38,429 nucleotides of DNA, from positions 1 through 38,429 of IMG/VR virus record IMGVR_UViG_3300029818_000063; one strand, 5' to 3'. Source of the DNA: a virus. Lineage: Duplodnaviria > Caudoviricetes. This document shows, piece by piece, positions 1-38,429 of the stretch (the stretch's first letter is position 1; each line of letters begins with the position of its first letter). The notes beneath the pieces were generated by a model, which made no database searches, was not told the DNA's origin, and saw only the letters and a list, made by a program, of their open reading frames with translations. The position numbers were made by a program, and so were the translations under genes.

Positions 1-354
1 CTAGAGCTCTAGCTTGTGTTGGTTGTAGTCGAATTTCTTATCCTGGATGCGCTTCAGCAGCCGGTAGACAGCATTCTCAGTGAGGCCGTATTCAAGTGCA
101 AGGGCGCGGTGATTGCGCCCGTTGAACTTGCCCAAGATCTCCAGATCGCGGGCAGTCAGTTTGAACTGGTAATCCTTTGGAATGGAGATGGTGCTGCCCG
201 CCCACAGGTCACTCAGGTGATTAGCGACCTCGATGCCGAGCTCTTCGGCCTTTTTCTTGTCAATACCCATCTCCTGGAGTTTTTGAGCAACGTGCGCCTC
301 GACGCCTGACAGCAGCTCGTGACGCTTTTCAGCCATGATCGATGTGCTGCTCAT
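1..354 (-). CDS. mor: Mor/C family transcription activator
   Basis: WAGSTISIPKD...RDLEILGKFNGRNHRALALEYGLTENAVYRLLKR matches the Mor/C pattern (G-x-x-x-x-IP, RD-x-x-I, FNG-x-N, C-terminal HTH). Confidence 0.92.
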   Translation of the reverse strand: MSSTSIMAEKRHELLSGVEAHVAQKLQEMGIDKKKAEELGIEVANHLSDLWAGSTISIPKDYQFKLTARDLEILGKFNGRNHRALALEYGLTENAVYRLLKRIQDKKFDYNQHKLEL

Positions 355-890
355 GCTAGCTCCTGGAGGCGCTTATCTGCCTCTTCCTGTGTGATGAGTT
401 TCAGGCGCAGGTCGTTCTTGATCTGGTAGTACCTTTCGTTGCGATAGGCCTGCTCTGCGGCTGCTGCCTTTGTTGAGCGTGGCGCCAGTGCTTGAACTGC
501 TGCAGCGTCACCTGCGATGCCGTAGACGACTGCGCGCAGGTAGTGATGTGTTTCAAGGGGCAGCGTCAGCTTCTCGCGCTGGACGATCATCTGCTCGATG
601 CCTGCGACCCACAGTGCAGGCGAGGCCTGTCGGCGGTCGGTTGTGCGGGCGTCACGGGTGACTGATCCTTCGTTGACCATGTGTTTGAGCTCGCCGACAA
701 GCCGGATCGCTTTACCCATCTTGAGCGACCGCTTTGGCGGGCTGAACAGGCGCAGGTAGGACAGCACTGCTTTGCCCAGCTTGGGCGGCAGGTCGGCGAA
801 CAGCGCAGCCAGCTGCTTACCCTCGTCGTCGGCCAGGCCGGCTTCGAACGGGAATTGCTCGCTGCAGCACGGGCACGTCAATCGCATCAA
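351..890 (-). CDS. Conserved transposable-phage hypothetical protein with N-terminal CPCC motif
   Basis: 179-aa ORF with 4-nt overlaps to both neighbours; sits between gemA and mor. Confidence 0.8.
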   Translation of the reverse strand: MMRLTCPCCSEQFPFEAGLADDEGKQLAALFADLPPKLGKAVLSYLRLFSPPKRSLKMGKAIRLVGELKHMVNEGSVTRDARTTDRRQASPALWVAGIEQMIVQREKLTLPLETHHYLRAVVYGIAGDAAAVQALAPRSTKAAAAEQAYRNERYYQIKNDLRLKLITQEEADKRLQELA

Positions 891-1480
891 CGGTCCCCCT
901 CACACTTGTCGATATCGGCATACATGGTCTTCTCGTTGCGCTCTTTATATAAGGCAGCGATGACGGCTTTCATGATTGGAATCTTGCGATTCCAGCCCTT
1001 GGGCAGGCCTTCCAAAAGAGTGCTGCGTTCTGCGCCGTGGTACCCGAGTTCGTCGAGCAGCTGTTCCAATTCAGCCTTGAGCCTCTGCTTTTTCTGCTCT
1101 ACATGCAGCGCAGCGATAATGCCTTCAAAGTGCTGAGGGCTTTTGAGCCAGCTGCAGCGCTCGATTTTGAACATGCGCTTTGCTATCGAGTCGGCGTATG
1201 ACCAGGGCAGGCCCAGGTCGGCTAGTAGTGCTTCGATCTTTGTGATCTCTTCGCGCAGCTGGTTGAAATTGTGGGGCTTGCCTTTGGTTTTTGGGCTGGG
1301 GGCAGATTGGAATCCGAGGCGCTCGAACTCCCGCAGCACCGCGCCGATCTGCCGGGGCCCCAGCTCTGTGGCGCTACGCACACCGGCCACGCGGGCTAGC
1401 AGTGCGCGGTAGTCGTCGTCCTGCATGCTGAGCTGCTGGCGGGCGATGTGGATCTTTGCTAGTAGTTTGCGGCTGATCAT
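887..1480 (-). CDS. gemA: GemA / Mu gp16 (DUF1018) family protein
   Basis: LAKIHIARQQLSMQDDDYRALL...G.RSATEL...GF is the GemA signature; start reset to ATG 1480, overlapping the upstream stop. Confidence 0.92.
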   Translation of the reverse strand: MISRKLLAKIHIARQQLSMQDDDYRALLARVAGVRSATELGPRQIGAVLREFERLGFQSAPSPKTKGKPHNFNQLREEITKIEALLADLGLPWSYADSIAKRMFKIERCSWLKSPQHFEGIIAALHVEQKKQRLKAELEQLLDELGYHGAERSTLLEGLPKGWNRKIPIMKAVIAALYKERNEKTMYADIDKCEGDR

Positions 1481-1911
1481 AATTTCACCCGCTGTTCGAG
1501 CTGCTCGACGTCGCGCTTGAGAGCTGCTGCTTGCCTGAGTAGTTGTTTCAGCTCGGAATCCACATCCATTGCGCTGGGAACAGGGACCCGGCCGACAACG
1601 ACGCCTGTACATGCTGGCTTCACTGGCTCATCAGCTGTGAGCTTTGGAGCTGGGTCGATTTGATTAGGTTTTTGCGGCTTCGGCTTCGGCTTTGCTGGCA
1701 CGGCTGGCACGGCTTCCAGCGGCGGCGGACTCGCATTGAGAGTGAAGTTCCTCCACTCAGAGCGCTCGACTGGCCTGCGCATTGTGTCGAAGGCTTTGAT
1801 CTTCCCGCCGTTGGCCAGGAACGCTTGAACCTTTGCATCCAGGTCAGCCTGGCGCTCGAGCGCTTTACTCATATCCCTATCGGGGACGTCGTGGAATATT
1901 GGATGACTCAT
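1477..1911 (-). CDS. Hypothetical protein with SutA-like RNA-polymerase-binding motif
   Basis: ERQADLDAKVQAFLANGGKIKAF resembles the SutA core as I recall it (ERDALAKAMEEFLSRGGKVQEI); Pro/Lys-rich linker and C-terminal coiled coil. Confidence 0.65.
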   Translation of the reverse strand: MSHPIFHDVPDRDMSKALERQADLDAKVQAFLANGGKIKAFDTMRRPVERSEWRNFTLNASPPPLEAVPAVPAKPKPKPQKPNQIDPAPKLTADEPVKPACTGVVVGRVPVPSAMDVDSELKQLLRQAAALKRDVEQLEQRVKL

Positions 1912-2315
1912 CAGCGCAACTCCCGGTTCTCTTTAGCCAGCGCCCTCTGGCGTCGTTTGATCGCTGCGATAATGGTCTTTTGGACGCCCGGCACTTCCAA
2001 AGCCGCAGCGCACTGATGGCTGTCGAAAATGGTCACCATGAATAAACGGCCCTGCACATCACATGCACCGTAGGTGTGTCGTTTGGGGCAGTAGAAAGGG
2101 TTGATCTGTTCGATCCGGACCACTGCATGGATCATCCGCTGCTGGCCCATGCCCTCAATCTCTACCAGAGGGCACTGACCTACCGCGTATTCCAGGACTT
2201 TCTTGCCACGCCAAACCCATCCCTGGAGTGGCCGACAGTCAACGACAGTGCCGTCCTGGTCGATGTCCCAAGCAAGAAAGTCTTGGCCGTTATCTTCAAA
2301 ATGTATGGTTTGCAT
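1911..2315 (-). CDS. Phage hypothetical protein
   Basis: 134-aa ORF tightly packed in the early operon; GGAGG-like SD upstream. Confidence 0.75.
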   Translation of the reverse strand: MQTIHFEDNGQDFLAWDIDQDGTVVDCRPLQGWVWRGKKVLEYAVGQCPLVEIEGMGQQRMIHAVVRIEQINPFYCPKRHTYGACDVQGRLFMVTIFDSHQCAAALEVPGVQKTIIAAIKRRQRALAKENRELR

Positions 2316-3006
2316 GAGAATGCCTCCCTATACGCAGTGGCTGTTCCTTGGCGCTGATTGCGGTGTGCAGCTGGGCCGACCTCCCGGCGCGGTAGCCTGC
2401 ATCTGATGCGGATTCATCGCGTGCTTTCAGCTTGCGACGCTTGATTTCGGCCTTCCCGAGGTCGGGGTATTTCTTATCCATATAGGCCTTGATGGCGTCC
2501 GCGATGTTGTCGTCCACGCCGGCGAAGTCTTCGACCTTCATATAAACAGCATCGATCCAGGCGTGGGCGAATGCATCGCCGCGTGCGATCTTGGTAGACC
2601 GTTTACAGCGCTTCTGAGTGGCCAAATAGGCTTTGCGGGCCTTCTGGCATTGCCGCTCCAGTACCTGGTAGGCGTAGCCAGTCAGCTCCGGGGCAGCGGC
2701 GCAACCCACAAACGTAAACTTGGCAGAATGAAGCCAGCTTGTGCTGATGATGAGATGGGTACCGAAAGCATGGCCGCAGACCTGAGCAAGCCGCACCCGC
2801 CACGCTGGTGGATCACCGTCAGAGCCAGCCAGGATCGATACCTCACCGGCCATGCTGGCCAGCACATCACCCATCTCGACATTGAAGGCTTCCATCATTT
2901 TGTGCGCCTGGCACAGAGCGATTTCAGCCTCGTTCGGGTTGGAGTTTTTGCCCTTGGCCATCTCCAGGCATTTTTTGATTTTTTCGAGTGCGCGTCCCTG
3001 GTCCAT
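2296..3006 (-). CDS. DUF2786 domain-containing protein
   Basis: N-terminal LEKIKKCLEMAK...NPNEAEIAL..A..MM and C-terminal GYRAG...L are typical; start reset to ATG 3006 after a GGGGAGG SD. Confidence 0.85.
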   Translation of the reverse strand: MDQGRALEKIKKCLEMAKGKNSNPNEAEIALCQAHKMMEAFNVEMGDVLASMAGEVSILAGSDGDPPAWRVRLAQVCGHAFGTHLIISTSWLHSAKFTFVGCAAAPELTGYAYQVLERQCQKARKAYLATQKRCKRSTKIARGDAFAHAWIDAVYMKVEDFAGVDDNIADAIKAYMDKKYPDLGKAEIKRRKLKARDESASDAGYRAGRSAQLHTAISAKEQPLRIGRHSHANHTF

Positions 3007-3007
3007 G

Positions 3008-3706
3008 TCAGGCCTCCCCTGCAACGTCTGATGCTTCCTGACGCGCCATGATTTGATCAATCCGCTGGACCATGTTCTCGGGTATCCAGGAGCAGTGTTG
3101 CTTGATCTGCTGCCACTCCAGCGGTTCCAGACCCATGTCCTGTGTGAGTGATAAAAGGTCATAGCCGCTGCCGGCATGCAGAAACCCGGTCAACTGCTGG
3201 ATGGCTTTCTCGACCGGCGCGATGTACGTGCAATAAACCGCATCAGCGCGCACCACCTTCGCCAATGTCGCAGACGCAACGTCGGGCTTGGCATACAAAG
3301 GGGAGCCGTCCGGCAATGCGCGACCGATGGAGTTAAGCTCGGCACTGCCGCTATACACTCTACCCACCACCGTGGCGGCTTTACCTGCAGTTTCCAACTG
3401 CGTCACCCGGTCCTGCAGATTCGCGCACATCAGGCGCAGCTCGCCGGGCCCCATATCGTCGAGATTTGGTTTCTCTGAAATATTATGTGAGGCTCCAGGG
3501 GTGATCAGCCACTTGCTGTGGAGGCGTCCAACTTGAGTGCACTCCAGGCGCTCGATGGTTTTGTGGTTGGTCGGGAAGAGCCTGTCAGCCAGCCTCTCGA
3601 CGGCTAAACGTGCGTCGTATGCACAGGAGGCGATTTTGCCCTGGATGCGCTGCGTCTTGTAGCCAGAGTGGTCAGATCTGACGGTGACTTCGATGGGTTT
3701 TTCCAT
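3008..3706 (-). CDS. Phage hypothetical protein
   Basis: 232-aa ORF with 1-nt gaps to both neighbours in the operon. Confidence 0.75.
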   Translation of the reverse strand: MEKPIEVTVRSDHSGYKTQRIQGKIASCAYDARLAVERLADRLFPTNHKTIERLECTQVGRLHSKWLITPGASHNISEKPNLDDMGPGELRLMCANLQDRVTQLETAGKAATVVGRVYSGSAELNSIGRALPDGSPLYAKPDVASATLAKVVRADAVYCTYIAPVEKAIQQLTGFLHAGSGYDLLSLTQDMGLEPLEWQQIKQHCSWIPENMVQRIDQIMARQEASDVAGEA

Positions 3707-3707
3707 G

Positions 3708-4334
3708 TCACACCGCCGCGATATCGAGAGAGATGGGCCTGTACTGATCGGTGTCGCCTATCCGCTCATAGATACGGATGTACGACTTGCTGCCGATCGC
3801 CTGGCAGGCCTCGCCGATGGCAACCATCGCCTGCTGCCAGCGCTTGTCCTGGATATCCAGGCGGCGCAGAGCGAGGACGCTGGCGGTGCGGATCTCGCCC
3901 TTGGTGTCTGTGCGGAAGGCGTCATTGATCAGCGCCACGACCTCCGGCCGCGCGCCGGCGGTCCATTCGGTCAGGCACTCATCGATCAGGGCGCGGGCGG
4001 CCTGCAGGCGCTCATCAAAGCTGATGCTTTCCTGAACAGAGCGCTGGATCTTGTAGCGGCCGTCAAAGCTGTAGAGCGTGACGTTGCCCTTTTTGCCTCC
4101 GATCTTGGCGCCGTACTCCTCGGCAGACATCTCGATAAAGGCCTGGATATCGCCGAATGCCACCTTCTTATAGTCGGCTAGCTCGGCATTCAGCTCGGTG
4201 GCGCGATCTACAAGGTGACAGACCAGGCGGTCGCGCTCCATGTCGATTGGTTTGATCAGATCCTCGTGGGTCAGGCGCCCCTGGGCGTCTTTGCGGTAGC
4301 CTTCCGGTACTGCGATATCATTCTGCATCGACAT
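3708..4334 (-). CDS. DUF3164 family protein
   Basis: PEGYRKDAQGRL...IKPID..RD.LV, GG.KGNVTLYSFDG, SKSYIRIYER, PISLDIA are characteristic; start chosen after AGGA SD. Confidence 0.9.
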   Translation of the reverse strand: MSMQNDIAVPEGYRKDAQGRLTHEDLIKPIDMERDRLVCHLVDRATELNAELADYKKVAFGDIQAFIEMSAEEYGAKIGGKKGNVTLYSFDGRYKIQRSVQESISFDERLQAARALIDECLTEWTAGARPEVVALINDAFRTDTKGEIRTASVLALRRLDIQDKRWQQAMVAIGEACQAIGSKSYIRIYERIGDTDQYRPISLDIAAV

Positions 4335-4719
4335 GATCATCTTCCTGTGTGGTGGTTGAATGTGCCCGGTCGTACTGGTCGATCGCGGCCAGCAGCAGCG
4401 CTGCAGCGATGACCCAGTTGCGACGTTGGTCGCGCTTTTTGAACTCGGCAGGTGCCCAAGGCCAGAGCCGGTGGAATGCAGAGGTCTTCATTTGGATACC
4501 ACTGACTGTTGTTTCCATTCGATGCGCCAACGCATAGCAACCAGCGGCCTCGGCCAGTGCGATGTTCAGGCTCAGATCGTCCTGCTCTGCGGTGTAACCC
4601 TCTTCCTGGATCTGACGGATACGCTCACGCAACACGTTGTGAACTGAGGCGGTTGTAAAAACTTCGAGAGCCTGGTCGACGGCTTCGGTCACATCGGGGT
4701 TGATATTGTTTGCTTTCAT
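4318..4719 (-). CDS. Conserved phage helical protein (ER.RQ..EG...E.DD / WPW family)
   Basis: VLRERIRQIQEEGYTAEQDD...AAGCYA...WPW...RRNWVIAAALLLAAID is a common phage domain of unknown function. Confidence 0.8.
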   Translation of the reverse strand: MKANNINPDVTEAVDQALEVFTTASVHNVLRERIRQIQEEGYTAEQDDLSLNIALAEAAGCYALAHRMETTVSGIQMKTSAFHRLWPWAPAEFKKRDQRRNWVIAAALLLAAIDQYDRAHSTTTQEDDHVDAE

Positions 4720-5057
4720 CAGTGAGCCCTCTTTGCCAGCAACACCGGCGCCTTAGACGGTCGGATCTGCCACTCGATATCGCACCCGAGCAGCAGCGTC
4801 CGGCATTTGATGAAGTGGCCAGGAGTGGGCTTTAAGGTGGCGTGGAACCAGCCAACGCGCTGCAGATGAAGCGGCTGGTCGCACTCGACCACCAGGAACG
4901 GGCGGTCGCCATCAATTGCCGCGAAGATGACCGAACAGTTATACCGGCGCAGTTCGCGGTCTACGCAGTTGGCCAGGGCGAGGCACGCTTTTGCGTGGTC
5001 CGTGAACACCTTGCTTTCGCGCTCGAACGGTTGCTCCATGTTGATTGTCTGGCCCAT
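4719..5057 (-). CDS. Phage hypothetical protein
   Basis: 112-aa ORF packed between neighbours; GGAGG SD within the end of the ATPase gene. Confidence 0.7.
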   Translation of the reverse strand: MGQTINMEQPFERESKVFTDHAKACLALANCVDRELRRYNCSVIFAAIDGDRPFLVVECDQPLHLQRVGWFHATLKPTPGHFIKCRTLLLGCDIEWQIRPSKAPVLLAKRAH

Positions 5058-5058
5058 G

Positions 5059-6243
5059 TCACACCTCCCGGATCACGTCAGCGTTGATTATGGTCTCGCC
5101 CATTTCTGCAGCGAGGTTCATTGCAGCGACCAGCATGTTGCCGATGGCCAGCGGATAGAGCAGAGAGCGGGTGTCATCGCGGGCGGTGCTGGTCAGGCGG
5201 TCGGCCAGCGCCTCGACGCCGCTTGAATCGATGATGTTTTCCAGCTGCAGGCCAGCGCGCTTGAAGCGGAACGCCAGGAACTCATCGAGCATCGAGCGCG
5301 GTACCGGCTCCAATTGCACTGTCTGTATGCGCTGCACTACTTCGCGCACCTCGGCATTGCGTTCGCTGAGTTTGACGAGCAGCTCGGGCTGGCCCACCAG
5401 GATGATGCTCACAAGCTTGGTGAAACCGCTCTCCAGTTCGCGCAGCCGCTTGAGCTGCTTGAGCGTGGGGATTGGCAGGCTGTGGGCCTCTTCGATGATC
5501 AGGACATGCCGATAGCCTGCCTGGTGGCTGCTCTTCAGCGCGTTGTGCAACTGACGGAAGCGCGCCTCCGGGCTGGATTTGGTCGACTCCAGCGGCGCTA
5601 CCGTGGCCATGATGGCTTCCGCGATATGCGCGCTCTTGAGGGTTTTGCCCTTCTGGTCGTTATCTTCCATCGCCAGTACGTAGGGCTCGATAACCACTAC
5701 TGGTGCACCTTCAGACGCAAGGCGCACGAGCAGATCGCGGCGCAGCGAGGACTTGCCCGCGCCACTCTCACCGACCACGGCCAGGAAACCATCATGCCGC
5801 GCCACCTGGTACATGGACTCTCGTACATAGCGGATATCGGGGTTGACGTAGAGATCGTCTGCAGACTGCAGATCATCGAAGGGATCGCGCACCAGGCCGA
5901 AGGCCTTGCGTGCGGCTGGCATTAAGTGCTGTTTGCGTTTTAACATGGGTTCCGACTCCAGTGTGTTTTCTTCAGGGTTTACTGCTGCGGGTTGCGGGGT
6001 AGCCGCGTTGGCGCGCGGCTGCTCTACTTCTTCACTCAGGGCGCCCAGTAGTTGATCTGCTGTGGCGCCTTTGCTTTTCAGGAACTCCAGGATCTGAATC
6101 ACCAGGGCGCCGCTGTCGATCGACTTCGGCCACTGACTGTGGTTGACCAACTGGGCAATCGCTGCCGGACTCAGTTCGAGGGCACGGGCCAGATCGGCCT
6201 GACTTGACCCTAGGGTGATGATCAACTTTTTGATTTTCAGCAT
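5059..6243 (-). CDS. Transposition AAA+ ATPase (MuB-equivalent, ExeA-like) with N-terminal HTH
   Basis: Walker A GESGAGKS, Walker B LIIEEAH, N-terminal SQADLARALELSPAAIAQLVN HTH; directly downstream of the transposase. Confidence 0.93.
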   Translation of the reverse strand: MLKIKKLIITLGSSQADLARALELSPAAIAQLVNHSQWPKSIDSGALVIQILEFLKSKGATADQLLGALSEEVEQPRANAATPQPAAVNPEENTLESEPMLKRKQHLMPAARKAFGLVRDPFDDLQSADDLYVNPDIRYVRESMYQVARHDGFLAVVGESGAGKSSLRRDLLVRLASEGAPVVVIEPYVLAMEDNDQKGKTLKSAHIAEAIMATVAPLESTKSSPEARFRQLHNALKSSHQAGYRHVLIIEEAHSLPIPTLKQLKRLRELESGFTKLVSIILVGQPELLVKLSERNAEVREVVQRIQTVQLEPVPRSMLDEFLAFRFKRAGLQLENIIDSSGVEALADRLTSTARDDTRSLLYPLAIGNMLVAAMNLAAEMGETIINADVIREV

Positions 6244-8018
6244 GCGTCACCGCCTACCAGGCGCAGGCCGGTGCGTTGCGGTGCGGGGTTATGGATGCGC
6301 TCGACGATGGCGTCCAGCTGCTGCTCGAGCACGCCCTCGGGGTAATCGGCTTTCAGTTGTGCCATGGTTTCTGGCGTCCAGAGGTTGCCCACCTTAGCCT
6401 TGATCAGCTTGGCGGCGGCGACGTGACTGAGCGGTGGCAGCTCAACAATCGGGCCGGTAAGCTGGTGCTCTGTGCCACGGCGCGGCATGAATGCAGGCAG
6501 GTTGGCGTCTTCGGTCGCCTTGTAGGGGTTGTAGTTGCCGCCCAGGGGCAGCGCCTTGACCTTGCGCTGCGCCTCGGCATCGGCCACCGAGTTGGTGCCG
6601 GTCATGATCTGCTCAATGGCCTTGCGGTCGTGCTGGGCGCTGGTGTCTGCCGGTGCGTTATAACGGGTACCGATCAGCGCTGCGGTGTCAGCAAAACCGA
6701 ATTCATCCTTCACCACCTTAGGCACCACGTTGAAAACTTCGCGGCCCTCTGCGTTGACGGTGACCACCTGGGCCGCGTCATCGCGCCAGGGGTTGCGGGT
6801 AACCAGTACCTTCTCGGCGACCATTACACCCGGCACGCGGCTGACGTCGTATTCCACACCCTGAAAGCTGATGCGCAGCTTGGGCGTGACCTTGCGCTCC
6901 TGTGGTTCAGAAACCGCCAGCTCACGGCACACCGCAATGCTGGGCGCCTTGATCAGCTGGTCCTGGGTGATGGTCAGCCACATCGCGCTGCGGTTCTTGC
7001 CGTGGCGGCGGTGGACTGATGAAGCGTTGAAGACTGCGCGCCACTGGGCAGCCAGCGCGTTTAGCTCCGCCAGATCGGCTACTGGCCGGAACTTGAGGCC
7101 GCTCTCGAACTTGCGCTCGATGATGTTACGGGCGTTCTCGACCTGGCCGGTGGCACGGGCGTTGCCGGGTGCGTGGGCGATCGCCTCGATGCCTAGGGAT
7201 TTGCACAGGTTTAGCGCCATGGCGCTTGTGTTGGCGCTGCCAGGGTCCATGTACAGGATGGCCGGGATGCCGTGCAGCAGGTCAGCTCCGCCCCGTTCCT
7301 GCATGGCGTTGATCAGCACGTTGCATAGGTTCTCGCCGCTCTCGGCACCCATCACGTACTCAACGTAGATCCAGCCGCTGGTATGGTCAGTGATCTCATA
7401 GGACCATACGCGGTCAGCCATGATGCGGTGCATGTTCCGGGGCTTGTTCTTGTAGAACTCGTCACGCGGCATCACCTGCAGGCCGCTGCTGCTGTTGGCC
7501 TGGGGCTTGAGGTAATAGAGCACGCAAAGGGAGGCGTCGATCTGCCATACGTGATTCGGATGCAGGCTGGCCAGCTCGGAGTGCGGCGCCGGGGCCATCA
7601 ACTGATCGGGGTGCACGTTGTAGGCGCGCAGGGCACGCTGGATCGCACTATCGCTCAGCGGCACCAGCTCGCCGGTCGCGCGGTCAATACGCTCGGCCCG
7701 GATCAGGCCATTGGCGCGTAGGCCGTCCACGGCGTCTGTCAGGCTATACAGCCGCTTGCCGGTGTTACGAAGGGTCTCCATCAGTGTGCCGCTGATCAGC
7801 AGCGCCTCGTCGCGCGTCAGGCCAGACTGGCCGGCATCGGCGCGGCGCTTGCGGGATTTTGTGGTCACAGTGAGTTCCTTCAACTTGCGATGCAGCGTGG
7901 CGCGGGACAGGCCCAGCTCGCTGCAGGCGCTGGCGTAGATGGCCGACTTGCCGCCGTGGCCGGCAGCGCGGACGGCTTGTGCTACAGCGACCAGGCGTTC
8001 GGTTATGACGGCGCTCAT
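6237..8018 (-). CDS. DDE transposase (MuA-equivalent, B3 type)
   Basis: HPNHVWQIDAS (D), LYMDPGSAN (D), ARATGQVEN (E); N-terminal HTH LGLSRATLHRKL; start reset to ATG 8018. Confidence 0.95.
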   Translation of the reverse strand: MSAVITERLVAVAQAVRAAGHGGKSAIYASACSELGLSRATLHRKLKELTVTTKSRKRRADAGQSGLTRDEALLISGTLMETLRNTGKRLYSLTDAVDGLRANGLIRAERIDRATGELVPLSDSAIQRALRAYNVHPDQLMAPAPHSELASLHPNHVWQIDASLCVLYYLKPQANSSSGLQVMPRDEFYKNKPRNMHRIMADRVWSYEITDHTSGWIYVEYVMGAESGENLCNVLINAMQERGGADLLHGIPAILYMDPGSANTSAMALNLCKSLGIEAIAHAPGNARATGQVENARNIIERKFESGLKFRPVADLAELNALAAQWRAVFNASSVHRRHGKNRSAMWLTITQDQLIKAPSIAVCRELAVSEPQERKVTPKLRISFQGVEYDVSRVPGVMVAEKVLVTRNPWRDDAAQVVTVNAEGREVFNVVPKVVKDEFGFADTAALIGTRYNAPADTSAQHDRKAIEQIMTGTNSVADAEAQRKVKALPLGGNYNPYKATEDANLPAFMPRRGTEHQLTGPIVELPPLSHVAAAKLIKAKVGNLWTPETMAQLKADYPEGVLEQQLDAIVERIHNPAPQRTGLRLVGGDAC

Positions 8019-8019
8019 T

Positions 8020-9003
8020 TCAGTTGCTCGCCTTGATGCCGAGAGATTCGGCGGCAGCATCAGCGGCTCCGGGCTGCATCCAATCAAGGCCGGCAGAACC
8101 CGAATCGTCCGGCAAGTTGTAGTCTTCGCGGATCGCGATGATCTGCAGCTCCAACTGCTTGACCAGGGCGGCCATGTAGTCGCGTGGATCCTCGCCGGTG
8201 GTGGCGCTTTCGGTTGAGAGCTGCTCGAACGCGCCGCGCAGCTTGCCCATGATCAGCGTCTCGGTCTCATAGGCCACGGCGCTGACTTCCATGCGTAGCT
8301 CTTTGATGGCCTCTGATGTAGGCATGCTCTGCAGGCGCCGCTGCACGCGGGCCAGCTCCTCGCGAGTCTGGTCAAGCTCCTGGGCCCGGCGTGCGAGTAC
8401 TTCGCCCTGGGCGTCGTAGTCGGCATGGGCCTCGTCGCGGTCTTTGATGAGGGCGTCTTTCTCGGCCTGGTGCTTGGCGATCAGCTCTTCGGCAAGCAGC
8501 TCGACGTCATCGGTATTCCCAGCCTTTGCAGCTTCGATGAGCGCGCTGCGGTGGTCATCTGGGAGCTTGCGCAAGGCGCGCATTTTGGACGGGCCAATGC
8601 CGACCTGGTGCATGGCTTCATAGAGTTCTTCTCCGAATACGGCGAAGTTGGCAAGGTCGTTGTCGATTGATTCCCTGGATTTACCTTCAACCAGTCTGCA
8701 GTAATCGTCCCAAGTGGTAACGGTTACCAGTTTTTCATCGACCAGCGTCTCAAAACCCTTGTATCCCTTGCTTTCTTTGATGGCCTGCAGGTCGATCAAA
8801 TCGGTAACGGTTAACAGTTTTACGATCATGTTGGTGATCTGGCGGCGTCCTACCCGCTGATTGATCAAAGCTGAAACTCGCATGGTGTCCTGGGCCAAAA
8901 GCTTGCCTGCTGCCGCGGCTGCATTTTGAATGTCGGAAACCTTTTGAACATCCAGCTCAGGCAGCTCAACATCCTGCGTTACTTCATTCTTCGTACGTGC
9001 CAT
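8020..9003 (-). CDS. Conserved B3-like early protein (DUF3102-like, coiled coil)
   Basis: 327-aa helical ORF immediately upstream of the transposase, the usual position in B3/BcepMu-type phages. Confidence 0.75.
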   Translation of the reverse strand: MARTKNEVTQDVELPELDVQKVSDIQNAAAAAGKLLAQDTMRVSALINQRVGRRQITNMIVKLLTVTDLIDLQAIKESKGYKGFETLVDEKLVTVTTWDDYCRLVEGKSRESIDNDLANFAVFGEELYEAMHQVGIGPSKMRALRKLPDDHRSALIEAAKAGNTDDVELLAEELIAKHQAEKDALIKDRDEAHADYDAQGEVLARRAQELDQTREELARVQRRLQSMPTSEAIKELRMEVSAVAYETETLIMGKLRGAFEQLSTESATTGEDPRDYMAALVKQLELQIIAIREDYNLPDDSGSAGLDWMQPGAADAAAESLGIKASN

Positions 9004-9017
9004 GGTCTATCCCTTGC

Positions 9018-9329
9018 TCAGTGGTGGCTGCCAGCGGCTACGCGCTGGTTCAGTTCGTTGATGCGGCTGCTTGCTCTGGTCATTTCCTCGGCGTGGGCCT
9101 GGGCGATCTGCAGAGCTGCGACGCTCAGGGCAAAGCGGCCGTTGTCGAGCTTCACGGCCAGCCCCTCGCTGATCAGGGTGCCGAGGCAGCGATTGATAGC
9201 AGAGGCATTCATGCCCAGCGCTTGGACCAGGTCGCCGTTGCTCAGGCCCTGCAGGCTGTGCCCGCGTAGTTTTTTCATGACGCGCAGGCAGCGCGCGCCG
9301 CTTTCGGATATGCGGGTCTTGTCATTCAT
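9018..9329 (-). CDS. IclR-like winged-HTH DNA-binding protein
   Basis: RCLRVMKKL.G....GLSNGDLVQALGMNASAINRCLGTLISEGLA winged HTH. Confidence 0.85.
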   Translation of the reverse strand: MNDKTRISESGARCLRVMKKLRGHSLQGLSNGDLVQALGMNASAINRCLGTLISEGLAVKLDNGRFALSVAALQIAQAHAEEMTRASSRINELNQRVAAGSHH

Positions 9330-9807
9330 CGTCGGTGTCTCCGAGTTCGAGCTGGGGTTGGTCGTGCTGCTCTACGTTGCCGTGGTGCCATGCGAGTGAC
9401 TCCAGGCCAGCGCGCAGCGCGTCCAGGGTTTCGTTGGCGTTCTTGCGGCCATCGCTGAACGCGAGCACGGCGCCGACCGCGTCGTTCAGTACGGTTTGCA
9501 GCTGCTGGACGTCTTGCGCCTGGGTCTTGCGGCCGGTGGGCACGTCCACTAGCAGCTTGCCGTGGGCGGCGGCGAGGTATCGGGTGATCAGCGGGACGCC
9601 ACAAGCACGCTCGAACGGTAGGATCAAGGTTAGGGGCAAGCGGCCGTTGCCCATCCATTTGTACAGCGAGCTTGAGTTGTGTTGGCCCAGGTGGTCACAG
9701 GCCAGGCGCTCTAAGCCGCGACGGTGGTGTTCCAGGGCGCGCTGTGCGCAGCCTTCCATTGCCTCTGCTGGCGAGCGCGGTACCCAGCTTTTCCATTTTC
9801 TTTTCAT
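9322..9807 (-). CDS. Phage regulatory protein (CII-like HTH)
   Basis: GLERLA...LYKWMGNGRLP...PFERACG HTH-like segment; conserved position in the early operon. Confidence 0.7.
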   Translation of the reverse strand: MKRKWKSWVPRSPAEAMEGCAQRALEHHRRGLERLACDHLGQHNSSSLYKWMGNGRLPLTLILPFERACGVPLITRYLAAAHGKLLVDVPTGRKTQAQDVQQLQTVLNDAVGAVLAFSDGRKNANETLDALRAGLESLAWHHGNVEQHDQPQLELGDTDDE

Positions 9808-9905
9808 TTTTGGAAGCTCCCCTGCCGCAGTTCATAATCGGCATCCAAACAAATAGTCTTTTTGCCTATGGGCAAAAGTGTTTCAATAACCCAATCTGAT
9901 AGGCC

Positions 9906-10451
9906 TCAATTGACGGGAGACGTATCAGATGAATGAAGATCGGTTGTTACAGGTAGAGGGGCAGATCCAGGCATTGGCGCAGGCGTGGCTGCGGCTGGCT
10001 GCGCAGGTTGAGATGCACAGTGATGCACAAGGGCAACTGGACAATTCTCTGTTGTCAGTGAGCTGGCCCGCCGCTCCATCTGCTGTTGCAGAAGCTGGCC
10101 AGCGGATGCTGGCCGGGCTGGTCGAGCAACTGGCGTGTGCACGTAGCCGCCGTCATGAAAGCGCTGCTCACCGATGACCTTGGCGTTACGAGGGAAGCCC
10201 TGGACGTCGATCGCTGGTTTGGGCGCGCACAGTATCAGCTGCCCCACTGCGAGGTAGGTCAGTTGATTGCAGGCCTTGCGCTCACCCATGGTGACGCGTT
10301 GGATCGGACCCTGCTGCTGGTATGAGCGCAGCGCATCCTGCAGTTGCTGTGCAACCAGGGTCTCATGGCCGACCGGCGCGGAAGCGATGACGACGTCCAG
10401 CGCGCGGCGCCAGGCGTCGAGGGGCTCGATATAGTGGGTGGGTTGGATCAT
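9906..10451 (-). CDS. Hypothetical early protein (3' half overlapped by an antisense ORF)
   Basis: ATGA coupling with the upstream ORF at 10448-10451 and AGGAGG SD; C-terminal part is low complexity and may not be functional. Confidence 0.55.
   Translation of the reverse strand: MIQPTHYIEPLDAWRRALDVVIASAPVGHETLVAQQLQDALRSYQQQGPIQRVTMGERKACNQLTYLAVGQLILCAPKPAIDVQGFPRNAKVIGEQRFHDGGYVHTPVARPARPASAGQLLQQQMERRASSLTTENCPVALVHHCASQPAQPAAATPAPMPGSAPLPVTTDLHSSDTSPVN
9929..10177 (+). CDS. Small helical hypothetical protein, antisense to the early operon
   Basis: GGGAGA SD about 8 nt upstream of the ATG; amphipathic helical sequence MNEDRLLQVEGQIQALAQAWLRLAA. Confidence 0.6.
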   Translation: MNEDRLLQVEGQIQALAQAWLRLAAQVEMHSDAQGQLDNSLLSVSWPAAPSAVAEAGQRMLAGLVEQLACARSRRHESAAHR

Positions 10452-10645
10452 GCGGATGCCTCCTGTTGTTTGATCTGACGCTCGATGCGCCGGTATTCGT
10501 TGCGGCAGCGATTGGCGATGCAGGACCACATGAACCGCTCGTCGAAGGTGGCAGGGCTACCAGGTATTTCGCGCCGCCGGTCTTGAGCGGTGATGCAGCC
10601 ATTGAGGGCGGCTCTGTAGCGTTTTTTGAGGGTGGCGAGTGACAT
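10448..10645 (-). CDS. Small basic hypothetical protein
   Basis: 65 aa with GAGG SD upstream, coupled to the next gene. Confidence 0.65.
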   Translation of the reverse strand: MSLATLKKRYRAALNGCITAQDRRREIPGSPATFDERFMWSCIANRCRNEYRRIERQIKQQEASA

Positions 10646-10655
10646 GGGATTGGCC

Positions 10656-10892
10656 TCAGGCTGTGCGGCGAAGAAGGGTGTTGGCGATCTGGTGCTCTTC
10701 CACCACCTCGCCCTCTTTGAGGCCGAGCTTTACGGCGATTTTGTGGGACTGGCCGCGTATGCCCTGCTTGCGGCCAGCAAGGACCTCGAAGACGAGATTG
10801 ACGCTGAAGCCATTGGACGCGGCCCACTGGCTGACCGAGATGCCTTTGCTGGCAAGCTCGCGACGAACTTCTTCAGGAGTGCGAATGGGCAT
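10656..10892 (-). CDS. Ner/Cro-like DNA-binding protein (BcepMu gp16 family)
   Basis: RTPEEVR..L..KGISVSQWA..NGF....V..VLAG.....RGQSHKIAV.LGLKEG; start reset to ATG 10892 after GGAG SD; first gene of the early operon. Confidence 0.9.
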   Translation of the reverse strand: MPIRTPEEVRRELASKGISVSQWAASNGFSVNLVFEVLAGRKQGIRGQSHKIAVKLGLKEGEVVEEHQIANTLLRRTA

Positions 10893-10953
10893 TGATAGTG
10901 CTCCATAGATTGTGTAATCGGGATACGCATGTGACGTGCGTTTGTGTGGATTC

Positions 10954-10985
10954 AATATAGTCAAGATATATTGACTGAGTCAATA
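10954..10985 (-). promoter_or_regulatory. Early promoter / operator region between ner-like and repressor genes
   Basis: Minus-strand TTGACT (10983-10978), 18 nt, TATATT (10959-10954); overlapping inverted repeats AGTCAA-N6-TTGACT (10959-10976) and TATTGACT-G-AGTCAATA (10969-10985). Confidence 0.65.
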
Positions 10986-10990
10986 AAATT

Positions 10991-11464
10991 ATGCGGAATT
11001 TTGATGCGCAGCTTCTGCGTCTGAAAGAAGTGCTAGGTGTAACAAGCGATCAAGAAGTCGCGGCGGCGCTTGGGATGACCAAGGCGGCTTTCTCGGAAAG
11101 GAAGCGGCGGGATGCTTTTCCAGAAGAGAAGCTGTATGCGCTGGCAGCCCGCAGACTCGACCTCGCGGTCCCCGTGGAATACATCCTAACGGGCGAAACT
11201 GAAATGGAGCATTTCAAACGCGTGGAAGGTCGTGCCCCTGGCGACTATCTGGAGTTGACTCAAAAAGTGCTTGGACGGGCGCAGGCAGGTCTGACGCAAG
11301 ATGAGGCGGATCTGCTCGAGCTTTTTCGAGCCGCACCGCTGACCCTAAAGATGCAAGCGGTAGCACTCTTATCCGGCGATGGCTCAACAGGGCCAAAACG
11401 CAAAGCAGTGAAAGTGAAAGGCAACAACAACCGCACGGCGGGCGGGACCTATAACGAAAAATGA
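10991..11464 (+). CDS. CI-like phage repressor (N-terminal HTH, no S24 peptidase domain)
   Basis: RLKEVLGVTSDQEVAAALGMTKAAFSERKRR..FP...V.YILTG HTH; divergent from the ner-like gene; LTQDEADLLELFR helical C-domain. Confidence 0.88.
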   Translation: MRNFDAQLLRLKEVLGVTSDQEVAAALGMTKAAFSERKRRDAFPEEKLYALAARRLDLAVPVEYILTGETEMEHFKRVEGRAPGDYLELTQKVLGRAQAGLTQDEADLLELFRAAPLTLKMQAVALLSGDGSTGPKRKAVKVKGNNNRTAGGTYNEK

Positions 11465-11473
11465 GGATTACTG

Positions 11474-11821
11474 ATGGAGATTAAGGTCAAGGGAAATGGC
11501 AATCGCGTAGCGGGTAACAATTACTACGAGCTCAAGATCAAGGCATGCCCCCGGTGCGAGGTGCGCGTCATTGATCCGGAGCGCGTTATCTGCAATCACT
11601 GCCGCAGTCACGAAGCCATGATGGAAGCCCGCACCAAGTTGGTGGGCTTTGTGATGGGCGTGTTTGTGGTGTTTGGCTGGTTGATGCAGCGACGCATCGA
11701 TTCCGGAGTGGCCACGACTCCCGGTGAACTGGGAGGCATGCTTGTAACCGCGGTTGGGGTGGTGCTGATCACCGTCTGTGTGTATATGCTGGTGGTCGAG
11801 TGGTTCAAGCGGAATTGGTAA
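11474..11821 (+). CDS. Membrane protein with CxxC...CxxC Zn ribbon and two C-terminal TM helices
   Basis: GAGGA SD; CPRC/CNHC; hydrophobic LVGFVMGVFVVFGWLM and GMLVTAVGVVLITVCVYMLVV. Confidence 0.8.
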   Translation: MEIKVKGNGNRVAGNNYYELKIKACPRCEVRVIDPERVICNHCRSHEAMMEARTKLVGFVMGVFVVFGWLMQRRIDSGVATTPGELGGMLVTAVGVVLITVCVYMLVVEWFKRNW

Positions 11822-11841
11822 ACACTAAAAAAGGGATCTTT

Positions 11842-12351
11842 ATGAGCACCAAAATCATTGCTGGGCTGTGTGCTGTTCTTGTCCTCACTGGCTGCGCTGG
11901 CCAGGTAATTCCTATCAGCCGGGAATTTCACGCGGAAGAGGCCAGGCGTTTAGCAGCCCCGGGCCCCAATATCATTTCAGGCAGCGCGCTTATCAGGCAG
12001 CAAGGCGGCGGTGTAGTGACCTGTGCCGGACTCCCTATCAACCTGATACCTAAAACTGCGTACGCAACAGAGCGCATGGAGGCAATCTGGGGCAACAGCG
12101 TCAAGGGGTATGCCCCCGTGTATGCGATGCAGATGACGTTTACACCCGATCCTCCCGATTATCACCAGCTCGCGCCGCACACCAGATGTGATGCTCAGGG
12201 CAACTTCCAGTTTTCTAATGTTGCAGATGGAGAATTCTATCTGGTCAGCGTAATCACCTGGGTAGTTGCGCGGCACGCCCAGGGCGGCGGGATGATGCAA
12301 GCCATCAGCGTCAGTGGTGGTGAAGCCAAAGAGGTAGTCTTGAGCCCATGA
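11842..12351 (+). CDS. Lipoprotein with beta-sandwich (carboxypeptidase-regulatory-like) domain
   Basis: Signal MSTKIIAGLCAVLVLTG-C lipobox; TRCDAQGNFQFSNVADGEFYLV motif; start reset to ATG 11842. Confidence 0.8.
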   Translation: MSTKIIAGLCAVLVLTGCAGQVIPISREFHAEEARRLAAPGPNIISGSALIRQQGGGVVTCAGLPINLIPKTAYATERMEAIWGNSVKGYAPVYAMQMTFTPDPPDYHQLAPHTRCDAQGNFQFSNVADGEFYLVSVITWVVARHAQGGGMMQAISVSGGEAKEVVLSP

Positions 12352-12755
12352 TTGATGCCGCTCTCGCGATACAAGCAGCCGTTGATGCCCTCGGAAAGCT
12401 CCGGGAGCTTACAAAAAAGGTCGCCGACGCCGATCTCAAAATGGTCGTTGCAGACCTATCTGTAAGTCTTGCCGACGCCAAATTGGCGGCAGCAGAACTC
12501 AAAGGCAAGCTTGCAGTACTTACTGAAGAGAATCAGCGTTTGCGTGAACAGCTGCAGGTTCGGAATTCCGATAAGCCTGTATTCAAAGACGGACTGTATT
12601 ACTTCGGTGATGATCAGCATCCTTTTTGCACCACTTGCTGGGACAAGAGTCAGCAAAAAATCCGACTGTCCCGTATGGCAGAGGCTTTTAGGTTTGCTGG
12701 TGAGTGGGAGTGCAATAGTTGTAGGTCTGCATTTGGCCAGAACGATCTTGATTGA
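12348..12755 (+). CDS. Coiled-coil protein with C-terminal Zn ribbon
   Basis: Heptad-rich N-terminal half, then PFCTTCWD...WECNSC; ATGA coupling to the lipoprotein gene. Confidence 0.8.
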   Translation: MIDAALAIQAAVDALGKLRELTKKVADADLKMVVADLSVSLADAKLAAAELKGKLAVLTEENQRLREQLQVRNSDKPVFKDGLYYFGDDQHPFCTTCWDKSQQKIRLSRMAEAFRFAGEWECNSCRSAFGQNDLD

Positions 12756-12760
12756 TATCG

Positions 12761-12785
12761 ACCCGCCACCCGGCGGGTTTCTTTT
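12761..12785 (+). terminator. Rho-independent terminator of the repressor operon
   Basis: ACCCGCC-ACCC-GGCGGGT stem followed by TTCTTTT. Confidence 0.8.
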
Positions 12786-12825
12786 GCGCGCGCAAAAATA
12801 CATCTGACATCGTATAGATCACCCT
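12782..12825 (+). promoter_or_regulatory. Late promoter 1 (lysis/head), probable Mor/C-family activator site
   Basis: Palindrome TTTTGCGCGCGCAAAA, then ATACA, 17 nt, CACCCT; same layout at 20890 and 26452. Confidence 0.75.
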
Positions 12826-12872
12826 GAAGACCTTGTTAATACCTCGATAACAATGGTCTCAGGAGCTGAACA

Positions 12873-13223
12873 ATGTACGGATCTCCATCGTGTAGTACTT
12901 CCCGTTTGCCGCGCCTGCTGGGCTGGCTCATCGTTGCCTTGGTGATGATGCTCGGCCTTGCACTGGCCGCGCCCGAGCAAGTGCCGGTCATCTTCTACAA
13001 ACTTAGCCTGGTGGTGCTCGGCGCCGTACTGGCCTACTGGCTCGACCGTGCGCTGTTTCCCTACGGTCGCCCTCATACGTGCCTGTCCGGCCTGCCCGGT
13101 CCCGGTGGTTGCGTACCGTCTGACGTTGAGCGGGACCGCAGCGAGTTGCGATTCGCTTTTGCCTGTCTACGTCGCGCGCTGATCGTGCTCGCGTGCGTGC
13201 TTGGCCTGACCCTGGGGCTGTGA
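12873..13223 (+). CDS. Putative holin (2/3-TM family)
   Basis: AGGAG SD; PRL.GWL, P.Q.PV..YKL.LV, YWLDR.LFPY.RP, RRALIV.A motifs; precedes the endolysin. Confidence 0.88.
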   Translation: MYGSPSCSTSRLPRLLGWLIVALVMMLGLALAAPEQVPVIFYKLSLVVLGAVLAYWLDRALFPYGRPHTCLSGLPGPGGCVPSDVERDRSELRFAFACLRRALIVLACVLGLTLGL

Positions 13224-13225
13224 CC

Positions 13226-13909
13226 ATGCGTAACTGGACAGCTCATCTCTCGCCAATCACCCGTAACCTGCACCTGGTTGTGTGGTTTGCGCTGATCATC
13301 TTCACGCTTGCCGGGCTGGGTTGCCAGCCTGCATTCGCTCAAGACCTTCCGCGAGCGGCAGAGCAATACAAGCGTGACTTGGTCAGAGTGGCCCAGCATG
13401 GCTTTGGCCTCAATGCGCCGATTGCAACGCTCGCAGGGCAGATACATCAGGAAAGCGGCTGGCGGCCGGATGTAACGTCCCCGGCCGGGGCTCAGGGCCT
13501 GGCGCAGTTTATGCCGGGCACCGCGACTTGGATGGCGGAGATATACCCGCTATCCGTTGGGCCCGCGCAGCCGTTCAATCCGGGCTGGTCAATGCGAGCA
13601 ATGGTGGCTTACAACAAGTGGCACCTTGAGCGAATCCAAGCGCACACCCACTGCGAGAAGTGGGCAATGGCTCTGGCTGCCTATAACGGCGGGCTGGGTT
13701 GGATCAACCGCGACAAAAAGGTGGCATCGGCTTCTGGGGCCGATCCGCTGACCTGGTTTGATTCTGTCGAGCGGTACAACGCTGGCCGCTCGGCTGCCAA
13801 CTTCCGCGAGAACCGCGACTACCCAAGACGCATTCTTGAACGGCATGAGCCCATGTATGTCCGGGCGGGCTGGGGCGCCGGTGTATGCGCCGAACGGTAC
13901 CAGTTGTGA
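13226..13909 (+). CDS. Endolysin, SLT-type lytic transglycosylase with N-terminal signal/anchor
   Basis: QIHQESGW, GAQGLAQFMPGTA and ALAAYNGG SLT motifs; hydrophobic N-terminus. Confidence 0.93.
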   Translation: MRNWTAHLSPITRNLHLVVWFALIIFTLAGLGCQPAFAQDLPRAAEQYKRDLVRVAQHGFGLNAPIATLAGQIHQESGWRPDVTSPAGAQGLAQFMPGTATWMAEIYPLSVGPAQPFNPGWSMRAMVAYNKWHLERIQAHTHCEKWAMALAAYNGGLGWINRDKKVASASGADPLTWFDSVERYNAGRSAANFRENRDYPRRILERHEPMYVRAGWGAGVCAERYQL

Positions 13910-14340
13910 ATAACGTAGCAATATGGGTCTCAGCTGGGCTGCTGCTGGGTATTGTCACGGTTTATGAACTGCGCCTGATGGATGCCGAAGGTATCGGTTA
14001 CAAAAAGGGTGTTGCAGCTGCAGAGGCTGAATGTAAACAGGACACGATCGACGAATTGACCGTACTGATCATATCCAGCCAGCGCTTGACCTCCGATGCA
14101 TATGCCGCAAGCAGGGCTATCACTCAATCTATTGCCGATCGCCAGCAGGCTGACCGGCAGACAACACGAGAGCTACGCCATGCGCTCACACTTACTGCCC
14201 CCGATCGTGCTGGCTGCGTGTATGACGCTGACAGCCTGCGCCTCACCAACTCCGCTCGTGATCGTGCGGCACAAGCCGTTACCACCGGCCTTGGCCGTGC
14301 CGTGCCCAGCACCAGTGGACATGATGAACAGCCACGCTGA
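13906..14340 (+). CDS. i-spanin (Rz-like)
   Basis: GTGA overlap with the endolysin stop; N-terminal TM then helical periplasmic region; overlapped by a lipoprotein ORF. Confidence 0.75.
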   Translation: MNNVAIWVSAGLLLGIVTVYELRLMDAEGIGYKKGVAAAEAECKQDTIDELTVLIISSQRLTSDAYAASRAITQSIADRQQADRQTTRELRHALTLTAPDRAGCVYDADSLRLTNSARDRAAQAVTTGLGRAVPSTSGHDEQPR

Positions 14341-14449
14341 TGCGGCGCTGATCGCATTAAAGGAGATGTACGACTTGTATGGGCGCTGCGGCGGTCAACT
14401 GGTCGAGCTGATCGATTACCTGGAGAAGGAACCTGATAGTGGATATTGA
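14180..14449 (+). CDS. o-spanin (Rz1-like lipoprotein)
   Basis: MRSHLLPPIVLAACMTLTA-C lipobox; Pro-rich PLPPALAVPCPAP; starts inside the Rz-like gene in another frame. Confidence 0.8.
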   Translation: MRSHLLPPIVLAACMTLTACASPTPLVIVRHKPLPPALAVPCPAPVDMMNSHADAALIALKEMYDLYGRCGGQLVELIDYLEKEPDSGY

Positions 14450-14741
14450 GCAACTCAATTTTTCGTTCGAGGCCATGCGCTGGATTCTGACTGCGGCCAT
14501 TGGCAGTTACGCCTGGTTTGTAGGCCGACAGAGTGCCAGTGCCAAAGAGCTGCTGGAGATCCGCACCCGGCTGATCACCCTGGAATCGCAGATGAAACAG
14601 GTGCCCAGCACCCAGGAGCTGCATGTTGTGTCGTCGAAGTTGGAGCGGATCGATGAGCGCATGTCCGGGATCGCCGAATCGTTACAGCCGATCAGCCGTA
14701 GCCTGGACCGGGTCAACGCCTACCTGCTCAATCATAAGTGA
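14439..14741 (+). CDS. DUF2730 / Mu gp25-like protein
   Basis: N-terminal TM, RL..LE......P, coiled coil ending YLL; syntenic. Confidence 0.75.
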   Translation: MDIEQLNFSFEAMRWILTAAIGSYAWFVGRQSASAKELLEIRTRLITLESQMKQVPSTQELHVVSSKLERIDERMSGIAESLQPISRSLDRVNAYLLNHK

Positions 14742-14748
14742 GGGATAC

Positions 14749-15042
14749 ATGAGCCAGTTTGCCAACTATCTGCGTGAGGATCAGCGTCTGGTGCTCCTGC
14801 GGATCCTCGCTGAGTTACCGGGGTACCGCTCCAACTCATCTGTGCTGAGCGACTTCCTGCAGCGCTACGGCCATAACGCCAGCCGCGACCAGGTAAAGAC
14901 AGAGATTCACTGGTTGGCCGAACAAGGGCTGGTACAGATCGAGGACTTGCAGACGGTACTGATTGTCACGCTTACCGAGCGCGGCAGTGACGTTGCTGCA
15001 GGCCGGTCAAATGTGCCGGGCGTCAAGAAGCCAGGAGCGTAA
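14749..15042 (+). CDS. Mu gp26-like winged-helix protein
   Basis: EDQRLVLLRIL...GY..NSS.L...SRDQV.....WL.EQGLV...LTERG.DVA.G....PGV.KP. Confidence 0.85.
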   Translation: MSQFANYLREDQRLVLLRILAELPGYRSNSSVLSDFLQRYGHNASRDQVKTEIHWLAEQGLVQIEDLQTVLIVTLTERGSDVAAGRSNVPGVKKPGA

Positions 15043-15044
15043 TC

Positions 15045-15593
15045 ATGGGACGCAAGTCGAGCATCGACAAGCTGGAACCCAACGTCCGCTCACATATTGA
15101 GCGGCGCTTGCGTGAGAACCGCATGACCCTGGACGAGCTGATCGAGGATCTGCACAGCCACTTCCCAGCCAAGGAAAAGCCCAGCCGCTCGGCTGTTGGC
15201 CGCTACAAGGTGTCATTCGACGAGATGTCCAAACGTCTGCGCGAGCAGCAGGCCATGGCCAGTGCCCTGGTAGAGGAGCTGGGCGAGAACCCGGACGACA
15301 AGGCCGGCGCGCTGATGGTGCAGTCGATCACCACGCTGACTACCCATGCTGCCCTGGGCGCACAGATCGATGAGGAAACCACTGTTGATGATGTGCGCAA
15401 GCTGGCCCGCGCCGCAAAGGACGTGTTGGCCGCCCGCAAGGTCAGCCGTGAAGAACGCAAGGCGATCGAGCGCGAAGCCCGTGAAAAGCTGCTGGCCGAA
15501 CAGGAGCAACGCATGGAGGAGATGCGCGGCAGCGATGGCATGAGCGAGCAGCTTGAAAACCGCATCCGCAACGTGCTGCTGGGTAAAGCCTGA
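15045..15593 (+). CDS. Terminase small subunit (Mu gp27 / DUF3486)
   Basis: MGRKSSIDKL...SRSAVGRY signature; directly upstream of the large terminase. Confidence 0.88.
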   Translation: MGRKSSIDKLEPNVRSHIERRLRENRMTLDELIEDLHSHFPAKEKPSRSAVGRYKVSFDEMSKRLREQQAMASALVEELGENPDDKAGALMVQSITTLTTHAALGAQIDEETTVDDVRKLARAAKDVLAARKVSREERKAIEREAREKLLAEQEQRMEEMRGSDGMSEQLENRIRNVLLGKA

Positions 15594-17266
15594 TGGCCGC
15601 CCGGACTGCTACTGGCGCCCTGGGCGACAACATCAAGGCGACGTCAGCCCCGCGCAAGATCGACCTGGCCGAGGAGATGGCGCTGCACGGCGTTGATGTG
15701 CCCCAGGAGATGATCGACGCCCAGCCGGCCAACGAGCCGGTATTCCTGCCCTACCAGCAGCGGTGGTTTGAAGACCAAAGCCCGATCATGCTCGGCGAGA
15801 AGTCACGCCGCACGGGTATCACCTGGGCCGAGGCTGGCCGCAATGTCGTCAACGCTGCTAAGCCTCGCCGCCGTGGTGGTTGCAATACGTTTTACGTGGG
15901 CAGCAAAAAGGAAATGGCCCTGGAATACATCGCCGCCTGTGCGCTGTTCGCCAAGGCCTTCAACGAGCTGGCCGAGGCCGATGTGTACGAGCAGACCTTC
16001 TGGGACGACGGCAAGAAGGAAGAGATCCTGGCCTACATGATCCGCTTCCCCAAGACCGGCCGGAAGATCCAGGCACTCAGCTCACGCCCCAGCAACCTGC
16101 GCGGCCTGCAGGGCGACGTAGTGATCGACGAGGCGGCATTCCATGAATCTCTGGAAGAGCTGCTGAAGGCCGCACTGGCATTGACCATGTGGGGCAACAA
16201 GGTACGGCTGATCAGCACCCACAACGGCGTGGACAACCCGTTCAACCAATACATTCAGGATGCCCGCGAAGGCCGCAAGGACTACAGCATCCACCGCATC
16301 ACCCTTGACAGCGCCATCGCCGAGGGCCTGTACAAGCGCATCTGCTACGTCACCGGCATGACCTGGTCAGTGGAGGCCGAGAAGAAATGGCGCGACGACC
16401 TGTACAAAAACGCGCCAAACATCGAATCCGCAGAAGAAGAGTATGGCTGTGTACCGAAGAAGAGCGGCGGCGGCTACTTGAGCCGGGTGCTGATCGAGCA
16501 GGCGATGGTGGCCGACCGGTCGATCCGGATCTATCGCTACGAGGCACCAGAGGGCTTTGAAAGCTGGACCCCGGACATGCGCGAGGCCGAGGTGCAAGCC
16601 TGGTGCGAAGAGAATCTAGAGCCTGAACTGGCCCGGCTCAACCCCAACTGGCGCCATGTGTTCGGTGAAGACTTTGCACGCCGTGGTGACCTGACGGTGT
16701 TCACGCCGCTGCAGATCGATCCACTGCTGCGCAAGCGCACGCCCTTTGAGGTGGAACTGCGCAACCTGACCTATGAGGCCCAGCGCGATGTGATGTTCTT
16801 CATTTGCGATCGCCTGCCGCGCCTGACCGGCATGGCGTTTGATGCCACCGGTAACGGCGGCTACCTGGCTGAGCAGGCCGCGCTGCGCTACGGCACCACG
16901 CTGGTGGAACAGGTGCAGCTCTCGCTGGCCTGGTATGCGGAGTGGATGCCGAAACTCAAGGGCGAGTTCGAGTCATTCAATATCGCGATCGCCCGCCACC
17001 AGTCCCGGCTGGATGACCTGCTCTCGATCAAGGTCGAGAAAGGTGTGCCGGTCATCGACAAGGGCCGCACCAAGGATCTGGAGAGCAGCAGCTCGAAGGC
17101 AAAGCGCCACGGCGACTCGGCCATCTCCCTGGCCATGGCTGTGCGGGCCAGCTTCATGCAGGGCGGCATGATCGAGTTCACCGCGCTGCCCAAACACTCA
17201 CGCGGTTTCGACAACGTTGATGCCGACGACAATGACATAGGACTGCCGGAGCCCCGCGCATGGTAA
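15593..17266 (+). CDS. Terminase large subunit (Mu gp28-like)
   Basis: LPYQQRW, EKSRRTGITW, VVIDEAAFH, ISTHNG, DFARRGD, DATGNG, RHGDSA. Confidence 0.95.
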   Translation: MAARTATGALGDNIKATSAPRKIDLAEEMALHGVDVPQEMIDAQPANEPVFLPYQQRWFEDQSPIMLGEKSRRTGITWAEAGRNVVNAAKPRRRGGCNTFYVGSKKEMALEYIAACALFAKAFNELAEADVYEQTFWDDGKKEEILAYMIRFPKTGRKIQALSSRPSNLRGLQGDVVIDEAAFHESLEELLKAALALTMWGNKVRLISTHNGVDNPFNQYIQDAREGRKDYSIHRITLDSAIAEGLYKRICYVTGMTWSVEAEKKWRDDLYKNAPNIESAEEEYGCVPKKSGGGYLSRVLIEQAMVADRSIRIYRYEAPEGFESWTPDMREAEVQAWCEENLEPELARLNPNWRHVFGEDFARRGDLTVFTPLQIDPLLRKRTPFEVELRNLTYEAQRDVMFFICDRLPRLTGMAFDATGNGGYLAEQAALRYGTTLVEQVQLSLAWYAEWMPKLKGEFESFNIAIARHQSRLDDLLSIKVEKGVPVIDKGRTKDLESSSSKAKRHGDSAISLAMAVRASFMQGGMIEFTALPKHSRGFDNVDADDNDIGLPEPRAW

Positions 17267-18840
17267 CCAGAACATCGAGCATCGTAGGACCAGACGGCCA
17301 GCCGCTGCAGGTCCGCGATCTGGACACACCGCAGACCGCGCACACCATCGGCTTGCACCACGAGGTGGCCAACCACCCATCACGCGGACTAACCCCCAGC
17401 AAGCTGGCGGACATTCTCGACCGCGCAGAACAAGGCGATATCACCGCTCAGTTTGAGCTGTATGAAGACATCGAAGAGAAAGACGGCCACGTCATGTCCG
17501 AGATGTCCAAGCGCCGGCGCGCTGTCACCGGGCTGGAATGGGACATCGTGCCGCCCGATGGCGCCACGGCAGCCGAGAAAAAAGCAGCGGTCGAGCTGTA
17601 CAGCCTGATGCAGGGGCTGGATGATTTTGAAGACGTGCTGTTCGACGCCACCGACGCGACTGGCAAAGGGTTTTGCTGCCTGGAGATGGAGTGGCAGCGC
17701 CTGGATGGCAACTGGCTGCCCAGCCACATCGATCATCGGCCACAGACCTGGTTCAAGTTTCAGCGCGGCGTGCGCCAGGAGATTCGCCTACGGGGCGCCG
17801 GCGACGGTGAAGCACTGCGGCCTTTCACCTGGATAAAGCACACCCACAAAGCCAAGAGCGGGTACCTGGAACGCAGTGCACTGTTCCGGGTGCTGCTTTG
17901 GCCATACCTGTTCAAGAACTACAGCGTGGGCGACTTGGCCGAGTTCCTGGAGATCTACGGCATACCCATGCGCGTGGGCAAGTACCCCGGCGGTGCCACT
18001 GAGAAAGAGAAGCTGACCCTGCTGCGCGCGTTGGCAGCTCTGGGTCACAACGCGGCAGGCATCATTCCAGTGGGCATGGAGCTGGACTTCCTGGACGCCG
18101 CCCAGGGCGACCCGGCCGCGTTCAAGCTGATGATCGACTGGTGCGAGAAGACGCAGAGCAAGGCGATCCTTGGCGGCACGCTAACCAGCCAGGCCGACGG
18201 TGCCAGCAGCACCAATGCCCTGGGCAACGTGCACAACGAGGTACGCAAGGAACTGCGCGACTCCGACGCCAAGGCGCTGGCCAAGACGCTGAGCCGTGAC
18301 CTTGTCTACCCGATCGCCGCACTCAATGGCCTTGTGACAAACTGGAAGCGCTGCCCGCGCTTCAAGTTCGACCTGCAGGAGCCGGAGGATCTGGAGTACT
18401 ACGCCACCGCGCTGCCGCCGCTGATCAAGGCCGGTATCCGCGTACCGCGCCAATGGGCCCAGGAGCGCCTGGGCATTCCGGATCCAGAGGAAGGCGAAGA
18501 CGTGCTGGTGGCCGAGCCTGCCCCGGCCGCACCAGCGCCAGTGCTACCACAGCCCACCGCCGCACTGAACGCCCAACTGGCAATGCAAACGCCGATACCA
18601 CCGCGCACCGCTGCCGAGCAGCTGGACGTTGCCCTGCAGCCAATGACCGGCGAGTGGATCACGCGGATCCGCGCAATGGTCGACCAAGCTGATTCCCTGG
18701 AACAGATCCGCGACCAGCTGGCCAGCCTGCTGCCCGACATGACGCTGGAGCAATACGCCGAGGCCATGGCCCAGGCGCTGGCTGCTGCGGCGCTGCAGGG
18801 CCGGGTTGATATCCTGGAGGAAGCCGGCCGTGGCCGTTAG
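17260..18840 (+). CDS. Portal protein (Mu gp29 / DUF935)
   Basis: HPSRGLTP, FLEIYGIP.RVGKY, SKAILGGTLTS, ALGNVHNEVR. Confidence 0.95.
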   Translation: MVTRTSSIVGPDGQPLQVRDLDTPQTAHTIGLHHEVANHPSRGLTPSKLADILDRAEQGDITAQFELYEDIEEKDGHVMSEMSKRRRAVTGLEWDIVPPDGATAAEKKAAVELYSLMQGLDDFEDVLFDATDATGKGFCCLEMEWQRLDGNWLPSHIDHRPQTWFKFQRGVRQEIRLRGAGDGEALRPFTWIKHTHKAKSGYLERSALFRVLLWPYLFKNYSVGDLAEFLEIYGIPMRVGKYPGGATEKEKLTLLRALAALGHNAAGIIPVGMELDFLDAAQGDPAAFKLMIDWCEKTQSKAILGGTLTSQADGASSTNALGNVHNEVRKELRDSDAKALAKTLSRDLVYPIAALNGLVTNWKRCPRFKFDLQEPEDLEYYATALPPLIKAGIRVPRQWAQERLGIPDPEEGEDVLVAEPAPAAPAPVLPQPTAALNAQLAMQTPIPPRTAAEQLDVALQPMTGEWITRIRAMVDQADSLEQIRDQLASLLPDMTLEQYAEAMAQALAAAALQGRVDILEEAGRGR

Positions 18841-20071
18841 CCCCACCAGCCTGCCATTCCGCGAGCAGAACGAGTTTCTGCGCCGCAAGCTGAACCTGCC
18901 CACCAACGCCTGGACGGACGTGTATACCCGCGAACACGACTATGCGTTTGTGGTAGCCGGCGCGAACCGGGATGAGATCGTGGCTGGCTTCCGCCAGGCG
19001 ATCGAGAAAGCCATCGAGGGCGGCGGCACCCTTGAAGAGTTTCGCCGCGACTTCGACCGCATCGTCGCGCAAACGGGCTGGAGCTACAACGGGGGCCGCA
19101 ACTGGCGCAGCAGGGTCATATACGAGACCAACCTACGCAGCAGCTATATGGCAGGCCGCTATGAGCAGCTGATGGCCGTCCGTGAGGAGCGGCCGTACTG
19201 GCAGTACATACACAGCGATGCGGTAGAGGTGCCACGCCCCATTCATGAGGGGTGGAACGGTATGATCCTGCGCTGGGATGACCCCTGGTGGAAGTACCAT
19301 TTCCCGATCAATGCCTGGGGCTGCCAGTGCAGCGTGCGAGCCCTGAGCGAGGATGACCTGCGCAGGATGGGTAAGGATGGCCCCGACACGGCACCGCCGA
19401 TTGTGTTTGAGGAACGCACCATTGGGCAGCGTGGACCGAACGGGCCGCGTGTTGTGCGTGTGCCTCAGGGTATTGATCCCGGATTTGAGTACGTTCCTGG
19501 GCAATCGCGCCTGGTCAGCCAGATACCTCCAGAGCTGCCGGATCCTCCGTTGCCTGGATCCACTGGCGGCCCTGGTCTGCCGAACACACGCCCAAGTGAG
19601 TCATTGCCATCTGTACGGCCAGCGCTGGTAGACCTGCTGCCGGACAACCTTTCCCCTGATGACTACGCGGAATCCTTTCTGCGTCCTTTTGGCGCCACGA
19701 TGCAACAGCCGGTCATTTTTCGGGACGTGCTGGGCGAACACCTGGTGATTGGTAGTGAGCTGTTCATCAATCCCAAGACTGGCAAACTAAAGTCGATGAA
19801 GAACGAGCGCGGGCCTTTCATGCAGCTGCTGGCTGCCGCCGTGCAACTACCTGATGAAATATGGGCCCGTATTGAATGGCATGGTGCGCGACAACAAGCG
19901 GTTGTGCGGCGGCGCTATGTTGCGCAATTTCAAGTTGAGGGTGAAAACGCACCCATGCTGGCGGTATTTGAAGTTGGGCGGGATGGCTGGACTGGCATAA
20001 CAACCTTTTCGCCTAGCCAGGATATTAACGATATGCGTGTGGGTGTGTTGCTGTACAGGCGGGAAGAATGA
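18830..20071 (+). CDS. MuF (gp30) head morphogenesis protein with C-terminal PBECR2-like nuclease-fold domain
   Basis: IYETNLRSSY.AGR, RPYWQY, PR..H..W.G, FP.N.WGCQC.V MuF motifs; C-terminal PDEIW...RRRY...WTG.T.F...R.G.LLYRR; GTG start after GGAGG. Confidence 0.88.
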   Translation: MAVSPTSLPFREQNEFLRRKLNLPTNAWTDVYTREHDYAFVVAGANRDEIVAGFRQAIEKAIEGGGTLEEFRRDFDRIVAQTGWSYNGGRNWRSRVIYETNLRSSYMAGRYEQLMAVREERPYWQYIHSDAVEVPRPIHEGWNGMILRWDDPWWKYHFPINAWGCQCSVRALSEDDLRRMGKDGPDTAPPIVFEERTIGQRGPNGPRVVRVPQGIDPGFEYVPGQSRLVSQIPPELPDPPLPGSTGGPGLPNTRPSESLPSVRPALVDLLPDNLSPDDYAESFLRPFGATMQQPVIFRDVLGEHLVIGSELFINPKTGKLKSMKNERGPFMQLLAAAVQLPDEIWARIEWHGARQQAVVRRRYVAQFQVEGENAPMLAVFEVGRDGWTGITTFSPSQDINDMRVGVLLYRREE

Positions 20072-20168
20072 AGCTGGCCAGGGGCTGGCACCCCTGGCCC
20101 TGCCGCGCTTGGATGTCCAATAGCCAGGAACGCCACGCTGCAGTTGGTTAAGAGTATAGGGGTACACG

Positions 20169-20741
20169 ATGGCAGGCGCCACTCTCGAATTTGACAATGC
20201 AGACGCACTGGCAGTTATACGCCTTGCTGCTACCGCCATGGGCGACCCAGGCCCCATGCTGCGCAACATGGGCGAGTACCTGCTGATTGCCCACGACCAG
20301 CGCTGGGCCAGCCAGACATCACCTGACGGCCAGCCCTGGGCACCGTTGAGCCCCGCCTATCAGCGCCGCAAGAAAAAGAACGCGGACAGGATCCTGCAGC
20401 TGGATGGCTACCTGAAGAACACCCTGGTCTACCAGCTCGATGACAACGACCTGCTGTTCGGCTCCAACCGCATCTATGCCGCCATCCAGCATTTTGGGGG
20501 CACCATCGATATGCCGGCGCGCAGTCAGCAGGCGTATTTCCGGCAGGGCCGGGACGGCTCTGCGGGTAACCGATTCACCAAAAAGAGCCGCAGCAACTTT
20601 GCCCAGTGGGTGACCATTGGCGGTTACTCGATCCAGATCCCGGCGCGCCCCTGGTTGGGTACCAGTGCTGCAGACGATGACCACCTGGGCAATATCGCCC
20701 TGGATTACATCCGCAAAGCCGGTTTCAGCGCGAGCCCGTGA
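20169..20741 (+). CDS. Virion morphogenesis protein (Mu gp31/G-like)
   Basis: PDGQPWAPLSP, GSNRIYAAIQHFGG, IPARPWLG. Confidence 0.92.
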   Translation: MAGATLEFDNADALAVIRLAATAMGDPGPMLRNMGEYLLIAHDQRWASQTSPDGQPWAPLSPAYQRRKKKNADRILQLDGYLKNTLVYQLDDNDLLFGSNRIYAAIQHFGGTIDMPARSQQAYFRQGRDGSAGNRFTKKSRSNFAQWVTIGGYSIQIPARPWLGTSAADDDHLGNIALDYIRKAGFSASP

Positions 20742-20889
20742 AAGGCCCTGTAAGCGTCTAAGAGGCGTTGCAGGCTACGGATCCCCGAAAGAGCGCCTCG
20801 GACACGTTTATAAACACGCGTGGACGCCGTCGCGCCGGTAGATCGCTAGGCTATTCCCGATCCAACCTGTTTCCCTTACTGCATTAAGT

Positions 20890-20933
20890 TTTTGCGCACG
20901 CAAAAAGACATTGCGCGCGCAGGGTCCAATCAT
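20890..20933 (+). promoter_or_regulatory. Late promoter 2 (protease/capsid), probable Mor/C-family activator site
   Basis: TTTTGCGCACGCAAAA, then AGACA, 17 nt, AATCAT. Confidence 0.75.
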
Positions 20934-20940
20934 GGGGCCC

Positions 20941-22035
20941 ATGAAGACGAAACCAGCCCACCTTATCGCTGTTGCACCATGCAGTTTCCAGATGCCCTCA
21001 CAGGCAGACGGAAACTTAGTGCGCATTCAGGTCACCCCTGCAGGTTTGTTTCAGCCGGCCGATGGCCGCCCGCTGGATGTGCCCGGCTGGTATATCGACG
21101 CCGCGACGGCCCAGGTGGTCATCGAGCGGTTCAATGCGCGGCGCCAGCCGCTGGTTATCGACTACGACCACCAGACCCTGAACAAGGAAAAGAACGGCCA
21201 GCCCGCACCCGCAGCTGGCTGGTTCAAGGGCCTGGAATGGGATGACCAGGGCCTGTGGGCCGTGGCAGAGCTGACCGACCGCGCCATGGAGTCCCGCGCC
21301 AAGCGGGAATACATGTATTTCAGTCCCGTGTTCGGCTACGACGGCACCACCGGTGTCGTCCAGGAGCTGCACATGGGCGCGCTTACCAACACCCCGGCGG
21401 TGCACGGCATGGAGGGCATTGCCCTGATTGCCGCTGCCACTTTCGGGCATTACCAACCAGAGGATGTATCCGTGGATAAACTGCTCGTGGCGCTTATTGC
21501 CGCCCTCGGCCTCGCCGAAAACGCTACACCCGACCAGGCCGTGGCTGCGCTCAATGCCCGCCTGACCGCTGACCCACTCTCCGATCTGCGCAAAGCGCTC
21601 AAGCTGGACGACAAGGCCGACCAGGCCACCATCGTCACCGCCTGCAGCGCGTTGATGCAGAAAGCCGCTACTGCCGACCCCGCACAGTTTGTGCCGGTGG
21701 CTGCGGTGCAGCAGCTGCAGGGCGAAGTCGCCGCACTCAGTGCACGCCTGCAGGCACGTGACGAGGTGGATACCAACACCCTGATCAATGCCGCGATTGA
21801 AGATGGTCGTTTGGCCAAGGCCCTGGAGCCCTGGGCGCGAGACCTGGCAAAGACCAATGTCGCGGCGCTGAACAGCTACCTGGATGCGGCCACGCCGTTG
21901 TCTGTGCTGCTGTCCAGTCAGACCAAGGGCCAGCACATCGCCGACGACGGCACCGGACTCACGCAGGATGAACTGGCCGTGTGCAGCCAGCTCAACCTGA
22001 CCGCTGAGCAATTCAAAGCAGCAAAGGGGGCATGA
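20941..22035 (+). CDS. Mu-like prohead protease/scaffold (gp32, I/Z)
   Basis: PAG.F...DGRP, IDYDHQT, APAAGW, EY.Y.SPVF, ALTNTPA; start set to ATG 20941. Confidence 0.93.
   Translation: MKTKPAHLIAVAPCSFQMPSQADGNLVRIQVTPAGLFQPADGRPLDVPGWYIDAATAQVVIERFNARRQPLVIDYDHQTLNKEKNGQPAPAAGWFKGLEWDDQGLWAVAELTDRAMESRAKREYMYFSPVFGYDGTTGVVQELHMGALTNTPAVHGMEGIALIAAATFGHYQPEDVSVDKLLVALIAALGLAENATPDQAVAALNARLTADPLSDLRKALKLDDKADQATIVTACSALMQKAATADPAQFVPVAAVQQLQGEVAALSARLQARDEVDTNTLINAAIEDGRLAKALEPWARDLAKTNVAALNSYLDAATPLSVLLSSQTKGQHIADDGTGLTQDELAVCSQLNLTAEQFKAAKGA
21472..22035 (+). CDS. Internal in-frame scaffolding protein (Mu gpZ-like)
   Basis: In-frame GTG at 21472 preceded by GAGGA (21460-21464), just after the protease domain. 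Confidence 0.6.
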   Translation: MDKLLVALIAALGLAENATPDQAVAALNARLTADPLSDLRKALKLDDKADQATIVTACSALMQKAATADPAQFVPVAAVQQLQGEVAALSARLQARDEVDTNTLINAAIEDGRLAKALEPWARDLAKTNVAALNSYLDAATPLSVLLSSQTKGQHIADDGTGLTQDELAVCSQLNLTAEQFKAAKGA

Positions 22036-22036
22036 C

Positions 22037-22444
22037 ATGGCCGCGCTGACTCAAGACCGCAACACCAATCGCCGGGATGGCGTGCAGTTCAATGACCCGG
22101 TGGCGGCGGCCACCCGCATTTTCACCGGCTCGATCGTCTGCCTGAACGCTGCGGGCAATGCGGTGCCGGGCAGTACCTCCGCCACCCTGACCGCGCGCGG
22201 CGTGGCCCAGGAGCACGTTGACAACCGCGATGGTGCGGCAGGTGACAAGAGCGTAGAAAGCCGCCGGGGCACATTTCATTTTGCCAACAGCGCCAGCGCC
22301 GACGAGATCACCCGCGCCGATATCGGCGAGCTGGCCTACATCGTCGATGACCAAACCGTCGCCAAAACCGACGCCACCAGTACCCGCTCGGTTGCAGGCA
22401 CTATCGATGATGTCGATAGCGCTGGCGTCTGGGTAACCATCTAG
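22037..22444 (+). CDS. Head decoration / capsid cement protein
   Basis: MAALTQDRNT...GVAQE.VDN..GA.GD...YIVDDQTV...GVWV; lies between protease and capsid genes. Confidence 0.8.
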   Translation: MAALTQDRNTNRRDGVQFNDPVAAATRIFTGSIVCLNAAGNAVPGSTSATLTARGVAQEHVDNRDGAAGDKSVESRRGTFHFANSASADEITRADIGELAYIVDDQTVAKTDATSTRSVAGTIDDVDSAGVWVTI

Positions 22445-22455
22445 GAGATTCACTG

Positions 22456-23349
22456 ATGATCATTAACCAGACGAACCTGCGCACGCTGTATATCGGGTTT
22501 AAAGCCGCATTCCAGACTGGGTTTGCAGGTGCTACTCCGGACTTCGATCAGTTCACCCTGACCGTTCCGTCGACCACCTCTGCCGAGGAGTACGGCTGGC
22601 TGGGCAAGACAACCGCCTTCCGCGAGTGGATCGGCGACCGCGTCATTCAGAACCTGAAACTGCATGACTACACCATCAAGAACAAAACGTTCGAGAACAC
22701 TGTGGGTGTGCCCCGCGAGAACATCGAGGACGACAACCTGGGCATTTTCTCGCCAATGATGGCGCAGTTGGGCCAGGACGCTGCAGAGCATCCCGCCACT
22801 CTGGTGTATGAGCTGTTGAAAAAGGGTTTCACTGATCTGTGCTATGACGGTCAGCCCTTCTTTGATACTGATCACCCGGTGATCAACGTCGCTGGCGCGG
22901 AAGTCTCGGTCAGCAACTCATCCGGCGGCAGCGGTACGCCCTGGTTCCTGCTGGACACCACCCGCGTGATGAAGCCGCTGATTCTGCAGATGCGCAAGAA
23001 CTACAACTTCGTCCAGCAGGACCAGGAAAAGGACGAGAACGTGTTCATGCGCAAGGAATACATCTACGGAGTAGATGCGCGCTTGAACGTCGGCTTTGGC
23101 CTCTGGCAGCTAGCGCACGCCAGCCGTCAGGAACTGAACGCCGCCAACTTCGGGACCGCCTACGCTGCGATGCAGGGGATGAAGGGTGACAAGGGCAAGA
23201 TCCTCGGCATCCGTCCCAAGCTGCTGGTCGTGCCGCCGAGCCTGCGGGAACAGGCGCTGGAAGTGGTCAAGGCTGAGCGTAATGCCGCCGGCGCCACCAA
23301 CATCAACCGCGACGTGGTGGACGTTCTCGTCACGCCCTGGCTCGCCTAA
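22456..23349 (+). CDS. Major capsid protein (Mu gpT family)
   Basis: YGWLG....REWIGDR, FENTVGV.R..IEDD.LG, CYDGQPFFDTDHPV, KPLI.Q.R, P..LVVPPSL. Confidence 0.96.
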   Translation: MIINQTNLRTLYIGFKAAFQTGFAGATPDFDQFTLTVPSTTSAEEYGWLGKTTAFREWIGDRVIQNLKLHDYTIKNKTFENTVGVPRENIEDDNLGIFSPMMAQLGQDAAEHPATLVYELLKKGFTDLCYDGQPFFDTDHPVINVAGAEVSVSNSSGGSGTPWFLLDTTRVMKPLILQMRKNYNFVQQDQEKDENVFMRKEYIYGVDARLNVGFGLWQLAHASRQELNAANFGTAYAAMQGMKGDKGKILGIRPKLLVVPPSLREQALEVVKAERNAAGATNINRDVVDVLVTPWLA

Positions 23350-23364
23350 GAGACGGATGACGCC

Positions 23365-23790
23365 ATGACTGCAAATCGTAAACCGGCATCGGGCGCCAAG
23401 CCCGCTGCCAGCACGACTCCTAAGGATGAAAAGCCTTTGGAGAATCTTGAAACCACGGGTGCAGCTGCCGCGCCAGTGGTTCAGGGTGGCGATCCGGCCG
23501 CTCCTGTAACTGAACAACCCACCGCGAACGCGGCTTCGGCCGCAACTGCGCCCCAGGGCGCACAGGAAACGCCCAGCCCGGAGACCGCCATGGAAGGCAA
23601 TGTCGTTGATGGGCTGTGGATCCGGTCGGTGCCTGAATCGTTCCGCCGCTGCGGCTTCCGCTTTACCCGCGAGGGTTATGGCATTGCCCTGAGTGCGCTC
23701 ACAGATGCCCAGGTCGAGCAGTTGATGGCGGATCCGAACCTGGTGGTTAAACGGGGCGAGTTTTCTCATTTCGGTGAGCGCCTGGCATGA
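23365..23790 (+). CDS. Mu gp35 / HI1506-like protein
   Basis: Low-complexity N-terminus, then FRRCG..F...LT..Q...L.ADPNL.V. Confidence 0.75.
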   Translation: MTANRKPASGAKPAASTTPKDEKPLENLETTGAAAAPVVQGGDPAAPVTEQPTANAASAATAPQGAQETPSPETAMEGNVVDGLWIRSVPESFRRCGFRFTREGYGIALSALTDAQVEQLMADPNLVVKRGEFSHFGERLA

Positions 23791-24302
23791 CCTACATCAC
23801 CCACGCCCAACTGGCCGAGCGCCCAGGTGCACGCGAACTGGCCCAGGTGGCCACGCCCGCGCACCTGCGTGTAGTGCCGGATGCGCTGATGGAAGTCTCC
23901 CTCACGGGCGGCGACCGCAGCAGCTGGACTGCCGACGAGAATGAACGGGCTGATGCCGCCCTGGAGCGCATCGACGATGCCACCAGGGATGCGCAGGCCG
24001 TGATTGACGGCTTTCTGGCCCGGCGTGGGTACTTGCCGCTGGATCCGGTACCGGACATGGTCACGGTCTGGTGCCGTGCCATTGTGCGGTACTACCTGCA
24101 CCAGCACCGGCTGAGCACCGAGAGCAATGATCCAATCGTGCGCGACTACCGCGATGCCATGAAGCTGCTGCAGCTGACCGCAGATGGCAAGTTCAGCCTG
24201 GGTGCGGATGACCCGATTCAGACTGACCCGAACAGCCTGGACGTGCGCTTTGAAGCCTCGCCTAACGTGTTCAATCGCGGCCAGTTGAAGTTCTTCAGAT
24301 GA
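23787..24302 (+). CDS. Head-tail adaptor (Mu gp36 / DUF1320)
   Basis: MTYIT...L, DA...IDGFL..R.YLPL, IVRYYLH, RDYRDA.K.L.....GK.SLG. Confidence 0.9.
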   Translation: MTYITHAQLAERPGARELAQVATPAHLRVVPDALMEVSLTGGDRSSWTADENERADAALERIDDATRDAQAVIDGFLARRGYLPLDPVPDMVTVWCRAIVRYYLHQHRLSTESNDPIVRDYRDAMKLLQLTADGKFSLGADDPIQTDPNSLDVRFEASPNVFNRGQLKFFR

Positions 24303-24739
24303 TGCGGCCGCTCAATACGCAAGTGATTATTGACCGGCTGAAGGAGTTGGTTCCCGGCCTGGATGACGTTCAGGGCGCAGCAGAATACAACCAGGTAAAG
24401 AGCCTGACCGACTTCCGGATCGGCACCGCTTTTGTAGTCCTGGCCAGCGAACGCAACCCGGCCGGTAGCGCGCCGCAGCACAAGCGCGCAGCCAGTGCAG
24501 AGGCGGTATTCGGCGTCATCCTGGTTGCGCGTAACTACCGGGATCAATCAGGCGCCGAGGCGCTGCAGGACCTAGGCCCCCTGATCGGCGATGCGCGTGA
24601 CGCACTGCTTGGTTGGGAGCCTCAGGGAATGGACGCGATTAAATGGCTACAGGGCGATGCGGTGGACAGTGATGCCAGCCGGGTGCTCTGGATAGATGTT
24701 TTCACCACAACCCATGTACTCAGAGGCACCAAGTCATGA
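24299..24739 (+). CDS. Tail terminator / completion protein
   Basis: Position after the adaptor; FGV.....N..D..G, R.ALLGWEP motifs. Confidence 0.75.
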   Translation: MMRPLNTQVIIDRLKELVPGLDDVQGAAEYNQVKSLTDFRIGTAFVVLASERNPAGSAPQHKRAASAEAVFGVILVARNYRDQSGAEALQDLGPLIGDARDALLGWEPQGMDAIKWLQGDAVDSDASRVLWIDVFTTTHVLRGTKS

Positions 24740-24945
24740 GCGACAAGAAACAAAATCTTTACCCGGTCACGCTACTCAAGGACCACGAACACGCTGGCAA
24801 AAAGGAACTGGCTGGCAAAACGATCCACGTCAACGCGCTGGCAAAGCAATGGCTGGTCGCGAACAAGATCATCGGTGCTGAACAAGCGCCTGAGCCTGCT
24901 GTAACCGCTGTTGCAGCTGCTACCCAACCGGCGAAGAAGGGGTAA
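24736..24945 (+). CDS. Small hypothetical virion-associated protein
   Basis: VTLLKDHEHAG....AG..I.V.....WL; ATGA coupling. Confidence 0.7.
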   Translation: MSDKKQNLYPVTLLKDHEHAGKKELAGKTIHVNALAKQWLVANKIIGAEQAPEPAVTAVAAATQPAKKG

Positions 24946-24948
24946 GTC

Positions 24949-25710
24949 ATGGAAAAGTACATGTATGGCAAGGGCGAGCTGCAGATCTGCGAGATCATCA
25001 GCCCTACAGAGGACGGCCCCTATAAAAAGCTGGGTGACGCAAACTCGCTCGAAGGCACCCTGTCTGAAACGATGGTCCAGCACCGCGAAAGCATGAGCGG
25101 CAAAAACCTCCTGGTGCGCAATTTTGGTATCGAGCCAATGATGGTCTGGAACGTAGCGTTGTTCCAGCTCAGCGCTGACAACATTGCACGGTTTACCCAG
25201 GGCACTGTGACCCAGACCGAACCGGGTACCGCAAGCGGCGAGGAATTCCCCACAGGATTGGCAGTAGGCGATGTGGTTACTCTGGATCATTTCGGCCCGA
25301 GCAACATGGTGATCATGGATAGCGCCACACCTGATCCGGTTTTACTGGACCCCCAGCATTACAGCTACGACCCGTACGGCGACGTAGAGATCCTTTCACT
25401 GCCTGCAACCGCGCCAACGCAACCTTTTGTGGCCGCGTACAGCTATGCCGCCACCCGCCATGTCGCGATGCTGAACGCTGCACGCAAGCAGTATCGGTTG
25501 CGCTACAAGGGTAAGAACCTGGCCGAGGGTGAGCAGCCGTTCCTCCTTGAGCTTTACAAGGTGGATGCTGGCCTCCTGCAGACGCTGAGCTTGATCACTT
25601 CGGGTAACCAGCTGGCGTCCGCACCGGTGACGTTCACCTCCTTGGGTGACCTGTCCAAGCCGGCCAACGGCCCGCTCGGACAGTTCGGCCGCCTGATCGA
25701 AATCGGCTGA
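24949..25710 (+). CDS. Major tail (tube) protein, siphovirus type
   Basis: Y.YGKG.L, HRES.SG, LRY.G.NLAE, LELYKV, GPLGQFGR; precedes chaperone and tape measure; no sheath gene in the window. Confidence 0.85.
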   Translation: MEKYMYGKGELQICEIISPTEDGPYKKLGDANSLEGTLSETMVQHRESMSGKNLLVRNFGIEPMMVWNVALFQLSADNIARFTQGTVTQTEPGTASGEEFPTGLAVGDVVTLDHFGPSNMVIMDSATPDPVLLDPQHYSYDPYGDVEILSLPATAPTQPFVAAYSYAATRHVAMLNAARKQYRLRYKGKNLAEGEQPFLLELYKVDAGLLQTLSLITSGNQLASAPVTFTSLGDLSKPANGPLGQFGRLIEIG

Positions 25711-25722
25711 TAAGGGGAATTC

Positions 25723-26196
25723 ATGGCAAAGCGCAAACCACCCAAGGTCATCACCGCTGATCCCGTCGCTGTTGCTCCAGCGGCGGACGGTGCTGATGAT
25801 CTGGCAATCCTGCATCCGGACCTGTCTGTAAAAATTGCTGGCCGGGCTATCGTTATGCGGGAGTATGGTTTCATCGAAGGATTGAAACTGAACCCGCTAT
25901 ACAAACCCTTTGTCGATGATCTACATGATCAGGTCGTGTCAGGTGGCGTGCCACCGCTGAACGAGATTGTCGGTATCATGGCAAATCATACTGACAGCAT
26001 CGAGCAGCTGATAGCCGCTGCAGCGGATGTTGAGCTCGATTGGGTAAGGGGGCTCAACGACAAGGATGGTAGCGAGCTGCTTTATCTGTGGTGGACCGTA
26101 AATGCCCCTTTTTTCATGCGGCGTGTGTTCGATCGCATAAGAGCGGACAGAGCAGTAGCGGCGGCCCGCGCTGGGGCGACGTCTACGCCGTCCTGA
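25723..26196 (+). CDS. Tail assembly chaperone (lambda G-equivalent)
   Basis: DDL.ILHP, REYGF.EGL, WW.VN.PFF.R; lies between tube and tape measure genes. Confidence 0.8.
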   Translation: MAKRKPPKVITADPVAVAPAADGADDLAILHPDLSVKIAGRAIVMREYGFIEGLKLNPLYKPFVDDLHDQVVSGGVPPLNEIVGIMANHTDSIEQLIAAAADVELDWVRGLNDKDGSELLYLWWTVNAPFFMRRVFDRIRADRAVAAARAGATSTPS

Positions 26197-26372
26197 TTGC
26201 AGCTGAGCATTCGCCGGCAGAGATTGGCCGTTATACCCACCGGCAGGTTCTTCTGCACTACGACAGAGCCCTGGCAAACGAGCGGCGGCAGCGTTACAAC
26301 AACATCATGGACATGAATATGGCGTTTGCAGGCGGTACAAACGCTGCTGACTATCTCAATAAATTGTTATAG
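26106..26372 (+). CDS. -1 frame extension of the tail chaperone (GT-equivalent)
   Basis: Open -1 frame to TAG 26372 encoding W.DVYAVLIAAEH....IG.YT.RQ; slippery C-CCT-TTT-TTC at 26106-26115. Confidence 0.6.
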   Translation, partial: PFFHAACVRSHKSGQSSSGGPRWGDVYAVLIAAEHSPAEIGRYTHRQVLLHYDRALANERRQRYNNIMDMNMAFAGGTNAADYLNKLL

Positions 26373-26431
26373 CTGGCGTGCCCAGGGAGGCAGCAAGAAG
26401 CTGCCAGTCGGAACCAACGGATAGGACTCAG

Positions 26432-26455
26432 AGCGGCTGCGGCCGCTTTCTTTTT
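26432..26455 (+). terminator. Rho-independent terminator upstream of the tape measure gene
   Basis: AGCGGC-TGCG-GCCGCT stem followed by TTCTTTTT. Confidence 0.7.
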
Positions 26456-26495
26456 GCGTGCGCAAAATTACATTTAATGTCGCGTGCGACACCAT
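26452..26495 (+). promoter_or_regulatory. Late promoter 3 (tape measure/tail tip), probable Mor/C-family activator site
   Basis: TTTTGCGTGCGCAAAA, then TTACA, 17 nt, CACCAT. Confidence 0.75.
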
Positions 26496-26526
26496 GGCTG
26501 CACATTCACGGCCGTAACCGCACCCC

Positions 26527-29500
26527 ATGTCCAAAGAGCTCGAACTCGCCCTCCGTATTTCAGCTGACCTCAAGCAGGGGCAGGAGGAGCTGCTGCGGCT
26601 GGAAGATGCTCTGCAGCAGACCGGTGAGGCGGCCGAGAGCGCCAGTACACGGCTGAACCAGGCCGGCGAATCAGCCGATGCACAGGCCGCCCGCATACAA
26701 GCCATGGTTGCCGCGAGCCTGGCCCAGGTCCGTGCGCAGGAAGAAGCCCGCGACACCCTGGATGGGCTCACACTCTCCCAGGAACGCGCCGCAGGCAGCA
26801 GCGAGGACACGGCTCGCGCACAGACCGCTGCGATGCAGGCCTATTTTGATGCCGAGCGTGCAGTCGAGCAGAAAGCCGCAGCAGAAGCCCGAGCGGCTGA
26901 AGCCGCCGTGGCCTCGGCTGCTGCAGCTGAAAAGCAGAGCGCCGAACTCGCAAAGCTGATCGGGCAGATCGATCCACTGGTGCGCGAACTCGACAGGCTC
27001 GACAAGGCCGAGCGGCAACTTGCCGATGCCCGCTCGAACAACCTGATTGATACCGAGACCTTCGATCTCTACACGTCAAAGCTCCAGCAGCAGCGCAACG
27101 AGCTGATCACCACATCCGAGGCCATGAAGACCGCTGGGCTGAGCGCCGGGCAATACAACCGCGCTGCTGGCCAGCTCCCGGGGCGCATCACCAGCATAAC
27201 CAATGCACTGGTACGCGGTGAGCCCGCATGGCAGGTTGCGATCACCCAGGGCGGGCGCGTCAAGGATTCATTCGGGGGCATAGGTACCGCTTCCAGGGCG
27301 CTGATCGCCTCCATTAACCCAGTCACTCTGGGTCTGGGTGCTGCAGCAGCTGCTGCCGGCGCGCTGTTTGTTGCGTATGAACAGGGAGCCCGCGAGGCGC
27401 GTCAATACCGCGAAGCGTTGATCATGACGGGCGATGCAGCGGGAGTGAGTTCTGGCCAGATGGCCGATATGGCGGCACGTATCAGTGCCGTTGCCGGTAC
27501 ACAGCGCCAGGCCGCTGCAGCGGTCACAGAGGCAGCGCGCTCAGGCAAACTGTCTGGTGAACAGTTGGAACAGGTAGCGCAAACAGCGCTGCAGCTCCAG
27601 ATCGCGACGGGCAAGGCCGTGAAGGACACGGTGGCGGAGTATGTCAAGCTCGCTGAAGATCCTGTCGGTGCCATTGCCAAGCTGAATGAAGGCCAGAACT
27701 TCCTGACTGCATCAGTCTACGAGCAGATCGCAGCACTCAAGGCGCAGGGCGACGAGTCCGGCGCGGCTCAGCTGGCGTTTGAGACCTACTCAAGCGCCAT
27801 GCAGGAGCGATCAGACAGGATCGTCGAGAACCTGGGATACATCGAAACGGCCTGGCGTGCGGTCAAGGGCGTAGCTGCAGATGCCTGGGATGCGATGCTT
27901 GGAGTGGGTCGCGAACAGACACTGGCCCAGCAGTTGGCTGATGTGGACAACAAGCTGCGCCAGATCGCCGCCAACCCTGCGCCGCAGTTCACAGAATCGG
28001 GTGGTGTGCTCGGGTTTCGTGGAACGACCCAAGCTGATGAACGTGCTCAGCGGGCGCTTGAGCTGGAGCGAAACCGCCTGGAGTTAGCCCTTGAGCAACA
28101 AGCTGGTGAAGCACGTTTTGCGGGTGAGATGGCCAGAATCGAGAATGAGGCTATCAAGGCAATGGAGAAAGCTGATGCCATTGCCAAACAACATCTTACT
28201 AAAGATGAGCAACGTGTCATTGCAATTAAAGAATACCAGGACATCCTAGAAGCAATACGTCTGGCCAATCCAAATGACTCTCGCCTTGATGAGTCAACTG
28301 TTGCCCGCAATATTGAAGGTATCAATCAGCGCTATGCAGAGAAGTCGACTAGGACGCCGGTAGACCGCGACGCCCAGGCTGCCGCACGGTTTATCGCGCA
28401 GCTTGAGAAAGAAGCCTCGACGTTCGGCAAGACCCGCGCAGAGCTGCGCGAGTACGAGATGGGTCTGCTCGATCTGTCTGCCGCGCAGCGTGAGCGCGCC
28501 GAGACCGCTGTAGCGGCGCTGGCTGCTGCCGAGGCGCAGGCAGCGATGGACAAGCAGCTTGCGGCTGACACAAAGCTGCTGGCCAGCCTGCAGCTGGACT
28601 ACCTAAAAGCCACCGGCCAGGCCGTTGAGGCCGCAGGCGCGGAGATCGAGCGCAAGTACGGCGAGCTGCAGCAGCGGCTGCGCGAACGCGGTGACACAGA
28701 TGGCGCCACGCTGGTCGACAAGCTGATTGGCATAGAGAAAGCGGCAGCGCAGTTTGCAGACCTGGAACGCCAGCTCGACCGGCTGTATGCCGAGCAGAAC
28801 CGCCGCGAGCAGTCGATCCAGACCCAGATCCAGGCGGGGTTGATATCCGAACGTGAAGCCCGCAAGCAGATCGTCGAGCTGCACCAGGCTACGGCCGTAG
28901 AAGTTGAAAAGCTGTTGCCGCTAATGCGGGAGCTTGCCGATGCCACAGGCGACCCTGCTGCGATCGAGCGACTAAAAGACATGCAAGTCCAGCTCGAAGC
29001 TCTGCGCACCCAGGCCGGTGAGCTGACCCTAGCCCTGCGCGATGGCCTGCAGAGCGGACTTGAAGAAGCCATCCTGGGCCTAGCTCGCGGCACCCACGAC
29101 CTGCGCGACGCGCTCGACAGTCTGCTACTTGGCGTTGCAGAGAGCATGGCCAGGATGGCCTCCCAAGGCCTGGCCGAAATGGCTACCCAGGGCATCATGG
29201 ACTTGTTCCGCCAAGGCAGCCAGGCCGCCATCGCCGCAGCTGGTCAGAAAGCCGCAGCCGAGGTAGCGGCAATCAACACTGTCACCGCTGCTCAGACCGT
29301 CGCAGACACAACCCGCGCCACGTCATCCGTCGTCGCTGCCAACACGGCCGCCGCTGGTCAGGCGACCGCCGCAGCTACTACAGCCACAGCATGGACCCCG
29401 GCAGCGATCGCAGCCTCGATCGGCAGTTTCGGATCCGCAGCAGCGATCGGCCTGGCCGCCGTGGTCGCGGCCATGGCGTTCCAAGCGTTTGCAGAGGGTG

Positions 29501-29916
29501 GTCACGTAACCGGCCCCGGTACCGGGACGAGCGACAGCATCAATGCCCGGCTATCAAACAACGAATTTGTGACCCGCGCCGCAGTCGTCACCCAGCCCGG
29601 CGCCCTGCCTTTCCTGGACGATTTCAACAAACGCGGCATGGCCGCCCTGGACGACTGGGCCGGTGCTGCAAATCACTCAACTGGTGGCCTGGCCGGAGTG
29701 CCAGCGCCGCCAGCACCAGCGCCTGTTCTTAACGTTGGTAGCCTTTCTGACGGCGCGCGAACGTCACAAACAACGTTGAAGAACAACATGGAAGTCTATG
29801 TAGGTATGAGTGACGAATTTGTCGCAGAGCGTGCATGGAGCCGTTCGGGGACAGAGAGGTTCTATACCGAGCTGTCGAACAACCGCGCAGCCGTGCGCCA
29901 AATACTGGGGGTTTAG
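26527..29916 (+). CDS. Tail tape measure protein
   Basis: 1129 aa, Ala/Gln-rich helical; lambda-like QGG.VKDSFGG and ENLGYIETAW; C-terminal FAEGG.V.GPGTGTSDSI.ARLSN.EFV. Confidence 0.95.
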   Translation: MSKELELALRISADLKQGQEELLRLEDALQQTGEAAESASTRLNQAGESADAQAARIQAMVAASLAQVRAQEEARDTLDGLTLSQERAAGSSEDTARAQTAAMQAYFDAERAVEQKAAAEARAAEAAVASAAAAEKQSAELAKLIGQIDPLVRELDRLDKAERQLADARSNNLIDTETFDLYTSKLQQQRNELITTSEAMKTAGLSAGQYNRAAGQLPGRITSITNALVRGEPAWQVAITQGGRVKDSFGGIGTASRALIASINPVTLGLGAAAAAAGALFVAYEQGAREARQYREALIMTGDAAGVSSGQMADMAARISAVAGTQRQAAAAVTEAARSGKLSGEQLEQVAQTALQLQIATGKAVKDTVAEYVKLAEDPVGAIAKLNEGQNFLTASVYEQIAALKAQGDESGAAQLAFETYSSAMQERSDRIVENLGYIETAWRAVKGVAADAWDAMLGVGREQTLAQQLADVDNKLRQIAANPAPQFTESGGVLGFRGTTQADERAQRALELERNRLELALEQQAGEARFAGEMARIENEAIKAMEKADAIAKQHLTKDEQRVIAIKEYQDILEAIRLANPNDSRLDESTVARNIEGINQRYAEKSTRTPVDRDAQAAARFIAQLEKEASTFGKTRAELREYEMGLLDLSAAQRERAETAVAALAAAEAQAAMDKQLAADTKLLASLQLDYLKATGQAVEAAGAEIERKYGELQQRLRERGDTDGATLVDKLIGIEKAAAQFADLERQLDRLYAEQNRREQSIQTQIQAGLISEREARKQIVELHQATAVEVEKLLPLMRELADATGDPAAIERLKDMQVQLEALRTQAGELTLALRDGLQSGLEEAILGLARGTHDLRDALDSLLLGVAESMARMASQGLAEMATQGIMDLFRQGSQAAIAAAGQKAAAEVAAINTVTAAQTVADTTRATSSVVAANTAAAGQATAAATTATAWTPAAIAASIGSFGSAAAIGLAAVVAAMAFQAFAEGGHVTGPGTGTSDSINARLSNNEFVTRAAVVTQPGALPFLDDFNKRGMAALDDWAGAANHSTGGLAGVPAPPAPAPVLNVGSLSDGARTSQTTLKNNMEVYVGMSDEFVAERAWSRSGTERFYTELSNNRAAVRQILGV

Positions 29917-29919
29917 TTC

Positions 29920-30765
29920 ATGCCGCATGAGGTCTCTTTTGTCGATAACTCAAGTCAACTGGCGCATTACGCCATGCTTGAGACCATTCGTGACTTTGCC
30001 GGAGATAACGGTTGGGAGGTACTGCGCTATGACACAGCCCCTGCTGATCGGGAGCTTATTCTCAAGGGCTTTGGTTACAGCGAAGAGGAGGAAATATTTG
30101 TAGGCTTTAGAACCTATCAAAACGCTGGAGCGGATTATTACAATCTCGTTGCTGCAGCTTTTACAGGCTACCTACCAGGTAACCCATTTAATGCTCAGCC
30201 GGGGGCCATGCTCTCAGGCGTGCCAGCCCACAACCAGCGGATCGATTACTGGCTGACGCTCAACCCACAGCGTATAGCATTGGCGATGAAAGTGGGCACG
30301 CCGGTCTATGAGTCGGCCTATGTCGGCAAGTTCTTGCCCTACGCACGCCCCAGTCAGTACCCGTATCCCGTGATCTGCGCAGGCATGCTGAACGGTACGC
30401 CTGCAACACGATTTTCAGACACAGTGCATAGCATCCCTTACAAAGGCTCTCGGCCCCAGATGCGGATGAGGTTCAATGATGGGTCGTGGGCACAGCCTGA
30501 ATGTTGGCCCTATAACAACACGCTTCTAAATGGCTCAATTGCTTCGCAAACTCAACAACGTGATACCAATGGTTCATATCCATCAAATCCGATAGTTCTT
30601 AACTCTGCTATCGGCGTTCTTGGTGAGCTAGATGGTATTCGTCATATAACAGGGTTCAATAACGCTGTTGAAAATACGTTTGAGCTGGATGGTAAAGACT
30701 GGGTTGTTATACAAGATGTCAGCCGTAATGGTTTCAGTGACTATTATTCCATGAGGCTTGATTAA
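29920..30765 (+). CDS. Virion structural (tail) protein
   Basis: First gene after the tape measure, as in D3112/B3-type tails; YARPSQYPYP, GELDG...ITGFNNAVEN. Confidence 0.8.
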   Translation: MPHEVSFVDNSSQLAHYAMLETIRDFAGDNGWEVLRYDTAPADRELILKGFGYSEEEEIFVGFRTYQNAGADYYNLVAAAFTGYLPGNPFNAQPGAMLSGVPAHNQRIDYWLTLNPQRIALAMKVGTPVYESAYVGKFLPYARPSQYPYPVICAGMLNGTPATRFSDTVHSIPYKGSRPQMRMRFNDGSWAQPECWPYNNTLLNGSIASQTQQRDTNGSYPSNPIVLNSAIGVLGELDGIRHITGFNNAVENTFELDGKDWVVIQDVSRNGFSDYYSMRLD

Positions 30766-31736
30766 TGGCTTACTACAACGGCAGCGCAAGTTCCTTCGCT
30801 GAGCTGCAATCTCACCTGGTCGACGCTCTGGTTGATCAAGGTTGGATACTCAGCAGCGGCATTCTTAGCAAGGGTTCCGCTTTTGTGAGGCCCTACGTTT
30901 CAAGCACAACAACGACTACAGAGGGTCCAGGCTTATTGATTCAGATGGGCGATGGCCAATCTGGTGCTGCTATCGTCAACCCGGCACCCAATGCTGCTCG
31001 ATTGGGAAGACCAGGCTCTGCGGATAGATTTGAAGGCGTATCGTTTCCTGCTGAGTACTTCATCCACGTATTTGATGACCCTGATGAGGTTTACGTCATC
31101 TTGCGTTTCAACATTGATCGCTATTTTTGGCTTGCGTTTGGTTCATCGAGTCTAAATACCGCTGGAACTGGAAATTGGCTATCTGGATGCGCCCGTCAAG
31201 GCTATATAACAGCCACGGGGCCAACAACCGGCTATTTAATATCACCTACTAGTGGAGGGGTTGGGTCAGCAAACACAGCCAGTGGCGCATCAGTCTCTGG
31301 GGGACTTTTTTGGAATACTCAAAAAATGACGCTGGCTGGTGGTCTAGGGGAATTTGTTAATGCGGGACTCAACAGCTTGTCGTGGAACGGAACAAGTAAT
31401 ACTGGGACAAATAATGCCGCTGAAAGGCTACACGCAGTCGGGTTTATAGCGCCATTGGTCGAGAGGTCACCCAGCCCATGGAACAGTGAAGCGGTTCTTT
31501 TGCCTATCCAGCCCCATGTAACCGTTTCAGAATCTAAGGTTGTTATGGTTGCAGACTTGCAAAATGCACGATATCTGCGCATTGACAATTACGAGCCTGG
31601 TCAAATTTTCAGTATTGGGCCAGAAAGCTGGAAGGTGTACCCATTTTATTTGAAAAATACAGTTTCACGTGATGGCGGGAGCGCTGTAAACCACACGGGT
31701 ACATTCGGAATGGCAATCAGATACGACGGCGCTTGA
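30765..31736 (+). CDS. Virion structural (tail) protein, possible receptor-binding component
   Basis: MAYYNGSA.S, P..WNSEAVLLPI, ARY.RIDNY.PG, HTGTFG.AIRYDG; Gly/Ser/Thr-rich variable middle. Confidence 0.8.
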   Translation: MAYYNGSASSFAELQSHLVDALVDQGWILSSGILSKGSAFVRPYVSSTTTTTEGPGLLIQMGDGQSGAAIVNPAPNAARLGRPGSADRFEGVSFPAEYFIHVFDDPDEVYVILRFNIDRYFWLAFGSSSLNTAGTGNWLSGCARQGYITATGPTTGYLISPTSGGVGSANTASGASVSGGLFWNTQKMTLAGGLGEFVNAGLNSLSWNGTSNTGTNNAAERLHAVGFIAPLVERSPSPWNSEAVLLPIQPHVTVSESKVVMVADLQNARYLRIDNYEPGQIFSIGPESWKVYPFYLKNTVSRDGGSAVNHTGTFGMAIRYDGA

Positions 31737-31738
31737 TT

Positions 31739-33457
31739 ATGGCCATCCTGACCACATTTGGGATCAACTCGGCCTCAGGCGGCGTTGCTAATCCATATCT
31801 TTCATCAAGTCATGACCTGTTTTCTGCAAATGAGATTGTTGGCTGGCCGCCATTTGAGTCAGTGGTATCTGACTCGTCACCCTCTGAATTGTTATTGCAT
31901 TTTCCAGTCTCTGCAGCATCTAGGCCCATTTCTGTTATCAGGTCTGGCAGTTACCGATACGACTTTTATGATCGTATACATATCGACACCACCCGCGTGG
32001 ACCTAGGCAACCTGGTTTCTATTCAAGTAACCGCGTTGAGTCTCTGGAATGCCCATCTCGAGACTCGTAATTTAGTTGAGCTGACCGGTTTGGTTGAGGG
32101 CCTGGAACTGATCGGTCAGCCTACCCCGCCCCTTGAATTTGCTGCACTCCAGGAGCGTGAATATGAGCTATCTGTTTCACCTGAGGGTGAATCGGTTGTT
32201 GACACCTTGGTACGGTGGGTCTTCGCAAATGGCGAGGAGGTCGTGCTTCGCGTAACCGCCAACCGAATTGTTGCATGGTCCTTTGTGCCAGACTGGGGCG
32301 ATGGTGTTAAAGAGAGTCTTGAGTTCCTGACTGATGTGTTGGCTTCAGAAAGTTTGGTTGAACAGCGCCGGGGTTTGCGTACAGCGCCAAGAAGAGAGTT
32401 CAAAGCCCCAATGTTTGTTGAGGGTCGAGATCGTCAAATGTTGGATCTTGCTTTGTTCGGTTGGGGCAGCAGAGTGTGGGCGCTGCCGATTTGGCCTGAT
32501 ATTCAATTTCTGAAAAATCCGTTGGAGTCAACCGCTTCCCGAATCGATGCTGAAACAGAATATCTGGACTTTGTAACGGGTGGCCTTGCAATGTTGAGGG
32601 GTGAATCAGCCCGCGAATATGAAGTGGTTGAAATCGACTCTATTGATTCAACAGGTATAGATCTCAAGCGTCCCCTGCAGCAAAGCTGGCCTGCTGGCAC
32701 CCGGCTGTACCCAGCGCGTCCAGCTCAATTAATGCGGCAGCCGGAGACTACAAGACTGACTGATCAGCTTGATGAAGCTGAGGTGCAATTTTTGCTCCTG
32801 GGCGTAAGTGACTGGCCTGCTTTAACTGTAGAGGACCTCCCTACCTATCGCGCACAATTAGTGTATGACGATCGTCCGGATGAATCAGAAGACCTTACCC
32901 GTTTATTCCAGCGCAGCTTGATCACACTCGATAGCCGAACAGGACCACCATTGGTAACTGACGTCGCAGGCCGAGCTATGCCTGTCACAGGCTTTGGTTG
33001 GTTAGAAATGGGTCGTGCGCAACGTGCTCGTTACCGGTCGCTTTTATACACCTTGGCGGGAAAGCGCACAGCTGTATGGATTCCGACTCACGCCGACGAT
33101 CTGACTCTGGTTAACCCGGCTAGTGATGCCGAGCCCTTTATTGATGTCGCTCACGTCGGTTATACGCGTTTCGGGCAGGCCCGTGTGGGTCGAAGGGATA
33201 TTCGCGTAGAGCTTTTCTCAGGAGAGATTTATTACCGCAGAATCAACTCATCCTCTGAAATCAGTTCAGACGTTGAGCGGCTTTTCATAAATGAGCCCCT
33301 CGGGCTATCAGTGAACCCGGAAGGAGTTAAGCGAATTTGCTGGCTGGTTTTGTCACGTGGCGCATCAGATACCTCTGATATTGATCATATGGCTGACAGT
33401 GAAGGGCTCGCCTCGGCGCAGATTGTTTTTATGGGAGTGGCAGACGATGTCATTTGA
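31739..33457 (+). CDS. Virion structural (tail) protein
   Basis: DFYDRIHI....DLGN, W.F.PDW.DGV.E.LEFLT, EQRR.LR.APRR, WPAGTRLYP; conserved position. Confidence 0.8.
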   Translation: MAILTTFGINSASGGVANPYLSSSHDLFSANEIVGWPPFESVVSDSSPSELLLHFPVSAASRPISVIRSGSYRYDFYDRIHIDTTRVDLGNLVSIQVTALSLWNAHLETRNLVELTGLVEGLELIGQPTPPLEFAALQEREYELSVSPEGESVVDTLVRWVFANGEEVVLRVTANRIVAWSFVPDWGDGVKESLEFLTDVLASESLVEQRRGLRTAPRREFKAPMFVEGRDRQMLDLALFGWGSRVWALPIWPDIQFLKNPLESTASRIDAETEYLDFVTGGLAMLRGESAREYEVVEIDSIDSTGIDLKRPLQQSWPAGTRLYPARPAQLMRQPETTRLTDQLDEAEVQFLLLGVSDWPALTVEDLPTYRAQLVYDDRPDESEDLTRLFQRSLITLDSRTGPPLVTDVAGRAMPVTGFGWLEMGRAQRARYRSLLYTLAGKRTAVWIPTHADDLTLVNPASDAEPFIDVAHVGYTRFGQARVGRRDIRVELFSGEIYYRRINSSSEISSDVERLFINEPLGLSVNPEGVKRICWLVLSRGASDTSDIDHMADSEGLASAQIVFMGVADDVI

Positions 33458-34268
33458 TAGTCGCGAGTTCTCAATTGCTCAAGGAATCCCGGTGCGACTC
33501 TACAGGTTTCACAGAGGGGTAACACTCTGGCTCTACTGCACAGCAGACCGAAATATTGAGCTGGGTGTGCAAACGTTCAGATCAGTTTTAGGCGGTATCT
33601 CAGACTCCGGCATACAGCAGACTGGTGACGCTAAATCAGACGGCTTAACGATTACTGCACCGGCATCACTTGATGTTGTTCAGCCCTTCAGGGCATTTCC
33701 GCCCAGCGACCCTATAGGTTTATCAGTTTTTGATATGCACTACGGTGATACAGAAGCTCGACTAGCGGGCAGCTATCGTATCAGCAGTGTGGGCTTTCCT
33801 GCCCTTGATCGATGCAAGATTAAATGTGTGACCAGGGATTCAGAAATGGGAGAGCCAGGGCTTCTGGATGCCTATATGCGCACATGCACTGCTGTTTTGG
33901 GTGACAGGCGCTGCAAAGTTGATCTTGAGTCGTACAGGGTAGATTTGTCGATAGACAGCCGGAATGGGTTATCTGTTTTCAGTAGCGACCTATCGGATTA
34001 TCCGGCTGGATGGTTTACAGGTGGATACGTGGCATGGGCAGTTGGTGGCGGTGAGTTCGACCGAAGATTTATTGATCGTCACATATCAAATGAGCTCCAA
34101 CTGTTGGGTGGCACTGTAGGCATTCCGCCTGCAGCCCAGCTCAGGGCCTACCCCGGCTGCGACTTTCTTGCCAGTACGTGCCATAGCAAGTTTGGCAATT
34201 CATTAAACAATAGGGGCATTCCACATCTACAGCTCGATAGCCCCTTTGACGGCAACCAGGTCTGGTGA
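33447..34268 (+). CDS. Tail hub / BR0599 (DUF2163) family protein
   Basis: C...LGD.RC.V, YPGCD.....C..KF.N..N..G.PH Cys cluster; start ATG 33447 after GGGAG. Confidence 0.88.
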   Translation: MSFDSREFSIAQGIPVRLYRFHRGVTLWLYCTADRNIELGVQTFRSVLGGISDSGIQQTGDAKSDGLTITAPASLDVVQPFRAFPPSDPIGLSVFDMHYGDTEARLAGSYRISSVGFPALDRCKIKCVTRDSEMGEPGLLDAYMRTCTAVLGDRRCKVDLESYRVDLSIDSRNGLSVFSSDLSDYPAGWFTGGYVAWAVGGGEFDRRFIDRHISNELQLLGGTVGIPPAAQLRAYPGCDFLASTCHSKFGNSLNNRGIPHLQLDSPFDGNQVW

Positions 34269-34278
34269 GGGCTTAAAT

Positions 34279-34506
34279 ATGGGGCTTTTTCTTGTATTAA
34301 TTGTATCGGTTTTCATCATGAGCGCTTTGACCCCAAAGCCGCCTCAGCCGAAGCCGACTGCGTTTGAAGACATCGATTTCCCACAAGCAGAGGAAGGCAC
34401 TGCCCAAAGTGCTGTGTTCGGTCAGGTATGGTCGAAGGGTTGGATGGTGCTAACTGTGGGTAACTATCGGACGCGCCCAATCGTAAAAAAGGCTGGCAAG
34501 AAATGA
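34279..34506 (+). CDS. Small tail assembly protein
   Basis: Hydrophobic N-terminus, PKP..PKP..FEDIDFPQ.EEGT.Q..VFG.VW. Confidence 0.8.
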   Translation: MGLFLVLIVSVFIMSALTPKPPQPKPTAFEDIDFPQAEEGTAQSAVFGQVWSKGWMVLTVGNYRTRPIVKKAGKK

Positions 34507-34724
34507 TCATTACCATACAGCACCTGCACAGTGTTCCAACATGGAACGGGCGGCAAGGGTTTTGCCACCGGGCCTCGCGGGAATTTTTCCAGCGGCACAA
34601 TTTGAATTGGTTTGAATTTCTAAACCACGGCATTGATGAGCGCCTGCTTGTTGCGACAGGCGATGACCGTGCCTTGACGCTAGTCCAGCACGCTCATGCG
34701 GAGGCAGAAAATGGGCAGCAGTAG
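34503..34724 (+). CDS. Small tail assembly protein
   Basis: IT.QHL..VP......GFC....R.FF.RH.L.W..F...GI....L.ATGD..A. Confidence 0.82.
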   Translation: MIITIQHLHSVPTWNGRQGFCHRASREFFQRHNLNWFEFLNHGIDERLLVATGDDRALTLVQHAHAEAENGQQ

Positions 34725-36861
34725 TTCAAGCCAAACAGTCGGATATCGTTATTACTTTGATATTCACATGGGCCTCGGCCTGCCACTTGATGAGATGGTC
34801 GAGATTCGTGCCAGCGACAAAAGGGCCTGGCGTGGCTCAGTAACGTCCAACCAACAAATTGTTATCAACGCCCCTAAATTGTTTGGTGGTGATGACGGTG
34901 AAGGCGGCCTGCAGGGTACCCTGGATGTGCTGTTTGGTGAGGAGGATCAAGGCATATTACCTAAGCTGGCAAGCATGCTGGGCGGCGTTGTTCCTGCATT
35001 CAGAGGTATTACAACCGCGTTTTACTCCGGACTGGTCACTAGTATGAACCCATATCCCAAGCCCTGGGAGATCCTCCGTCGGGGCGGAAACCGTTTGTGG
35101 GATGCTGAGGGCGCGTGGTACCCCGAGAAGCAGTTCATATGGCTCGCCGATGGTGAGATCAAGGCTATGAACCCCGTGCATATTCTTTATCTGATTCGCA
35201 CTGGTAGTCGTTTCAGGGGCTGGCCAAGGGAGTGGATGGATGATGCGGCATGGAGGGCGGCAGCTGATACCTGTTTTGATGAGCAGCTCGGCCTATGCCT
35301 GGAATGGACCAGAAGCGATTCTTTCCAAACATTCAGCTCCGCTGTAACGAACCATATCAGTGCTGAAATCTTCGACGACCGGCGGACCGGTCTGATTAAA
35401 ATACGTCTGATGCGGGATGATTATGACCCTGAAGCCCTGCCTCTATTTGACGAAAATTCTGGGCTACTTGAGGTTGTTGAAGACGACAATACATCTAATG
35501 ATGAGTCGCCCAGCGAACTCTTCGTCAAATATACAGATGCCATAGATGGCAAGAAAAAGACTGTACGCGCGGTTAACAGCGCTGTAGCAGCGCGTGATCG
35601 TGGCCGAGCATCAGAGACCATTGAATACCCAGGAGCACCTACAGCCCAGATTGCATCGCGATTGGCGGCACGTGATATGCGCATCCGAACATCAGGCCTG
35701 AAGCGATTCAAAATAGTTCTGGACCGCCGCGCTCGTGATCTAGAGCCAGGTCAGCCTTTTCGCATACGTTCATTGCGACGCGGCATAGACATTGTCGTGC
35801 TGAGGGCAGGTAAAATCAAAGATGGAACCTTACTGGATGGGCGTATAGAGATCACAGCGGTTCAAGATGTTTTCGGGCTGCCTGCAACAAGCTATGTATC
35901 TGTTCCGCCGGCGGGCTGGGCGCCTCCCGATCGTACCCCAGCCCCTGTTGCGGTAAGGCAGGTATTCGAGCTCCCATATCGCGATATTTCAGCGATTACA
36001 GACCCCGCAAATTTGGCGTTGATAGATGTGACCGCGGCGTATTTCGGGGCGGTTGGTACATCGCCGACAACCATGGCCATTGGTTACAGACTGGCAACAC
36101 GCGTTGGTGCCAGCGGCGAATTTGTTGACCGAGGCGGTGCTGGCTGGTGCCCATCTGCCCAGCTCTCTGCTGATATCGGCCGTTTGCAAACTGTTGTTCA
36201 GTTAACAGGTATGACTCGCGCTGATGAGGTGGCAATAGGCAGCGCGGCGTTGCTCGGGTCTGAAGTCGTTCGCATTGACGCGCTGGATATTGATACTGGC
36301 ATAGCTACGATCGGAAGGGGGTGCGCTGATACCACGCCTGCCGCCCACTCAGCGGATACCAGAATCTGGTTTTATGAACAGAATGCAGCAGTTGATGATA
36401 CCGCTTACAGCATGGGTACCGGTATGCAAGCCAAAATGCTGACTGTAACCACTGCGGGAGAACTGGGGCCTGATTTGGCTCCGATTGATTCGATTACGCT
36501 GCAGGCGCGGCAGGGCAAACCGTATCCACCTGGACGATTGCGCATCAATGACAATGAAAACCCAGCTAGCGCCGTAAGCCCAGTTACTCTCTCCTGGTCT
36601 CACAGAGACCGTGTGAGCCAGTCTGATCAGTTGATCGATACTACTATTGGAAACATTGGACCCGAGCCTGGCACCAGCTATACGGCCCGGCTATTGCGTT
36701 CTGACACGTTAGCGGTTTTGGATATTGAAAGCGGTATATCCGGCACGTCAGTGGTTTTGGAGTCAGCATATGCTGGCGAAGTAATTGTTGAGGTGTGGTC
36801 TGTTCGTGATGGCATTGTCTCGTGGCAACGCTTGAGCCACTCCTTTACGCTCACCATTTAA
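34711..36861 (+). CDS. Tail tip / central tail hub protein
   Basis: TVGYRY.FDIHMG, LFGG..GEGG.QG, NPYPKPW, MNPVHI, RGCADT.P..H, PYPPG, W.HRDR..Q.DQL. Confidence 0.88.
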   Translation: MGSSSSSQTVGYRYYFDIHMGLGLPLDEMVEIRASDKRAWRGSVTSNQQIVINAPKLFGGDDGEGGLQGTLDVLFGEEDQGILPKLASMLGGVVPAFRGITTAFYSGLVTSMNPYPKPWEILRRGGNRLWDAEGAWYPEKQFIWLADGEIKAMNPVHILYLIRTGSRFRGWPREWMDDAAWRAAADTCFDEQLGLCLEWTRSDSFQTFSSAVTNHISAEIFDDRRTGLIKIRLMRDDYDPEALPLFDENSGLLEVVEDDNTSNDESPSELFVKYTDAIDGKKKTVRAVNSAVAARDRGRASETIEYPGAPTAQIASRLAARDMRIRTSGLKRFKIVLDRRARDLEPGQPFRIRSLRRGIDIVVLRAGKIKDGTLLDGRIEITAVQDVFGLPATSYVSVPPAGWAPPDRTPAPVAVRQVFELPYRDISAITDPANLALIDVTAAYFGAVGTSPTTMAIGYRLATRVGASGEFVDRGGAGWCPSAQLSADIGRLQTVVQLTGMTRADEVAIGSAALLGSEVVRIDALDIDTGIATIGRGCADTTPAAHSADTRIWFYEQNAAVDDTAYSMGTGMQAKMLTVTTAGELGPDLAPIDSITLQARQGKPYPPGRLRINDNENPASAVSPVTLSWSHRDRVSQSDQLIDTTIGNIGPEPGTSYTARLLRSDTLAVLDIESGISGTSVVLESAYAGEVIVEVWSVRDGIVSWQRLSHSFTLTI

Positions 36862-36995
36862 GAACGGGTGACCGGACCAGGTGCTGTAACACTTGATCCG
36901 GCCGCCAACCTGCAGAACTGAGCTGCAAGCCAGCCAAGACCCGCTACACTCGCGAGTGCCGGGCAAGGCTATCAGAAAATGAAAAGGCTTTGCAG
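36862..36995. promoter_or_regulatory. Structured intergenic leader upstream of com (three hairpins; possible antisense sRNA)
   Basis: Stems at 36867-36906, 36911-36927 and 36932-36970; minus-strand extended -10 TGATAGCCT at 36974-36966. Confidence 0.5.
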
Positions 36996-37202
36996 ATGTT
37001 GAAAATACTACGTTGCGGTAGTTGTAATCGAATGCTGGCAAAAACCAGCTCAGCAAGCGTCATCGAGATCAAGTGTCCGCGCTGCGGCACACTCAACCAT
37101 CAGAAGGCCATGAGCCTCCAAACATGCGCGCCACTGAGCGCCAATTGTGGAGGCCATCATGGCAAAACAAGCGAAACAACCACCGGGTCAGAACGGGTTT
37201 AA
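36996..37202 (+). CDS. com: Com family zinc-finger translational activator
   Basis: MLKILRCGSCNRMLAK...IEIKCPRC matches the Mu Com pattern (RC..CN.LL....IEI.CPRC); right-end position. Confidence 0.92.
   Translation: MLKILRCGSCNRMLAKTSSASVIEIKCPRCGTLNHQKAMSLQTCAPLSANCGGHHGKTSETTTGSERV
37107..37163 (+). promoter_or_regulatory. Translation-inhibition hairpin sequestering the SD and AUG of the gene after com
   Basis: GCCATGA-GCCTCCA (37107-37120) pairs with TGGAGGC-ca-TCATGGC (37148-37163). Confidence 0.75.
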
Positions 37203-37314
37203 ATATAAGCCCCAGTTCGGCGTCATCATTATCTGTCCAGATGAGACCGCCCAGCAGCGGGCCTTCGAAACGCTCAAGAGTAGCGGGCATAAAGTAAGGG
37301 TGGTGTGCGTATGA
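37159..37314 (+). CDS. 51-aa protein absent from the ORF track (MAKQAKQPPGQNGFKYKPQFGVIIICPDETAQQRAFETLKSSGHKVRVVCV)
   Basis: GGAGG SD at 37149-37153; starts inside com; stop forms an ATGA overlap with the next gene; beta-alpha-beta pattern. Confidence 0.8.
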   Translation: MAKQAKQPPGQNGFKYKPQFGVIIICPDETAQQRAFETLKSSGHKVRVVCV

Positions 37315-38429
37315 AAATTCATATCCAGCACCACTGCCCGGATTCAAATAGCTACCGCGCCGCGAGGGTCAAGTCCCTGTTCAATGTCGACCAGGGCAAC
37401 GAGGTCACGATTGATGCCGATCTGCCGATTGAAGACATGTCATGGCAGATTGGGGTGATAGTTGGCCCATCCGGCTCGGGTAAAAGCAGCATCGGCCGCA
37501 AGTTCAAGGCGCCTTATAACCCCCGCTGGTCCAAAGATCAGCCGATCATTGATGCTATTGCTCCAGATCAGGCGTTTGACCAGGTACCTGCCGCGCTTTC
37601 TGCTGTCGGGCTGGGGTCTGTGCCTGCCTGGCTCCGCCCTTACCAAGTGCTTTCGATGGGTGAGCAGTTTCGCGCAACGCTGGCCCGCTTGGTCTGCGAG
37701 GCGCCTCGTCTTGCTGTGGTCGACGAGTTCAGCTCTGTAATCGATCGGCAGATCGCCCAGATCGGAGCGGGGGCATTCGCTAAAGCATGGCGGCGAACTG
37801 CAGGGCAAGTTGTTCTCCTGTCGTGCCACTACGACATTCTCGACTGGGTGCAGCCGGATTGGGTGTATGACACCGCGTCCGGTGAATTCCTCAGGGGGTG
37901 GCACCGGCGACGGCCATGCATTCAGCTCGAGGTACGCCAAGCTGCTCAGCGCGACTATGCCCCCTTTGAAGAGCATCACTATCTGAAACTCCCGCCCATG
38001 GTTGCGGCAACGCACTACACCGGTTGGGTTGACGGCCAACCGGTCGCCCACGTCGCGTTTGCAACCCGGCCTGGCCTTATTGAGGCTAGAGCCTGCCGGC
38101 TGGTTGTGATGCCAGAGTGGCAGGGCGCGGGCGTTGGCATGCGGTTCCTTAATGCTGTTTGCGAGCTCTGGCTTGCTGGAGATAACAGGCATCGGCTCCC
38201 CCTTAGGACACTATTTCACACCAGCCACCCCGGCCTGGCGGCCGCGCTTCGGCGCGACCGACGTTGGACGCAGGTCTCGGCTAACTTGGTCGGAGGTAAC
38301 AAGGCGAAGAGTGCGGCATCACTTCATGCCAGCGCCGCTCGTCTAGGCAAACCCAAGGCAGGCAGCGGCTTCGGTGGCCACTTCCGGGCTGTACAGGGCT
38401 TCAGATATCTGGGGGAAACATGCGAATAG
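37311..38429 (+). CDS. ABC-type ATPase fused to GNAT acyltransferase
   Basis: Walker A GPSGSGKS, signature LSMGE, Walker B AVVDEFS, H-loop SCH; GNAT motif A RLVVMPEWQGAGVG; start reset to ATG 37311. Confidence 0.9.
   Translation: MKIHIQHHCPDSNSYRAARVKSLFNVDQGNEVTIDADLPIEDMSWQIGVIVGPSGSGKSSIGRKFKAPYNPRWSKDQPIIDAIAPDQAFDQVPAALSAVGLGSVPAWLRPYQVLSMGEQFRATLARLVCEAPRLAVVDEFSSVIDRQIAQIGAGAFAKAWRRTAGQVVLLSCHYDILDWVQPDWVYDTASGEFLRGWHRRRPCIQLEVRQAAQRDYAPFEEHHYLKLPPMVAATHYTGWVDGQPVAHVAFATRPGLIEARACRLVVMPEWQGAGVGMRFLNAVCELWLAGDNRHRLPLRTLFHTSHPGLAAALRRDRRWTQVSANLVGGNKAKSAASLHASAARLGKPKAGSGFGGHFRAVQGFRYLGETCE

Follow-up and report, generated by a model that had tools for sequence, protein, structure and literature searches.

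A com-linked ABC-ATPase–GNAT cassette in a Mu-like prophage: a candidate DNA-acylation system with a putative formyl-CoA supply of its own

In phage Mu, the gene com is followed by mom, and the question arises what a phage gains from a different enzyme at the same position. Such an arrangement is found at the right end of a viral DNA of 38,429 nucleotides (IMG/VR record IMGVR_UViG_3300029818_000063, analyzed over its full length and referred to as the window), where com precedes a small gene and a gene for an ABC ATPase fused to a GNAT domain (Table 1). The window (G000:C56:224154-262582) lies within an intact, Mu-like prophage of 39,203 bp (G000:C56:223488-262690, i.e., -107 to 39095 in window coordinates), which encodes Mor, a transposase, a Mu portal and a Mu protease, has the ends TG...CA and is flanked by a 6-bp target duplication. 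The prophage is inserted into a host regulator gene in a flagellar region, the frame of which is open across the empty site. GC content is 62% for the head genes and 59% for the cassette but falls to 51% for the distal tail genes (29920-36861), which suggests a swapped tail module.

The first-pass annotation of the window had grouped com, the small gene and the ABC-GNAT gene, and had suggested that further components might lie past the window end. Both hold: the three genes overlap consecutively, head to tail, and each matches a known profile (Table 1), while the stop of ABC-GNAT is the final codon of the window, and reading on downstream, as had been advised, revealed a 198-aa formyltransferase (FT), whose start overlaps the last 10 nt of ABC-GNAT. 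The FT gene (G000:C56:223567-224163, minus strand of the contig) is the last gene of the prophage, 79 nt from its right end. None of the four cassette proteins has a predicted transmembrane segment.

Table 1. Features of the cassette, in window coordinates.
Feature	Position	Strand	Evidence
com, Zn-ribbon translational activator, 68 aa	36996..37202	+	PF10122 E 1.9e-18; phrog_6417/13819; same place as Mu com before mom
Predicted RNA off-switch hairpin in leader	37107..37163	+	folding versus shuffles
Small protein, 51 aa	37159..37314	+	phrog_28816; ParB C-terminal-domain homology
ABC-ATPase-GNAT fusion, 372 aa	37311..38429	+	phrog_11143, E 3e-157
Formyltransferase (FT), 198 aa	38420..39016 (running past the window end at 38429)	+	PF00551 E 1e-15

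What the position after com usually holds was surveyed in a search with Com only, in which the next gene could be read in 75 of the best 80 out of 279 viral loci (five had no readable next gene), with gene families confirmed on one representative per cluster. The next gene encodes a D12 adenine methylase in 34 loci, an N6/N4 methylase in 31 and Mom in six; the remaining slots contain one C5 methylase, one ABC-GNAT cassette and two unrelated genes. With a DNA methylase or Mom in 72 of these 75 slots, the slot of com is a DNA-modification slot, and the earlier reading that ABC-GNAT occupies the place of mom or a methylase is borne out.

The leader of the small gene is predicted to fold into a hairpin (-32.6 kcal/mol; z -4.38, equalled by 0 of 200 shuffles), in which the start codon of this gene and its ribosome-binding site, GGAGG at 37149-37153, are buried; Rfam gave no match in 36700-38429. 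The motif GCC-N2-4-GAGC, which we take to be the Com site, occurs twice in the leader, at 37107 and 37130. Mu com contains one copy; of distinct com leaders, 51/53 and 64/65 carry the motif, whereas its frequency in random stretches is 6% and 2%, respectively. Strong in the present leader, the hairpin is weak in many relatives, and its stability was rejected as a hallmark of com loci, with z <= -2 in 19 of 52 com leaders compared to 12 of 15 leaders without com; the conserved feature of the leader is the short motif, not the stability of the hairpin. Com would bind the GCC-N-GAGC hairpins and free the ribosome-binding site, so that the cassette would be produced only late in lysis. Control by Com and late expression of the cassette are likely.

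The ABC half of the fusion carries a Walker A motif (residues 52-59), the signature LSMGEQFR (114-121), a Walker B motif (135-140) and a CH switch (171-175), and the GNAT half contains QGAGVG (271-276) and GSGFGGHFR (351-359). In 92 aligned relatives, the Walker A G/K, the signature S/G/E, the Walker B D/E, the switch H, Q271 and G272 are invariant, such that the catalytic residues are retained down to ~30% identity, and the canonical CoA loop Q-x-x-G-x-G is near invariant. The acyl-CoA motif noted in the first-pass annotation is present. Its statement that all ABC motifs are intact is slightly overstated: Walker A and B, signature and switch are in place, but a Q-loop Gln was not found among the invariant or near-invariant columns of the 92 relatives. 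Likewise, the Gly-rich stretch described as a basic tail is indeed basic, but forms an internal insertion before the last beta-strand, and is conserved only in the FT-carrying clade. An AlphaFold model (pLDDT 88, pTM 0.82) consists of an ABC nucleotide-binding domain (residues 1-200, about 37311-37910 in the window) and a single, strongly basic GNAT domain (204-370, about 37920-38420; pI 10.4). A stop or frameshift separates the two halves in P335 (L089:2965-4019), pT24 (L091:2902-4074) and L132, which may mean that the fusion is not obligatory. A gene for S-adenosylmethionine decarboxylase lies directly upstream of distant ABC-GNAT genes (L125:364-786, L126).

ABC proteins of this kind are named transporter subunits in databases, and the fold matches of the ABC domain are transporter subunits as well, which could be taken to mean that the gene encodes a transporter ATPase, or else inert cargo. 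The neighborhood of the family speaks largely against both: across 212 loci no membrane partner was found, since only one of 705 neighboring ORFs has >=3 hydrophobic segments, and this one is likely a spurious frame. Adjacency to permeases had been named beforehand as the observation that would speak against a modification system, and the absence of a transmembrane partner noted for the window thus extends to its relatives. Inert cargo is at odds with catalytic residues that stay invariant to ~30% identity and with a gene order that is fixed across phyla. The transporter reading was rejected, and together with the cargo reading we regard it as highly improbable.

If the fusion is an acylating enzyme, its closest relatives become important. 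Fold searches with the whole model and with the GNAT part returned generic ABC and GNAT proteins, none of them prominent, and neither TmcA nor Mom is among the matches listed, which says nothing against a relation to either. The top GNAT matches, the best with Z 13.8 and an rmsd of 2.7 over 134 aligned positions, are tied; they comprise RimI/Ard1-type protein and small-molecule acetyltransferases and single out no substrate. For the GNAT part, the ESM Atlas gave only unnamed viral GNAT clusters. Among the tied matches is 4cry_B, presumably the PanD activator PanZ. More specific hints come from motifs: His and Tyr at positions 223 and 224 (H223 in 91/92, Y224 in 92/92 relatives) and an Arg on beta4 (R263, 92/92). 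The same HY and beta4 Arg occur in Mom (both in 7/7) and in TmcA (HY in 8/8 genomes, the Arg motif in 7/8, as readable by pattern), and the beta4 Arg is absent from four ordinary host GNATs matched by the GNAT profile. In Mom, H58, Y59 and R111 are needed for activity (PMC13219725; PMC7261163; excerpts). A pairwise comparison of the GNAT profile with that of TmcA gave a probability of 79 and E 1.6e-5, confined to the beta4 region, and the comparison with Mom was not significant (hhalign, E 0.11-0.62). PF25680 (Mom) matched neither ABC-GNAT nor any of 74 GNAT domains at E 0.01, and in the absence of a significant profile match membership in the Mom family was rejected. Pfam also gave no match to PF13718/PF05127 (TmcA/NAT10), and the ATPase is of the ABC type, not of the helicase type. 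Kinship of the GNAT domain with base-acylating enzymes would therefore be a kinship of motifs.

With Mom of Mu (PF25680), ABC-GNAT shares the slot after com, the leader motif, the GNAT fold, HY and the beta4 Arg, and, ahead of the last strand, a basic insertion placed like the essential one in Mom (PMC13219725, excerpt). Mom, however, has no ATPase and no FT, uses Gly-tRNA and shows no significant sequence match. The fusion of an ATPase with a GNAT domain is the architecture of TmcA/NAT10, and the motifs HY and R-x-x-x-x-P-x-x-Q-G are common to TmcA and ABC-GNAT; TmcA acylates a nucleobase amine, but does so with a helicase-type ATPase, acetyl-CoA and tRNA as target, whereas here an ABC ATPase would be combined with, probably, formyl-CoA and DNA. 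ABC-GNAT would thus work like TmcA and Mom while belonging to neither family.

The likeness to TmcA also feeds a different explanation, in which the target is not DNA but RNA or protein: the cassette could acylate tRNA or rRNA in the manner of TmcA, or a host defense or virion protein late in infection, with the soluble ABC domain working as it does in ABC-F proteins. TmcA, the closest relative by motifs, does act on tRNA; the best PDB sequence match of the whole fusion is ABCF1 (E 2e-5); the top fold matches include protein acetyltransferases of the RimI/Ard1 type beside small-molecule ones; and the small gene is annotated as an "acr candidate" in Porphyromonas phages. The occupants of the com slot, DNA-modifying enzymes in 72 of 75 cases, weigh against an RNA or protein target, as does a ParB-like partner typical of phage DNA-modifying enzymes (PMC13229309, excerpt). 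The high pI of the GNAT domain and the Mom-like placement of its basic insertion point the same way, but would fit RNA, too. Overall, an RNA or protein target appears unlikely, and DNA remains the preferred one.

The ParB connection is provided by the small gene. Its 51-aa product corresponds by homology to the C-terminal domain of the ParB-like proteins found ahead of ABC-GNAT in other phages, and the ParB proteins of the Gordonia phages Axumite and Jace end in the motif of the small protein. One class of thymine dioxygenases from phages depends on a related ParB (PMC13229309, excerpt). Judged by this homology, the small protein is likely an adaptor. Of 593 viral loci of the fusion, the 80 best all have the small gene upstream, and 58 have com; FT follows in 62 of the 65 loci with >=450 nt downstream. 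Of 590 genomic loci, the 80 best cover several phyla; 79 of them have the small domain, 31 have com and nine have ParB, and FT is found in 66 of the 78 loci scored by the same threshold. FT thus follows ABC-GNAT across many phyla in a fixed order, yet seems dispensable in some copies, as it is missing from 3/65 viral and 12/78 genomic loci. With regard to a possible reliance of such copies on a host enzyme, an FDH-like FT elsewhere in the genome was found in 3/12 of the FT-less hosts, many of which are incomplete MAGs, versus 0-1/12 of FT-bearing hosts beyond the phage copy. The family as a whole is large: of 7998 protein clusters scored, >=5918 reach E 1e-10 or better, and one-genome-per-species data contain ~1400 stretches. 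It is also present in cultured phages of harmless hosts, for which no report of a product was found.

The nature of FT bears on the acyl donor. Its profile matches, as the best solved structure, the hydrolase domain of FDH over the whole length (E 1e-36; Fmt, E 1e-25), and H90, S92 and D126, which correspond to the FDH triad, are invariant in 42 FTs. An Asn two residues before the His has a role in amine formyltransferases; it is present in 14/14 readable outgroups of the Fmt/PurN/PurU/ArnA type (two more gave no motif) and absent from all readable phage FTs (61/61 and 65/65) and from 24/24 readable cellular kin. By its triad, the missing Asn and its best profile match, phage FT would be an FDH-type enzyme, lacking the motif of amine N-formyltransferases. 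The FDH domain formylates the thiol of phosphopantetheine via His106, Ser108 and Asp142, and a related domain of HypX is proposed to make formyl-CoA (PMC6802093, excerpt). The His/Ser/Asp triad is common to phage FT, the hydrolase domain of FDH (ALDH1L1), for which the acceptor is the pantetheine thiol, and the N-domain of HypX; unlike these, phage FT is a stand-alone domain of 198 aa without carrier, dehydrogenase or decarbonylase, and with a presumed acceptor. Gene 3 of a Gordonia phage (L085:1805-2452), annotated as "tRNA-methyltransferase", is this FT (38% identity).

Cellular relatives place the enzyme in the context of formyl-CoA. Close matches were obtained in seven of 251 and in 23 of 301 genomes searched, and gene neighbors were counted in the 26 distinct cellular loci whose FT is full-length, two of them cut by contig ends. 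The gene frc (formyl-CoA transferase) lies within 1.5 kb in 17/26 of these loci, and formate-THF ligase in 13/26; leaving out L228 (unpublished genome G476), which has no frc, frc is beside FT in 17/25. The order oxc-frc-FT-fhs is seen in a wider locus (L222:3597-9518). Operons of this order with an FDH-like FT occur in many proteobacteria (L217-L220, L225-L246); the 730-aa open frame in L226 that resembles a frc-FT fusion does not represent a true one. In a quick, unfinished tree of 57 rows, which was built without eukaryotic FDH and HypX, the nearest cellular kin fall into one group with the phage FTs (SH-aLRT 93). A short, phage-type FT stands alone in genomes G056 and G172 (L215:1501-2085, L216:1501-2085), where ABC-GNAT was not found, and is nested among the phage FTs in the tree. 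From its neighbors, the frc-linked cellular FT may be a so far undescribed formyl-CoA:THF formyltransferase; no description of it was found in the literature.

A second cassette shows another gene set in the place of FT. In the other ABC-GNAT clade (Jace and kin), the FT slot holds a family III CoA-transferase-like gene in 21 loci (14 distinct) and an aspartate decarboxylase in 16 loci (10 distinct); Axumite, the other Gordonia phage, is of the FT type. The CoA-transferase-like protein keeps the frc-like GD motif, and its similarity to Frc is weak (PDB E 0.008; Pfam E 2e-8). The complete order ParB, ABC-GNAT, aspartate decarboxylase, CoA-transferase-like gene is found at L087:2411-5176 and L100:3441-7261, and in L100-L105 a second ABC-GNAT directly follows the decarboxylase/CoA-transferase-like cassette. 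Each of the two cassettes corresponds to one clade, so that the swap of donor genes amounts to two events, not many, and a conserved donor gene was found neither in 80 loci like that of Nonlabens phage P12024S nor in P335, LE3, PX29 and pT24. The gene content of each cassette suggests that it produces an acyl-CoA of its own.

These donor-less relatives are also what an alternative can build on, in which ABC-GNAT modifies phage DNA by means of acetyl-CoA or an aminoacyl-tRNA, while FT, in a second step, formylates the amino group of a transferred amino acid or only adjusts the folate pool. The evidence from the slot and the GNAT motifs fits this alternative equally well, copies and clades without FT exist, and a tailoring role is also conceivable for the aspartate decarboxylase of the other clade. 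Moreover, Mom binds acetyl-CoA and yet uses Gly-tRNA (PMC13219725; PMC7261163; excerpts), so that the donor cannot be read from a CoA motif. Against this alternative stand the lack in FT of the Asn seen in 14/14 readable outgroups, the grouping of FT with frc-linked enzymes, the near-invariant CoA loop Q-x-x-G-x-G and a CoA-transferase-like gene in the other cassette. We consider this explanation rather unlikely.

The preferred mechanism, in which FT supplies formyl-CoA, would run as follows. FT would convert 10-formyl-tetrahydrofolate and CoA into formyl-CoA, moving the formyl group to a thiol and not to an amine. ATP would bring the ABC domains together as a dimer, which, with the small ParB-tail protein as a helper, would clamp the duplex or open it; the GNAT domain would then acylate an exocyclic amine. 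Mom, with Gly-tRNA as donor, makes N6-carbamoylmethyl-adenine, acyl groups at adenine N6 are reported to be unstable, and TmcA acetylates cytidine at N4 (PMC13219725, excerpt); N4-acetyl-dC has been reported in plant DNA (PMC8722123, excerpt). The instability at adenine N6 and the two cases of N4 acetylation weakly favor N4 of cytosine over N6 of adenine. A formyl mark on the phage's own DNA would block restriction and is predicted to act as a shield against host nucleases. The parts of this proposal differ in strength: DNA is the probable target in view of slot and motif context; given DNA, formyl-CoA is a reasonably probable donor; and given both, cytosine N4 is a site that we favor by a little. 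The mechanism in full, with FT making formyl-CoA and an ATP-driven GNAT formylating a base of phage DNA, falls just short of an even chance. That the cassette would be an acylation system analogous to Mom and distinct from it, as the first-pass annotation had suggested, is supported by the surveys of the com slot and of the gene neighborhoods.

The idea of such a system is not new. Iyer et al. reportedly predicted in 2013 a phage system for the acylation of DNA bases by a GNAT coupled to an ABC ATPase. A later paper restates this prediction from 2013, with the product uncharacterized, and names pT24 (PMC7824862, excerpt), which agrees with the earlier suspicion that similar fusions had been predicted computationally. 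The match to Tenacibaculum phage pT24 (35% identity, E 2e-44) places the cassette in the same fusion family, with the same predicted role. In the accessible part of PMC7824862, the system comes without a named donor, base, Com control, adaptor or FT, and the original may say more. In the literature searched, neither an experiment on the cassette nor a description of the link to FT was found, although the 2013 paper and a 2020 classification of ABC ATPases may cover this link; the accessible parts of PMC10853773 and PMC13551039 add nothing further on the cassette, and N4-formyl-deoxycytidine was not found described in phage DNA. The cassette is an intact member of the predicted phage family, set apart by a likely formyl-CoA source of its own and by likely control through Com.

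A broader hypothesis, which we put forward as speculative and doubtful in its entirety, sees an ATP-driven writer of DNA acylation with swappable, self-made acyl-CoA donors in many phyla. The FT clade would draw formyl-CoA from folate and write N4-formyl-deoxycytidine, the sister clade with aspartate decarboxylase and CoA transferase another acyl mark, perhaps beta-alanyl, and the donor-less clades an acetyl mark, while the cellular kin of FT would be an unrecognized formyl-CoA:THF formyltransferase in oxalate operons. If the latter is true, the frc-linked FT, together with Fhs running in reverse, would yield ATP from oxalate. For the phages themselves, the proposed mechanism would imply that genes labeled ABC transporter, tRNA methyltransferase or purN are misnamed, and the prediction of 2013 would become directly testable, with a donor, a base and residues to mutate now named. 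If the proposed mechanism is true, these phages would have a new modified DNA base, an anti-restriction chemistry and a GNAT that runs on formyl-CoA.
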